Assembly: GCA_963706955.1 (NCBI GenBank)
Contig: CAVPOC010000003.1
Coordinates: 384,001-448,000 of the forward strand
Source: an uncultured Verrucomicrobiae bacterium
GTDB taxonomy: Bacteria; Verrucomicrobiota; Verrucomicrobiia; Chthoniobacterales; Terrimicrobiaceae
Direction: 5' to 3'
Length of the DNA stretch: 64,000 nucleotides
The notes under the pieces are model-generated. The model was given only the letters and a program-made list of their open reading frames with translations, was not told where the DNA came from and searched no databases. Shown here piece after piece: positions 1-64,000 of this stretch. The translations under genes were made by a program, and so were the position numbers. Position 1 is the first letter of the stretch. Each line of letters opens with the position of its first letter.

Positions 1-322
1 GTTGGAGGGGAAGGCGGACATTACCTGCAACGGTCAGCCAGGGAAAAAGCGCAAAATTCTGGAAAACCATGGCTACTCCCGGGCAAACACCTTCGAGCTC
101 CTGATCATGAAACTTCACCACGCCGCGCGTCGGTCTGATCAACCCTGCGATCAGGCGGATGAGCGTGCTCTTGCCACACCCGGAAGGCCCAAGCAAAGCG
201 ATGATGTCATTTTCCCAGACCTCTAGATTGATGTTTTCCAGGACAGTCGTCGGATGAGCGCCGTTTTCGCCGGCATACTCCAACCACACGCTGTCAAGTG
301 CAATGAGCGGCGGCGTCTTCAT
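1..322 (-). CDS. NitT/TauT family ABC transporter ATP-binding protein (N-terminal part; runs off window)
   Basis: Read by hand: ATG at 322 overlaps the permease stop (ATGA). [12 protein letters not shown]...IIALLGPSGCGKSTLIR (Walker A)...AMVFQNFALFPW (Q-loop). Confidence 0.9.
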   Translation of the reverse strand, partial: MKTPPLIALDSVWLEYAGENGAHPTTVLENINLEVWENDIIALLGPSGCGKSTLIRLIAGLIRPTRGVVKFHDQELEGVCPGVAMVFQNFALFPWLTVAGNVRLPLQ

Positions 323-2121
323 CCACCAAACCGGCAATAGTCGTCTCCAAGCCGCTGCAGGCGCTTCCAAAGACTTCGGTTAATGGTCACCACCATTACC
401 GCCATCACCACGACGGCGGCGGCGAGAACGTCAAATTTTCCGGCACTCGTCGCCTGGCTGATAAGATCGCCCAAACCAAAGGCGGTGTAAGTCTGGCCGC
501 GCTGCTGCACGTATTCGGCGACAATACTGGCATTCCACGCGCCGCCGGCCGCAGTGATCCAACCGGTGACCAGAAACGGAAAAATCGCTGGAAGAATAAA
601 ATACCGCCACCGCTTCCAATTCGCCATCTTGAAGACATCGGCGCACGACACCATATCTGCAGGAATGGACTGCGCGCCGGCCGCCACGTTGAAGAGAATA
701 TACCACTGCGCTCCCAGCATCATCAAAAAGACCGCCCCCCATCCCAGATTTCCGCCCATGGCAAGCACCCAGCCAAAAACCAGTGGATAGAGCATCGGCG
801 CAGGAAAGGAGGCGGCAAATTGGATGATGGGTTGCAGGAAACGGGAAATGCGTGGATTAAAGCCAATCCAAACGCCCACCGGAATCGTCCAAAGCGAGCT
901 CACCATCAAAGCGGCTAGAACTCGCAGAAACGTTGCGGCGGCGCTCGAGAGGATGAGCAGCCACTCATGAAAGTCCACCTCCGCGATCAGAAAGAATAGG
1001 CCATACAAACCGTAGCCTCCCAGAGTGAGAACCGCAGCGAGAACAAGAAAATAGAGTCCTTGTCTGAAGCGTCCTGAGGAACCCTTCGAATGAGACCGGA
1101 AGACCAAAGGGCGATTCGTTCGAGTTAGACCAGCAGTGGCTCGTCCCAACCACGCGCCGATGGACGCCAGCGCTCGGGGCAGCCAGGCCCCGGCCAGGAT
1201 GCGTTGAATCACGGTAGTTTCCAACGGACCACCCGCAACATCTTCGAGCTTGAATTTTCGCGACCAGATGACCAGCGGCCACCATACGAGACGATCCATG
1301 GTGATGATCATAAGGCCCATCGCGACTACGGCGGCGATTTGAGCGGAAACGTCCCCGCGAGAGATGGCCAGACTCATGTAAGAGCCCAGGCCAGGAAGCT
1401 GAAAGTTCTTATCTCCCAGGGTGAACGCTTCGATGATAGTGAGAAAAAACCAGCCGCCCGCCATTGACACCATGCAGTTGTAAATCAAACCCTGCGCTGC
1501 AAACGGCAGCTCGATCTTCAAGAACCGGTGAAGAGGTCCAAAATGGCAAAGCTCGCCCATCTGGCGCAACTCAGCCGGAACGCCTTTGAGGGCGTCGTAG
1601 TAGCTAAACACCATGTTCCAAACCTGAGCAGTGAAGATCATGAGCACGCAGGCGAGCTCGAGGCCGAAATTGCTCTTCGGAAACAATGTCACCAAGGCTA
1701 GAACCAACCCCGGCATGAATCCTAAAACCGGGATGCTCTGGAGAATGTCCAAGGCAGGCAAGAGAACGATTCGCGCCCTCCGATCGTAATATGCCCAGCT
1801 CGCGTAAAGAATCCCGAAGACAAATGAGAGTCCCATAGCCACCCAGCTACGCGCCAGCGAGTAGAGAGTGTATTGCGGCAGTTTCCAGAACGAGAGATCG
1901 ATTTGTGTCTCCGCTTGAAAGGGGGCTCTCCATTCATCGGCTACATCCAAGATCGCCGTCAAAAGACCAGCGACAACAAGCACCAGAACGACGTCTGCGA
2001 GAAGTGACCTCCGAACCTTTGGTTTTGCGATGGAGGATTCAGTCTCCAATCGGAACCGGTCGTTTCTGGGGAAAAGCCGGGCGCCAAAGATTCTATCGCT
2101 GATACTAGATAGACCAGCCAA
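319..2121 (-). CDS. NitT/TauT family ABC transporter permease with two fused permease modules
   Basis: 600 aa, many TM segments, duplicated BPD_transp-type halves ([11 protein letters not shown]..., [14 protein letters not shown]...); adjacent to the ATPase; start uncertain. Confidence 0.85.
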
Positions 2122-2217
2122 CCGTATCTTCCGTTCGGTTTACCTGCCTTTGCCATATTCGGCTTGAAGCACTCCGCGAAGGGTCTAGGTTTCTCGCGAA
2201 CTCAGACGAAAAAAACC

Positions 2218-2850
2218 ATGGCTTACGAACTTCCACCATTGCCCTATCCGACAAACGCTCTTGAACCCAGCATCGATGCCAAGACGATGGAGATTCATCA
2301 CGGCAAACACCACGCCACCTATGTGGCGAATCTCAACAAGGCTCTCGAAAACCAGCCCGAATTGGCCAAAAAATCAGTGGATGACCTCATCGCCGACCTC
2401 GCTGCAGTCCCAGAGGCTGCCCGCGGCCCTGTTCGCAACAATGGCGGGGGACACTCCAATCACACGTTCTTTTGGAAAATTATGGCGCCGGATGCCGGTG
2501 GTGCCCCCAGCGGCGCGTTCGCCGATGCGATAAAGTCGAGCTTTGGGAGCTTTGACGAGTTTAAGACAAAGTTTGAAGCCGCCGGTCTGGCGAGGTTTGG
2601 AAGTGGTTGGGCCTGGCTCGTTGTCAATCCTTCCAAGCAGCTCGAAATCGTCTCCACTGCTAATCAAGACAGTCCTCTCATGGGCAAGGCGATCGCCGGA
2701 GCTGCAGGGGTCCCCATCATTGGCGTGGATGTCTGGGAGCATGCCTATTACCTCAATTATCAGAACCGCCGCCCCGACTACTTGAAGGCTTGGTGGAATG
2801 TTGTCTCCTGGAGAGCGGCGGAGAAAAATTACCAGGCCGCCCAGAGCTAA
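2218..2850 (+). CDS. sodA: Mn/Fe superoxide dismutase
   Basis: [37 protein letters not shown] motifs. Confidence 0.95.
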
Positions 2851-2979
2851 CCCAGAATACTGTTTCCGCTAGGATGCTCCCCCGCCGTTGCGGAGGTAAC
2901 GGACGGCAGATCCGAGCGTGCGCCTTTGGCTACCGCCTAAGTGAGCGCCGCTAGGTCGGCGATTCTTGGACTCGAGCCG

Positions 2980-4218
2980 ATGGCGCACCTCAACTCGCAC
3001 TATCTCAAACTAAAGGCCGGATATCTCTTTCCGGAGATCGGCCGGCGCGTGAAAACCTTTGCTGAGGCACACCCGGACGCCGCTGGACGATTGATCCGTT
3101 GCGGAATTGGAGACGTCACGGAACCGCTACCGGCAGCAGCGTGCGCAGCAATGCACCGCGCGGTCGATGACCTCGGTCAAAGGGAAACGTTTCACGGCTA
3201 CGGCCCGGAGGGAGGCTATGAATTTCTCCGCCATGCCATCGCGGAATTCGACTACCGCTCCCGCGGCCTCGAGGTCAGCGATGATGAGATTTTCGTTTCC
3301 GACGGCTCGAAATGCGATTGCGCAAATATCCTCGACATCTTCGGTTACGACAACCGAATCGCCGTGATGGATCCCGTCTATCCGGTCTATGTCGATACCA
3401 ACGTCATGGCCGGCCACACCGGACCAGCCGAGGATAGCGGCGTCTACAGCGGCCTTCTCTATTTGGCGTGCACTCCAGAGAACGGCTTCATGCCGGAAGT
3501 TCCTGATGAGCCGGTCGACCTTGTCTACTTGTGCTCGCCGAACAACCCCACCGGCGCAGTTGCGACTCGCGAGCGCCTCGCTCAATGGGTGGAATTCGCG
3601 CTGCGACACCAGGCGGTCATTCTCTACGATGCCGCCTACGAAGCATATATCAGCCAGCCTGACATTCCCCATTCCATTTATGAGATCGACGGGGCTCGCC
3701 AATGCGCCATTGAATTCCGCAGCTTCTCCAAGAATGGCGGGTTCACCGGAGTGCGGTGCGCGTTTACCGTAATGCCAAAGGAACTGCGATGCTGTGCCAC
3801 CAACGGAGAAAAGTTTCCTCTCCATCCACTCTGGAACCGCCGCTTTAGCACAAAGTTTAACGGCGTTTCTTATGTGACCCAGCGCGCTGCGGAGGCCCTC
3901 TACTCGGAGGACGGAAAGGCGCAGGTATCCACCCTGGTTTCCCACTACATGGAAAATGCCAGGATTCTTCGCGAGGCAGTCACGATGAGCGGACTGGCTG
4001 TCTACGGAGGCGTCAACGCTCCTTACATCTGGGTGCGCGGCCCGGAGGGGGTAACGAGTTGGGAGATCTTCGATCGGCTCCTGAAAGAGCAGCACATCGT
4101 CGTCACGCCGGGAAGTGGATTTGGAATGTCGGGCGAAGGCTACTTCCGCATCTCCGCATTCAATAGCCGCGCCAACGCCGCTGAGGCCGCACGAAGATTC
4201 TCCGCCATAGGGTGGTGA
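2980..4218 (+). CDS. dapL: LL-diaminopimelate aminotransferase
   Basis: [57 protein letters not shown]. Confidence 0.95.
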
Positions 4219-4325
4219 GAGGCTATCACCTCGCGCGGCTCAAGATCGCTCTTTAAGCACGATAGCTATCTCGCCGAATTTGAGGCGCTGTGCGGGCCTT
4301 GGGTCAGGCACCCAGCGACATCGAC

Positions 4326-4350
4326 AGGCGCTTGGCACAAGCGCCTCCAT
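4326..4350 (-). repeat. REP-like palindrome family B (RTGGAGGCGCTTGTGCCAAGCGCCT)
   Basis: Near-identical to the copies at 49491-49553. Confidence 0.8.
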
Positions 4351-4502
4351 AAGACCGCCGAATTCATCGCTATGCTGCGCTTCAGGCGGCGGCTTTCCGT
4401 CCATAGTTCTAGCTTTCGTCCAAAGCGAGATGCTCGCACCAGCTTTGTAGCCGTCGCAAAGCACGCGCCAAGAAATCGCAATTAACCCAGGGTCTGGCAC
4501 GA

Positions 4503-4590
4503 GCGCTGAAAGCGATCTCATAACAGCCTGGGGCAACCGCCCCAGGGAACCCGAATACAAATCGTCGCCCGGCGCTGAAAGCGCGACTCA
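4503..4590 (+). repeat. Composite palindromic intergenic repeat (GCGCTGAAAGCG x2 around CCTGGGGC..GCCCCAGG hairpin)
   Basis: GCGCTGAAAGCG at ~4503 and ~4572, with a hairpin between them. Confidence 0.55.
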
Positions 4591-4599
4591 AACTAGCGC

Positions 4600-4968
4600 T
4601 TAGGTCTTGCGAAGACCAACCCACGGCTGCTCGCCACCTACGTCGACCATCTCCCAGCCATGAGTCTCGGTCATTCTCCACTCCTCCGGAACATCGCGGA
4701 TCAGTGGGCTCAGAATGTTGAGCAGTTTCACCGGCTGTTGCGAGACGTTAAAGTTGGCGTGCACTATGCCCGCGGGAGCAAGCATCATATCGCCAGGTCC
4801 GATAACGGAGCAGTCCTGACCAACCCAAGCGTCCATCTTGCCCTCGATGACGTAAACAACCTCGTCTTGACGCGAATGATAGTGGAAATTGAAGCCATCT
4901 CCAGGACCCAGGATTAATGTGCCACAGTATCTATCCGAGGAAGCGGCAATAGGAAAGGCGGTGCCCAT
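4600..4968 (-). CDS. Cupin domain protein
   Basis: Cupin motifs FHYHSRQDEVVYVIEG and GPGDMMLAPAGIVHAN; frame stays open upstream, so start is uncertain. Confidence 0.8.
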   Translation of the reverse strand: MGTAFPIAASSDRYCGTLILGPGDGFNFHYHSRQDEVVYVIEGKMDAWVGQDCSVIGPGDMMLAPAGIVHANFNVSQQPVKLLNILSPLIRDVPEEWRMTETHGWEMVDVGGEQPWVGLRKT

Positions 4969-5520
4969 TCCTGGAGGAAGTGCGACCGGAGCAAGTTGTT
5001 CGCCTCTCGAGATTCCCGGCTTTGCAAACAGATCTTTGGTCCCAGAATTTTCCGACGTTTCTGCTAGCTCACTCGTCGCTGGCTCCTGTCGTTCAGCAAT
5101 GCATTTGAATCCGAGCTCTCGAGAATGTCGAGCTTCGGTGAGATGGCGTAAAAAGCAGCCTGGATACTCAGCCGCTTGCGCTCAGGTCCTCAGCAGAAAG
5201 TTGGTTCTCTGTTTCGGGTGGCTCATAAGTCACTCTACCCTACAAAAGCAAAACTGGTTTGTTCCTTGTCTGTACCGCGTCGGCACGCAGCAAGCCGAAG
5301 TTCGCGCCGAACCTGTAACAAGAGTAAAATGCACTACCTTTTCCGGCGACTCGAAGTTGGAGTTTTTTGCGTAGCCGCGCGACTCGGTTTGCGCGACTGC
5401 AAATAGTTGCGATCAACCCCTTAAACAGCTGATCACGTCTCTTTCCGGCTGATTCCGCATTTTGCACAATCTTTCCCCCGAAGCCCTCACAATTATCTGA
5501 TTGATTCACTAGAATTTGGA

Positions 5521-5565
5521 TTGACTTTCCGCCCCCTAGGTGGTGAAAAGTGGGGCGTTGTGGCG
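5521..5565 (+). promoter_or_regulatory. dcw promoter region with MraZ-binding direct repeats
   Basis: TTGACT (-35-like) at 5521; GTGGTG/GTGGGG/GTGGCG at 5540, 5550, 5560 (10-bp period) just upstream of mraZ. Confidence 0.75.
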
Positions 5566-5593
5566 GAAAATGTCACGCGAGCCCTTTACTGGA

Positions 5594-6043
5594 ATGAGTC
5601 AGGATGCGAAAACGCTCTATTCGGGGACTTTCGAGCGTTCAATGGACGCGAAGAAGCGCGTGGCAATACCTGCGCTGTGGCTTACTAGGGAGGAGGGCGA
5701 GGTTTTCTATGTTATTCCCCACCCGTCGGAGGGGTATCTGATGGTCATGCCCCCCTCAGAATTCGACCGTTGGGAGCAACGGATTCAGGACTCTCCAGCG
5801 ACTGCTACGGAGAAGCGCATGGCCATTCGAAAGTTTTACAGCGAGGCCCACACGACGACGACGGACAAGCAAGGCCGCATTCTCCTGAGCGATAAACACT
5901 GCGACCGCGCCGGGATCACCAACGAGGTGATCTTCGCCGGCGGTCGAAGCCGCTTCGAGATCTGGAGCAAGCCACGCTACAGCGACGTCGCTGTCGGTCA
6001 ATCCGACGTCTACCGGCGCGTGGCAGACACAATCGGCCTCTGA
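5594..6043 (+). CDS. mraZ: Transcriptional regulator MraZ
   Basis: Two MraZ repeats (MDAKKRVAIP; DKQGRILL), FEIW; first gene of the dcw cluster. Confidence 0.93.
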   Translation: MSQDAKTLYSGTFERSMDAKKRVAIPALWLTREEGEVFYVIPHPSEGYLMVMPPSEFDRWEQRIQDSPATATEKRMAIRKFYSEAHTTTTDKQGRILLSDKHCDRAGITNEVIFAGGRSRFEIWSKPRYSDVAVGQSDVYRRVADTIGL

Positions 6044-6186
6044 TCCAACAAACAGATGCAAACTTTAACTTGATGAACGGAATCGGATGACGCGGCGGAG
6101 ACGCCTGTTCTGCTTTGGTTTCAATCCGAACAGGGGCTCCGACAAGAAACCGCAAGGCCACGCCGCGATCAGAATCCGCTCACGCA

Positions 6187-7161
6187 ATGCCTATGAACTC
6201 CTGGGACTTCGACGACCCTGCACTCCAAACGTTGCAAAGGCCTGATGGTTCTTACCACACCCCTGTCATGGCCGAGGAGATCGTGGCGCTCCTGCGGCCC
6301 GCGCTCGGCATGATCTTTCTGGATGGGACCGTCGGAGGCGGCGGCCACACCGAAAAGCTTCTTCAATATGGGGCCGAGGTAATCGCCCTGGATCAGGACG
6401 CTGATGCGATCGCCAGATGCCAGCAGCGACTGGCGGCCTATGCCTGCCGGTTGCACCTCTGCGAGGCGAATTTCGAAGAAGCCGATGCTGTCCTTGATCA
6501 ACTGAACGTCCGCTCGCTCGGAGGTGCCCTGCTGGATCTCGGCGTCTCCTCCTACCAGCTCGATACCGCCAGCCGGGGATTTGCCATGATGAAGGATGGC
6601 CCATTGGACATGCGAATGAGTGACAAAAATCCGCGCACCGCGGCCGATATCGTCAACACGGCCGCTCCCGCCGAGTTGGCGCGCATTTTTCGCGAATACG
6701 GGGAGGAACCCCGCGCGATGCACATTGCTGCTCGCATCGCCGCCCTCCGGGAGCAGCGCCCGATCCGGACAACGTTCGACCTGGCCGCCGCCGTCACCTC
6801 GGTGGTCCAGCGAACGGGAGCGAGGCATCCGGCCACGCGCGTCTTTCAAGCGCTCCGGATCGCCGTCAATGACGAGCTTGGCGTGCTGGCCCGCGGGCTG
6901 GAAACAATTGCATTCCGCCTCGCTCATGGGGCGCGCTTTGCAGTCATCAGCTTCCATTCGCTGGAAGACCGGATTGTGAAGACGTTCTTTCGTGATCGAA
7001 GCGCTGAATGGATCGATCGGCCTGAGTGGCCCGAGCCTCGACATAATCCCGCTCGCATCTTCCGCCTTCTCACTCCCCGCCCGATGGACGCCTCGGGCGA
7101 GGAGATTCAAGCCAACCCCCGTGCACGCAGCGCCAAGCTGCGCGTCGTCGAACGCATCTGA
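6187..7161 (+). CDS. rsmH: 16S rRNA m4C1402 methyltransferase RsmH (MraW)
   Basis: HTPVM, DGTVGGGGH, DLGVSSYQLD, PLDMRM, ISFHSLEDR, NPRARSAKLR. Confidence 0.96.
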   Translation: MPMNSWDFDDPALQTLQRPDGSYHTPVMAEEIVALLRPALGMIFLDGTVGGGGHTEKLLQYGAEVIALDQDADAIARCQQRLAAYACRLHLCEANFEEADAVLDQLNVRSLGGALLDLGVSSYQLDTASRGFAMMKDGPLDMRMSDKNPRTAADIVNTAAPAELARIFREYGEEPRAMHIAARIAALREQRPIRTTFDLAAAVTSVVQRTGARHPATRVFQALRIAVNDELGVLARGLETIAFRLAHGARFAVISFHSLEDRIVKTFFRDRSAEWIDRPEWPEPRHNPARIFRLLTPRPMDASGEEIQANPRARSAKLRVVERI

Positions 7162-7166
7162 CTGCC

Positions 7167-7541
7167 ATGACCTCGATTGAAAACCGCCGCAAATACGCGA
7201 ACCCCATTCATGTCGCTCCGCTTTTCAGGTGGCTGCTCCTCGCCTCGTTCGTGGCGGCATGCGGTCTCCTCTTTGTTTTTATCAAAAACCAGCAGCACTT
7301 CCTTGGCGAACAAACGCGCGAAGTAGAACGCCAGATTCATGACGTGCGTGCACAAAACGAAGTGCTGCTGGCCAGGATTTCTGCCTTGTCCTCGCGGGCG
7401 GAGCTCCAGCGCAAGCTCAATCAAGGCCTGATTGCACTGCAGCCCATCCAAGATCACTACATCGCTCGCATCGGACAACCTGTCACGGCCGACAAGGGCG
7501 GCGGAATGCGCACGGCGGCAAACGAGAGGTTTCGTCCGTGA
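7167..7541 (+). CDS. ftsL: Cell division protein FtsL-like
   Basis: Small bitopic protein (one TM plus coiled coil) between rsmH and ftsI. Confidence 0.7.
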   Translation: MTSIENRRKYANPIHVAPLFRWLLLASFVAACGLLFVFIKNQQHFLGEQTREVERQIHDVRAQNEVLLARISALSSRAELQRKLNQGLIALQPIQDHYIARIGQPVTADKGGGMRTAANERFRP

Positions 7542-9319
7542 GATGGAAGGCATGCCGACGGGCCATGATCGCCAGCGGAGTCGTCGGGATCATTTTCACC
7601 GGCTTTTCGGCGCGCCTTATTGAACTGCAAGTCGTCAAGTACGAAGAGTACACCCAGCTCGCCGCGCAAAAACATTCCATCCGCCTGACGGTCCCGGCGC
7701 ATCGCGGAATGATTCTGGACCGCAACGGCGAAATCCTTGCGGCCAACATCCCGGTGCGCAAGGTGGTCGTCGACGGTTCCCACGTCAAGAAACCCGGGGC
7801 GCTCGCCACTCTCGCGGCACCATACCTAGGCATACCGCGGGAGACGCTCCTGGCTGAGCTGCGAACGCGCAGCAAGTACAAAGTCCTGCTCCCGGAATTG
7901 GACGAAGAAAAGGCCATGGCTCTCCAACACGCGATGGAGGAAAAATCGTTGCGCGGCCTCTACTTTCATCAGAATACGACGCGGACCTATCCGAATGGTC
8001 CGCTGCTCAGCCACGTGCTCGGTTTCCTCGGACGCAAGGATCCCAACGATGAGTTCGTCGTTGGCGTCGAGGGCATCGAGAGGAGCATGGAAGACTATCT
8101 CAAAGGAATCGACGGATTTCGCCACATCGAACGCGATCGCACGGGACGCGAGATCGTCATCTACCGGGGGCAGGAACAAGCTCCCCGCCACGGGATGAAC
8201 GTCCAACTCACGATTGACATGAACCTTCAGGCTATCCTGGAGGCCGAGCTCGACAATGCCTTTCGAGAGCTCAAGCCAGACAATGCCACCGGGATCATTA
8301 TGGATCCCAATACCGGCGAGATTCTGGCGATGACCAGCAGGCCTTCCTTCAATCTCAATCAGATCGACTCCGCCAAGCCCCCAGAGATGAAGAACCGGGC
8401 CATCTTTGACATGGTCGAGCCGGGCTCCACCTTCAAGATTGTCGTCGCCTCGGCAGCGCTAACCGAACGGGTGGTCTCCCAAAAGAGCATCATCTACTGC
8501 GAAAACGGCGCCTTTTCCTATGGGGGACGTATCCTGCGCGATCATCACGGATATGGGCAAATGAGCGTCCACGATATCCTGATGAAATCGTCGAACATTG
8601 GCTCGGCCAAGATGGCTCTGATGCTGGGAGATGAGAAGTTTTACGAGTACGTGCGCCGTTTCGGTTTTGGAGAACGCACCGGCATTGCCCTTCCAGGCGA
8701 AATCCCCGGCCTGGTCCATCCCCCCTCTCGCTGGGACCGACTGACAATTACACGCATGCCGATGGGGCAAGCGGTGGCAGTCACGCCACTGCAAATGGCC
8801 ATGGGCATGTCGGTGATCGCCAATGGCGGAAAACTTATGCGTCCGCAGATAATCAAGTCCATTCAGGACCGCGATGGCCAGGAGATTCTTTCCATAAAGC
8901 CAGAGGTCATTCGCGAGGTTATCCCTACCTCGACGGCCAAGTTCGTCAGCGCAGCACTGACCGAAGTAGTCAGTGAACGTGGCACTGCGGCGCTAGCGCG
9001 AGTGAGCGGGTTTTCCGTGGCTGGCAAAACGGGAACAGCTCAGAAGGTGGATCCGAAAGGAGGTTATGCCGCCGGCGAGTATATCGTTTCCTTTGTCGGC
9101 TACATTCCGGCGGAGCAACCACGCTTCGTTTGCCTCATCATTGTCGACGACGCCAAATTGAGCTCTGGTCTCAATTATGGCGGCCTGGTCGCGGCGCCGA
9201 TTTTTTCGCGAGTCGCCGAAAAGGCTGCCCGCTACCTCGACTTGGTGCCCGCGCCGGCCGCCACGGCGGCTCTTCCTGTTGCTCTCGGGCAGAGTGGTGC
9301 TACCAAATTTCGACAGTGA
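7538..9319 (+). CDS. ftsI: Class B penicillin-binding protein (FtsI/PBP3)
   Basis: RGMILDRNG, RTYPNG, EPGSTFK (SxxK), SSN, KTGT. Confidence 0.93.
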   Translation: MRWKACRRAMIASGVVGIIFTGFSARLIELQVVKYEEYTQLAAQKHSIRLTVPAHRGMILDRNGEILAANIPVRKVVVDGSHVKKPGALATLAAPYLGIPRETLLAELRTRSKYKVLLPELDEEKAMALQHAMEEKSLRGLYFHQNTTRTYPNGPLLSHVLGFLGRKDPNDEFVVGVEGIERSMEDYLKGIDGFRHIERDRTGREIVIYRGQEQAPRHGMNVQLTIDMNLQAILEAELDNAFRELKPDNATGIIMDPNTGEILAMTSRPSFNLNQIDSAKPPEMKNRAIFDMVEPGSTFKIVVASAALTERVVSQKSIIYCENGAFSYGGRILRDHHGYGQMSVHDILMKSSNIGSAKMALMLGDEKFYEYVRRFGFGERTGIALPGEIPGLVHPPSRWDRLTITRMPMGQAVAVTPLQMAMGMSVIANGGKLMRPQIIKSIQDRDGQEILSIKPEVIREVIPTSTAKFVSAALTEVVSERGTAALARVSGFSVAGKTGTAQKVDPKGGYAAGEYIVSFVGYIPAEQPRFVCLIIVDDAKLSSGLNYGGLVAAPIFSRVAEKAARYLDLVPAPAATAALPVALGQSGATKFRQ

Positions 9320-10876
9320 GCGAAACCCTCTTGAAACTTCTCGACGCCACAGAAGTTATCGAATCGACCGCCGACCCGCAGACGCGGGTCGAATCGCTTT
9401 GCTATGACTCACGCCAGGCGAGCCCTGGTGCGCTGTTCTTCGCCTTACGCGGAGCACGGCTCGATGGCGCCCACTTTGCCGCGCAGGCCGCTGAAAAAGG
9501 AGCGGTCGCGATCGTCTCCGATGTTGCCTTACCGACCTGCGCGGCACCTTTGATTCGCGTGCACGACGGCCGCACCGCCATGGCCGACATCGCCGCCGCG
9601 TTTTACGATTATCCCGCCCGCAAGCTGAAGGTCATGGGGGTCACCGGCACAAATGGGAAGACGACGACCGCTTTCCTGGTCAAGCATTTACTGGATGCTG
9701 ACCAGCGCCGTTGCGGCCTGATCGGGACGGTGAAATATTGCATCGGAGAATTGGAAGTGGATGCGCCGCGCACTACCCCTGAGTCTCTCGATCTTCAAGA
9801 ACTTCTCGCCCGGATGGTCGATGCAGGAAATAAGGCTGTGGCAATGGAGGTTTCCAGTCACGCGCTTGTCCAACATCGTGCCCGTGGAGTCCAGTACCGA
9901 TACCGCCGTCTTTACGAACCTCACTCAGGACCACCTCGACTACCACAAGACGATGGAGGATTATTTTGAGGCGAAAACGGCGCTTTTTGAGGGACTTGCC
10001 GCCCAAAGAAAGAAGGCGCGCGCCATCATTAACGTGGACGATCGCTACGGACATCGCCTGATTGAGCGCTTCAAAAAAAAGATCGCCGTGGTCACCTACG
10101 GTCAGCGCGTAGGTTGCGACTATCGGGCAACTGACGTTCGCTTCGACGCAACCGGCAGCGAATTTCATCTGGAGGCCAAAGGCCGCAGTTACCTTGTACG
10201 CCTGCCCCTTATCGGTTCTTTCAACATCTACAATTCACTCGCCGCCATCGCAGCCGCTGCCTCGATGGGTATGGAACTTCGCTCCGCCGTCGCCGCCATC
10301 GCTAGGGCACCGCAAGTTCCCGGTCGACTCGAGCGCGTGCCAGCAAAGCGTAGCTTCCAGGTATTCGTAGATTATGCGCACACCGACGATGCACTGCGAA
10401 ATGTTCTGCGAACTCTTCGTGAGCTCAAACCCACCCGCCTGATCACGGTTTTTGGATGCGGCGGCGACCGGGACCGCGCCAAGCGCCCGCTCATGGCCGC
10501 CGCATCCGAGGAATTTTCGGATTGGTCCATCCTGACCTCGGACAATCCACGGAGCGAAGATCCCGCGCGCATCATCGCGGAGATGCGCGCCGGTCTTCGC
10601 GGCAATCGTCACGAGGAGATCGTCGATCGAACCGAGGCCATCCGGCGGGCAGTGAACCTCGCCGGCGCCGGTGATATCATTCTCATCGCCGGCAAAGGTC
10701 ATGAGCGATATCAGGAGTTCGCCGATAAGAAAATCGCCTTCGATGATTCCGCGATCGCCCGTCGGGCCATCGAAAGCAAACGAGTTGAATTGGAAGGGGA
10801 AGGCCGCGCCAGCGGAAGCGACGATACCGCCACGCCGACTGATCGTCTGCCGCTGAGACGCCCAGGGGATTCTTGA
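9316..10876 (+). CDS. murE: UDP-MurNAc-tripeptide synthetase MurE, split by an apparent 1-nt insertion at 9897-9898
   Basis: N-half GVTGTNGKTT/TTPES/MEVSSH in one frame; C-half FTNLTQDHLDYH/VDYAHT/TSDNPR in the next; removing one C gives RGVQYDTAVFTNL. Confidence 0.9.
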
Positions 10877-12234
10877 TCGTGGATGCGCTGACGCTCACTG
10901 AGCTCGCCGACATGTGCCAAGGCACCCTCCATGCCGGAACTCCTTCCCAAACGGTGCGAAGAGTTTCCAAGGACACGCGGACACTCGTGGCGGGCGATCT
11001 TTATCTGGCCTTGAGAGGCGAAAATCACGACGGCAACGTCTACGCCGAGGAGGCTGCCGCCAAAGGCGCAGCCGGCGCAATCCTCGACGCCGTGCCGGAT
11101 GGCCTGCCCCCGGACTTCCCGATCATCCTCGTAGATGATACCCTCCTCGCCTTGCACCGCCTGGCGGCGGCGTGGCGCGATCGATTAGCACTGAGAGTCG
11201 TCTGCATCACCGGAAGCAGCGGAAAAACCAGTACCAAGGAGTTCACCGCGGCCGTCCTCTCCGTCCGTTACCGCGTTGTCAAGACCGAGGGAAACTTGAA
11301 TAACCACATCGGCCTGCCCCTCTCGATTTTGTCGGCTTCCATTTTCGATGATGCCGCGGTGTGGGAAATTGGCATGAATCATCCGGGCGAAATCGCGCCG
11401 CTCGCGCGGCTCGCCAGACCAGATCTTGCCATAATAACAAACATCGGCGTCGCGCATATCGAGTACATGGGCTCGCGCGAAGCCATTGCCCACGAGAAGG
11501 GCTCGCTCGCCGAAGCTGTCGGAACGCGCGGCGCTGTCATTCTTCCGACCGAGGACGATTTCGCGATGCAAATCGCGACTCGCGCCACCGGGCGAGTGAT
11601 TCGCGCGGGTCTCTCCTCAGGCACGCTCTGGGCTTCAAACATCGTGATGAGCGCTGAAGGGTCTCGTTTCACGATTCATACCGAAGCCGCGTCCTGCCCC
11701 GCCGAGGTGTCCGCTCCGGGGGAGCACATGGTGCGTAACGCGCTCCTCGCGGTCGCAGCGGGACTGGAGCTAGGTCTTGACTTGGAAGAATGCGCCGAGG
11801 GCCTCGCCACTGCGCGTCTCACCGGCGGTCGATTGGCCCGCCGCATTCTCCGCGGGGTCACCGTGCTCGACGACACCTACAACGCGAATCCGGATTCGAT
11901 GGAGGCCGCTCTGCAGACGCTGGGCGCTCTGCCGGTGGCGGGTCGCCGGATCGCAGTCCTGGGCAAGATGGGCGAGCTCGGCGAGCACGCCGCCGCCGGT
12001 TACCAGCGCGTCGGCCGCAACGCCGCCAGAGTCGCCGACGCGCTCATCGCAGTCGGCACTGAAACGACGCCCCTCTCGGACACCGCGCGTGCGGCCGGAC
12101 TGAAGGAAGTGCACACGACAGCCGACACCGCCGAAGCGGCCGGTCTGCTGAGAAAGATGGCTCGCGAAGGCGATCTCGTCCTTGTCAAGGGTAGTCGCGC
12201 CGCCCGCATGGAGCGCGTGATCGAGAACTTCTGA
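10873..12234 (+). CDS. murF: UDP-MurNAc-pentapeptide synthetase MurF
   Basis: ITGSSGKTSTKE, GNLNNHIGLP, EIGMNHPGEI, DDTYNANPDS, LVKGSR. Confidence 0.95.
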   Translation: MIVDALTLTELADMCQGTLHAGTPSQTVRRVSKDTRTLVAGDLYLALRGENHDGNVYAEEAAAKGAAGAILDAVPDGLPPDFPIILVDDTLLALHRLAAAWRDRLALRVVCITGSSGKTSTKEFTAAVLSVRYRVVKTEGNLNNHIGLPLSILSASIFDDAAVWEIGMNHPGEIAPLARLARPDLAIITNIGVAHIEYMGSREAIAHEKGSLAEAVGTRGAVILPTEDDFAMQIATRATGRVIRAGLSSGTLWASNIVMSAEGSRFTIHTEAASCPAEVSAPGEHMVRNALLAVAAGLELGLDLEECAEGLATARLTGGRLARRILRGVTVLDDTYNANPDSMEAALQTLGALPVAGRRIAVLGKMGELGEHAAAGYQRVGRNAARVADALIAVGTETTPLSDTARAAGLKEVHTTADTAEAAGLLRKMAREGDLVLVKGSRAARMERVIENF

Positions 12235-13364
12235 TGCTTTACTACCTCTACGAGCTTGGCGAGTGGGCGCGCAAGGCCGGCTACGAAAGTGATTTCCTCA
12301 AAGCGCTAAACGTTTTCAGTTATATAACCTTTCGCGCGATCTGCGCCGCGGCCACCGCTTTCCTGATTTCCATTATCTTCGGCAGCTGGACGATCCGACA
12401 GCTGATCTCACTAAAATTCGGCCAGCCTATTCGCAGCAAGGAGGAAGTAAACAAGCTCTTCGAGCTGCATGGCGCAAAGAAAGGCACCCCCACCATGGGA
12501 GGCCTGCTGATCATCGGCTCGATCGTGATTGCGACTCTCCTCTGGGCACGGACCGAGAATCCATTCGTCTGGCTTGTGCTCTTCAGCACTTTGTTTCTCG
12601 GCGGAATTGGCTTCTATGACGATTGGCTCAAGGTCTCCAAGAAGAGTTCCAAAGGCATTAGCAGCCGCCTGAAGTTCGGCCTGCAGTGCGTCTTGGCGGC
12701 GATTTTCACGATCTTCTTTCTGACCAGCCCAAGGCTGTCTGAAATTGCTAAGCAACTCTACATCCCCTTCCTAAAGGAGCCGCTCATCTTCAGCCTCGGC
12801 TGGCTCACCTTCGTCTTTTACCTACTGGTCATCGTCGGAACCTCCAACGCGGTCAACCTCACTGACGGACTCGACGGCCTGGCGACAGGATGCACGGCAA
12901 CCGTGGCCGCCACCTACGCCGGCCTGGCCTATCTCGCCGGCAATGTCCGCGCCGCGGAATACCTGCAGATCCCCTACGTCCCCTTTTCGGGCGAGCTCGC
13001 GGTTGTTTGCAGCGCCTTGCTGGGGGCGTGCCTCGGGTTCCTTTGGTGGAACGCATTCCCCGCCCGCGTGTTCATGGGCGACACTGGGTCGCTCGCCATT
13101 GGGGGGATGCTTGGCGCGGTGGCCATCTGCTGCAAGCAGGAGCTTCTTCTCGTTATCGTGGGAGGAGTCTTCGTCATCGAAGCAATGTCAGTGATCTTGC
13201 AAGTTCTAAGCTTCAAGATGACCGGCCGGCGGATCATCAAAATGTCGCCGATCCACCATCATTTCGAACTGAGCGGGTGGAAAGAGAATACCGTCATTGT
13301 CCGCTTTTGGATCGTCTCCATCCTCTTCGCCCTCCTCGGGCTGGCAACCTTGAAACTGCGATGA
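12234..13364 (+). CDS. mraY: Phospho-MurNAc-pentapeptide transferase MraY
   Basis: KKGTPTMGG, NAVNLTDGLDGLA, FMGDTGS, PIHHHFE. Confidence 0.97.
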   Translation: MLYYLYELGEWARKAGYESDFLKALNVFSYITFRAICAAATAFLISIIFGSWTIRQLISLKFGQPIRSKEEVNKLFELHGAKKGTPTMGGLLIIGSIVIATLLWARTENPFVWLVLFSTLFLGGIGFYDDWLKVSKKSSKGISSRLKFGLQCVLAAIFTIFFLTSPRLSEIAKQLYIPFLKEPLIFSLGWLTFVFYLLVIVGTSNAVNLTDGLDGLATGCTATVAATYAGLAYLAGNVRAAEYLQIPYVPFSGELAVVCSALLGACLGFLWWNAFPARVFMGDTGSLAIGGMLGAVAICCKQELLLVIVGGVFVIEAMSVILQVLSFKMTGRRIIKMSPIHHHFELSGWKENTVIVRFWIVSILFALLGLATLKLR

Positions 13365-14677
13365 TCTACTCCGGAAAGAGGGCCGTCGTTCTCGGCCTCG
13401 GGCACAGTGGCGAGGCTGCGGCCATCCTGTTGCGCGAGGAAGGCGCGGAGGTCACCATCTGCGAAAGCAGTGACAATTCTGCGCTCCGCGAGAAGGCAGC
13501 CAAGCTCAAGGAACAAGACATCCGCATTCTCCTTGGTCCCGCCGCCGACACCGATCCAAGTTCCTACGACGTCTGTATTCTCAGTCCGGGAATCGACCCG
13601 GCCGTTCCGCTCGTGCAGAATGTTCTCCGCAAAAGAATTCCGATCATCGGAGAACTCGAGCTTGCCTTCGAAGAATGCATTTGCCCGGTGGTGGCCATCA
13701 CGGGCACCAATGGAAAGACGACGACGACCGAGCTAACCACCGCGATGCTGCAGGGTTCAGGCGTCCGGACCATGGCGAGCGGCAATATCGGTCTGCCCTT
13801 TGCGACTGCTGTGCGGCAAAGCCACGAGCTCGACGTGATGGTTCTCGAGGTTAGCTCTTTTCAGCTCGAGACGATCGATGCCTTCCGCCCTCATGTCTCC
13901 GTATGGCTGAACCTCAGCCCCAACCACCTCGATCGCTACCGTGACATGGATGAATATCGCACGGCCAAACTTCGAATCTTCCTAAATCAGACGTCCGACG
14001 ATTTCGCCGTCGTCAACGCTCGCGAGAACCTGCCCGCGCTCGCCGCCCGGCGCATCACCTTTAGCGCCTATGATCCGGACGCCGACTTTACACTGCGCGA
14101 TCGAGTCATCCATTACCGCAATGAACCCGTGCTTGATCAGCGCGCGACCAAACTCCCCGGAATTCACAACGCAGAGAATCTCATGGCCGCCATGGGAATC
14201 GGCCTCGCCCTTGGCCTAGACTTCGAAAAGATGTCCGGAGCGGTTCATGAGTACACTGCCCCGGTGCACCGGTGCGAGTTCGTCCGCGAGCTCAGAGGTA
14301 TCCGCTGGATCAACGATTCAAAGGCGACAAACCTCGACTCCGTTGAGAAGGCCATCCTCTCACAGGCAGGGCCGATTGTGCTCATCGCCGGCGGCAAGGA
14401 TAAAGGATTCGAATTTGATTCAATCGCGCCTCTCGTGCGTGAGCGGGTTCGTCAGGCCGTCCTGATCGGCGAGATGAAAGAGCGAATAGCCCGTTCCTGG
14501 AGCGGGCTTGACTGCCGGCTGGCCGACTCTCTCGAGGAGGCCGTCAGCTTCGCCTCTCAGGTCGCCACGGAAGGCGAGACGGTGCTCTTTTCCCCCGGAA
14601 CGTCGTCTTTTGACATGTTCCGCAACTACGGCGAGCGCGGCAACCGCTTCAAGGAGGCGGTGAACGCTCTCGGCTAA
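13361..14677 (+). CDS. murD: UDP-MurNAc-L-Ala:D-Glu ligase MurD
   Basis: GLGHSG, ITGTNGKTTT, EVSSFQLE, NDSKATN, SFDMF.NY.ERG. Confidence 0.96.
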   Translation: MIYSGKRAVVLGLGHSGEAAAILLREEGAEVTICESSDNSALREKAAKLKEQDIRILLGPAADTDPSSYDVCILSPGIDPAVPLVQNVLRKRIPIIGELELAFEECICPVVAITGTNGKTTTTELTTAMLQGSGVRTMASGNIGLPFATAVRQSHELDVMVLEVSSFQLETIDAFRPHVSVWLNLSPNHLDRYRDMDEYRTAKLRIFLNQTSDDFAVVNARENLPALAARRITFSAYDPDADFTLRDRVIHYRNEPVLDQRATKLPGIHNAENLMAAMGIGLALGLDFEKMSGAVHEYTAPVHRCEFVRELRGIRWINDSKATNLDSVEKAILSQAGPIVLIAGGKDKGFEFDSIAPLVRERVRQAVLIGEMKERIARSWSGLDCRLADSLEEAVSFASQVATEGETVLFSPGTSSFDMFRNYGERGNRFKEAVNALG

Positions 14678-14704
14678 CCAACAAAGTCAATCAAACCGCA
14701 GATC

Positions 14705-15565
14705 ATGAAAATGAAGAAAATCCTGAAAATGCCGCTCCGACGAATGCAGCGGCAGCCTTCGCCTGCCGAAGCTTTGCGGGCCAAGGCGACCGCCAACTCG
14801 GGAGCATACGACAAAGAGGACTACGAGGTACAGGAGGAGCCGAACATGAAGTTTTCGCATGCGCTCCTGGTTGTTCTCGCGCTGCACGTTATCGCGGTCG
14901 GCGGCGTCTTCGCCTTCAATTCAATCAAAGCCGGACAAGCCGCCGCCGCTAAGAATGCTGCCAAGGAAGAAATCGCTCGCGCAGTTGCGCGGACGTCCAC
15001 CCCAACAAAACCCTCGGCGCCGGACAGCGTCACGGCGGGGTGGCAAGGCCGAACCCATACGGTTCAGGCGGGCGATACACTGAGTCGGCTCGCTTCGCTT
15101 TACAAGACCACCATCGAGGCGATCGAGAACGAGAACGGCATCACCACGTATTCGATGATTCGTGTCGGGCAAGTGCTGAAAATTCCCGCCGCCAAGACCG
15201 AAACCAGCAGGCCGGCAACCGACCCAGCAAGCGCCTCCGCCAAGCACGCTTTTCTGGCCACGAAATCCGACCTGCCCAAGCCGCCAACTACTGCGGCTGC
15301 CAAACCGGAAGCTCCCAAATCGCCCGCCGTCGCCGCCACTCCACCGCCCAAGCCTGTCGCCCAATCAGCCGCTCCGGTTAAGGAGGAAGTCCCGGCGGCG
15401 CCCACCAATGGCAACACCTACACGGTCGCCAAGGGTGACAACCCCTACAGCATCGCCAAGAAATTGCACGTAAGCTACAACGAGCTCATCGCCATCAACG
15501 AAATCAAAGATCCGACACGGGTGCGAATTGGTCAGAAGCTGAAAATACCGCCACGAAAAAATTGA
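14705..15565 (+). CDS. Membrane-anchored protein with two LysM domains
   Basis: One TM segment; HTVQAGDTLS..GQVLKIP and YTVAKGDNPY..GQKLKIP joined by a Pro/Ala/Lys linker. Confidence 0.9.
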   Translation: MKMKKILKMPLRRMQRQPSPAEALRAKATANSGAYDKEDYEVQEEPNMKFSHALLVVLALHVIAVGGVFAFNSIKAGQAAAAKNAAKEEIARAVARTSTPTKPSAPDSVTAGWQGRTHTVQAGDTLSRLASLYKTTIEAIENENGITTYSMIRVGQVLKIPAAKTETSRPATDPASASAKHAFLATKSDLPKPPTTAAAKPEAPKSPAVAATPPPKPVAQSAAPVKEEVPAAPTNGNTYTVAKGDNPYSIAKKLHVSYNELIAINEIKDPTRVRIGQKLKIPPRKN

Positions 15566-15618
15566 TGCGTTGGCGACGGGCGATGCGGCCTGGCCGCACG
15601 TGACGTCCCCTTTCGAAG

Positions 15619-16761
15619 ATGCAACGGAACGCTATCTACGCCCTTCTGCTCACCGTTGTTACGTTGACCGCTCTCGGCATCGTCATGCTTTTCAGCACCA
15701 GCGCCTTTGCGCAGGAAAGCCACGGCGATATCTATTTTTTCGTCAAGCGCCAGGCATTCTGGCTCACCATTTCCCTGCTTTGTGCTCTCATCGGGGCACT
15801 GGTGGACTACCATTGGTGGAAGAAGAGCTGGTGGCTGGTCTTTGTCCTTTCCTTGGCGCTTCTCATCCTTTGCTTCGTTCCCCCGATCGGTCTAAAGATC
15901 AACGGTTCCCGCCGCTGGATTCAAGTCGGGTTCGGGACCTTTCAGCCCAGCGAACTGGCCAAGGTCGCCGTTGTATTTTTTACGGCCTGGTGGTTCGAGA
16001 AATTTGAAAAGGATGCCGGCCGGTTTTTCAAGGGATTCGTCTTCCCCTTCGCGATCGTCAGTCTGATCCTCGTACCGATCTCTCGCCAGGAGGACCTCGG
16101 CTACACTGCGCTTATCGGTGCCGCCGTGCTCTGCGTGATGTTCGTTGCCGGAATGCGGCTACGCTGGATTCTGCCGATTGTCCTTGTCGGTGTCGTCGCG
16201 ATTCTCTACTTGGCGATTCATATCGAAGAACGGCGCGACCGTTTGCTCGCTTTTCTCAACCCTGAGGAGTACCAGGCCAGCGGTGGTTACCAGCAGTTAC
16301 AGGGTCTCATCGCGATTGGCTCCGGAGGCGTTGACGGACTCGGCCTCGGCGAGGGGCGGCAGAAGATGCTTTACCTTCCCTACGCGCATACGGATTTCAT
16401 TTTTCCGATGATCGGAGAAGAATTGGGTTTGCGCGTCACCTTGGTGATTGTTTTTTGTTACCTGCTCATCTGCTTATGTGGAACCTTGATTGCCATGAAT
16501 GCGCCGGACCGGTTCGGGATGTTGCTGGGGTTCGGCTTTGTGATGATGATCACTCTGCAGGCGATTGTGAATATTGGGGTGACTACATCGGTGTTACCGA
16601 ATAAGGGAATGCCGCTGCCTTTCATCAGTTTCGGCGGCTCGAATCTGGCGATTTGCTACTTCATGGTCGGAGTGCTCGTGAATATTCATCGATTCGGAAA
16701 CCCGCTCCTCGAGATGGCTTCGCCTGCTCTGCGCCGTGTGCGAAATATCTGCAGGCTATGA
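15619..16761 (+). CDS. ftsW: SEDS peptidoglycan glycosyltransferase FtsW
   Basis: NGSRRWI, FQPSELAK, LPYAHTDFIF, GEELG, LPFISFGGS. Confidence 0.95.
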   Translation: MQRNAIYALLLTVVTLTALGIVMLFSTSAFAQESHGDIYFFVKRQAFWLTISLLCALIGALVDYHWWKKSWWLVFVLSLALLILCFVPPIGLKINGSRRWIQVGFGTFQPSELAKVAVVFFTAWWFEKFEKDAGRFFKGFVFPFAIVSLILVPISRQEDLGYTALIGAAVLCVMFVAGMRLRWILPIVLVGVVAILYLAIHIEERRDRLLAFLNPEEYQASGGYQQLQGLIAIGSGGVDGLGLGEGRQKMLYLPYAHTDFIFPMIGEELGLRVTLVIVFCYLLICLCGTLIAMNAPDRFGMLLGFGFVMMITLQAIVNIGVTTSVLPNKGMPLPFISFGGSNLAICYFMVGVLVNIHRFGNPLLEMASPALRRVRNICRL

Positions 16762-17864
16762 AGCCATTCCGCGTCGTGATCGCCTGTGGCGGAACGGGCG
16801 GCCATCTCTTTCCCGGTCTGGCCGTCGCGGAAATACTCAAGGAACGAGGACACGAGGTGCTCCTGGTTGTCTCCGAAAAGGAAATCGACACCATTGCTCT
16901 AAAGGCGCACCCCGACTTTCGTGCCGAGAAACTGCCCTCAGTGGGGATGCCGAACCTCCTCTCCCCGGCTTTCGTTCGCTTTCTGCGCCGTTCGTGGGAA
17001 GGGTATGTTTACTGCAGAGGCAGTTACCGAAAGTTTCGTCCGTCGGTCGTTCTCGGCATGGGAGGCTTCACCTCGACCGCACCCATCCTGGCAGGACGCC
17101 GCTTGAAATTGCCGACTTTGATCCACGAGTCGAACGCTATTCCCGGACGCGCTAACAAACTCACGGCGCGCTTCGTCACGCGCGTGCTGCTCGGCTTCCA
17201 AGCCTGCGCCCCCTTTTTTCAGAACCTGGACTGCGTCGTCACGGGGACCCCGGTCCGGCGAAATCTCGGATCTCCGCTGAGCCGCGCGACCGCACTGGCC
17301 GCGTTCCGCCTTGAAGAAAACCGGCGCACTCTCTTGGTGATGGGAGGAAGCCAGGGCGCCTCAGGCATCAACCAAGCGCTCTTTAAGTCGGCGCCCCTGC
17401 TCACGGACCAGCCGCTCCAAATCATTCACCTCACCGGTGACCGCGACGACCGCTTAGCAGCCGCCAACTATCAGCGGGAAAATATTCCCCATTACGTCGC
17501 CCCGTTTCATCACCGGATGGAGGAGGTCTACTCTGCGGCGGACCTTGTGATTTCTCGCGCCGGGGCCGCCAGCCTCAGTGAGTTATCTCAGTTCGGTCTG
17601 GCCTCGATCTTGATCCCGTATCCTTACGCAACTGATGATCACCAGACATCCAACGCGAGCGTCTTCGCCGACGCTGGCGCCGCCGAACTTCTACCCGAGC
17701 GCCGTTTAACTCCGGAAGCCTTCTCCGCACTGATCACCAGTCTGCTCAGCGACGATGCTCGGCGCGAAAAAATGTCGGCCGCGGCACACACGATTCTCCC
17801 GCGAGACGCGGCTGGCAACGTTGCCGACGAGATCGAACGAGCGGCCGCGCCTCAGAACCCATGA
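16758..17864 (+). CDS. murG: MurG glycosyltransferase
   Basis: GGTGGHLFP, HESNAIPG, GTPVR, GGSQGA, ISRAGA. Confidence 0.96.
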   Translation: MKPFRVVIACGGTGGHLFPGLAVAEILKERGHEVLLVVSEKEIDTIALKAHPDFRAEKLPSVGMPNLLSPAFVRFLRRSWEGYVYCRGSYRKFRPSVVLGMGGFTSTAPILAGRRLKLPTLIHESNAIPGRANKLTARFVTRVLLGFQACAPFFQNLDCVVTGTPVRRNLGSPLSRATALAAFRLEENRRTLLVMGGSQGASGINQALFKSAPLLTDQPLQIIHLTGDRDDRLAAANYQRENIPHYVAPFHHRMEEVYSAADLVISRAGAASLSELSQFGLASILIPYPYATDDHQTSNASVFADAGAAELLPERRLTPEAFSALITSLLSDDARREKMSAAAHTILPRDAAGNVADEIERAAAPQNP

Positions 17865-20146
17865 ACCTTGCCTCGCTCACCGCGTATCTGACCGGACCAC
17901 CGCATCGCGTTCATCTGATCGGAGTGGCCGGATCAGGGATGAGTGGCATCGCGGGACTTCTTCTTGCCTTAGGCCATCGCGTCAGTGGCTCGGACAAGGT
18001 CGCCACGGTTGAGGTGGGACGTTTGGAAAAGAAGGGACTTCGATTTGGCGTGCCGCACCAGGCGGTTGAGGTTCTAGAGGCCGAGCTGGTCGTCTACTCA
18101 TCCGCCATCAAACCGGGCAATGTCGCCTACGACGAAGCGAGAAGGCTGCGCATCCCGATGGTGCGGCGGGCCGATGCTTTGGCGGCCATTATGAATTCGA
18201 AGAAGGGCATCGTCATCTGTGGCATGCACGGCAAGACGACCACTTCTTCGATGACGGCCCACGTGCTGCGCAGCTGTGGGCTCAAGCCATCGCATTATGT
18301 CGGTGCAGAGATCCCGATCCTTGGCTCGAATGCACGGTGGGACTCGGCCGGCGAATACTTTGTCGCCGAAGGCGACGAGAGCGACGGAACCCTCATCAAC
18401 TACCATCCCGAACACGCCATCGTCCTTAATGTCGAACCCGAGCATCTTGATTTCTACAAGGATCTCGCCGCGATCGATGCTGTTTACGGCAAGCTAGTCG
18501 CACAAACTCGCGGTCAGGTTGTTTATTGCGGAGACGATCCAGGCGCGACGCGCGTCTGCGCTGCCCACCCGGGCGCGATCTCCTACGGGCGAACGGAAGG
18601 AAATCGCTACCGGCTCACCAACCTGGTGACTGAAAATTTTTGTTCGCACTTTCAGATCGAAAGAGGTGACGAGGTCCTGGGGCCAGCGAGGCTAAACATC
18701 CCGGGCGCTCACAACGCCGTCAATGCTCTTGCCGTAATTGCCCTTGCTCTGGAAATGGGCCTCCGGTTCGAAAACGTCGTCGCCGCGCTTGAGGGATTCC
18801 GCGGTGCGCGACGAAGATTTGAGATTTGCTATGAATCGCCTCGGAACCTGGTGGTCGATGATTACGGACACCATCCCACGGAGATCGCCGCCACGATTGC
18901 AACCGCCAGGACCGGTCATTGGAAACGCGTGCTCGTCATGTTTCAACCGCACCGTTATACGCGCACTCTGGCGCTCAAGGAAGAATTCGGCCGGGCGTTC
19001 GATGGCGCCGACCTCGCCTTCATTGCGGACGTTTATCCAGCCAGCGAGAAGCCGATTCCGGGCGTCTCCGGCCAGATGATCGCGGAGGCGATGCGCTCGC
19101 ATGGCCATGAACACGTCGAATTTCGACCCGATGTGCGGCAAATTCATCAAAGCGCAGGGGCCGAAATCGAAGATGGTGACCTGATTTTGAGCCTCGGCGC
19201 CGGAAATATTCACGAAGCCGCCAGCCGCCTCGTTGCCGACCTCACTTTGCGCGACCGGCTGCTCAGTGCCATGGGCGCCGGTAGCATTCGGCTCTACGAG
19301 CCTCTTTCTCGCCATACCACTCTGCGAGTCGGCGGCCCGGCGCAGTTCTGGGCGGAGCCAGAGACCGAAGAGGGCTTCGCGGACCTGGTCCAAATGTCCT
19401 TCGACGAAGACATCCCTTTTATGGTGATGGGTCGCGGCTCCAACCTGCTCGTGCGCGATGGCGGAGTGCCCGGCGTCGTCGCTCACCTTTCAAAAGGCGA
19501 GTTCGCGCTCTCTGCCGTCAACGGCACTGAAATCACGGCTGGCGTCGGCCTGAAACTGAAGAAGCTCACCGCCATCGCCCGCAATGCCGGCATCGGCGGC
19601 TTCGAATGGATGGAGGGTATTCCCGGAAACCTTGGAGGCAGCCTCAGAATGAACGCCGGCGCGATGGGCGGGGAAACTTTCGACCAAGTCGTCGCTGTCC
19701 GCTTCTGCGATCAGGATGGCAACATTTTCACGCGTGCGCCCGCCGAAATGGAAGTCCATTATCGCAATGTCCCCACTCTGCAAAACAATTATGCCCTCTC
19801 GGCCACGCTCCGCGGAACGCCCGCCGATCCCCGGGAAATCGAGGCCCGAATCGCGACCGCAGAACGGAAGCGGCGCGAATCTCAGCCTGTCGCCGCGAGC
19901 GCCGGTTGCATTTTCAAAAATCCGGACCAGACTCCCGCTGGAAAACTGATCGAGGAGCTCGGCTTCAAGAATTTCACCGTCGGAAGGGCGCGCGTTTCTG
20001 AGGTGCATGGCAACTTCATCGTCAACGACGGAGGAGCCACCGCGGAGGAGATTCTCACCCTTATCGCAGAGATCAAGGCCGCCGCCGCCCGCGAGCGTGG
20101 CATCGATCTCCAAACCGAAGTTCAGATCGTTGGCATTGACGCATGA
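17861..20146 (+). CDS. murC-murB: Fused MurC-MurB
   Basis: MurC motifs (GVAGSGMSG, GMHGKTTT, EGDESDG, DDYGHHPTEI), then MurB motifs (HTTLRVGGPA, GSNLLV, IPGNLGG..MNAGA, SAGCIFKNP, HGNFIVN) in one 761-aa ORF. Confidence 0.93.
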   Translation: MNLASLTAYLTGPPHRVHLIGVAGSGMSGIAGLLLALGHRVSGSDKVATVEVGRLEKKGLRFGVPHQAVEVLEAELVVYSSAIKPGNVAYDEARRLRIPMVRRADALAAIMNSKKGIVICGMHGKTTTSSMTAHVLRSCGLKPSHYVGAEIPILGSNARWDSAGEYFVAEGDESDGTLINYHPEHAIVLNVEPEHLDFYKDLAAIDAVYGKLVAQTRGQVVYCGDDPGATRVCAAHPGAISYGRTEGNRYRLTNLVTENFCSHFQIERGDEVLGPARLNIPGAHNAVNALAVIALALEMGLRFENVVAALEGFRGARRRFEICYESPRNLVVDDYGHHPTEIAATIATARTGHWKRVLVMFQPHRYTRTLALKEEFGRAFDGADLAFIADVYPASEKPIPGVSGQMIAEAMRSHGHEHVEFRPDVRQIHQSAGAEIEDGDLILSLGAGNIHEAASRLVADLTLRDRLLSAMGAGSIRLYEPLSRHTTLRVGGPAQFWAEPETEEGFADLVQMSFDEDIPFMVMGRGSNLLVRDGGVPGVVAHLSKGEFALSAVNGTEITAGVGLKLKKLTAIARNAGIGGFEWMEGIPGNLGGSLRMNAGAMGGETFDQVVAVRFCDQDGNIFTRAPAEMEVHYRNVPTLQNNYALSATLRGTPADPREIEARIATAERKRRESQPVAASAGCIFKNPDQTPAGKLIEELGFKNFTVGRARVSEVHGNFIVNDGGATAEEILTLIAEIKAAAARERGIDLQTEVQIVGIDA

Positions 20147-21051
20147 CTGGCATTCTCAAAGGAAAAAAGGTGGCCGTCCTCCTGGGAGGGCCCGGGCCGG
20201 AACGTGAAGTATCGCTACGCTCGGGCGCCGCAGTGGCCCGCGCGCTTCGCTCGTTGGGCGCCCTCGTCCAGGAGGTCGACGTCAAGAATTCCCGCCTTGC
20301 GCTGCCGGAGCCGATCGACCTGGCCTACAACATGATCCATGGCACCTTTGGCGAAGATGGTCAGATCCAGGAAATTTTGGAACAACAAGGCATCCCCTAC
20401 ACCGGTGAAGGAGTCGCGGGCAGTCAGCTTGCATTTGATAAGATACTCAGTAAGAGAAAATTCGATGAGCATGGTGTCCCGACCGGTCGGTGGCACGTCA
20501 TCGCTGCCGGCCAAAAGCCGCGTTTCGAAGTGCCGTTCGTCGTGAAATCGCCTCGGCAGGGATCAAGCGTCGGCGTGCATATCATCAAAGATTCCGCAGA
20601 TCTGGATGCCGCCCTCGAAGACTGCTTTCGCTTCGGCGAAGCAGTGATTGTGGAGGAATTTTTTTCCGGCCGCGAATTGACGGTCGGTATTCTTGGGGAC
20701 GTCGCTTTACCGGTGATCGAGATCGTTCCCCGTGAGGGATTTTACGATTACCAGCACAAATACACCAAAGGGGCCTCGGAATACTTCGTTCCCGCTCCGA
20801 TCGGCGACGAGGCCACCCAAGCGGTCCAATATGCCGCCCTGGCTGCCAAGCGTGCCCTCGGTCTAGAAATCTATTCGCGTGTCGATGTGATTCTTGCTTC
20901 GGATGGCAGCCTGAACGTATTAGAGATTAATACCATTCCGGGGATGACGGAAACCAGTCTGCTGCCAAAGGCGGCCGCGGCAGCGGGATTAGACTTTCCG
21001 ACGCTCTGCGAACGGATCGCCTCACTTTCCATGCAACGCACTCACCACTGA
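20143..21051 (+). CDS. ddl: D-Ala-D-Ala ligase
   Basis: EREVSL.SG, HGTFGEDG, GSSVGV, FYDYQHKY, LEINTIPGMT. Confidence 0.96.
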   Translation: MTGILKGKKVAVLLGGPGPEREVSLRSGAAVARALRSLGALVQEVDVKNSRLALPEPIDLAYNMIHGTFGEDGQIQEILEQQGIPYTGEGVAGSQLAFDKILSKRKFDEHGVPTGRWHVIAAGQKPRFEVPFVVKSPRQGSSVGVHIIKDSADLDAALEDCFRFGEAVIVEEFFSGRELTVGILGDVALPVIEIVPREGFYDYQHKYTKGASEYFVPAPIGDEATQAVQYAALAAKRALGLEIYSRVDVILASDGSLNVLEINTIPGMTETSLLPKAAAAAGLDFPTLCERIASLSMQRTHH

Positions 21052-22017
21052 ATGGCTGATCAGCGTCAACCACGTCGAGTGAATCGAAGGTTGCGCAGCA
21101 ATTTGACGCGCGCCAATCTGCTCGATGTCCGCATGCGCACGGTGACCGCGCGTCGCCGGCGCCGAGCCATAATCTTTCGTTGGGTCACCAATGTTTTTCT
21201 GGTTGGAGCGGTCGGCGCCGGCTCGTTTTTCGGCCTACAGGCGGCCCTCGACAAGTTCTTCTTCAAGAATCCGGAATACACCTTGCGGCGAATTTCCTTC
21301 GAGCTCGACGAAATTCTCACCCGGGACGAGGCTCTCGCCGTGACCGGCCTTCGCGAAGGCGTAAATATCTTCTCGGTCGATTTCGCAAGAGTTGAGGCCG
21401 CGCTGCGCGAGATTCCGCAGGTGCAGGATGTTCGCCTCGCGCGCAAGCTTCCGGACCAGATCGACGTCAGCATTACGGCGCGGCGGCCGATCGCGTGGGT
21501 AGCGGCGCCGGGCGAGACGGGAGATCCTTCCGCCTCGGAGAAATCGCTCCTCGTCGACGCGGGCGGCTTCCTGATGCGGCCACGCCACATCATGCCCGAG
21601 TATTTCCATCTCCCCGCCATCTACGGTGCGAAGAGCGACAACGTGCGTGATGGAGAACCGCTCCCAGGCGAGGACTTGCGCCTGGCCGTTCGTTTGATCG
21701 AAACAGTTGCTCGGCATCCGAACTCGCTCTTGCACATTCGGGCGATCGACGTATCGCGAGGCTATTGTCTCGAAGTGGTCAATGACTCGAATGCACGTAT
21801 TTTATTTGGCACAGGCGACTTTGAAGAGCAGCTTGCCCGCTTGCAACAACTCCTCGCCCATTGCAACGAAACCGGACGATCTCTTGAAAAAGTCAATTTG
21901 ATGGTGAAGCGCAACACCCCGGTGAACTTTGTCGCAGTGTCAAATCCATTGCCGGAGGATCCCGTGGCTATTCCGGCTCCATCGGCGCAACCAACCCCGA
22001 AGACGCGGAGAAACTGA
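21052..22017 (+). CDS. ftsQ: Cell division protein FtsQ/DivIB (POTRA)
   Basis: Basic N-terminus, single TM, POTRA-like region (..RKLPDQI.V.I..RRPIAW); position between ddl and ftsA. Confidence 0.85.
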   Translation: MADQRQPRRVNRRLRSNLTRANLLDVRMRTVTARRRRRAIIFRWVTNVFLVGAVGAGSFFGLQAALDKFFFKNPEYTLRRISFELDEILTRDEALAVTGLREGVNIFSVDFARVEAALREIPQVQDVRLARKLPDQIDVSITARRPIAWVAAPGETGDPSASEKSLLVDAGGFLMRPRHIMPEYFHLPAIYGAKSDNVRDGEPLPGEDLRLAVRLIETVARHPNSLLHIRAIDVSRGYCLEVVNDSNARILFGTGDFEEQLARLQQLLAHCNETGRSLEKVNLMVKRNTPVNFVAVSNPLPEDPVAIPAPSAQPTPKTRRN

Positions 22018-23237
22018 TGGCTCGACCCGATATTCTCGTGGGGGTGGAGGTGGGAACGTCAAAGGTCTGCGTCGTCGTCGGCGAGATCGGGCGCGAAGGC
22101 ACACTCCGAATTCTTGGCGTCGGCCTGGCTCCGTCGCGCGGTGTGCGCAAAGGGGAAATTGTTGACCTGGCGATCGCTACCGAATGCGTGCATGATGCCC
22201 TGGCCGATGCCGAAACCAACAGCGACGCCGAGATCGGCAGCGTCTTCGTCGCCACCACCGGCAGCCATATTCGCAGCTTCAACAGCCGTGGCGCTATCCT
22301 CATTGCCTCGGACCGCTACGAGATCGACGATGGAGACGTCCAGGAAGTCGCGGTAAAGGCGCGTGAGGTAAACATTCCGACCGAAAATCACTTCCTTCAC
22401 TCCATCATCCAACATTACTACGTCGATGGACAAGAGGGCGTATTGAACCCGATCGGGATGGTTGGCAGGAAGCTGGAGGCCGACTTTCATATCATTCATG
22501 GCGTGCGGACTCGCATGCAAAACACGCTGCGCTGCATCCGTGAGAGTGGCGTCGAGATCGACGAGATCGTTGTCAATTCTCTCGCCTCTGCCCAAGCCGT
22601 GCTCGATGAACATCAAAAAGAGCTCGGCGCCGTCGTCATCGACGTAGGCGGCGGAGTCACCGACTACATCGTTTACGAAACCGGTGTCGTCCGCCACAGC
22701 GGGGTGCTGGCCGTGGGTGGCGACCACATCAGCAATGACATTTCTTTAGGGCTGCGGATTCCGCTCACCCGGGCGGAAAAGCTCAAGGTCGACGAGGGCT
22801 CGGCAAAACTTGGAACTTCCACTCCGGGAGAGAAAATCACCCTCAAGAATGACGCTGGGTTCGCTGGCAAGGAAGTTGAGCGTGAGATGCTCAATACGAT
22901 CATCCATGCGCGCCTGCGCGAAAACTTCGAGCTCATAAAAAAGCAAATCGAACCGGAGGTCTCCATGCGCATGCTCGGCGGTGGCGTGGTCCTTACCGGG
23001 GGATGTAGCCTGATGCGCGGCATCAAGGAAGTCGCCGAATCCGTTTTCGAGCTGCCGGTGCACCTGGCACGCGACACCGGCGTCTCCGGACCGAAGTCGG
23101 TGCTCAACAATCCGCAATATTCCACCTCGATCGGCCTCATCAAATTCGCGCAAGCGCTCCGCGCCGAAGTAGAAAGGCCCGGTCTGATCGGCTCGGTTCT
23201 GGAAAAAATCGGCGGTATTTTCCGGAAGAGAGGCTGA
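22017..23237 (+). CDS. ftsA: Cell division protein FtsA
   Basis: EVGTSKV, SRGVRKG, IDVGGGVT, VGGDHI.NDI, VVLTGG, C-terminal amphipathic helix. Confidence 0.95.
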   Translation: MARPDILVGVEVGTSKVCVVVGEIGREGTLRILGVGLAPSRGVRKGEIVDLAIATECVHDALADAETNSDAEIGSVFVATTGSHIRSFNSRGAILIASDRYEIDDGDVQEVAVKAREVNIPTENHFLHSIIQHYYVDGQEGVLNPIGMVGRKLEADFHIIHGVRTRMQNTLRCIRESGVEIDEIVVNSLASAQAVLDEHQKELGAVVIDVGGGVTDYIVYETGVVRHSGVLAVGGDHISNDISLGLRIPLTRAEKLKVDEGSAKLGTSTPGEKITLKNDAGFAGKEVEREMLNTIIHARLRENFELIKKQIEPEVSMRMLGGGVVLTGGCSLMRGIKEVAESVFELPVHLARDTGVSGPKSVLNNPQYSTSIGLIKFAQALRAEVERPGLIGSVLEKIGGIFRKRG

Positions 23238-23396
23238 AGGAAAATGTCTGCCTTCCAGATGGAATGATCGAATCGACCACCGTCATGGAAGCGCTCTTGG
23301 CCCATCAAAATTTTGTTTCAACCGCCGTTTGTTTTTCCCTGCGCCGCGCAAGTTTGCTAGCCTGCTTTCCCGTCGACTCGACCAACTTCTAAAGTC

Positions 23397-24719
23397 ATGA
23401 TTTCTTATCCAAGGTCTGATACTGCCTCTGAAGGCATCGAACCCCCGACTGTCCGCATCATCGGGCTTGGAAACGCCGGAACACATTTAGCGGACCGTCT
23501 GCAAATGAACGGCCATGCTGATGTGGTGGTGATGAACACTGACGCGCAGTCGTTGCAATCATCCATCGCCTTCAAGAAGACGCCCGTCGGTCAGATGACG
23601 ACGCGAGGGCTGGGCACCGGCGGTGATCCGGAGATTGGTTATGAGGCGGCCCTTGAATCGCGTGATGCCATTCGTTCGACGGTCGAAGGCACGAACATTG
23701 TTTTCCTTTGTGCCGGGCTTGGCGGAGGCACTGCCTCCGGCGTGATTCCAGTTCTCGCGGAGGCGGCTCGCGAGGCCGGAGCGGTGGTCTTCTCGATTGT
23801 GACTTCGCCCTTCAGCTTTGAGGGTCGCCGCCGCTCCAGGCAGGCTGGCGATGCGATGGCGCTTTTGTCTAAGCAATCAAACGCGCTGATCCATTTCGAG
23901 AATGACCGCATGGCTGAACTTTCCTCGCCTCGCTCGGGCATTGAAGAGACGTTTGCTGCTTCCGACGCGATGCTCTGCGCCTGCGTCACTTCGCTGATCG
24001 CTATCCTGCGGGGCGGAAATCCGATGCCCATTGGACTCGCTGATCTGCTGGTCGCCGTCGGGGGCGGTTCACCCGCAGGCTTATTTGGACGCGGCGAGGC
24101 GACGGGGGATAATCGCGCGCATGAAGCCCTCGAACGCGCTCTAAAGAGCCCCTTGCTCGATCGCGGACGGTTGATCGGAGACTGCCATGCCGTCATTGCG
24201 CACCTCGTTGGTCCGACTTCGCTTTCCTTCTCGGAGGTCGCCGCCGTCATGCGCGAGGTAAGACGGCACACCGCAGATGAGGCTAAGCTTTTCCTGGGCG
24301 TCACCACCGTCAGTGATCCTTCAGCCCAGCTCAGCGTCACTCTCTTTGGCAACTATTCTTCGCCACCGGTGGTCGAGTCCGCGCAACCTCAGGCTGCAGC
24401 TAGCGGCGTCGCCGGGGCCGTGCCAAGCACGGCTGCGATTCCCGCTGGGACTGCCGCGGCCGGAGAAGTTGCCGGTTCGCCGCCCGAGGCTCCCGCAGCG
24501 GCCCCGGTCTCGGCCGACGCGCAGACGCCGGGAGAAGAGTCCGACAGCTCGGACGACCCCTCTAAGGCCAAGGCAGGCTCGAAAACGAAGCCAGCCAAAC
24601 AGGAGACTTTGCAGTTTGAATCTACCACTCGCGGACGCTTCGACAAAAGCGAGCCCACCATCGTCGAAGGCGAAGACCTGGACGTCCCGACTTTTCTGCG
24701 CATGCGCAAGCCTAATTAG
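23397..24719 (+). CDS. ftsZ: Divergent FtsZ
   Basis: NTDAQ.L, GLGTGGDPEIG, GLGGGTASG, PFSFEG..R, C-terminal DLDVPTFLR; follows ftsA. Confidence 0.9.
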   Translation: MISYPRSDTASEGIEPPTVRIIGLGNAGTHLADRLQMNGHADVVVMNTDAQSLQSSIAFKKTPVGQMTTRGLGTGGDPEIGYEAALESRDAIRSTVEGTNIVFLCAGLGGGTASGVIPVLAEAAREAGAVVFSIVTSPFSFEGRRRSRQAGDAMALLSKQSNALIHFENDRMAELSSPRSGIEETFAASDAMLCACVTSLIAILRGGNPMPIGLADLLVAVGGGSPAGLFGRGEATGDNRAHEALERALKSPLLDRGRLIGDCHAVIAHLVGPTSLSFSEVAAVMREVRRHTADEAKLFLGVTTVSDPSAQLSVTLFGNYSSPPVVESAQPQAAASGVAGAVPSTAAIPAGTAAAGEVAGSPPEAPAAAPVSADAQTPGEESDSSDDPSKAKAGSKTKPAKQETLQFESTTRGRFDKSEPTIVEGEDLDVPTFLRMRKPN

Positions 24720-24837
24720 CTGTCCAGGTCGGCCAAGAAACTCGCCTCATTTTTAAGTCTGTGCGCTGGCGAGGTCGAATTGGCTTGCCCTTCGGAATCG
24801 CTCCTCTAAGATCGCCTCACAAAAGAAAGCAACTCGC

Positions 24838-25293
24838 ATGAGCTTCACGGTTACGAAAGTTGATATCTGGAGTGCCAAAATTGAAGATAGACCTGGCGGT
24901 CTCGCGAAGGTTCTCGGCGCGCTGGGAAACACCGGAGCAAGTCTTGAGTGCGTCATCGCACGGCGCGATACAGCGAAGTCCGGCACCGGCGTAGTCTTCC
25001 TCACCCCGGTCAAGGGTTCTCCGGCGCGCAAAGCAGCGCAAGCGGAGGGCGTCGCCCCAGCGAAGAATCTAACCACGCTCAAAGTCGAAGGAGACGACTC
25101 TCCCGGTTTGGGCGGGCGCATCGTCGCCGCAATCGCCGACGCCGGCATCAACTTGCGCGGTGTCTCCGCAGCGGTGGTCGGAAGAAAGTTTGTCGCCTAC
25201 CTTGGCTTCGATGATGCCGCTGATGCGACCAAGGCCGGCCGTGCGTTGCGCACTCTCTCGACGCAAAAGGGCTCCGGAAAGTCCAAGCGCTAA
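24838..25293 (+). CDS. Tandem ACT domain protein
   Basis: IEDRPGGLAKVL and VEGDDSPGLGGRI..IADAGINL ACT-like repeats. Confidence 0.8.
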   Translation: MSFTVTKVDIWSAKIEDRPGGLAKVLGALGNTGASLECVIARRDTAKSGTGVVFLTPVKGSPARKAAQAEGVAPAKNLTTLKVEGDDSPGLGGRIVAAIADAGINLRGVSAAVVGRKFVAYLGFDDAADATKAGRALRTLSTQKGSGKSKR

Positions 25294-25341
25294 GCGCACG
25301 TCATTTGTAAAAACCGTATTCTACAGTAAAGCGATTTCGTT

Positions 25342-25397
25342 GTAGCGACCGTGTCCCCACGGTCGAGGGTCCCCGGCGGTGGGGACACCGCCGCTGA
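25342..25397. repeat. REP-like family A inverted doublet (GTAG-8bp stem-TCCC loop)
   Basis: GTAG CGACCGTG TCCC CACGGTCG followed by an inverted variant; similar units at 56135 and 60580. Confidence 0.85.
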
Positions 25398-25507
25398 TCG
25401 CTCGCTCTCCGAAAGTTAGCTTCATAAGCGGGATTTCGCTCGGAGCTTGAGACAAGCGTCCAGACAATTGTTTCATCGATTGTCGGCTGCGAATTTTCTT
25501 CTGCTAT

Positions 25508-25858
25508 CTAGTGTTTCTTACGCGTGAGCATGAATTCGTTGCCCTCGGTATCTGCGCACATGGCTAGGTGAGGCGGCTCTCCTGCGGCATCAGACATCGG
25601 TTCTCTGAGGAGCTGACCACCCGCTGCGACCACTTCGCGCGCTCCCGCAACGACATCCGCGACTTGAAAGCTTAGCCCGGTCCAGGTCCGCTCTCCCTCT
25701 CCGCCGGCGTGGATTCCAATGGTCGCCCCGGCAATCTCCAGCTCGCTGAGGACGTCGCTCTGACGAAGGACGTTCGCGTTGAATGCAGTCCGATAAAAGC
25801 TGACCGCGCGCGGCGTTTCTGCCGCCCAGAGAATGTACTTTGTCCGCTCTACATCCAT
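25508..25858 (-). CDS. VOC/glyoxalase family protein
   Basis: RAVSFY..AF, LSFQVADV, GGQLL, DTEGNEF. Confidence 0.85.
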   Translation of the reverse strand: MDVERTKYILWAAETPRAVSFYRTAFNANVLRQSDVLSELEIAGATIGIHAGGEGERTWTGLSFQVADVVAGAREVVAAGGQLLREPMSDAAGEPPHLAMCADTEGNEFMLTRKKH

Positions 25859-25908
25859 GCAGTAGCGATACACAATGAGCTGATGCGGTGAAAGGAAAAC
25901 GGTCTGCT

Positions 25909-26769
25909 TCACGCCAAGAGCAGATCGGTGCGATCAGCACGCCCGATTTGATCATGCCAAGCGAGAAGCGGCTCGATTTCCGGATGAATTTGCCCGGATC
26001 CGACGCGCTCCAGCAAGCGAACAACCGAGTAGTCCCGAATCCTCCTGAGGTATTCGCTCTCCCAAACCTCGAACCTTTTCTCGGTTTTGGCATCCAGAAA
26101 CGGCCAGCGTTCACTCGGCACGTGGTGGCCACAACGCCACGGCTTGGGCGTCAAGCGCGCGCGGAATGATTTTTGACTACGACACAGGCGAAGGTAGAGC
26201 GGATCGCTCCCAACGAAGTCGAGAGTTCGCGCCGCCTCGTCGGAGCAAGGGTCGATTTTCCGATGTGCCAGAATTACCCTTAACCCGCCCGCGGTCTCAT
26301 AAATAAAGGCGAGGCCGGCAGGTTCACCGCCGATCACCTCCACTACTTTTCGAAGGACGGAACTCGCGGACAGGTCTTTGCCGCGTCTTGTTTCTGCCGA
26401 TTTCCGGTTCCGAGTGAAGAAGCTCTGCAGAATCCCTGCGCGCGGCTCTTCCGCTTCAGTTGGGGGATGATCGACGTCGGCAATGAACATCCGCGCCGCA
26501 TTGAGGACGACGCACCCATAGCTGTTGCGCGTGATCGCTCCAGTTGGTTCCCCTGAGGTTGAACTCGCCATCACCTGCAAGACCGGCTCCCGCATCGGAC
26601 GATCGGGATAGCCGTAACGCTGGAGTGCCTCCCCTGACTGAAAGCGCTCTGCAAGGACGCGCGCCCGCTCCTGCGCACGTTCACAAGCGTCTTCGCTGCT
26701 TTGATCCGAGAAGCCCCAGCAAATAAATCCATCGTGCGCTCCGCGCTGCCAGAATTTTGGAAAATACAT
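25909..26769 (-). CDS. Hypothetical protein (possible AEP primase-like fold)
   Basis: 286-aa ORF with FIADVD, YETAGGLRV, DPLY, FRARLTPKP. Confidence 0.75.
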   Translation of the reverse strand: MYFPKFWQRGAHDGFICWGFSDQSSEDACERAQERARVLAERFQSGEALQRYGYPDRPMREPVLQVMASSTSGEPTGAITRNSYGCVVLNAARMFIADVDHPPTEAEEPRAGILQSFFTRNRKSAETRRGKDLSASSVLRKVVEVIGGEPAGLAFIYETAGGLRVILAHRKIDPCSDEAARTLDFVGSDPLYLRLCRSQKSFRARLTPKPWRCGHHVPSERWPFLDAKTEKRFEVWESEYLRRIRDYSVVRLLERVGSGQIHPEIEPLLAWHDQIGRADRTDLLLA

Positions 26770-26847
26770 GGGACCTGACTAGCGCATCGACTCGGTTCGT
26801 CCAAGCTGTCGAAATCCGCCGGCTGCCGTCGACGTGAAGCTTGAACG

Positions 26848-27096
26848 ATGATTTCCATCCATACGACCGACCCGGCGAATACACAGACGTTGGTGGCGAT
26901 CGCCGGGACTGGTTTTGGACAGGGGGCCAAGCTCGATCAGCAAAATACTATCTGGCAAGGCGAAAAGGCCTGGGCTCAGCTTTCGCAAAATCCCGGCACC
27001 GGCGAAGGAACGCTCTTCATCGGCGATTGCGAGTTAAGCCGCCAATTGGGCGAATACGAGCAGCGCGCCGCGGCGGAGGCGGCCGCGCAACTCTAA
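26848..27096 (+). CDS. Small hypothetical protein coupled to the RiPP precursor
   Basis: 82-aa ORF; its TAA overlaps the precursor ATG (TAATG). Confidence 0.55.
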   Translation: MISIHTTDPANTQTLVAIAGTGFGQGAKLDQQNTIWQGEKAWAQLSQNPGTGEGTLFIGDCELSRQLGEYEQRAAAEAAAQL

Positions 27097-27470
27097 TGGA
27101 CCAAAGCATGAAGAACACGTCGCTCACAAAGTCACTTCCCGCGTTGCTTGCACTCACCGGCGGAGCGATGCTCGCGACCAGCGAAAAGACCGAAGCCGCG
27201 AACACCACCGGCCAAAGCACATCACACCTCGACGCACTGGAAGTCCGTATCAAGAATGTCCAGGAAAAACTTGCCAACCAGCAGCCTGGCCTCTCCTTTG
27301 ACGAGCGGACCTCCGAGGACGGTCTCACTACATTCTGGTGGGGCAATTGGCGCAACGGCGGATGGGGTCCGGGAATGTGGCACAATTGGGGCAACGGAGG
27401 CTGGCGCAACTGGGGCAATGGCTGGGGCAACGGTGGCTGGCACAATTGGCACAATTGGGGTAACTGGTAA
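27096..27470 (+). CDS. GrrA/OscA-like rSAM-modified RiPP (triceptide) precursor
   Basis: Signal-like N-terminus, helical leader (LEVRIKNVQEKL), Gly/Trp/Asn core with 10 WxN motifs; start 27096 or 27108. Confidence 0.88.
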   Translation: MDQSMKNTSLTKSLPALLALTGGAMLATSEKTEAANTTGQSTSHLDALEVRIKNVQEKLANQQPGLSFDERTSEDGLTTFWWGNWRNGGWGPGMWHNWGNGGWRNWGNGWGNGGWHNWHNWGNW

Positions 27471-27516
27471 GCCCCTCTCGAACCTCCCTGAAGGTTGTCA
27501 GGAGAGCGCGAATCCG

Positions 27517-28680
27517 CTGGAAGCAAACGGCGGATTCTTCAAGTCGTCGGAAATCGAACCGTGGGCGACGCTCCTGGTCCTCCAAGCCTCACCGTTCTGC
27601 AACATCAACTGCGACTATTGTTACCTACCGAATCGGACATCGACGCGCCGCATGAGCATGCCGGTCCTCGCATCGGCGATCGAGAAAACCTACGCGTCCG
27701 ACCTGGTTCGGGGCGAATTGACGATCATCTGGCATGCTGGGGAACCATTGGCAGTGCCTATCGCGTGGTACGAAGAAGCACTCGCAACCATATCGCTGAC
27801 CGCTCCGAGTGGGGCGAACATCGTTCATTCCATTCAGTCCAACGGCACCTTGCTGAACCAAGCATGGTGCGACTTTATCCGGAGCCATGACATTCGTATG
27901 GGCCTCAGTATCGACGGTCCGGATTTTCTTCACGATGTGCACCGCAAGACCAGGCGGGGCGACGGCAGCCACCGCTTGGCCATGCGCGGTCTGCAACTGC
28001 TGAAGGACAACGACATCCCCTTCCACGTCATCGCCGTGATTACCGGCGAGGCCCTTGGTTACGCCCAGGAGATCTACGACTTCTTCGAGGCCGCGGGTGT
28101 CGAGCGTCTGGGCTTCAATATCGAAGAAGTTGAGGCGGAGCACGGCGTTTCCACTCTTGGCTCCGGACACGAAGAAAGTGTGCGCGAGTTCTATCAGACC
28201 ATCTTCGAAAATCAGAAAAGACGCCGAAGCATCACCATTCGTGAATTCGCGGCAGCAGAGCAAAAGATCCGCTCGGGCATCTCTCTGCGGGAATTTGATT
28301 TCCCGTGGTTCAATGAACAGGTGCGTCCATTTGGGATCATCAGTGTCGATTGGCAGGGAAATTTTTCCACGTACTCGCCGGAGCTTCTTGGGATGTCGCT
28401 CGAGCCCTACGGTGAGTTCTCTTTTGGGAACGTCCTCCGCGACCATTTCGCGGATGCGCTGGAAACTCCAAAGTTCCGCCAGGTGCTGGTGGACATTCAG
28501 ACCGGGATCAAACGATGCGCCGAGACTTGCCCATATTACGGATACTGCGGAGCAGGCGCCCCGGCGAATAAGTATTATGAGAATGGCTCGTTTGCGTCCA
28601 CACAGACCCTCTATTGCCGCTATTCGGTGCAAATGCCGCTCGATGTCGTCTTGAATGATATGGAGACGGCTTTGAGCTAA
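27517..28680 (+). CDS. GrrM/OscB-like cyclophane-forming radical SAM/SPASM maturase
   Basis: LLVLQASPFCNINCDYCYLP, IIWHAGEPL, SIDGP, FSTYSPELLG, CAETCPYYGYCGAGAPANKYYENGSF..TLYC. Start uncertain (CTG 27517, or ATG 27418 inside the precursor). Confidence 0.9.
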   Translation: MEANGGFFKSSEIEPWATLLVLQASPFCNINCDYCYLPNRTSTRRMSMPVLASAIEKTYASDLVRGELTIIWHAGEPLAVPIAWYEEALATISLTAPSGANIVHSIQSNGTLLNQAWCDFIRSHDIRMGLSIDGPDFLHDVHRKTRRGDGSHRLAMRGLQLLKDNDIPFHVIAVITGEALGYAQEIYDFFEAAGVERLGFNIEEVEAEHGVSTLGSGHEESVREFYQTIFENQKRRRSITIREFAAAEQKIRSGISLREFDFPWFNEQVRPFGIISVDWQGNFSTYSPELLGMSLEPYGEFSFGNVLRDHFADALETPKFRQVLVDIQTGIKRCAETCPYYGYCGAGAPANKYYENGSFASTQTLYCRYSVQMPLDVVLNDMETALS

Positions 28681-28780
28681 GCCACCTGAGGCAGGTTGCG
28701 GAAAACCGACGAGCAGGCTGCTCTATCAGGCGCTTTTGCCTCGTTGCCCTTCGACAACATGTTAAATTAGGGAGCGTCGT

Positions 28781-31348
28781 ATGAGTCCTGAAAAATTCAC
28801 TGCCAAGATGCAAGAGGCCTTCAACGCCTCTCTGGACCTGGCCTCAAAAGCGAATCATTCTGAAATTTCCACCGAGCACTTTCTGCTGGCTCTGCTCAGG
28901 CAAGGGGATGGTCTCGCTCGGCCGCTGCTCGAGGGTTTGGGAATAAATCCGACTCAACTCGAAAAGCAGCTCGAAGCCGAGCTCTCCCGACGCGCAACCG
29001 TGCACGGCGGCGCGTCCCCGCACCTGGGCGCAGATCTTCGCAAGACGATCGATGCCGCGGAGGGCGAGATGTCCAAGCTTAAGGACGAATTTCTCAGCGC
29101 CGAACACTTCCTGCTCGCGGTGCTGAACTCTGGAACTCCTGCGGCGGCGATGCTCAAGAATGCAGGCATCAACCCGCAGAAGCTCATGCAGAGCTTGCAG
29201 AGCATCCGCGGCAACCAGCGCGTGACCGATCAGGACCCAGAAGGCAAATACCAGACTTTGGAAAAGTATGGCCGCGATCTCACCGAGCTAGCTCGTAAGG
29301 GAAAGATCGATCCGGTGATCGGCCGCGACAATGAAATCCGACGGACCATGCAGGTCCTCTCCCGTCGGACCAAAAACAACCCAGTCCTCATCGGGGAGCC
29401 AGGCGTTGGCAAGACTGCCATCGTCGAGGGACTCGCCCGACGCATTGTCGCCGGCGACGTGCCCGAATCCCTCAAGAACAAACGCATCATCGCGATGGAC
29501 ATCGGCGCCATGATCGCCGGCGCCAAGTTCCGCGGCGAGTTCGAGGACAGGCTGAAGGCCTTCCTGAAAGAGGTGACCGCCTCTGGGGGCAAGATCATCC
29601 TCTTTATCGACGAGCTCCATACCATCGTCGGCGCGGGCGCAGCCGAAGGTTCCGCGGATGCTTCAAATATGCTCAAACCCCAGCTCGCTCGCGGCGAACT
29701 GCACACCATCGGCGCCACCACGCTCGACGAATATCGCAAATACATCGAAAAGGACGCTGCCCTCGAGCGACGCTTCCAACCAGTCATGGTCGAGGAGCCA
29801 AGCGTGGAGGATACCATCGCCATCCTGCGCGGCCTCAAGGAACGTTATGAAGTGCATCATGGCGTTCGCATCCAGGATGCCGCTCTGATCGCGGCCGCCA
29901 CGCTCTCCCATCGCTACATCAGCGATCGATTTCTGCCAGACAAGGCCGTCGACCTCGTCGACGAAGCTGCCTCGCGCTTAAAGATCGAACTTGATTCGAT
30001 GCCCACCGAGATCGACCAGCTCGAACGCCAGATCATGCAACTCGAGATGGAAAAACAGGCGCTCAAGAAAGAACGGGACAACGCTAGCAAGGAGCGTCTC
30101 TCCAAGCTGGAGAAGGAGCTCGCCGATCTCAAAGAGCAGTCGAGCCGGCTCAAGGCGCAATGGCAGAAAGAAAAAGAGGAAATTACCAAATCGCAGAAAT
30201 TCGGCGAACAAATCGATCAGCTCAGAACCGAACTCGAGCAGGCGCAAAGAAGAGGAGATCTCCACCGCGCTTCGGAAATCCAATATGGGAAAATCCCGGA
30301 GCTGCAAAAGGAGCTGGATGACTTGAAAAGCAAGGAAACGGCCGGCAGCCATATCCTCCTCAAAGAGGAAGTCACCGAAGAGGACATTGCCAAGGTCGTC
30401 TCCAGCTGGACTGGCATTCCCGTGTCCCGCCTCCAGGAAGGCGAACGCCACAAGCTCGTCAAAATGGAAGAAAGGCTGATGGAGCGTGTCGTCGGCCAGG
30501 AACGGGCCATTCGCGCCGTCTCCAACGCGGTCCGCCGTGCCCGGGCGGGACTACAAGACGAAAATCGTCCGATCGGTTCCTTCATGTTCCTTGGACCGAC
30601 CGGGGTCGGAAAAACGGAACTCTCCAAGGCATTGGCCGAATTTCTCTTCGATGACGAGCGGGCCATGATCCGAATCGATATGAGCGAGTACATGGAGAAA
30701 CACACCGTGGCGCGACTCATCGGCGCACCCCCAGGCTATGTTGGCTACGAAGAGGGCGGGCAACTTAGCGAAGCCGTTCGTCGCCGACCCTATTCTGTCG
30801 TGCTCTTCGACGAGATCGAAAAAGCGCATCACGACGTCTTCAATGTCTTGCTCCAGGTGCTTGATGATGGGCGAATCACCGACGGCCAAGGCCGAACCGT
30901 TGATTTCAAGAATACGGTGATCATCATGACCTCAAACATCGGCAGCCAATATATCATGGAAGACCTCCCGAAGGAGGAGCGGGACCGCCGCGTCACCGAA
31001 GCGTTGCGAGCACATTTCCGTCCCGAGTTCCTCAATCGGATCGATGAGATCATCATCTTCGACCGTCTGGATGATCGACAGATCACCAAGATCGTCGACT
31101 TCCAACTCAAGCGGCTCCTTCAGCGCCTCGGTGATAGAAAGATCAGCTTGGAGCTCTCCGATGACGCCAAACGATTCCTGGTCAAGGAGGGTTATGATCC
31201 CGCTTACGGTGCCCGCCCCCTCAGGCGTGTCATCCAAAGAGAAATCCTCGACCCGCTAAGTCTGGAGATCCTCGACGGCAAGTTTCAGGAGGGAGATCGG
31301 ATCAACGTCCACGCCGCCGACGGCCATCTCACCTTCAAGAAGACTTGA
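28781..31348 (+). CDS. clpB: ATP-dependent chaperone ClpB
   Basis: Two AAA modules ([16 protein letters not shown]), coiled-coil M domain, [13 protein letters not shown]. Confidence 0.97.
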
Positions 31349-31352
31349 TTTC

Positions 31353-31379
31353 GGCAGAAACGCACCACCGTTTTCTGCC
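31353..31379 (+). terminator. Possible clpB terminator hairpin
   Basis: GGCAGAAACG..CGTTTTCTGCC right after the stop; U-tract weak. Confidence 0.45.
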
Positions 31380-31400
31380 AAACTTTCCCAACTTTTTCTC

Positions 31401-31639
31401 TTGCTTAGGACTAGCAAGAGTTTATTTTCTCACTTCCCGCACGATTGTCGGGGAACTGGCGGAAGCACCTGAGCGTGCTTTTTTTGTCCCCATATTCCGG
31501 CGGAATGCACCGAGACAATGATAGGACCACATCCATGCACGATGGCAGCGCTCCAAAAAGCGGCGGTCCGTCTTTGTCGTCGAAAGCGAATCTCTTAAGA
31601 CTACAAAAAGGGTAAACCCTCAACCGTTCTTTATAAAAA
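31401..31639 (+). promoter_or_regulatory. S10 operon promoter and structured 5' leader
   Basis: TTGCTT-N16-TATTTT; hairpin with T7 at 31463-31485; multi-stem element at 31514-31578. Confidence 0.5.
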
Positions 31640-31957
31640 ATGTCAACTCCCGCCGGCCAACGCATACGCATCCGCCTGAAGGCCTTTGATTATCGCATCT
31701 TGGATGCTTCGGCCGCCGAGATCGTCGAGACGGCCAAGCGCACCGGCTCGAAGGTAACCGGGCCGATTCCGCTGCCGACCCGCATCGAGAAGTTTACCGT
31801 TAATCGCTCCCCGCACGTCGACAAGAAGGCGATGGATCAATTTGAGATCCGCACGCACAAGCGACTGCTGGATATCGTGGAGCCAACCGCCAAAACCGTT
31901 GATGAACTTCGCAAGCTCAATCTGCCCGCCGGAGTCGACATCACCATCAAGATCTAG
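31640..31957 (+). CDS. rpsJ: 30S ribosomal protein S10
   Basis: [23 protein letters not shown]. Confidence 0.98.
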
Positions 31958-31959
31958 CC

Positions 31960-32613
31960 ATGAGCATAGGACTTTTAGGCAAGAAACTGGGAATGACCCG
32001 CGTCTATGACGAGAAGGGGCGCGTGATGACGGCGACGGTCATCGAGGCGGATGGAAACCGTGTCCTCCAAGTGAAGACCATGGAGAAAGATGGTTATCAC
32101 GCGGTGCAAGTCGGCTTTGGCGATCAAAAGCGGCAGCGCGTCAGCAAAGCGCAGGCCGGTCATTTTGCCAAATTATCGTGCCCGCCCAAGAAATTCGTTC
32201 GCGAGTTTCGTCTTGCGAACGAGGAGGCGGTCCCTGACCACGCCGGCGACCTCCCCCTGACCGTATTCGAGGTAGGGCAGTTTGTGGACGTCATCGGACA
32301 ATCCAAGGGCAAAGGCTTCCAAGGAGTCGTCAAGAAGCACAATTTTGAAGGCCAACCCGCCAGCCATGGCTCGATGATGCATCGTCGCAACGGCGCCATC
32401 GGCAACCGCTCCACGCCCGGCCGCGTCTGGAAAAACATGGGAATGCCCGGTCATCTCGGCGACGAACGGGTGACTGTTCAGAATTTGCGCGTTGTTCAAG
32501 TGCGCCAAGAAGATGGGGTCATCCTTGTTAGCGGCGCGGTTCCCGGCGCCAAGGGATCGAATGTGATCGTGCGCCCCGCCAAGAAGAAACCATTGACCGC
32601 TGAAAAGGACTAG
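31960..32613 (+). CDS. rplC: 50S ribosomal protein L3
   Basis: GKKLGMT, SKGKGFQG, MPGHLG. Confidence 0.97.
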   Translation: MSIGLLGKKLGMTRVYDEKGRVMTATVIEADGNRVLQVKTMEKDGYHAVQVGFGDQKRQRVSKAQAGHFAKLSCPPKKFVREFRLANEEAVPDHAGDLPLTVFEVGQFVDVIGQSKGKGFQGVVKKHNFEGQPASHGSMMHRRNGAIGNRSTPGRVWKNMGMPGHLGDERVTVQNLRVVQVRQEDGVILVSGAVPGAKGSNVIVRPAKKKPLTAEKD

Positions 32614-32615
32614 CG

Positions 32616-33230
32616 ATGAGCGCAACCATTTTCACCGCGGAAGAGGCTCGGAAGGCAAATATCGAACTGATCACCGAGCCAGAGAAAGGCCGTCAGGCCG
32701 TGCATGATGTTGTTGTGGCCTTGCGCGCAAATCGCCGTCGCGGCACCGCCAGCACGAAGACCAAGGCGGATGTCCGCTTGAGCGGCGCCAAACCCTGGCG
32801 CCAGAAGGGCACCGGCCGCGCGCGCGCCGGCTACAAATCGTCACCGGTTTGGGTTGGAGGCGGCGTCGCCTTCGGACCGCATCCGCGCGACTACTCCAAG
32901 AAAGTGCCGAAAAAGGTCAAGACGCTGGCGTTCCGAAAAGCCCTCAGTGAGCGCGTCCTGGCCGGCGACGTCCTCCTCGTCGAGGATTTCAAAGTTAATG
33001 AAGCCAAGACCAAGCAGTTCCTCACTCTGGTTGCGGACACAGCCGGAAATGTACGGAAGATGTTGATTGTCGGGAATGGCTTTGACGAGAAGACCTGTCT
33101 GGCCGCGCGCAATGTGCGGGATACACTCCTGACACGCGCCGCCGAGGTCAACACCGAGCAACTCCTGGCCTTCGACAAGGTCATCGTTACCAGAGACGCG
33201 CTCGCCACGCTCTCCGAAAGACTCGCCTGA
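32616..33230 (+). CDS. rplD: 50S ribosomal protein L4
   Basis: [22 protein letters not shown]. Confidence 0.97.
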
Positions 33231-33514
33231 TGAAAGCATCGTTCGATCAGATTCAAACCGTGATTCTCACCGAGAAGGCGACTCTGCTCTCCGAGAAAAA
33301 CAACCAATACGTCTTTCGCGTCAGCCCGAAGGCCAACAAGATCGAGATCAAGCGCGCTGTCGAGGAGCTCTTCAAGAAAACGGTAGTCCATGTCAATACC
33401 GCCAACTTCGCCGGCAAGAAAAAGCGCGAGCGAACCGCTAGCTTCGGGCGGCGGGCAAATTGGAAGAAGGCGGTGGTGACGCTGAAGGAAGGCGAGAAGA
33501 TCGAGCTCGTTTAA
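33230..33514 (+). CDS. rplW: 50S ribosomal protein L23
   Basis: [23 protein letters not shown]. Confidence 0.96.
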
Positions 33515-33519
33515 GCACT

Positions 33520-34368
33520 ATGGCACTTAAAAACTTTAGACCGCTAACTCCCTCCAATCGGTTCAAGTCGCTTCCAGCCTTCTCCGAGATCACTAAGGAC
33601 AAGCCTGAGAAGTCTCTGACCGCCGTTCGGAAGCGAACTGGTGGTCGCAACAACGCTGGCCGTATGACCATGCGCCATCGTGGCGGCGGACATAAGAGAA
33701 AGTATCGGTTAGTCGACTTCAAGCGAAAGAAGCAAGGGGTCGTCGCAGAAGTCCTCGCGATCGAATACGATCCGAATCGCTCCGCTCGCATCGCCCTCCT
33801 GCAATATTCCGATGGCGAAAAAGCCTACATCCTTGCTCCGGTCGGGCTGGCGGTCGGCGCCAAGGTGAATGCGGGAGAAACCGCCGACCCGTCCATCGGC
33901 AATGCCCTCCCGCTAAAAGCCATCCCTCTCGGCACCGCCATTCACAACATTGAGATCATCCCGGGTCGCGGCGCCCAAATGGTCCGCAGCGCAGGTTCCC
34001 AAGCGACTCTCGCCAACCGCGAAGGCGGATATGCCCTGATCAAACTCGCCTCCGGCGAAATCCGCAGAATCAACGAGGAGTGCTACGCCACCATAGGTCA
34101 GGTCGGTAATACCGACCATATGAATGTCTCCAGTGGAAAGGCCGGCCGAACTCGCTGGCTGGGGCGACGCCCCCACGTCCGGGGCATGGTCATGAATCCA
34201 ATCGACCATCCCATGGGCGGTGGACAGGGGAAGAGTAAAGGTGGAGGCGGGCGTCATCACCCGATGAGTCCGTGGGGACAACTGGCCAAAGGATATAAGA
34301 CTCGACGCAAACACAAACCCTCCGATCGTTTCATCATCCAGCGACGCAAAGGCAAGGTTCAGAATTAA
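33520..34368 (+). CDS. rplB: 50S ribosomal protein L2
   Basis: [26 protein letters not shown]. Confidence 0.98.
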
Positions 34369-34373
34369 GCTCT

Positions 34374-34652
34374 ATGGCACGTTCTTTAAAAAAGGGACCG
34401 TTCGTTGAGTGGAAACTCCTCGACAAAATCGACCGGATGAACGAATCCGGCGCGAAAAAGCCGATCAAGACCTGGTCGCGCCGAAGCACGGTAACGCCGG
34501 ACTTTGTGGGCCACACCTTCAATGTGCACAATGGCAAGACCTTCATCCCGGTCTTCGTCACTGAAAACATGGTCGGCCATAAGCTTGGTGAGTTTTCTCC
34601 AACCCGAATCTTTAAAAAGCACGGTTCTCACACCGCAAAAGTGACCAAATAG
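34374..34652 (+). CDS. rpsS: 30S ribosomal protein S19
   Basis: [23 protein letters not shown]. Confidence 0.98.
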
Positions 34653-34655
34653 AAT

Positions 34656-35462
34656 ATGGGGCACGCTGCGATAGCGGCGGCGCTTCTCGCTCTGCTCCCC
34701 GTCGCCAGACTGGAAGCACAGGGCAATCGATCTTTGACAGACTCTGAAAACCGAATCCTTCTCGCGCAGGGGGCCACGATCACCGTGCCCGATCCTGAAG
34801 GCGAAAAGGAAGAAACCGTCGAGGCGCTGCAGGAACAAATCCTCCTGCTTCGCTCGGCCATACGGTCGCTTACCGAAAGCCTCGCCATTTCCAATAGCGA
34901 AGCGGAAACCTTCAAGCGGCAAGCGACCGACCTCACCCTCAAGATTGAAGCGCTCGGAATTCCGGACACGGAAAACGATCGAGGCAAGCTCGAACAGAAG
35001 TTGCTCGCGGCGGTGCGCGACCTCCGCCTGTTGAAAAAACAGCACGAGGCCAGCGTCAATCAGCTGGTTCGTCTTACCGAAGCCATCCAGGTCGTGCTCA
35101 AGAGCACCGAAGAAATCGATCCGCAAGCGCGGCTCGCAGTGGAAACCGAGCTTCGCAAGACAAGCGAGATCCTTGGCACTCCACACGCTGCGCAAACCCG
35201 CGGTCCAGTAGAAGCCACTCTCAACGATGGAATGGTCGTTGACGTGAAGGACGATCTCGCCCTCGTGGTGGCAAACATTGGCGAAAAACAAGGCGTGCGT
35301 GTCGGGATGCCCTTCCAGATTTGGCGGGAGGACAAACGCATCGGCGAAGTGCGCGTGGTGGACGTGCGCAAGACCATCTGCGGAGCGGTAATTCAGAGTC
35401 TCGAGTCGGAAAAAGAGCCGGTGAAAACCGGTGACCGTCTTAAAGTGGATGCCCAGCACTGA
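34656..35462 (+). CDS. Exported coiled-coil protein with C-terminal beta domain, inserted in the S10 operon
   Basis: 268-aa ORF filling the rpsS-rplV gap; signal peptide (..LEA/Q), heptad-rich middle, VVANIGEKQGVRVG..F.I.R...IG.VRV...GDRL. Confidence 0.85.
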   Translation: MGHAAIAAALLALLPVARLEAQGNRSLTDSENRILLAQGATITVPDPEGEKEETVEALQEQILLLRSAIRSLTESLAISNSEAETFKRQATDLTLKIEALGIPDTENDRGKLEQKLLAAVRDLRLLKKQHEASVNQLVRLTEAIQVVLKSTEEIDPQARLAVETELRKTSEILGTPHAAQTRGPVEATLNDGMVVDVKDDLALVVANIGEKQGVRVGMPFQIWREDKRIGEVRVVDVRKTICGAVIQSLESEKEPVKTGDRLKVDAQH

Positions 35463-35491
35463 CCCAAACGAAAATTAACATATCACCAACA

Positions 35492-35968
35492 ATGCAGGTT
35501 CGATCGACATACCGTTTTGCGCGGATCTCCGCGTTCAAAGCGCGTGAGGTCACGCGCGAGATCCAAGGTCTTCCCGCCTCGGATGCTCTCAACTTGCTGC
35601 GCTTTGTCCCCAAGAAAGCGGCTAGTCTGGTCCGGAAGACGCTGGCCAGCGCCGTGGCCAATGCCGAAAACAACAACAATCTCAACCTCGAGAACCTGGT
35701 CATCCAAGAAGCGGTTGTGGGCGAAGGTCCGACCGCCAAGCGCTTTCAACCCAAGGCCCGCGGCAGTGCGGGTCCCATTCGCAAGCGCACCAGCCATATC
35801 AGGATCATCCTTACCGACGAAATTGAAATAAAGCGGCGCGAACAGCGCGACCGCAAGAAGTCGAAAAAATCTTCCTCGACCAAGCCGGCAAAAGGGAAAT
35901 CGAGAAGGAAAGAAACGAAAGAGGCGCAAGCCGCGCAGCCCGAGGCTGCGCCAGAATCCAAGGAGTAA
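35492..35968 (+). CDS. rplV: 50S ribosomal protein L22
   Basis: ARISAFKAR, SAVANA, ARG.A..IRKRTSHI; Lys-rich C-terminal tail. Confidence 0.97.
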   Translation: MQVRSTYRFARISAFKAREVTREIQGLPASDALNLLRFVPKKAASLVRKTLASAVANAENNNNLNLENLVIQEAVVGEGPTAKRFQPKARGSAGPIRKRTSHIRIILTDEIEIKRREQRDRKKSKKSSSTKPAKGKSRRKETKEAQAAQPEAAPESKE

Positions 35969-35971
35969 ATC

Positions 35972-36679
35972 ATGGGACAGAAAGTCAACCCAATCGGCTT
36001 CCGGCTTCCGATCAGCCGCGACTGGTCCTCGAGGTGGTATGCATCGCGCAAAGACTTTGCCGACTACTTGCTTGCTGATGGCAAGATCCGCGGGTTCCTG
36101 CACAAGAAATTGAGGCAGGCGGCCGTAGCACGCATTGTCATCGAGCGCGCTTGGAACAGTCTGCGCGTGACCATCCACACGGCACGCCCGGGGGTCGTCA
36201 TTGGACGCAAGGGTTCCGAGATCGAGAAAATGACGGAGGAAATCTCGCGCCTCGCCGGCGGCAAGCAGGTGAAGATCGACATTATCGAGATCAAGGTGCC
36301 TGATATTGAAGCTCAACTGGTGGCAGAAAACGTCGCCTCACAGCTCGAGCGCCGTATTTCCTTTCGCCGCGCGATGAAACGCGCTGTGCAATTGGCCATG
36401 GAGCAAGGAGCTCTTGGAATCAAGATTCGCTGCTCCGGCCGGCTTGGCGGCGCGGAGATTGCCCGCACCGAATGGTATCGCGAGGGCAAAATCCCTCTCC
36501 ACACCATGCGCCAACCAATCGACTACGGATTTACCGAAGCTTCAACGGTCGCGGGGAAGATTGGCGTAAAGTGTTGGATCTGCAAAAAACCGACCACGCC
36601 CGAAAGCGAGGATCAGAAGCAGCAACAGTTTTCCAAGGAACGCCAGCGCGCTCCGAAGCCCGAAACCCCTACCGTCTGA
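35972..36679 (+). CDS. rpsC: 30S ribosomal protein S3
   Basis: [28 protein letters not shown]. Confidence 0.98.
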
Positions 36680-36696
36680 CCTGAGAGGAGCCAGCC

Positions 36697-37119
36697 ATGC
36701 CACTGATGCCCAAACGCGTAAAGTATCGCAAGAGCCAGCGTGGAAGTCGCGCCGGAAATGCTTCACGCACCTTGACCATCGATTTTGGCGAGTTCGGACT
36801 CCAAACTCTGGACCGCGCCTGGATCACCAACGTTCAAATTGAGGCTGCCCGCGTAGCCATGACCAGACACATGAAGCGCAAGGGCAAGCTCTGGATCCGC
36901 ATCTTCCCTGATAAGTCCGTGACGGCGCGCCCCCCCGAAACCCGCATGGGAAAAGGCAAGGGTAATCCAGAGCATTGGGTCGCGGTCGTCCGCCCGGGCA
37001 ACGTCCTCTTCGAGCTGGACGGCGTTTCAGAAAGCATTGCCCGGGAATCGCTGCGCCTGGCCGCTAACAAGCTCCCCGTCCGCACACGCTTCCTCTCGCG
37101 CCACCGTGCCGCAAAGTAA
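36697..37119 (+). CDS. rplP: 50S ribosomal protein L16
   Basis: [22 protein letters not shown]. Confidence 0.98.
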
Positions 37120-37125
37120 TTGGTC

Positions 37126-37365
37126 ATGAAGATCGCCGAAGTTAAGGAACTCACCATCAAGGAACTCGAGACGCGCAAGCGCGAGACCCGGCAGGAAATT
37201 TTCAACCTGCGGATCCAACAGCAGGCGGGCCAACTGGAAAAGCCTCATATGCTGCGTTCCCTCCGTCGGGACGCGGCCCGCCTTGATACCGTCCTCACAG
37301 AAAAGCGGAAGGCTCTAGAAAGCGGGACATCTCCGACACCTTCCCCGGCCCAGAAGAGATCATGA
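37126..37365 (+). CDS. rpmC: 50S ribosomal protein L29
   Basis: EIFNLRIQ..GQLEKPH.LR..RR; synteny. Confidence 0.93.
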   Translation: MKIAEVKELTIKELETRKRETRQEIFNLRIQQQAGQLEKPHMLRSLRRDAARLDTVLTEKRKALESGTSPTPSPAQKRS

Positions 37366-37685
37366 ACGAAACAGCTTCAGAATCGCCCTCGCAGCAAGAA
37401 ACCAAAGCTCCCGACCAGCCGACAGCGGTGAACGAGACGCGACGCAACCTGCGCAAAACCCGGGTGGGCCAAGTCGTCTCAGACTCAATGAACAAGACGA
37501 TCGTGGTTCGGACGGTCACCCGTGTGCCGCACCAGAAATTCGGGAAGATCGTCAAGCACGTAAAGAAGTTCTACGTTCACGACGAGAAGAATGCGGCCAA
37601 AGTTGGGGATCGTGTTTCCTTTATGGAAACTCGACCGCTCTCCCGCCTGAAACGCTGGAGGCTCGTCGAAGTCCTCAAACATTAG
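37362..37685 (+). CDS. rpsQ: 30S ribosomal protein S17
   Basis: [23 protein letters not shown]. Confidence 0.96.
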
Positions 37686-37725
37686 TCCGAGCAATCACCG
37701 ATTCGAACCTTTACCTCCGATTCCT

Positions 37726-38091
37726 ATGATCCAGATCCGATCCCGTCTCGATGTCGCGGACAACACCGGCGCTCGCATGGCCACGATGATTGGCGTCATT
37801 GGCAAAGCCTCGATGAAGGCCCACGTCGGTGATGTCATTACGGCCAACGTCAAGGAGGCTTCCTCAGGAGGCACCGTCAAGAAGGGCGAGGTCGTCCGTG
37901 CAGTCGTAGTCCGAACGAAACATCCGATCAAGCGTCAGGACGGCTCCTACCTTCGTTTCGACAACAACGCGATCGTGATTATCGACAAGGACCTCAATCC
38001 GCGCGGAACGCGTATCTTTGGTCCAGTCGCCCGCGAACTGCGCGAGAAGAACTTCATGAAGATCATCTCCCTCGCGCCGGAAGTCCTATGA
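37726..38091 (+). CDS. rplN: 50S ribosomal protein L14
   Basis: [26 protein letters not shown]. Confidence 0.98.
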
Positions 38092-38363
38092 GCAGCCCAA
38101 AATTCCACGTTAAACGCGGGGATACCGTTCAGGTGATTTCCGGGAACCACCGTGGATCCTCGGGCAAGATCCTCAAGGTGCTCCCCGACAAGGCGCAGGT
38201 CATCATCGAGGGAGTTCGCCTTATCAAGAAACACCAACGCAAGACGCAGGACAACCCGAACGGCGCAATCATCCAGCGGGAAGGCCCGATCCACATTTCC
38301 AACGTGAAAATTGTCGAGCGCGCGAGCCCGGAGAAAGAGAAGCGGAAGAAGAAAGCCGCCTAG
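38088..38363 (+). CDS. rplX: 50S ribosomal protein L24
   Basis: [20 protein letters not shown]. Confidence 0.96.
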
Positions 38364-38392
38364 GCCTTTCTTACAGACAACCATCGAGCACT

Positions 38393-39010
38393 ATGCCAAC
38401 GCAACCAGATCCGGAGCTTCTTGCAGAATACAAGGAGCGCGTCATTCCTACCCTGCGGGAGAAGCACGGCTACAAGAACGTGCACGAGATTCCCAAGGTC
38501 GCCAAGGTGGTCGTGAACTGTTCGGTGGGCGCCGGCGCCGACAGCAAAGAGGCCCTCGACATCGCCAAGTCGGAAATTGGCCTGATCACCGGCCAGCGGC
38601 CTATTGCGACGCTCTCCAAGAAAAGCATCGCCAACTTCAAACTTCGAAAAGGCCAGGCCATCGGCGCCAAAGTGACCCTTCGCGGACGGATCATGTACGA
38701 GTTCCTCGAGCGGTTGATCAAGATGTCGCTTCCGCGCATCCGTGACTTTCGCGGCGTTTCGACGAAATCGTTTGACGGCAATGGCAATTATACCCTCGGT
38801 GTCTCCGATCAATCCATTTTTCCTGAGATAGAGCTCGACCAAATCAAACGTAACATCGGTTTTGACATCACCATCGTCACGACCGCGCGCAACGACGAAG
38901 AGGCCAAATCGCTCCTGACTGAGCTTGGCATGCCCTTCGCCGACAAGGCGAAGAAGCCGGTGCGCAAAACAGAGGAGCAGCCAGAGGAAGCCGCCGGAGC
39001 GGTTGCCTAA
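38393..39010 (+). CDS. rplE: 50S ribosomal protein L5
   Basis: ITGQRP, SIANFKLR, LPRIRDFRG, FDGNGNY. Confidence 0.97.
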   Translation: MPTQPDPELLAEYKERVIPTLREKHGYKNVHEIPKVAKVVVNCSVGAGADSKEALDIAKSEIGLITGQRPIATLSKKSIANFKLRKGQAIGAKVTLRGRIMYEFLERLIKMSLPRIRDFRGVSTKSFDGNGNYTLGVSDQSIFPEIELDQIKRNIGFDITIVTTARNDEEAKSLLTELGMPFADKAKKPVRKTEEQPEEAAGAVA

Positions 39011-39028
39011 CTACTGCCCATTTAGTAA

Positions 39029-39421
39029 ATGACCGATCCAATTGCAGATATGCTCACACGGCTGCGCAATGCAGCCCGCGCTCACAAGACCGAATTCGTG
39101 GTACCCTATTCCAAACTGAAAAGCGAAATCGCCCGCATTTTGGAAAAGGAGGGCTACATTGCGGGCTTCGAACTTGAGACGACCCACAAAGTGCGTCCCA
39201 ATCTCAAGATCAGGAACAAGTTTGTCAATAAGACCTCGGCCATCGCCGGTCTCAAACGGGTTAGTAAACCTGGCTTGCGCCGCTACGTAAAAGCCGATGA
39301 AGTTCCCCGAGTGCTCGGCGGGATGGGCATAGCGGTGCTCTCCACCTCCCAAGGAGTGCTCACCGGTCAAGAAGCCCGGAGGCAAAACGTTGGCGGGGAA
39401 TTGCTCGCCTATATCTGGTAA
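39029..39421 (+). CDS. rpsH: 30S ribosomal protein S8
   Basis: DPIADMLTRLRNA, SKPGLRRY, VGGE. Confidence 0.98.
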   Translation: MTDPIADMLTRLRNAARAHKTEFVVPYSKLKSEIARILEKEGYIAGFELETTHKVRPNLKIRNKFVNKTSAIAGLKRVSKPGLRRYVKADEVPRVLGGMGIAVLSTSQGVLTGQEARRQNVGGELLAYIW

Positions 39422-39425
39422 AGCC

Positions 39426-39965
39426 ATGTCTCGAATCGGAAGAAAACCCATTGAAGTGCCTCCCAAAGTGACGGTCAACGTTGGCTCGGAAGGCGCCGTC
39501 AGCGTGGAGGGCCCGAAAGGCAAGCTGTCTTGGAATCTGCCAAAAACTGTCAGTGCTCGCGTCGAAGGGAGCACGGTGAGCGTCGCGCGCAGTGATGAGA
39601 GCAGGCAAGGCAAAGCACTGCATGGACTCTCCCGCGCGCTGATTGCCAATATGGTCACCGGAGTCACTGTCGGCTTTAAGAAGGAGCTCGAGATCCAGGG
39701 CGTCGGCTTTAAGGCAACGGTGCAAGGCCAGAAGCTCAACCTCAGTCTCGGCAAATCGCACCCGATCCTTTTCCAAATCCCCGCCGAGGTGAAGATCACG
39801 GTCGCCGACAGCACCAAGATCACCATCGAAGGGGCTGATAAGCACCTCGTCGGCCAAACCGCCGCGGATATTCGCTCCTTTTATCCACCGGAGCCTTACA
39901 AGGGGAAGGGCGTCCGCTACGTCGGAGAACAGGTTCGCCGCAAAGAGGGCAAAACCGTCCAGTAA
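39426..39965 (+). CDS. rplF: 50S ribosomal protein L6
   Basis: MSRIGRKP, GPKGKL, PEPYKGKG. Confidence 0.98.
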   Translation: MSRIGRKPIEVPPKVTVNVGSEGAVSVEGPKGKLSWNLPKTVSARVEGSTVSVARSDESRQGKALHGLSRALIANMVTGVTVGFKKELEIQGVGFKATVQGQKLNLSLGKSHPILFQIPAEVKITVADSTKITIEGADKHLVGQTAADIRSFYPPEPYKGKGVRYVGEQVRRKEGKTVQ

Positions 39966-39968
39966 GCC

Positions 39969-40328
39969 ATGTCCGCATCCACCAGCAAACGTCGAGTCCG
40001 TCACAAGCGTCTTCGTAAGAAAGTCGCAGGCACACCCGAGCGGCCGCGTCTCGCCGTCCATTTCTCCCAACGCCACATTACGGCGCAAGTCATCGACGAC
40101 ACGGGGGGCCAGACGCTCGCCTCGGTCCATACGACCGAGCCTGCACTTCGCGCGGCCAAGAAGGGGCGCTCAGACGTGCCCACGGCCGCGAAGGTGGGCA
40201 AACTGATCGCCGAGCGCGGGGTATCCAGCAAGGTTAAGCAAGTCATTTTCGACCGCGGAGGTTACAAGTACCACGGCAAAGTCAAGGCCCTTGCGGATGC
40301 GGCCCGCGAAGGCGGCTTGGAATTCTAA
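39969..40328 (+). CDS. rplR: 50S ribosomal protein L18
   Basis: [25 protein letters not shown]. Confidence 0.97.
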
Positions 40329-40336
40329 AATTATCT

Positions 40337-40900
40337 ATGCCCACTCATCGTAAATCTCAGCACAGGTCAGGTCCGGACGGCTTTGACAAAGGCGAACCCA
40401 AGGAAACGACCGAGAAGGTGGTCTTCATCAACCGCTGCGCCAAAGTCGTGAAGGGCGGACGTCGGTTCAGTTTCAGCGCTCTGATTGTCTCGGGCAATCA
40501 CAATGGCCGCGTTGGCATCGGCTTTGGCAAGGCCAACGAAGTCAGCGAGGCGATCCGCAAGGCCACCGAATCGGCGAAAAAGCGAATGGTCAATGTCGCC
40601 ATTCACGAAAATACCATACCGCACCAGGTCCTCGGTGAATTCGGTGGAGGTCGTGTTCTTCTTAAGCCAGCTTCGCCGGGAACTGGCGTCATCGCAGGTG
40701 GCGGTGTCCGCGCGGTGATCGAGGCGGCCGGGATCCGCGACGTGCTCGCAAAGTCACTCGGGTCGAGCAATCCAGCCAATGTCGTGAAAGCGACCCTCCA
40801 CGCTCTGACCACTTTGCGTCCGAAGGACGAAATTTTCAAAATTCGCGGCAAGCCCATCACCGCGAGATCCGCCCTCCCGGTCGCAACGCAAACTCCATGA
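40337..40900 (+). CDS. rpsE: 30S ribosomal protein S5
   Basis: [27 protein letters not shown]. Confidence 0.98.
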
Positions 40901-41367
40901 GACTGCACGATCTAAAACCGAATGCCGGCGCAAAACATCGACGCAAGCGCCTCGGCAGCGGCGAGAGTTCGGGGCACGGGAAAACCTCCGGCAAGGGACA
41001 CAAAGGCCAGAAAGCGCGCTCCGGCGGGTCGATCCGGCCGGGATTCGAGGGTGGTCAGATGCCCCTGCATCGGCGCCTGCCCAAACGCGGCTTTAACAAC
41101 GCGGCGTTCAAGACTGTTTACGGAATCGTCAACCTGGATGATTTGGAAAAGCGGTTCGACGATGGCGCTGCCATCAACGAAAAACTGCTTCGTGGCGCCG
41201 GACTTGTGCGCGGCTCGCTCAGCGGCGTTAAGATTCTTGGCCGCGGAGCAATCAGCAAGAAGTTCCACTTGGAGGTGGATGGCATCAGCGCGTCCGCCAG
41301 AAAGAAGATCGAGCAGGCCGGCGGATCCATCGTAATGACAAGCCGAAATTCCCGGGCCGAGACCTAG
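40897..41367 (+). CDS. rplO: 50S ribosomal protein L15
   Basis: [30 protein letters not shown]. Confidence 0.97.
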
Positions 41368-41403
41368 AGGTTCCCGACCATCGAGCAGTTCGGCTTACCG
41401 GCG

Positions 41404-42912
41404 ATGATCTCTGCATTCACGAACATCTTCAAAATCCCTGAATTGCGCCAACGGGTGCTCTTCACGCTGGCGATGATCGTGATTGTTCGAGCAGGCTCCG
41501 CAATCACTACGCCTGGAGTGAATGCGGACATCCTGCGTGAATGGTTTCGCAATGTCGCAGATGCTCAGTCTGCCGGCGGTGTCGCCTCGCTCTTCAATCT
41601 CTTCAGCGGTGGAGCTCTGGCCCATTGTGCGATTTTCTCGCTCGGGATCATGCCCTACATCAGCGCTTCGATCATGATGCAGCTGCTCACCGCAGTGATT
41701 CCCCAGCTCGGGAAATTGGCCCGTGAGGATGGCGGTCGGCGAAAAATCATGCAGTACACCCGCTACGCCACGATCGCGCTCTGCATCTTTCAAGGCTTCC
41801 TGCTCGCCAAATCTTTCGAGAACCCGCAGGCGAATCCATTCTTGCCGGGGATTATGGATACGATCAACCGCCTTGGAATGGACCTGGTTCCTGAGCCAGG
41901 CTGGGCGTTCCAGCTGATGACTGTCATTACCATGACGGCGGGGACGATGTTCCTCATGTGGTTGGGAGACCAGATCACCGAACGTGGCATTGGCAACGGC
42001 GTCTCGCTGATCATCACCGTGGGCATCCTGGCCCAACTGCCTGCCGGGTTGATTCAAGCGTGGCGCACGTTCGTGCCCACGGCTCCCGGTGCCCAGGCGA
42101 ATGTTAGCCCGATCGTCCTGGTCCTGTTGTGTCTTTTTCTCGTCCTGGTTATTGCCGCAGTTATCGCCGTAACCCAGGCGCAGCGCAAGATCAGCATCCA
42201 ATACGCCAAGCGCGTCGTTGGGCGGAAGGTTTACGGCGGCCAGACGCAATACATGCCGCTCAAGATCAACTATGCGGGCGTGATGCCCATCATCTTTGCT
42301 CAAGCGATTCTGCTCTTTCCGTCCACGATCATCAACATGGCTTTCCCTCAAAACCGGACCGCGCAGGAGATTGCCAACCTGCTCGCCGTCGGTTGGCTGC
42401 ATTACGTGCTCTACGGGGTGATGATTTTCTTCTTTAGCTATTTCTGGGTCGCCACCCAATTTCAGCCCGTTCAGATCGCCGACGATCTCAAGAAATACGG
42501 GGGGTTCATTCCCGGGGTGCGCCCGGGCAAACCTACCGCTGACTTCCTTGATTACACCATGTCGCGCCTGACTTTCGCCGGAGCGATCTTCCTGACGATT
42601 ATAGCGGTGCTGCCTCAGCTTCTGGCGCAGGCGTTGAAGGTTCCCTACATGACGGCGCAGTTTTTCGGGGGCACGGGCGTGCTGATCATCGTGGGCGTGG
42701 TGCTCGACACCATGCGCCAGGTCGAGACTCACCTGCTGCAGCGGCACTACGACGGCTTTCTTCGCAAAGGAAAGATTCGCGGGGCGCGCGAGCAGCGTCC
42801 ACGCCTGAGCTCCGGGCAGGTCCTCGATGACAGCTCACTGGTCTTCATCTACGCCAGTCTTGGTATTCTGGTGATCGCCGGCGTGACCATCTTCTTTGCC
42901 ACGCGGCAGTAG
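41404..42912 (+). CDS. secY: Preprotein translocase SecY
   Basis: LGIMPYISASI, ITERGIGNG.S, AGVMPIIFA, IPGVRPG, FGGT.VLI.VGV. Confidence 0.98.
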   Translation: MISAFTNIFKIPELRQRVLFTLAMIVIVRAGSAITTPGVNADILREWFRNVADAQSAGGVASLFNLFSGGALAHCAIFSLGIMPYISASIMMQLLTAVIPQLGKLAREDGGRRKIMQYTRYATIALCIFQGFLLAKSFENPQANPFLPGIMDTINRLGMDLVPEPGWAFQLMTVITMTAGTMFLMWLGDQITERGIGNGVSLIITVGILAQLPAGLIQAWRTFVPTAPGAQANVSPIVLVLLCLFLVLVIAAVIAVTQAQRKISIQYAKRVVGRKVYGGQTQYMPLKINYAGVMPIIFAQAILLFPSTIINMAFPQNRTAQEIANLLAVGWLHYVLYGVMIFFFSYFWVATQFQPVQIADDLKKYGGFIPGVRPGKPTADFLDYTMSRLTFAGAIFLTIIAVLPQLLAQALKVPYMTAQFFGGTGVLIIVGVVLDTMRQVETHLLQRHYDGFLRKGKIRGAREQRPRLSSGQVLDDSSLVFIYASLGILVIAGVTIFFATRQ

Positions 42913-42915
42913 GAC

Positions 42916-43569
42916 ATGAAGAACCGGATAGTTCTCCTGGGTCCTCCCGCCTCTGGAAAAGGCACGCAAGCTGCCCTCCTCTCGGCAACATTCGGGATTC
43001 CAGCGGCCTCGACCGGGGCAATCCTGCGCGAAGAAAAGGCGCGCGGAAGCGAGCTTGGCGCCGAAGCGGAACGCTGGATCATCCAGGGAAAGCTTTTCCC
43101 TGACGAGCTGGCCCTGCGCGTCGTCTGGAAATGGCTCGATAATCGCCGGCGGTTCATCCTTGACGGCTTTCCCCGAACGCTCGGCCAAGCGAAAGCCTTC
43201 GACGATGGACTTGAGCAGCGAAGTTTACCGCTCGAGGTAGTCTATTTTCTCAAGCTGTCGGACGAGATGGTTCGCGAGCGGATGACCAGTCGCCTGACGT
43301 GCTCGCAATGCGGATCGGTCTTCAACGAAAGCTTTCATGACGTCACCGTCGATACGCCGTGTCCACGATGCGGAGGCGAACTGGCACGGCGCGACGATGA
43401 TACCGACGATGCTCTCGATCGCCGGCTCGCGCAGTTTCGAGAGCATACCTTGCCGGTAGCCCACCACTATCGGACGAAAGGCTTGCTCAAGGAAGTGGAT
43501 GCAACCGATGGGCGCGATGCCATTTTCACTCGGCTCTATTTCGATTTCCACCAGGAGGTGCTCGTATGA
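42916..43569 (+). CDS. adk: Adenylate kinase (Zn-type LID)
   Basis: GPPASGKGTQ, LDGFPRT, CSQC..CPRC, RRDDD. Confidence 0.93.
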   Translation: MKNRIVLLGPPASGKGTQAALLSATFGIPAASTGAILREEKARGSELGAEAERWIIQGKLFPDELALRVVWKWLDNRRRFILDGFPRTLGQAKAFDDGLEQRSLPLEVVYFLKLSDEMVRERMTSRLTCSQCGSVFNESFHDVTVDTPCPRCGGELARRDDDTDDALDRRLAQFREHTLPVAHHYRTKGLLKEVDATDGRDAIFTRLYFDFHQEVLV

Positions 43570-44330
43570 TTCCGATAAAACGCGGGGCCGAAATTGACAA
43601 AATGCGGCGCGCAGGGGAGATCGCCGCGGAAATTCTCAATCGTCTCGCCGATCTGGCCGCACCGGGCATTACCACCGGCGAAATCGACCGAGCCGCCGCC
43701 GGTTTCATGCAAGAAGTCGGTGTGCAAAGCGCTTTCCTCGGTTACAAGAAATTCCCGGGCCACATTTGCATCTCCATCAATGAAGAGGTCGTTCATGGAA
43801 TCGGGGGACCACGCAAGATCAGCTACGGCGACGTGGTGAAGATGGATGTCGGAATTGTCCGCGATGGCTGGATCGGCGACACGGCGATGAGCGTCCCGGT
43901 GGGAATCATCGACCCCGAGACCGAACGGCTCCTCACCATAACCGAGCAAATCCTCGATGGTGCCGTCCAGCGCGTCCAATCCGGGACCCGCCTTGGCGAT
44001 ATTAGCGCATTTGTTGAAGAGCAGGCGACTCGTCACGGTTATTCGGTCGTCCGCGAGTTCGTCGGTCACGGAGTAGGTCGGCATCTTCACGAGGAACCCC
44101 AGATCCCAAACTTCGGCAAACGCGGCACCGGCCCAATCCTCCGAGCGGGGATGACACTTGCTATCGAGCCGATGATAAACCTGGGAAAAGCGAAGATCCG
44201 CGTGCTCGACGATAAGTGGACAGTGGTCACCGCCGACGGACTGCCCTCAGCTCACTTTGAACATACCGTGCTCGTTACTGACGGGGGCCCCGAAATATTG
44301 ACATGGCCAAGAAAGACGCTATTGAAGTAG
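43566..44330 (+). CDS. map: Type I methionine aminopeptidase
   Basis: [34 protein letters not shown]. Confidence 0.97.
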
Positions 44331-44551
44331 AGGGGAAAGTCGTTGAACTGCTGCCAAATACCATGTTCCGGGTGGAACTGGGAAACGGGCATCGCATTCT
44401 GGCGCACATTTCCGGAAAAATGCGGCTGCACTTCATCCGCATTCTGCCCGGCGACAAGGTCATGGTGGAAATGTCCCCCTACGATCTCACCAAAGGCCGA
44501 ATTACCTTCCGCCACAAGTCTGACACGCCCAAACCCGAAACCGTCAAATGA
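44303..44551 (+). CDS. infA: Translation initiation factor IF-1
   Basis: [31 protein letters not shown]. Confidence 0.98.
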
Positions 44552-44661
44552 AAGTCCGAGCTTCCGTAAAGCGCCTCTGCGAAAACTGCAAGATCGTGCG
44601 GCGCAAGAACGTGGTGCGCGTCATCTGCACCAACCCGCGACACAAACAAAAACAAGGCTGA
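44548..44661 (+). CDS. rpmJ: 50S ribosomal protein L36 (Zn-ribbon form)
   Basis: Read by hand (below ORF cutoff): [37 protein letters not shown]. Confidence 0.97.
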
Positions 44662-44701
44662 CCGCCATGGCGATTACCCTAAACCTCACCTCGAAAACAT
44701 C

Positions 44702-45097
44702 ATGCCACGCCTTCTTGGAGTAGAGATTCCCGGCGACAAGCGAATCGAAGCTTCGCTCTCCTACATCTACGGTATCGGTCCCAGCAATACCAAACGCATT
44801 TTGGAAGTTGCCAACATCGACCCGAACATCCGGGCGAAAGAACTATCGCCCGAGCAGTTGAATGCGATCATCCACGCGATCAATTCGCTCAAGATCGCTA
44901 TCGAAGGTGACCTTCGCCGGGAAGTGCAAAGCAATCTCAAGCGCCTCCAAGCCATCAACTGCTATCGCGGAATCCGCCACCGGCGCGGATTGCCAGTCCG
45001 CGGCCAGCGCACTTCCACCAATGCCCGGACTCGCAAAGGTCCGCGCAAGACGGTCGGCGTGCAACGTAACCCCGACGCCAAGGCCGGCAAAGTTTAA
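44702..45097 (+). CDS. rpsM: 30S ribosomal protein S13
   Basis: [27 protein letters not shown]. Confidence 0.98.
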
Positions 45098-45102
45098 GAA
45101 TT

Positions 45103-45777
45103 ATGGCTGACGAAACTCCCAATAATCCCGCAGCTCCTCAAGGCGGCGCCGGCCGCTCCGGCGGTGAAAAAAAATCAAAACCGCCGGTAGCAAAGAAGAA
45201 AGATCCCGAGAGCGCAGCGCCCGTCGCAGCCCCTCCCGGCCCGTCCGCTGCAGCCCCTGCCGGCACGCCAGCCGCCAGCACCGAAGCTCCCAAGGAAGCC
45301 AAACCGGCGACCGCTTCTCGCAAGCCTGCCAAGAAGGACGAAAAGAAGGACGCGGCTCCAGCGCCCGTCGCCCTTTCACTTGATGAGACGATCGAACCGT
45401 TGAAGGTGGTCAAGGCGAAGGGCAGTAAGAACGTCACCCACGGCATCGCTCACGTGCAGGCCAGCTTCAACAACACTATCGTCAGCATCACCGACCAAAA
45501 AGGCGCCGTCATCGGATGGTCCAGCGCTGGCAAGTGCGGCTTCAAGGGCTCGCGAAAGAGCACCGCTTACGCCGCCCAGATGGTCGCGCAAGATGCCTGC
45601 AGACAGGCCATGAGTCACGGCCTCAGGGAAGTCGAGGTCCGCGTGAAGGGCCCCGGCGCTGGCCGCGAGTCAGCCGTGCGCGCAATGCAGGCGGTCGGCC
45701 TCGAGATCACCGTCATACGGGACGTCACGCCGGTCCCCCATAATGGCTGTCGCCCTCCCAAACAGCGAAGAGTCTAA
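45103..45777 (+). CDS. rpsK: 30S ribosomal protein S11 with long N-terminal extension
   Basis: [30 protein letters not shown]. Confidence 0.97.
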
Positions 45778-45781
45778 GACA

Positions 45782-45891
45782 AGTTTTATGTTTAAAGTTT
45801 TAAGTTCTAAGCAAACGCAGCACCCCCGGAATCTGTCGAACCTGCAAACCGAGATAGGGAACTTAAAACTTAAAACCTAAGACTTAAAACT
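45782..45891. repeat. Inverted tandem heptamer repeats (AGTTTTA-like / AACTTAA-like) forming a long hairpin
   Basis: AGTTTTA TGTTTAA AGTTTTA AGTTCTA ... AACTTAA AACTTAA AACCTAA GACTTAA AACT. Confidence 0.85.
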
Positions 45892-45901
45892 CTCCTTTCC
45901 C

Positions 45902-46513
45902 ATGGCTCGTTATACCGGACCCAAGACCAAAGTAAGCCGCCGTTACGGCGTGCTCGTTCACGGCTCGCCCAAAGCGTTTGAGAACAAGAACTATCCACCT
46001 GGCCAGCATGGGCCGAAGGGATCCCGGCGCAAGCTTTCGGATTACGCCCTGGCGCTCGCCGAAAAGCAGAAGCTGCGCTACCAATACGGTGTGCTCGAGC
46101 GGCAGTTCCGCCGCTATTTTCAATTGGCCTTGCGCAAGCGTGGGGTAACCGGTGAGATCCTGCTTCAACTACTCGAGACGCGCTTGGACAACGTCGTCCA
46201 GAAGCTCGGCTTGGCGAAAACCCTGCGCGCCGCGCGACAAATGGTTTCGCATGGCCACGTCACCGTCAACGGCAGGAAGACCAACATCTCGTCGATGAAC
46301 GTTAAGGCTGGCGACAAAGTCGCGGTAAGATCGACGGATCGCTCGCGGCGGCTGGCGGCCAAGGCGGTCGATCAAACTTCAGCTATCTCGACGCCGGAAT
46401 GGTTGATTGCGGACAAAGACGGCCTCAGTGGAACCGTCACGCGTCTCCCAACCAGAGCGGACATCAACCCGATCGTCAACGAACAGCTCGTCGTCGAATT
46501 GTATTCGCGCTAG
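45902..46513 (+). CDS. rpsD: 30S ribosomal protein S4
   Basis: MARYTGP, PPGQHG, EKQKL, LETRLDNVV, VVELYSR. Confidence 0.98.
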   Translation: MARYTGPKTKVSRRYGVLVHGSPKAFENKNYPPGQHGPKGSRRKLSDYALALAEKQKLRYQYGVLERQFRRYFQLALRKRGVTGEILLQLLETRLDNVVQKLGLAKTLRAARQMVSHGHVTVNGRKTNISSMNVKAGDKVAVRSTDRSRRLAAKAVDQTSAISTPEWLIADKDGLSGTVTRLPTRADINPIVNEQLVVELYSR

Positions 46514-46547
46514 CGGAGTTGAAGCCTCCTTCAAATCGCAAAGGTGC

Positions 46548-46578
46548 AACGCCCGCCCTCTCGGCGGGCGTTTGTCTT
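46548..46578 (+). terminator. Intrinsic terminator after rpsD
   Basis: AACGCCCGCC-ctctc-GGCGGGCGTT followed by TGTCTT. Confidence 0.7.
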
Positions 46579-46626
46579 GGTGCCGCTCTTGTCATTCCTC
46601 CCAATCCCGCTTAATTCCTCAAGAAT

Positions 46627-47670
46627 ATGCCGAAGACTGAAGATCCTTCTTCCACCGTTGATGAAAAGGCCGCCGCCATGCGGGCAAAGAACCTCGACCT
46701 CGCCATCCAGCAAATCGAAAAGGACTATGGCAGCGAAGCAATTCGCCGACTCGGCGATGCGACGGTCTCGGCCGTTGACGTTATCCCCACCGGAAACATT
46801 CAGATCGACCGCGCCCTTGGCGTCGGCGGTTTTCCGCGTGGCCGCGTTGTCGAGATTTTCGGACCGGAAAGCTCAGGCAAAACGACCCTCACGCTGACCG
46901 CGATAGCCCAGGCACAGAAGAACGGCGGGTTGGCCGGCTTTATCGACGTCGAGCATGCGCTTGATCCCGGCTATGCCCGAAAACTGAGCGTCAACCTCGA
47001 CGATTTACTGGTTTCTCAGCCGAGCTCGGGCGAAGAAGCGCTTCGTATCTGCGAGACGCTCGTGCGCTCCAATGCTCTCGACGTCATCGTGATCGACTCG
47101 GTGGCGGCGTTGGTCACGAAGTCAGAACTGGAGGGCGAAATCGGCGACGCTGTCGTCGGGGCGCAGGCCCGGCTGATGAGCAATGCGCTCCGAAAACTCA
47201 CTTCGTTCATCTCGAGGGCGCGGACCGTCTGCATTTTCACCAATCAGATCCGCGAGAAGATTGGCGTGATGTTCGGCAATCCGGAGACTACGCCGGGTGG
47301 CAAGGCCCTGAAATTTTACGCGAGCGTTCGCGTCGATATCCGCCGAATTGGAGCGATCAAGAATAGCGATGGAACCGTCACCGGCAACCGCACCAGGATC
47401 AAAATCGTCAAGAACAAGGTCGCCCCACCCTTCACTGAGGCGGAATTCGACATCATGTACAATGAGGGAATTTCCAGTACCGGCTCGCTGCTCGATCTCG
47501 CGCTCGAAAAAGGCGTGCTCGAAAAGCGAGGCTCATGGCTCAGCTACAAGGGGACCCAGCTGGCGCAAGGTCGCGACGCTGCCAAGGAGGTCTTGCGAAG
47601 CGACGCAGCGCTCTTCCAGCAGATCGACCAGGACGTCCGCTCCGCGCTCGATTCCGCGAAAAAGCCGTAG
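46627..47670 (+). CDS. recA: Recombinase RecA
   Basis: [42 protein letters not shown]. Confidence 0.98.
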
Positions 47671-47682
47671 AGCCGAACGCTG

Positions 47683-48585
47683 ATGCCCCCCGCGAAATCC
47701 CCCCGAATCCTCCTCTTCGGAAGCTCGAATACTGACCTTGTTGTCGTCTGCGATCGGCTCCCCGAACCCGGAGAAACACTCCTCGGCGGAGACTTCCACC
47801 GTACCGCCGGCGGAAAAGGGGCCAACCAGGCGGTGGCGGCTGCACGCGCCGGCGCGAACGTCATCTTTGTCGGGGCGCGCGGAGATGACGATTTTGGGGC
47901 TTTGGCTGCAGAGGGACTTCGTCGTGAAAAGATCGACATCCGGCACTTCAGAATTCACAAGGGCGTTCCTAGTGGCATTGCGCTGATCCTCATTGGAGGC
48001 GAATCTCGCGAGAATGTGATCGCCGTCGCCCATTCCGCCAACGATCTGCTCTCCGAAGCGAGCGTCCAAGCGGTCGCTTCGGAGTTCGTGAAGTGCAACG
48101 CCGTCGTCACCCAGCTCGAGATCCCGATGAGCGCGGTAAGGACAGCCGCTAAGCTTGCATATGAAGCCCGCAAACCGCTCGTCCTCAATCCGGCCCCGGC
48201 CCGCGCTCTACCCAAATCGCTTCTGCGACTCGTGCATACGATCACCCCTAACGAGCATGAGGCCGCCATTCTCACCGGCGAGCACGACCCCGAACGCGCT
48301 GGCCAAAAATTGATTCAAGCCGGTTGTCGTAACGCCGTTGTCACCCTCGGAGCCAAGGGCGCCCTGCTCGTGAACGCATCAGGTGTGAGTCAGTTTTCTG
48401 TCGCCAAAGTTAAGCCGGTCGATACCGTCGGCGCGGGCGATTGCTTTACCGGCTGGCTGGCTACCGGTATCGCCGAAGACCTCAGCATGCCTGACGCTAT
48501 CACTCGCGCCATCCGCGCCGCCGGCATCGCCATCACCCGCGCCGGCGCTCAGGATGCGATGCCCAGACGCGGAGAGGTTTGCTAA
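47683..48585 (+). CDS. rbsK: Ribokinase
   Basis: GSSNTD, GGKGANQAVAAAR.G, NPAPA, PNEHE, DTVGAGD. Confidence 0.9.
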   Translation: MPPAKSPRILLFGSSNTDLVVVCDRLPEPGETLLGGDFHRTAGGKGANQAVAAARAGANVIFVGARGDDDFGALAAEGLRREKIDIRHFRIHKGVPSGIALILIGGESRENVIAVAHSANDLLSEASVQAVASEFVKCNAVVTQLEIPMSAVRTAAKLAYEARKPLVLNPAPARALPKSLLRLVHTITPNEHEAAILTGEHDPERAGQKLIQAGCRNAVVTLGAKGALLVNASGVSQFSVAKVKPVDTVGAGDCFTGWLATGIAEDLSMPDAITRAIRAAGIAITRAGAQDAMPRRGEVC

Positions 48586-48793
48586 TACAAACCGCGTCTG
48601 CGCTTCCGCTTTCACGCGGCGACTCTTGGGAGACTTCCTCGTCCTGGCGAAGCTAAGCCCCACGACAGACCTTTTCTGAAACAGATCAAGCCGGCGGGCA
48701 CACGAGCGATCTTGAGGCAGCTTCTCGCGAGCAGTCATTCAAAATTGAACCGTTTGCCGTTGACCATAGAAAAGCATCTGTTAAACCGTTCTG

Positions 48794-49090
48794 GTGACCT
48801 TCCGCCTTCTCTTCCTGATTGTCACCGGAGCGTTTCTTGTCACCGGCTGTGAACTGGATGAATTTCTCGCACCTGATCCGGTGATGTATGTCGGCGATCG
48901 GCCCTACCCGATGGACTTCGATCCCTATTACAATCAACCTAAATTTTATCGACAGCCGCGGTATTACGAATCCACCAGCAAAAAGACGAAAGGCAACCGG
49001 GTGTTCAAGACCACCAGGGTGAAGGACGAATACGGGAACACCGTTTATAAGAACACGACCTCTCACAAGAAGAAGAAAAAGAAAAGTTAG
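48794..49090 (+). CDS. Small basic lipoprotein
   Basis: Signal peptide with lipobox VTGC; Tyr-rich middle; poly-Lys C-terminus. Confidence 0.7.
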   Translation: MTFRLLFLIVTGAFLVTGCELDEFLAPDPVMYVGDRPYPMDFDPYYNQPKFYRQPRYYESTSKKTKGNRVFKTTRVKDEYGNTVYKNTTSHKKKKKKS

Positions 49091-49099
49091 TTTAAGCTC

Positions 49100-49447
49100 A
49101 TGAAACGCCCTTTCGTTCTCTTCATTCTGCTGAGTGTCACCGGCGCCGTGGCGTCTGATCTCAACTTCACGCTGATCAATAAGACGGCGCGGAGCTTTGA
49201 AGGTGTCTATATCACCGCCTCCGATAACAAAGATTGGGATGCCAACATCCTCCGGAATGGCAAGGTGCTTGCAACCGGCGGCCACATTGAAGTTCGCTTC
49301 CCGCGCGACGCCAAGTCGGCAACCTGGGATCTCAACCTGGTCGACGATCAAGGACTTTCAATCACATTGGACGACGTCAATCTGACCAACGCAGACACCG
49401 TCACGTTGACGGATGTTAAAGGTAAGGTCACCGCGGAGGTCGAATAA
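49100..49447 (+). CDS. Small exported beta-rich hypothetical protein
   Basis: Signal peptide (AVA/S), FTLINKT...VYI...W..NIL..WDL. Confidence 0.75.
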   Translation: MKRPFVLFILLSVTGAVASDLNFTLINKTARSFEGVYITASDNKDWDANILRNGKVLATGGHIEVRFPRDAKSATWDLNLVDDQGLSITLDDVNLTNADTVTLTDVKGKVTAEVE

Positions 49448-49490
49448 GCGAGCCCTGTTCGATTTTCGGGTGATGAATTCGAAAGAAATT

Positions 49491-49553
49491 GTGGAGGCGC
49501 TTGTGCCAAGCGCCTGTGGATTTTCGCTGGGCGCTTGACACAAGCGCCCCTAC
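49491..49553. repeat. REP-like family B inverted doublet
   Basis: GTGGAGGCGCTTGTGCCAAGCGCCT and inverted GTAGGGGCGCTTGTGTCAAGCGCCC between convergent genes. Confidence 0.85.
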
Positions 49554-49609
49554 AACGCGAAGTTCGGTTTTGTAATTCCTCAGACGTTCGTAGCGCCGAG
49601 CCTCGAACT

Positions 49610-50932
49610 TCAGTAGTAGCGCGCCGGCTGGCCGGTAGACTCGAGGAGCGAAAGCCAGAGATCGCCGCCGGGATCAACGGTTCGGCGGGCAGAAGTGGCT
49701 ACACCGACCGGAAGATGAACGTAGCTATTGTGCCAGCGAGCCACGACCAGAGCTGTCTTGCCGGCCATGCCGGCGTGGACAGCGGCTTGACCGAGGCGCA
49801 TGCAATAGGTGCGATCCTGCGGCGAAGCGGCGACACTGCGAATCATGTAGCTTGGGTCGATATACTTCAGCGTGAGCTCCGTCTTGCACTGCTGAAAATA
49901 CTCTTCGATTCTCTTTTTGAGAAAAACGCCGATGTCTCCAAGGCGCTTGTTCCCGGACGCGTCGGCTCCGGATGCTTCAACGAGATTCTGGCCGGCGCCC
50001 TCGGCAACGATGACGACGGAGTGCCCGCGCTGCATGACTCGTTGTCGGAGTTGTTCCAACAGGCCGTGATCACCCTCGAGCGCGAAGGGCACTTCGGGAA
50101 TAAGCACGCAATTGGCATCGCCGCTGGAGATGGCGGCTGAGCAGGCAATAAAACCGGAGTGACGGCCCATCAGCTTGACGAGCCCGATGCCATTGCGGGC
50201 ACTGCGCGCTTCCGTATGCGCCGCGGCAATTGCATCGACGGCCGCAGCGCAGGCGGTTTCGTATCCAAAACTCTTGTCCATATAGGCCATATCGTTGTCG
50301 ATCGTCTTGGGAACGCCCACCACCGCCAGTCTATAGCCGCGCCGCAAAGCTTCTTCCCCGATGTCTTTACCGCCGCGCTGCGTGCCATCGCCGCCGACAA
50401 CGAAAAGAATATTCACCTTCAACTCGATGAGCTGATCCACCATCCGCCTGGTCTCCTGAGGCCCGCGCGAAGTGCCGAGCGCTGTTCCCCCAAACCGGTG
50501 GATGTTGGTGACATAGGAGGGCGTCAGATTAATCAGCCGATGTCCATAATCCGGGATTAGGCCTTCAAAGCCGTAGGCAATGCCGAGCGTGCGCGGAACC
50601 TTGTAGCGATAGTAGGCCTGCATCACAATCGAACGAATCACATCGTTGAGGCCCGGACACAGGCCACCACAGGTCACGATCGCGCAAGTAGTGTCCTCCG
50701 GTTTGAAGAAGATTTTCCTCCGCGGCCCGGCCGCCTCGAAACAAAGAGGCTCCTCGCCGCGTTCGAACGTGCCCTGGATGTGCGCGAGATTGTGATCGAG
50801 GAGGACTCGCGAGTCGTCGCCATAAAACGCGTGGGTCCTGCCAGTCTCCTGAAACTGTTGATCGAGAGGCGAAATGATCGTGCGTTCGCCGAGAGCTTTG
50901 ATGGCGAGATCTTCCGGTTTGAATTCAGCCAT
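49610..50932 (-). CDS. pfkA: ATP-dependent 6-phosphofructokinase (group X type)
   Basis: AGPRRKIFF, VTCGGLCPGLN, GGDGT, PKTIDND, MGRHSG, YIDPSYMIRS. Confidence 0.92.
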   Translation of the reverse strand: MAEFKPEDLAIKALGERTIISPLDQQFQETGRTHAFYGDDSRVLLDHNLAHIQGTFERGEEPLCFEAAGPRRKIFFKPEDTTCAIVTCGGLCPGLNDVIRSIVMQAYYRYKVPRTLGIAYGFEGLIPDYGHRLINLTPSYVTNIHRFGGTALGTSRGPQETRRMVDQLIELKVNILFVVGGDGTQRGGKDIGEEALRRGYRLAVVGVPKTIDNDMAYMDKSFGYETACAAAVDAIAAAHTEARSARNGIGLVKLMGRHSGFIACSAAISSGDANCVLIPEVPFALEGDHGLLEQLRQRVMQRGHSVVIVAEGAGQNLVEASGADASGNKRLGDIGVFLKKRIEEYFQQCKTELTLKYIDPSYMIRSVAASPQDRTYCMRLGQAAVHAGMAGKTALVVARWHNSYVHLPVGVATSARRTVDPGGDLWLSLLESTGQPARYY

Positions 50933-51008
50933 GGCCTGATGCCCCGGTACATTAAAGCTGAAGAGGTGGCGAGAGATTTTTGATCGCTAGGACTCGCGCC
51001 GGGAAGGC

Positions 51009-52718
51009 CTACATTCTTTCGGGCGCCTCGATTCCGAGAAGATTCAAACCTGCTTGCAGAACGCGAGCAGTGACATCGCACATGACGAGTCGTGTGGCGC
51101 GGCTGTCGGCCGTTTCGGCCTTTAATACCGGACACGCTTCGTAGAACGCGTGAAAAACGATGGCCAAATCGTAGAGGTAATTGGCAAGAAGGTTGGGGCG
51201 AAAATCGTCGAGAACGAGTGGGACCACCTCGCCAAACTGAAGGAGCTGGATTGCGAGCGCACGTTCTTCAGGCGCCGCAAGCATCAATTCCTCTGGCACC
51301 GCGAATTCGCCTTCCAACTTCCGGAAAATCGAACGGATGCGCACATAGGCATTTTGAAGATATGGAGCGGTATTGCCCTGAAAGGAAAGCATCTTGCTCC
51401 AGGAGAAAACGTAATCGGTCATCCGGTGCTGAGAGAGTTCGGCATACTTCACCGCCCCAAGACCGATCGTCCGCGCGATCTCCTCAGCCTCGCGCGCACT
51501 GAGCTCGGGTCGCTTTTCCGCGACGATCGCACCGGCACGCTCGATCGCCTCGCCCAAGAGCTCTGCCAGCCCAACCGTCTCGCCCGAACGGGTCCGCATA
51601 ATTTTGCGGTCCTCGCCCAGGATGCTCCCGAAGGCGATATGCTCCAGATCCGCAGTCACGCCCATCTTCCGGCCGGCAGCGAAGATCTGCTGAAAATGGA
51701 GCGACTGCGGAGCGCCGACCACGTACCAGATCGCCGCGGGATTCCAGCGGCCGACGCGGTATTCCATCGTGGCGAGATCCGTGGTCGCATAGAGAAATCC
51801 TCCATCACTTTTCCGAACGATCAGCGGCTTGTCCGCCAAGGCCGGGATTTCTCGAAAGAATATGCACAGCGCGCTTTCACTTATTTCAGCCACACCAATC
51901 GCGGCGAGCCTGTCACACAATGGAGCCAGCGCATCGTTGTAAAAGCTTTCCCCAAGTCGTTCGTCAAAGCGAATTCCCAGCAGATCGTAGAGCTTTTGGA
52001 ATTCGCGCCAGGATAGCTCGACCGTTCGACGCCATATCGCTCTGTTTTCTTGGTCGCCTGCCTGCAGCTTGACGAGTTCATCGCGCACCGCCCTTCGCAC
52101 GGACTCGTCCGCTTCCTCCAAAAGAGTTACTTCGCGATAAAGTCGGACCAACTCGGTGATCGCATTTGCTGCGAGAGCCGCCTCATCGAGCAAATGCTTC
52201 CATCCATAAATAACCCTCCCGAACTGGGTCCCCCAGTCACCCAGATGATTGTCGGTAACGACGGGGTGCCCCACAAAGCGGGCGACGCGAGCCAAACAAT
52301 CCCCGAGAATTGTGCTTCGAATGTGTCCGACGTGCATCGGCTTCGCCACGTTCGGGGAACTGAAATCGATGACAATTGTTCCGACCGGCTGCACCGTGTC
52401 GACTCCGAGTTTCGGATCGCGCGCGACAGCGACGATCCCTCTCGCCAGAAAACCAGCCGTCAGCCGAAAATTGATGAAACCGGCACCCTCGATTTCGGGC
52501 GCCTCAGAAATATCGCGGAGGTCCAGAGCAGTGACGATTTGCCGTGCAATTTCCCGCGGGGAAACCCGGTTCTTCCGGGCGAGCGTCATCGCCACATTGG
52601 TCTGGTAATCGCCGAAGCGCGGGTCGGAAGCGGGCACGACCTCGGGCGCGGTGTCTGGAAAGCTCTTTTCCAGCGCCAATTTCAGCCGTTGTGTCAGGAT
52701 CTCGCGCGGTGTCGCCAT
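51009..52718 (-). CDS. argS: Arginyl-tRNA synthetase
   Basis: FGDYQ.N, SSPNVAKPMHVGHIRS, GDWGTQFG, GNTAPYLQ, PERM. Confidence 0.97.
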   Translation of the reverse strand: MATPREILTQRLKLALEKSFPDTAPEVVPASDPRFGDYQTNVAMTLARKNRVSPREIARQIVTALDLRDISEAPEIEGAGFINFRLTAGFLARGIVAVARDPKLGVDTVQPVGTIVIDFSSPNVAKPMHVGHIRSTILGDCLARVARFVGHPVVTDNHLGDWGTQFGRVIYGWKHLLDEAALAANAITELVRLYREVTLLEEADESVRRAVRDELVKLQAGDQENRAIWRRTVELSWREFQKLYDLLGIRFDERLGESFYNDALAPLCDRLAAIGVAEISESALCIFFREIPALADKPLIVRKSDGGFLYATTDLATMEYRVGRWNPAAIWYVVGAPQSLHFQQIFAAGRKMGVTADLEHIAFGSILGEDRKIMRTRSGETVGLAELLGEAIERAGAIVAEKRPELSAREAEEIARTIGLGAVKYAELSQHRMTDYVFSWSKMLSFQGNTAPYLQNAYVRIRSIFRKLEGEFAVPEELMLAAPEERALAIQLLQFGEVVPLVLDDFRPNLLANYLYDLAIVFHAFYEACPVLKAETADSRATRLVMCDVTARVLQAGLNLLGIEAPERM

Positions 52719-53185
52719 CAGCTGCGTGGCGAACGGCTCTCGAAAACACGGAGAATTTGCGCAGCATCTTGCGCCTTACTCAGTTCATCACGGACAGACT
52801 TGTCATTGAGAAATTTGGCGATGGCCGCAAGCGTCCGCAGATGAGTCTGGAATTGATCCTTGGGAACGACAAAGAGCACTACAAAGAAGACTGGCTGTCC
52901 GTCGAGAGAATCAAATTCAATTCCCTTGGTGGAGCGACCGAAGGCGGCTACGACATCTTCGACCTTGTCGGAGGAGGCGTGCGGGATGGCGATTCCGAAC
53001 CCGATGCCGGTGCTCATGGTTTGCTCACGCTGCTTGATCGAGTCCAGAACGAGTTCGCGTTCATCTTCGCGCACCTTGCCGGCATTCACGAGCACATCCA
53101 CCAATTCTCCAATAGCCTCCCATCGAGCCGTCGTCTTCATGTCCGGCACGATCTGTTCGGCCGATAAGAGATTTGCCAACGTCAT
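52718..53185 (-). CDS. PTS IIA domain protein (Ntr/fructose type)
   Basis: REQTMSTGIGFGIAIPHA, FDSLDG.PV, HLRTLA. Confidence 0.9.
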   Translation of the reverse strand: MTLANLLSAEQIVPDMKTTARWEAIGELVDVLVNAGKVREDERELVLDSIKQREQTMSTGIGFGIAIPHASSDKVEDVVAAFGRSTKGIEFDSLDGQPVFFVVLFVVPKDQFQTHLRTLAAIAKFLNDKSVRDELSKAQDAAQILRVFESRSPRS

Positions 53186-53294
53186 GATCTGAACCGGGCA
53201 AGGCTACAAATCAGGAAGGCGATGACAAGTGGGATTATCTGAAAGGGAAGGTGCGCGCAATCGTGAGGGGTGCCATTTCTCTTTCCGCAGCAGG

Positions 53295-53326
53295 CGAGCG
53301 GCCGTTGGATTCGAACGGCCGCTCGA
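53295..53326. terminator. Strong hairpin downstream of csbD
   Basis: CGAGCGGCCGTT-ggattcg-AACGGCCGCTCG (12-bp stem; no clear U-tract). Confidence 0.4.
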
Positions 53327-53366
53327 CAACAGACTCGTCGCTCCCGCGGCTCTGAGCCGATGCCAG

Positions 53367-53558
53367 CTACATACTCGCGTCCTGAATGGCGCGCTGGATC
53401 TCTTCTTTCGTCTTGCCGAGCTTTTGCTGAAGGCGCCCGACCAATTGGTCTTCGTTGCCTTCGCTGTAGGCAAGATCGTCGTCGGTAAGTTCGCCATAGG
53501 CTTGCTTGAGTTTTCCCTTGATGACGTTCCAGTTACCTTTGATCTGCAGTTCGTTCAT
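53367..53558 (-). CDS. CsbD/YjbJ family protein
   Basis: IKGNW..IKGKLKQ.YG.LTDDDL...EG..DQL.G.LQ.KLG. Confidence 0.93.
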
Positions 53559-53700
53559 ACCCGTCCTTCGCTAAACGCCCGCGCGTCGGATGGGTCAGCC
53601 TCGAAATTGTTAGACGATCAGCGAAGGGAAGCTGGGCGAGAAGATGAAGGTGAATTTGACTCGTTAACGGTCGGAAAACGACTAAAATGACACAAGAGAC

Positions 53701-56112
53701 ATGGCGCGAATCCTGAAGCTTGTCATCGCCTTCCTTGCACTCGTCGGCGCCACGCTGGCGGTCGCGGCATTTCTGTTCGTCTATCCGAAATACCGGGAAT
53801 ACCAACGGGTGGCAGACAGCTTCGATCTGGCAGAGTTGGACAATATTCCCGCGATATCTGAAGTGTTCGATTACGCGGGCCTACGCTACAGCAAGCTTGA
53901 AGGTCAGGTGCGCTACGTTGTGCCGCTCTCGCAGATCTCTCCAAATTTCATCAATGCACTGATGGCACGGGAAGACGCGCGATTCTACAAACATCGCGGT
54001 GTAGACCTCACCGGTATCGCGCGCGCAGCGATGCGCAACGTGAATGCGCGCAACGTGAAGGAAGGAGCCAGCACGATTACACAACAACTGGCCCGAAACA
54101 CGTTCGATCTCGGCGAGGATCGCTGGCGGAAGAAGTTTGTCGAAGCCTTGCTCGCCCTCCGAATCGAAAAAAGTTTGAGCAAGGACAAGATCCTGGAGGC
54201 CTACGCGAACAGGATCTACTACGGCCTCGGACTGTATGGGGTGGAAACGGCCTCGCGCGCCTGCTTTGGCAAGTCGGCGAACGAGCTCACGCTCTCCGAG
54301 GCCGCCATCCTTGCCGGGCTGATCAGGAGCCCGAACCGTCTCACGCCATTGGGCGACAGCCGCACAGCCCTGGCCGAGCGGGATCAGGTTCTCGGCAGGA
54401 TGGAAGAGCTCAAAATGGTTACTCCCGAAGAGGCCAAAGCGGCGCGAGCCGAGCCGATACCTCTTACCAAGACGCTCCTTCCCAGCACCCAGGAAAATTA
54501 CGCGATGGATGCCGTCATGCGCGACCTCGCTATCCTTCTTCCCAAGGACATCATCGACCGAGGAGGGCTGAAGATTTACACAACGATCGACCCCAGGCTC
54601 CAGATGATTGCCGAGGAGGCCGTGGAATCCAAACTGGCCGAACTGGAGTCGTCGAAAGGTTGGATACATCCGAAGCGTGTCCCGCTGGCTGACACCGGCC
54701 CGCAGTCCGATGCGGAAAAACCGACCGAGTCTCCCTACGTCCAAGGTGCCCTGGTCGCCATCGACAATGAAGCCGGCGGGATCCGGGCCATCGTCGGCGG
54801 ACGGAACTTTAAGGAAAGCCCCTACAATCGTGCTTTGCTCGCCAAGCGTCAGGTCGGGTCGACCTTCAAGCCATTCGTCTATGCGGCCGCATTCAGCAAG
54901 GGAATGACCCCTGGAATGCTGGTTGATGATTCGCCAATTCGCGAGGGAGACATCGCAGGCCTGGTCACATCATGGTCGCCGCGAAATTCGGACGGCGAGA
55001 ACGAAGGCTTGCAGCCGGCGGCGCTCGGCCTCATTCGATCACGCAATACCATGACGGTCCGTGTCGGCGAATTCGCCACCAGAGCGGAGGTGCGGGCGCT
55101 CGCGCTCAAGGCCGGCCTTGAGAATGTTCCCGATGTTCCCGCCATATATCTCGGAGCTTTCGAAACAACGCTCAAGGACATCACCGCCGCGTATACGATG
55201 TTTCCCAACAACGGCGTCCGGCGACAACCATACATCATCGAGTCGATCCAAGATCGCTACGGTAAAACCATCTACAAGGCGACCCGGGCAGAACTTCGCT
55301 GCATCAATCCCGACGTGGACTACGTCATGAATGAGCTGCTCCGAGACGTCATCCGAAAAGGCACCGCGACCGCTGCGATGTCACTCGGCCTCACCGTTCC
55401 CGCCGCCGGCAAAACCGGCACCACTGACGATTACAAGGATGCCTGGTTTATCGGCTATACCACACGCTTGACCTGTGGAGCCTGGGTGGGCATGGACAGA
55501 CCCGAGAGGATCGCCGATCGCGGCTACGGAAGTAAGCTCGCTCTCCCCATCTGGGTGGACTTCATTCAAAACGCCTCGGCATGGAAATATATCGCCCAAA
55601 ACTTCGTTGTTCCCGGCAACCTTCAGAGTGTCGAGCTCTGCCGCACGTCAGGCGCCCTGGCCGCTCCTGAGTGCAAATTTGCCAGAACAAGTTACCAGGC
55701 CCAACTTCCCCAAAATATGATCCCTCGAAAGCATTGCGGCGATCACACCGGACTTCTGGCCAGCTTTCCGACTACCAGCTCCGGCAGCAATCCTGCACCG
55801 GCAAGCTATGCGTCGAGCGCCGACGCTCCCCCAAGAGCAGTGCCTGTCGCCCCCGCGGTGCCGTTGCAGGCTCCCCCGATAACAGCGCAGACCGCCGCTC
55901 TTCCGGCCGGCGAACCGCCGAGTCTCGCCGGTCCGATTCCGCCACCAGCCTTCGCTGCGCCGCCCCTGGCGCCGCCGGGCCTCGCCGCTCCCGCTGGTCC
56001 CGCTGGTCCCGCCACCGTAGGCGAGACATCTGCCGAGCAGACGCCTCCCCCAGGTGCAAACTATCGAATGATCCGCCGGCAGAATGGCTTCATTTTCGAA
56101 AATTCCCGCTGA
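53701..56112 (+). CDS. Class A PBP (PBP1A family)
   Basis: EDARFY.H.G, GASTITQQLA, YANRIYYG, GSTFK, SRN, KTGT; Pro-rich tail. Confidence 0.93.
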   Translation: MARILKLVIAFLALVGATLAVAAFLFVYPKYREYQRVADSFDLAELDNIPAISEVFDYAGLRYSKLEGQVRYVVPLSQISPNFINALMAREDARFYKHRGVDLTGIARAAMRNVNARNVKEGASTITQQLARNTFDLGEDRWRKKFVEALLALRIEKSLSKDKILEAYANRIYYGLGLYGVETASRACFGKSANELTLSEAAILAGLIRSPNRLTPLGDSRTALAERDQVLGRMEELKMVTPEEAKAARAEPIPLTKTLLPSTQENYAMDAVMRDLAILLPKDIIDRGGLKIYTTIDPRLQMIAEEAVESKLAELESSKGWIHPKRVPLADTGPQSDAEKPTESPYVQGALVAIDNEAGGIRAIVGGRNFKESPYNRALLAKRQVGSTFKPFVYAAAFSKGMTPGMLVDDSPIREGDIAGLVTSWSPRNSDGENEGLQPAALGLIRSRNTMTVRVGEFATRAEVRALALKAGLENVPDVPAIYLGAFETTLKDITAAYTMFPNNGVRRQPYIIESIQDRYGKTIYKATRAELRCINPDVDYVMNELLRDVIRKGTATAAMSLGLTVPAAGKTGTTDDYKDAWFIGYTTRLTCGAWVGMDRPERIADRGYGSKLALPIWVDFIQNASAWKYIAQNFVVPGNLQSVELCRTSGALAAPECKFARTSYQAQLPQNMIPRKHCGDHTGLLASFPTTSSGSNPAPASYASSADAPPRAVPVAPAVPLQAPPITAQTAALPAGEPPSLAGPIPPPAFAAPPLAPPGLAAPAGPAGPATVGETSAEQTPPPGANYRMIRRQNGFIFENSR

Positions 56113-56134
56113 AGTGATATTTCGCCGCGCCGTT

Positions 56135-56192
56135 GTAGCGACGATGTCCCCATCGTCGAGGGGCACTCCGGCGGTGGGGACGCCGCCTCTAC
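56135..56192. repeat. REP-like family A inverted doublet
   Basis: GTAG CGACGATG TCCC CATCGTCG plus inverted GTAG AGGCGGCG TCCC CACCGCCG. Confidence 0.88.
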
Positions 56193-56243
56193 AGCTGTGG
56201 ATCTCGCTGGGGAACCCGTCGATTTAAGCTCTGCCTGACTGGC

Positions 56244-56882
56244 TCACTCCAAGCTCTTGCGGAGGAAGGCGGAAAACGCCGAGACTGAGGAGAACAGGAA
56301 ATCAGGCCGCATCTGCTCGAGTTCGGCAGCGTTGGCGGTCGGGGCCCACGCTGCCGCGGCGATCTTGATGTTGCAGTCCCGACACGCCTTCACGTCACTG
56401 GGAGCATCCCCCACGTACAATATTTCTTCGCGGGCCAGCGAGAACTCCTCGATTACCTCTTCGATCCTCCGGTCCTTTACCGGCCCCGAGGAGGCTCCCG
56501 TCTTGATGACATCGAAATAGTCTTCCAGTCCATAATGTTTCAGCGTGAGCTCGGTACTTCGTCTCCCCTTTCCTGTGATTAGGCCGACGAAAATTCGCTT
56601 CGTCTTCAGATAGGAAAGAATCTCCGGAATGCCCTCGAAAGGACTTGGCCAGCGGCAGTGCAGCTCTTCATATCGCCGCAGATATCTGTCCAATCCTTCT
56701 GCGCGTTGCTCAGGCAGGAGCACAGCAATCGTCCCTTCCTCAGAGGGACCGAAGGTCGCAACAATTTCGTCGTCCGTGACCGTCCGCCCCACCAATGGCT
56801 CGATCGACTCACGGAATGCCGTGATGCAGAGCGGCAGCGTATTACCGATCGTGCCATCCAGGTCGAGCAGAATTGCTTTCAC
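56244..56882 (-). CDS. HAD family hydrolase (phosphoglycolate phosphatase-like)
   Basis: ILLDLDGT, ITGK, YVGDAPSD; GTG start inferred. Confidence 0.9.
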   Translation of the reverse strand: MKAILLDLDGTIGNTLPLCITAFRESIEPLVGRTVTDDEIVATFGPSEEGTIAVLLPEQRAEGLDRYLRRYEELHCRWPSPFEGIPEILSYLKTKRIFVGLITGKGRRSTELTLKHYGLEDYFDVIKTGASSGPVKDRRIEEVIEEFSLAREEILYVGDAPSDVKACRDCNIKIAAAAWAPTANAAELEQMRPDFLFSSVSAFSAFLRKSLE

Positions 56883-57149
56883 GCGAGGGTCAAAGTGAGC
56901 GCCCTTTTCGTTTGTATGCGGTGGCAGAGTTGCTGAAAGGAGCCGAGAAGACAACTGTGACCTTCCCGAAGCCTCTGTATCGGAAGCGAGAGGGACATCG
57001 GTCTTGCCCTCGCGGTTTTTGTAACGTCGGTGTCCCCACCGCTTGGGAAGCCCCTCAACCATAGGGACCGGTTGCGACAACTCTTCGGAGAAAAAAGCCC
57101 TACCACCAATCAGACACAATATTCAGGCATCATCTCGCCGGACAACAGC

Positions 57150-57207
57150 ATCCTCGACGAGACGCCGGCACCACACGCGAGACGCAGCGAGACGCGCATG
57201 CTCCCAG
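57150..57207 (-). repeat. GGGAG-led palindromic repeat family C (left copy)
   Basis: Reverse strand GGGAGCATGCGCGTCTCGC..GTGTGGTGCCGGCGTCTCG resembles 57882-57929. Confidence 0.6.
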
Positions 57208-57229
57208 AGCGCTTCAGTCGTAACACGCT

Positions 57230-57868
57230 TCAGCCCGCCGCAAGCTTCTGGAGATTTAGGGTGAAGGCAAGGCGAGTTCCAAAGAACTTGTGCTCTCGAA
57301 ATCCAGCGGCCTCCGCCAGTTGCGTCACTTTACGACGACTTTGAAAATGCGGATCAAAGATGAGTTCGGTCACCGAAAGTATGCCCCCCGGTTTCAGGGC
57401 ATCAAAAATTTCATGCAGCGCTGCCTGTTGATTCGGAATTTCGCCGAGCACTGCCACCAAGAGAGCCCGATCAAAGTGATTGCGCTCCAGTTTTCCCTCA
57501 CCCGCGCCTGCTTGAACAAAACGGATGTTCGGAAGATGAGCATTTTGGGCCTTTTCTTTGGCTCGCCTCAGCATTCCATCTTGGATATCGACGGCGACGA
57601 CCTCGCCTTTGGGAACCCGCTCTGCCAAAGGAACGGCAACTCTGCCGGGACCACAGCCGACGTCCAGCACCGCCATGTCATCTTCAAGCTCCAGATGCTC
57701 AATGATGGTCGCAGCGCGATTCGTGCGCGTAAACGGATTGTCGAGCTCGACGAACCAGCGCAACCAGACCGGACACGGTAGCGAACGACGACGCGATGCC
57801 AAACGCCAGGTGACCCCGACGAGCAAGAGCAGCCCGACGACTCCCAGAAGAATGCCCACTTTTTTCAT
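57230..57868 (-). CDS. Class I SAM-dependent methyltransferase with N-terminal TM anchor
   Basis: VLDVGCGPG, VAVDIQ, LKPGGIL; hydrophobic N-terminus. Confidence 0.9.
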   Translation of the reverse strand: MKKVGILLGVVGLLLLVGVTWRLASRRRSLPCPVWLRWFVELDNPFTRTNRAATIIEHLELEDDMAVLDVGCGPGRVAVPLAERVPKGEVVAVDIQDGMLRRAKEKAQNAHLPNIRFVQAGAGEGKLERNHFDRALLVAVLGEIPNQQAALHEIFDALKPGGILSVTELIFDPHFQSRRKVTQLAEAAGFREHKFFGTRLAFTLNLQKLAAG

Positions 57869-57881
57869 GACGCGTCGCTTT

Positions 57882-57929
57882 GGGGAGCATACCCGTCCCA
57901 GATGTGGTGTCCGGCGTCCTCGCCGGACT
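57882..57929 (+). repeat. GGGAG-led palindromic repeat family C (right copy)
   Basis: GGGGAGCATACCCGTCCCAGATGTGGTGTCCGGCGTCCTCGCCGGAC. Confidence 0.6.
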
Positions 57930-58012
57930 CTCTCGATCCCGACAACGTCGCCTTGGGCGATCGTCCGGTAATCGACGGACCAGGCGTGTATGCGAATTTG
58001 CGTGACATGCCA

Positions 58013-58393
58013 TCAGCTCCGCGCACTGTTTGGTTCCGATTCTTCCTTAACCTCCATTAGGTAGGAAGTGAGTTTCTTGATTTGGGCGCCTGCCATCTCG
58101 AACGCATCGCAAAAAACCGCATGCAAAACTCCGCCCTCTTTGCGGTGAGCGCGCACGGTTCCTTCCGCGACCACGACATTGTTCTCTTCGGTGAGACGCG
58201 TCACAACGATCGTCGGACTTCCGGTAAATGCCTCGTTCTCGATCTCTTTGTCGAAGGACTCCTTCCCCCGGATATGGAACATTCCCGGAATGACCCATTC
58301 CACATCGTCGGTGAGACACGAGAGCACCATGGCATGATCGGACCTGCGAAATCCCTCCAGATACCGATCTACAGTCCTCTTGTTCTCAGTCAC
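58013..58393 (-). CDS. NTF2/SnoaL-like protein
   Basis: ENKRTV..Y, TDDVEW.IPG, VVVAEG, FCD.FEM; GTG start inferred. Confidence 0.85.
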   Translation of the reverse strand: MTENKRTVDRYLEGFRRSDHAMVLSCLTDDVEWVIPGMFHIRGKESFDKEIENEAFTGSPTIVVTRLTEENNVVVAEGTVRAHRKEGGVLHAVFCDAFEMAGAQIKKLTSYLMEVKEESEPNSARS

Positions 58394-58442
58394 AAATTTT
58401 CTGACTTCGCGCGCCAATCTCTTCGGATTCGACGCCCGCGGC

Positions 58443-58652
58443 TCACTGCGACAGCGTTCTTCTCGCGCAATCGATAAGCCTTTCTCGTCCTGCGGAGGCC
58501 TGCATCGTTTCCTTACAGGAATTGACCGCCCTCTCAATGGCGGCGCGGGGCTTTCCCGGGAAGTCGCGACAAAGCTTATCCACCAGGTGTTCGATCTCCC
58601 AGTCCTGCCATGAGCTTTTCTCGCCGTAAGGGTTTGCCGGATCGTCTCGCAT
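58443..58652 (-). CDS. Small hypothetical protein
   Basis: 69-aa ORF co-oriented with neighbours (SWQDWEIEHL..FPGK.RAAIERAV). Confidence 0.55.
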   Translation of the reverse strand: MRDDPANPYGEKSSWQDWEIEHLVDKLCRDFPGKPRAAIERAVNSCKETMQASAGRERLIDCARRTLSQ

Positions 58653-58711
58653 GGCTAGCCCCAAGAAGCAACCATCTCCAACATCGGAAGTCGAGCGAGT
58701 GCGTTCAACCC

Positions 58712-59140
58712 TCAAGTTTCAACTTGCTTCGGCGACGGTAAGACTCCCATCTGCGCCATTAAACCGAGGGCGTCCATAATGATCCTCGTATCCTTGATCT
58801 TGCCATCAACGAAGCGGTCGATTGCAATCCCCCAGACGGATACCGAGCGTCCGGTTGCGGCAACGCCCAAGAATTCCCCTCGATGGGTGCCGCTCCAAAC
58901 AAATCGGCTGACGACCTTGTCACCTTCCTCGATCTGCTCTTCGACCGACCAATGCATGTCCGGAAATGCCACGAGAAAGCCGCGCAGGAGATCTTTCACA
59001 CCACTGAGTCCCGGGCCTTGTCCGGGAAATGGAGCCTGCTCGAGGACGTCTTCGTGAAAATACTTTCCGGTGGATTCGACATTGCCGCGATTGAGCACAT
59101 CATCGATGAACTCGCGAACCAAGTTGGCGTTGTTTTTCAT
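58712..59140 (-). CDS. SnoaL-like ester cyclase
   Basis: AFPD, EGDKVV.R..W.GTHRGEFLG..ATGR, D.LGLM.Q.G. Confidence 0.9.
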   Translation of the reverse strand: MKNNANLVREFIDDVLNRGNVESTGKYFHEDVLEQAPFPGQGPGLSGVKDLLRGFLVAFPDMHWSVEEQIEEGDKVVSRFVWSGTHRGEFLGVAATGRSVSVWGIAIDRFVDGKIKDTRIIMDALGLMAQMGVLPSPKQVET

Positions 59141-59226
59141 TTGAGGGGAAATCACTTTTCCTCCTACTGCTTGTCGGTTAGCCGGTCAAGCGGCGCTATG
59201 GTCATTGTCTGATCAAGAACTTTGAG

Positions 59227-60171
59227 CTAGGGCGACTTCGCCTGCTGATGTTCCGCAACCACCTCGTCAAGCACATATCGGGCCTTCGCCGCTTCCAAGG
59301 AACTGCTGCGTCTCTGTCCGGCAAGCGTAATCAAGGCTTTCCACAATGCCCAGCCACGACCTCGCGACCAAGTAGCTTTATCGAGCGAGAGCGCGGCCCG
59401 AAAGCCTTCGCGGCTTTCCCCCGAGAAGAGCGTCCACGCGATCGTTACGTCACAGGCAGGATCGCCCACCCCCGAAGACCCGAAATCGATGACAGCACTC
59501 AATCGGCCTCTCGTGACCAGCAAATTTCCTGCACTAACATCGCCATGCAGCCAGACGGGTCGGCCGCGCCATCTGGCCCCCAAGGCTTCATCCCACACTG
59601 AAGTCACGGTGTCTCGATCGATCGTCCCCGCCAGGTCTCTGATTGCTTGACGCGTCTGCTCGTCATAGATCTCCACCGACCCACCCCGATAGAAGTTATG
59701 CGATCCAGGCGCAGGTCCACCTGCCGGATCCATCCGTTGCAGAGCGAGAAGGAACTCTGCGAGCGTGATCGCAAATTGGCGCATGTCGGCGATGTGTTCG
59801 ATGGTCGCGTCCTGACCTTCGAGCCACCGATAGACTGACCAATGCCATGGATAGCCGTGGGCGGGAACTCCCATGGCGAGCGGAACAGGGATGGGCAGAG
59901 GCAAAAGCGGAGCGAGCCTGGGCAACCACCTTTGTTCCTTCTCTACTTGTGCCGAATAACGGGCGGCGCTGGGTAAACGGACGGTCATGCCCTCGCCGAG
60001 ATGAAAGGTCTTGTTGTCCCATCCGCTCAAGGCAACCGGTTTGATAGGCAGATACCCCCACTGGGGAAATTGGCTCGCGACCAATGTGCGCACAAGAGAA
60101 GCATCGATGTCTACGCGCGCGGTAGACGTCTCTCCCGACCCTAGTTTCGTCGGCTGGTCAGACCATTTCAT
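59227..60171 (-). CDS. Aminoglycoside phosphotransferase (APH)-family kinase
   Basis: GWDN.TF.LG, VRLP, KEQRWLP.LAP, WLHGD...GNLLV, VIDFG, GDPACD. Confidence 0.9.
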   Translation of the reverse strand: MKWSDQPTKLGSGETSTARVDIDASLVRTLVASQFPQWGYLPIKPVALSGWDNKTFHLGEGMTVRLPSAARYSAQVEKEQRWLPRLAPLLPLPIPVPLAMGVPAHGYPWHWSVYRWLEGQDATIEHIADMRQFAITLAEFLLALQRMDPAGGPAPGSHNFYRGGSVEIYDEQTRQAIRDLAGTIDRDTVTSVWDEALGARWRGRPVWLHGDVSAGNLLVTRGRLSAVIDFGSSGVGDPACDVTIAWTLFSGESREGFRAALSLDKATWSRGRGWALWKALITLAGQRRSSSLEAAKARYVLDEVVAEHQQAKSP

Positions 60172-60301
60172 CTATTGAAGACGATAACTAATAAAAAGCG
60201 GAGACAAGAAATGCCTGTGAAATATTGGGCAATAAGACCAACTTCCCGGTATCGGGGACGGTTCCCTAGATAGCGTAACAACTCGTAATGACTATCACCT
60301 T

Positions 60302-60460
60302 ATGAATGATGACAAAAAGCCGTGGTATCAACTGAGGGACAGCGAGACCAAGTGGTACCACCATCTGATGCACGGCCGAGTCCTGATCATGCTCGTCTTG
60401 ATGGCGATTGTTGCCCTTCTGGCTATCGGAATCGGTATCTGGGCGCTCTTGGGCACATGA
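60302..60460 (+). CDS. 52-aa single-TM small protein (not in ORF track)
   Basis: MNDDKKPWYQLRDSETKWYHHLMHGRVLIMLVLMAIVALLAIGIGIWALLGT. Confidence 0.6.
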   Translation: MNDDKKPWYQLRDSETKWYHHLMHGRVLIMLVLMAIVALLAIGIGIWALLGT

Positions 60461-60579
60461 ATGCTTAGTTTGCGGGCTGCAGGCTACTTTCGAAATTCTA
60501 GAGGTCTTGATAACCTCCCTCAAGTGCCGCGTCGCTTTGTCGTGACCATGCCACACTTCCAGACCGCTACGTCAGTGTT

Positions 60580-60607
60580 GTAGCGACGATGTCCCCATCG
60601 TCGAGGG
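60580..60607 (+). repeat. REP-like family A single unit
   Basis: GTAGCGACGATGTCCCCATCGTCGAGGG, identical to the 56135 unit. Confidence 0.85.
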
Positions 60608-60676
60608 TGGTCCAGTAGCGGCACGTGGCCAAACGCTCATGACGACGGCGGTTTTGCTATCGTCCTGCCCACACGG

Positions 60677-60925
60677 CTAGTGGCCGGCCTCAAGGTCGCT
60701 CCAGCCTCCCCAAGGCCGAGTCCAGCCATGAGTCTTCCAGCGATAGACGAAATGGATCGTAATGCTGAGAAGAGGCAGGCCGACTATCCAATACCGAAAA
60801 AATCTAGTTCGGAACACCAAGACTGTGCTTGCCACGAACACGACCCACTTGATCACGCGGAAGAGAGGCGATTGGGCCTGCTTCGAGAAGGCCACCCGCA
60901 GCTCTCGTTTGATTACCTTCTGCAC
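60677..60925 (-). CDS. Small membrane protein
   Basis: Two hydrophobic segments, C-terminal HFVYRWKT.GWTRPWGGW; GTG start inferred. Confidence 0.7.
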   Translation of the reverse strand: MQKVIKRELRVAFSKQAQSPLFRVIKWVVFVASTVLVFRTRFFRYWIVGLPLLSITIHFVYRWKTHGWTRPWGGWSDLEAGH

Positions 60926-61336
60926 TTCCCGACCGGTGTTTCTCAAACGATGAATAGGAATGCTTATTGATCGCGCAGACAAGGGACTAGCCATATAACG
61001 CTACCTCCTTCACGCGGACGAGAAGCAATTGGGAAACATATGTCGATGCCGGGGCGGCGAGCTGACGCTGCGCGCAATAGTGGGGGAGCCCTTGACCAGC
61101 TTGCTCGCGACCGCTTCGGGGTCGCGCGAGAGCTCCCGTTCGGCGGCCACATTAGTCCTTGCGCGCTCCAAAAGCGCCGGAAAGTTCTGCAACGGAGGAA
61201 GCGGTCCGCCCGCAGCCACTCACGCTGGGACAGTTATGCCTGCTCTTTCGCCTTAATGGCGTGTGCAGAACTCGAGACGGTGTTGCCAAAAGGCTTTTGC
61301 ATTGGCGAACTAATCCCCCGAAACTGACCTCAAGCC

Positions 61337-62608
61337 ATGCGCATTCCACTTGCCTTCGGCCGAGGCTTCCACGAGATCGAGTGCCCCGACCACCACACCA
61401 CTGTCATTGAACCGCGAGAAGGCCGTCCCCTCGCCAACGAGAAAGCTGCCTTTCTTCAATCACTTGAGTGCCCGATCGCGAGCTTACCCTTGCGTAAATA
61501 TCTCCGGCCTAGCGATCGCGTGATGATCTCTTTCACGGATAATACCCGTGCCACTCCGAATGAACGCATCATCCCCTGGCTTCTCGAAGCGCTTGGTGAT
61601 CACCCCCGTGACCAGATTGTCCTCATCAACCAGCTCGGCACGCATCGCCCAAACACTCGCGCTGAGCTCGAGGAGATGCTCACCCGAGAGGTCGTCGCCA
61701 ACTACGAAGTCATCAACCACGATTGCGAGAACGACGGCGAACTCGTAGTCGTCGGGGAGATGAACGACGGCACCCCCGCGACTGTCCATCGTCGCGTCGT
61801 AGAGGCCGATCTCCGCATTGTCACGGGCTTCATCGAGCCTCACTTCTTCGCCGGTTTTAGCGGAGGACCGAAGGGCATAATTCCAGGATGCGCGGGACTG
61901 AAGACCATTCAGGCGAGCCACAACGTCCGCAACATCGGTCATCCCCAGGCGAGCTTTGGCATTACCGACGGCAACCCGTTGTGGGAGGAACTTCTCCGAG
62001 TGGCGCTCTCAATTGGGCCATCCTTTCTCATAAACGTCTCCCTCACTCATGATCGCCGGATCACCGGCGTTTACGCAGGTGATCTGCGCGAGGCGCATCA
62101 GCAAGGCTGCCGCGACGTTAAGGCCAAGGCGATGACGCCGACCCCGGAGCCGTTCGACGTGGTTGTCACGACAAATAGCGGCCATCCACTCGATCGCAAC
62201 CTCTACCAGGGCGTGAAAGGCATGAGTGCCGCCGCCCGCATCGTCAAAGAGAGAGGCACGATTATCCTCGTCTGCGAATGTGGCGATGGCGTGCCCGATG
62301 GCAGTCCCTTCGATCTCCTCCTGCGCGAGTCCTCCTCCCCTTCCGATATTCTCCTGAAACTTGTCACACCTGGCTTTCGTCGTCCCGAGCAATGGCAAGC
62401 CCAGATTCAGGCTCTCGTCCAGAGCCGTGCCGAAGTTCTCGTCCATTCCCGTCTGCCTGACGATGTGCTCCGTGCCGTTCACCTCACTCCATGCCCGGAC
62501 ATCTCACAAGCCATCGCCGATCGCCTCGATCCCGGCAGTCGCCTCGCGGTCATGCCGCAAGGACCGCTCACCATTCCCTACCTTGACGGTCACCTGGCAT
62601 CGCATTAG
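61337..62608 (+). CDS. larA: Nickel-pincer-dependent lactate racemase family protein
   Basis: D.TRATP, GTHR, EPHFFAGFSGGPK, P.D.NLYQ.VKGM. Confidence 0.88.
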   Translation: MRIPLAFGRGFHEIECPDHHTTVIEPREGRPLANEKAAFLQSLECPIASLPLRKYLRPSDRVMISFTDNTRATPNERIIPWLLEALGDHPRDQIVLINQLGTHRPNTRAELEEMLTREVVANYEVINHDCENDGELVVVGEMNDGTPATVHRRVVEADLRIVTGFIEPHFFAGFSGGPKGIIPGCAGLKTIQASHNVRNIGHPQASFGITDGNPLWEELLRVALSIGPSFLINVSLTHDRRITGVYAGDLREAHQQGCRDVKAKAMTPTPEPFDVVVTTNSGHPLDRNLYQGVKGMSAAARIVKERGTIILVCECGDGVPDGSPFDLLLRESSSPSDILLKLVTPGFRRPEQWQAQIQALVQSRAEVLVHSRLPDDVLRAVHLTPCPDISQAIADRLDPGSRLAVMPQGPLTIPYLDGHLASH

Positions 62609-62788
62609 GCAAGGTCGAAGGCTTCAGCATTCTTAAGATCGCCTTTTCGCTATTATTTCTTTCGGGAAACGAACTCGCGAACTTTGAGGTGCTCGTGGGC
62701 GCTTGACATGCGCCCCCTCCAACTCGTCTATCGGCTATATAATTTTCCCTACTGTCGAGATCGGTTCACTGCCCTAGGAGCCGGGCTT

Positions 62789-63676
62789 TTACTCCGCGTG
62801 CACTCGGCCAAGAAAATCGCGCACGTAAGCGACCACCTCAGCGAGGTGTGTTTCCAGCAACCAATGGCCGCCGCCGAGAAGATGGAGTTCCGCGTCTGGC
62901 AGGTCGCGCAGATACGCACGGGCGGCGCTCTCCGGCATATAGCCGTCCTGCGGTCCCCAAACAATCAGCGTGGGTGGGCGATGATCGCGTAGGTAACCCT
63001 GGTATCGTGGGAACCAGGTCAGATTCTCCTTGAGACGCGCTATTACATCGACGGCGATCTGGCGGCGCTCCGGCGTCATGAGCGACCAATGGAGCTTCCA
63101 GAGGTCGGGTGGAATGCGTTCGGCGAGCTCGGATCCGACGTCGTTAAGGAACTCATCCATGAAGCCGTTCTCGCTGACTGCCTCAGCCAACTTGTCCTTG
63201 GCTGCTCGGGTCGGGTTACGAAAGTACGCTTGGAGCGGAGCGTACTTTGGGCCCAGTTCGTCTTCGTAAATGTCGCCATTTTGGATGATCAACGCCGCAA
63301 TGCGCTCCGGCCGCTTGATCGCAAGTCGTAAGCCGATCTGCGAGCCAAAGTCGTGGAGATAGAGCGCGAACCGCTCAACATTTAGCCGGATTGTCAACCG
63401 ATCGAGAAAGTCGGCGTAGCCGTCGAAATCGTAGGAAAAGTTCTTCGGCGTGTCACTGTAGCCGCATCCCGGAAAGTCCGGCGCGATAAGACGCCAGCGG
63501 TGGGCAAGCATCGGCATGAAGTTCCGGAACTCGTAGGACGAACAAGGATACCCATGGGGCAAGAAAACCGCCGGCGCAGTGGATTCGCCCGCCTCGCGGA
63601 CAAAGACGCGCATCCCGTCCAAATCAACAAAACGGTGCCGCACGCCGTTGAAGTAACTTGGTGTTCGCTGATTCAT
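62789..63676 (-). CDS. Alpha/beta hydrolase (epoxide hydrolase/dehalogenase-like)
   Basis: HGYP.SS, APDFPG.GYS, HDFG (Asp nucleophile), WG.QD, GHW.LE. Confidence 0.9.
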   Translation of the reverse strand: MNQRTPSYFNGVRHRFVDLDGMRVFVREAGESTAPAVFLPHGYPCSSYEFRNFMPMLAHRWRLIAPDFPGCGYSDTPKNFSYDFDGYADFLDRLTIRLNVERFALYLHDFGSQIGLRLAIKRPERIAALIIQNGDIYEDELGPKYAPLQAYFRNPTRAAKDKLAEAVSENGFMDEFLNDVGSELAERIPPDLWKLHWSLMTPERRQIAVDVIARLKENLTWFPRYQGYLRDHRPPTLIVWGPQDGYMPESAARAYLRDLPDAELHLLGGGHWLLETHLAEVVAYVRDFLGRVHAE

Positions 63677-63766
63677 CTTGGTCGGTTTCTGGTCAGGGCG
63701 TTTCGACTTAGATCCTACAATAGGACATGGGAGTGCCTTGCGAGCGGTCAGGGAATCGTCTTAGAT

Positions 63767-63831
63767 CCACAGATTGCGCAGACTTTCACCGATGCATAGA
63801 TTCATCCGTGCCAAACTGAGTTCATCTGTGG
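63767..63831. repeat. Degenerate inverted ~9-mer repeats (CACAGAT-like / ATCTGTG-like)
   Basis: CCACAGATT GCGCAGACT TTCACCGATG ... CATCCGTGC CAAACTGAG TTCATCTGTGG. Confidence 0.55.
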
Positions 63832-63904
63832 ACCCATGTTCGTGTTTCAAGCACCATCTTTAGACTACATTAGCTAATCGATGAATCTCGATCAAACACG
63901 GCCC

Positions 63905-64000
63905 ATGCTACAAAAGGTGCCTGGCTGGCTCAGCGCTATTGTCGTCAGCGGCATCTTCACGGGACTAGTCCTCTTGGAATGGCGGCGGCCCTTACGAAAG
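63905..64000 (+). CDS. Partial membrane protein, possibly sterol desaturase/fatty acid hydroxylase family
   Basis: MLQKVPGWLSAIVVSGIFTGLVLLEWRRPLRK; L.LE..RPLR resembles that family's N-terminus; truncated by window. Confidence 0.45.
   Translation, partial: MLQKVPGWLSAIVVSGIFTGLVLLEWRRPLRK

Follow-up and report, generated by a model that had tools for sequence, protein, structure and literature searches.

A GrrA/GrrM-family triceptide gene pair with a conserved, unnamed companion gene in a verrucomicrobial soil bacterium

The sequence places a GrrA/GrrM (OscA/OscB-type) triceptide gene pair in a verrucomicrobial soil bacterium, within the 64,000-nucleotide stretch of DNA that we analyzed (the window). 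Precursor and enzyme together add one more member to an already known triceptide family, and an ordinary one; the new part is a conserved, unnamed third gene, and the cassette with this partner is a variant of the known family. We favour, with moderate confidence, a reading in which the pair belongs to a three-gene cassette of the Chthoniobacterales: Trp-Asn cross-links would form in up to ten W-x-N motifs, the peptide would be exported through Sec, and a companion with a double-wing-like fold would bind it in the periplasm. The features are listed in Table 1.

Table 1. Coordinates of the cassette features in the window.
Feature	Position	Strand	Basis or content
Deletion junction, about 366 bases absent	26830..26853	.	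Promoter-like TTGACA box and companion codons 1-98 missing
3' remnant of conserved, unnamed ~180-aa signal-peptide companion gene (codons ~99-179 and stop)	26851..27096	+	tblastn
GrrA/OscA1-family precursor, 120 aa	27108..27470	+	TIGR04260 match; start conserved in relatives
Predicted Sec-type signal peptide, residues 1-30	27108..27197	+	Basic N-region and hydrophobic stretch; cleavage predicted after T-E-A30
Conserved amphipathic leader helix, residues 38-58, LEVRIKNVQEKL	27219..27281	+	Arg47 invariant in 29 precursors
45-residue core, 10 W-x-N motifs	27333..27467	+	13 Trp, 14 Gly, 10 Asn, 3 His, 2 Arg, 0 Asp/Glu
GrrM/OscB-family radical SAM/SPASM cyclophane synthase (predicted), 387 aa	27517..28680	+	TIGR04261 match

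The original prediction described a triceptide locus in a probable verrucomicrobium, and both parts of that description hold. The precursor matches TIGR04260 at 45 bits (cut-off 31; residues 7-123 of the 124-aa form) and the maturase matches TIGR04261 at 436.7-436.9 bits (cut-off 310), while the closest named loci come from Terrimicrobiaceae and Chthoniobacterales. Runner-up models stay below their cut-offs (AmcB, 305 against 425 bits; sulfatase maturase model TIGR03942, 157 against 349), so the enzyme does not group with the sulfatase maturases. The radical SAM motifs predicted for it (CNINCDYC, WHAGEPL, FSTYSPELLG and four C-terminal Cys residues) are all present; Cys28/32/35 and Cys334/338/344/367 are invariant among 47 aligned homologues, and the C-terminal set is shared with the two cyanobacterial members of that alignment (L087, L089). 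The best solved relative by sequence is the radical SAM domain of ChlB (9gm3, E 8e-23). The suggestion that this was a new system did not survive the comparison: both genes lie above curated family cut-offs, orthologous precursors in Terrimicrobium sacchariphilum and Spartobacteria LR76 already bear the family name, many metagenomic copies are already called 'rSAM-associated Gly-rich repeat protein', the signal-like region falls within the TIGR04260 model, and ten motifs are typical of the clade. Related precursors match TIGR04260 in 27 of 29 cases (E<=0.01), and 35 of 301 genomes of the order Chthoniobacterales pass the TIGR04261 cut-off.

The predicted count of ten non-overlapping W-x-N motifs in the core is exact (WGN five times, WHN three times, WRN twice). 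All ten core Asn residues sit two residues past a Trp, and none of 100,000 shuffled cores reached ten motifs (mean 2.8, maximum 8). A six-frame scan of the 4.16-Mb genome returned no other segment with more than six W-x-N motifs per 50 residues and just one other with more than three. The proposed TGG-NNC-AAY repeat unit describes nine of the ten motifs and fails for the last, which reads TGG-GGT-AAC; the TGG and AAY of the unit are forced by the genetic code. The core is under purifying selection. Its 45 codons differ from those of the related loci L019 and L020 by nine and seven silent changes, respectively, and by no amino-acid-changing ones, against 6-14 amino-acid changes in the signal and leader regions in the same comparison; all nine core differences in one X5 contig are silent, and three species-level genomes of the genus share an identical core.

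We collected 44 related precursors from 79 loci, each starting with Met, having at least six W-x-N/D motifs and lacking a MAILRS-type leader (one of them, L025, was read from a wrong start). They carry a median of 8.5 motifs (range 6-12), and the idea that ten motifs are exceptional was rejected, since 14 of the 44 have ten or more. His occupies the middle motif position in 120 of 274 motifs from 33 companion loci and in 0 of 69 from seven acidobacterial loci without the companion; five of the 33 companion-linked loci have His-free cores.

The precursor had been given a start at 27096, but that ATG overlaps the upstream stop and is missing from all three aligned relatives; the conserved start is ATG 27108 (MKNTSL). 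Its N-terminus, correctly described as signal-like, has the appearance of a Sec-type signal peptide, with Ala30 at least 90% conserved across 29 precursors. By a heuristic applied without a shuffled control, the 44 related precursors contain the hydrophobic stretch in 43 cases, a basic N-region in 41 and a twin-arginine motif in none. The c-region of the signal peptide, TSEKTEA, is long and polar. Export of the precursor via the general Sec pathway is likely on these sequence features. The leader helix may serve as the maturase recognition element; in a structure model of the L019 orthologue, whose overall pLDDT of 51 confined its use to the leader helix, residues 38-58 reach the highest confidence (pLDDT about 70).

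The precursor stop and the maturase start are 46 bases apart. The maturase frame has no ATG, GTG or TTG after the precursor stop, and CTG 27517 is 27 codons ahead of the first Cys. Among the four same-genus relatives with an alignable N-terminus, the position aligned to this codon is ATG in G010 and G011, TTG in G004 and CTG in G017, and CTG 27517 is therefore the likely start. Such a start could lower the level of enzyme relative to precursor. In one X5 contig the region from the precursor stop to 27515 is shorter by 40 bases, which suggests that this stretch is dispensable. A precursor-enzyme fusion or overlapping ORF (510 aa from TTG 27148) was rejected, as the frame is closed in most relatives. 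In a few close ones it runs through the precursor without a stop (488-526 aa), most enzymes measuring about 376-490 aa; Trp, Gly, Asn and His codons produce no stop in the maturase frame across the precursor.

The original prediction overlooked the conserved third gene at 26851-27096 and the deletion in the assembly, the gene because only its 3' half survives here. The remnant had been listed as an 82-aa ORF from ATG 26848. By tblastn it is 89-93% identical to residues 99-179 of the full-length genes at L019 and L020, and 79 of 80 residues are identical to the full-length protein P0201 (43 cluster members). In Chthoniobacterales, the companion (~180 aa) sits directly upstream of the precursor and keeps this place while the flanking genes vary. 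Across 301 genomes, each of the 24 strong matches (>=190 bits) has a GrrM 375-814 bases downstream of it on its own strand, whereas just one of 32 places with weak matches is in any GrrM-bearing genome. A quick tree of the maturases puts the companion-bearing loci inside one 37-row group (support 91); the locus L043/G061 falls in the same clade with a precursor and no companion.

The N-terminus of the companion is signal-like, and the protein is likely secreted as judged from that feature. It has no family in Pfam (five proteins searched) or NCBIfam (28 members searched), its Atlas matches are unnamed clusters, and 44 distant relatives contain only scattered TPR, PEGA, SH3 and DUF domains. A confident structure model (pLDDT 88) places its predicted fold nearest to double-wing and immunity-type proteins, namely the double-wing domain of E. 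coli YdcD (8wj5) and an RhsI1-type immunity chain (6xtd_B), at 10-14% identity; Foldseek and sequence comparison with both gave no significant match, so this is a resemblance of fold and not family membership. We located no literature on the double-wing domain. At E<=0.001 the companion belongs to a large wider family of 2,371 clusters, and distant homologues stand alone in housekeeping contexts (11 loci), which indicates that the fold does not require a peptide partner. The companion of the cassette is likely to bind the stapled product.

Homology to L019 ends at 26806 and restarts at 26854, with about 420 bases replaced by 47. Run X1 has 388 letters where the window has 22, between 26829 and 26852, and the missing stretch is therefore about 366 bases; X6 and X15 have loose ends at the junction that match the intact form. 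The contigs in X1, X6 and X15 come from near-identical strains sampled in three studies and carry the intact form; among the contigs listed, none bridges the junction of the window. Three genes are therefore the normal complement of the species, and the assembly analyzed here has either a deletion allele or an assembly error. With the promoter-like box and half the companion gene lost, the cassette in this assembly is likely weakened, silent or mis-assembled. The box, which ends in TTGACA and was recognised by alignment and pattern only, is conserved upstream of the companion in the G017 and G010 loci and absent from the window locus; a promoter scan of the window region and of L019 returned no sigma-70 consensus site. 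As to expression, the RNA run X15 yielded two short contigs of low depth, which cover intergenic DNA as well and may themselves be DNA. A second, longer deletion allele, from window position 26551 to 26855, is seen in runs X1 and X5 (two studies), and its right end is almost identical to the window junction. It removes the 5' part of a divergent 286-aa gene (25909-26769, minus strand) and yields an in-frame chimeric 108-aa ORF, which exists in public collections as protein P0353. Three close relatives keep the 286-aa gene in that place, and neither Pfam nor NCBIfam assigns it to a family. The cassette also occurs in decayed form in two same-genus genomes (L013/L036 in G011, L015 in G003), through internal deletions in the companion, precursor and maturase, or as a maturase fragment interrupted by a stop.

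As had been stated, the pair has no neighbouring gene for a GrrP, a peptidase or an exporter, and 53 flanking genes include no recurring exporter, peptidase or modifying enzyme. GrrP, an extracytoplasmic solute-binding protein, is the usual third member of cyanobacterial GRRM cassettes. Unlike a GrrP-bearing cassette (TIGR04262), the present one has the unrelated, unnamed signal-peptide protein upstream; the best GrrP match in this genome reaches 39.7 bits (cut-off 190) and lies on another contig, none of the three relatives G004, G024 and G150 has a match over the cut-off, and two GrrM-bearing cyanobacterial MAGs likewise fall below it. A search at E<=1e-40 did not find GrrP in 301 genomes; the controls gave no match either, and GrrP is accordingly 'not found' rather than 'absent'. 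One genome (G174) contains a second full cassette (L134:670-3456), a single case, and the genes downstream of it resemble what we take to be an Mn/Fe/Zn ABC uptake system.

Triceptides are defined by aromatic-X-X three-residue motifs, and about 3,900 putative pathways are reported in the accessible text of PMC11499958; the ten W-x-N motifs of the core are of this kind. The locus resembles OscA/OscB, that is GrrA/GrrM (TIGR04260, TIGR04261), in its signal-like region, leader helix and Gly-containing aromatic-x-Asn core. Its core, unlike that of OscA, is dense in Trp (13 of 45 residues) and places His or Arg at the middle of the motif. In T. sacchariphilum, a locus known from annotation, the precursor GAT34319.1 ('rSAM-associated Gly-rich repeat protein') is 62% identical to that of the window, and the adjacent accession, GAT34318.1 (TSACC_22743, 'hypothetical protein'), is a companion homologue; the same-genus genome G024 has a linked companion and maturase. 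This species has a cultured type strain and, being named and cultured, is the obvious test organism. Our literature search, which had the primary OscB papers and supplements outside its coverage, returned nothing joining cyclophane, radical SAM, precursor peptide and Verrucomicrobia and no account of the role or cell exit of Gly-rich-repeat products; in the supplements of PMC11499958 and PMC10288494, taxon or family terms gave no match.

In the mechanism that we favour, gene content, family membership and companion linkage are directly established, and the remaining steps are proposed. In the cytoplasm, GrrM would hold the precursor by its leader helix until core modification is complete, linking Trp C7 to Asn C-beta, as is known for the family, in up to ten cyclophanes. 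Each ring changes the mass by -2 Da, ten rings by up to -20 Da. Sec and signal peptidase would then remove residues 1-30, a route that would explain the lack of an encoded exporter or peptidase. The companion may take the role that GrrP is thought to have in cyanobacterial cassettes, and the product may remain at the envelope as a rigid scaffold showing His and Arg side chains. The corresponding bond between C7 of Trp and C-beta of Asn/Asp is described for OscB in the available part of PMC11002830. For the export steps, the analogy is with bufferins, which the portion of PMC12452194 at hand describes as MNIO-modified, Sec-exported, copper-binding RiPPs: they share a Sec-signal precursor, cytoplasmic modification and no dedicated transporter, and Sec export of the modified RiPP was demonstrated for them, a feature that their authors term highly unusual. 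They differ in using an MNIO and not a radical SAM enzyme, in having Cys-derived heterocycles and in a cytoplasmic DUF2063 partner, and we claim no homology. The His residues in the middle position of companion-linked cores make metal binding the first role to consider for an envelope-held product. A more specific proposal, that a Sec-exported, ten-ring, His-displaying peptide forms a functional periplasmic complex with its own dedicated double-wing-fold protein and serves, for instance, to bind metal or protect the envelope, is possible but doubtful as a whole. If true, it would give Gly-rich-repeat triceptides their first assigned function and their first binding partner.

The main rival holds that the product is a released, cationic, Trp-rich antibacterial stapled peptide and that the companion is a periplasmic self-protection (immunity) protein. 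We consider it unlikely, as the core is invariant in three species-level genomes, which would be unexpected of an arms-race peptide, an outer-membrane exporter or leader peptidase never recurs, and L043/G061 has kept a precursor without the companion. It is still less probable that the hydrophobic stretch is a maturase-recognition leader only, with no Sec export, and that the companion, though co-transcribed, is an envelope protein making no contact with the peptide. The length and polarity of the signal c-region would suit such a leader, as would the solitary distant companion homologues in their 11 housekeeping loci, and for bufferins the signal peptide itself has been proposed to contribute to the sequence that the enzyme recognises, in the part of that source available. 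Against this, the tripartite signal and Ala30 are kept across precursors that are just 36-50% identical, a separate conserved leader helix is available for recognition, and the companion stays directly upstream despite changing flanks.

We regard as very improbable the remaining explanation, that the enzyme forms no three-residue cyclophanes, having another or a sulfatase-maturase-like role, and that the repeats are an unmodified low-complexity tail. Our literature search found no experiment on a verrucomicrobial member, which leaves room for this explanation, but the enzyme scores 437 bits with TIGR04261 and 157 with the sulfatase maturase model, the W-x-N register is strict, and the nearest solved structure by sequence is that of ChlB, named as a triceptide synthase in the accessible text of PMC11499958.

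The rings that OscB-type enzymes form are chemically known, and the favoured three-gene cassette gives a handle on the function and export of Gly-rich-repeat products. The cassette is compact, has a dedicated and likely secreted partner and occurs in a named species. The precursor also offers a natural substrate with ten predicted rings in 45 residues, several of them back-to-back, and could serve to probe the limits of staple density.

Other W-x-N systems were seen alongside this cassette. Acidobacterial pairs from Pyrinomonadaceae (L041, L063, L064, L070, L072) have WGN/WNN/WRN cores with 9-11 motifs and no companion, and are followed downstream by a TIR-domain protein and a very large protein in all five loci. 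A separate maturase clade of Verrucomicrobiales (L061, L062, L065, L066, L073, L077, L093, L096; 29 rows, support 100) has a different precursor, which lies downstream, begins with MAILRS, carries the Cys-containing repeats WRNC and WHNC and lacks a signal-like region. The genome of the window itself holds a second W-x-N peptide system at L018:7168-10059 (G000:C5, about 57,170-60,060), whose precursor is of the twin-arginine type and bears six W-[ILV]-N motifs. Alongside it are encoded a Cys-rich protein of 280 aa and a radical SAM/SPASM enzyme, which here is divided between two ORFs and lies above no NCBIfam cut-off. Matches to the 280-aa protein come from 29 of the 301 genomes of the order, and a similar precursor is present in all 25 loci fetched.
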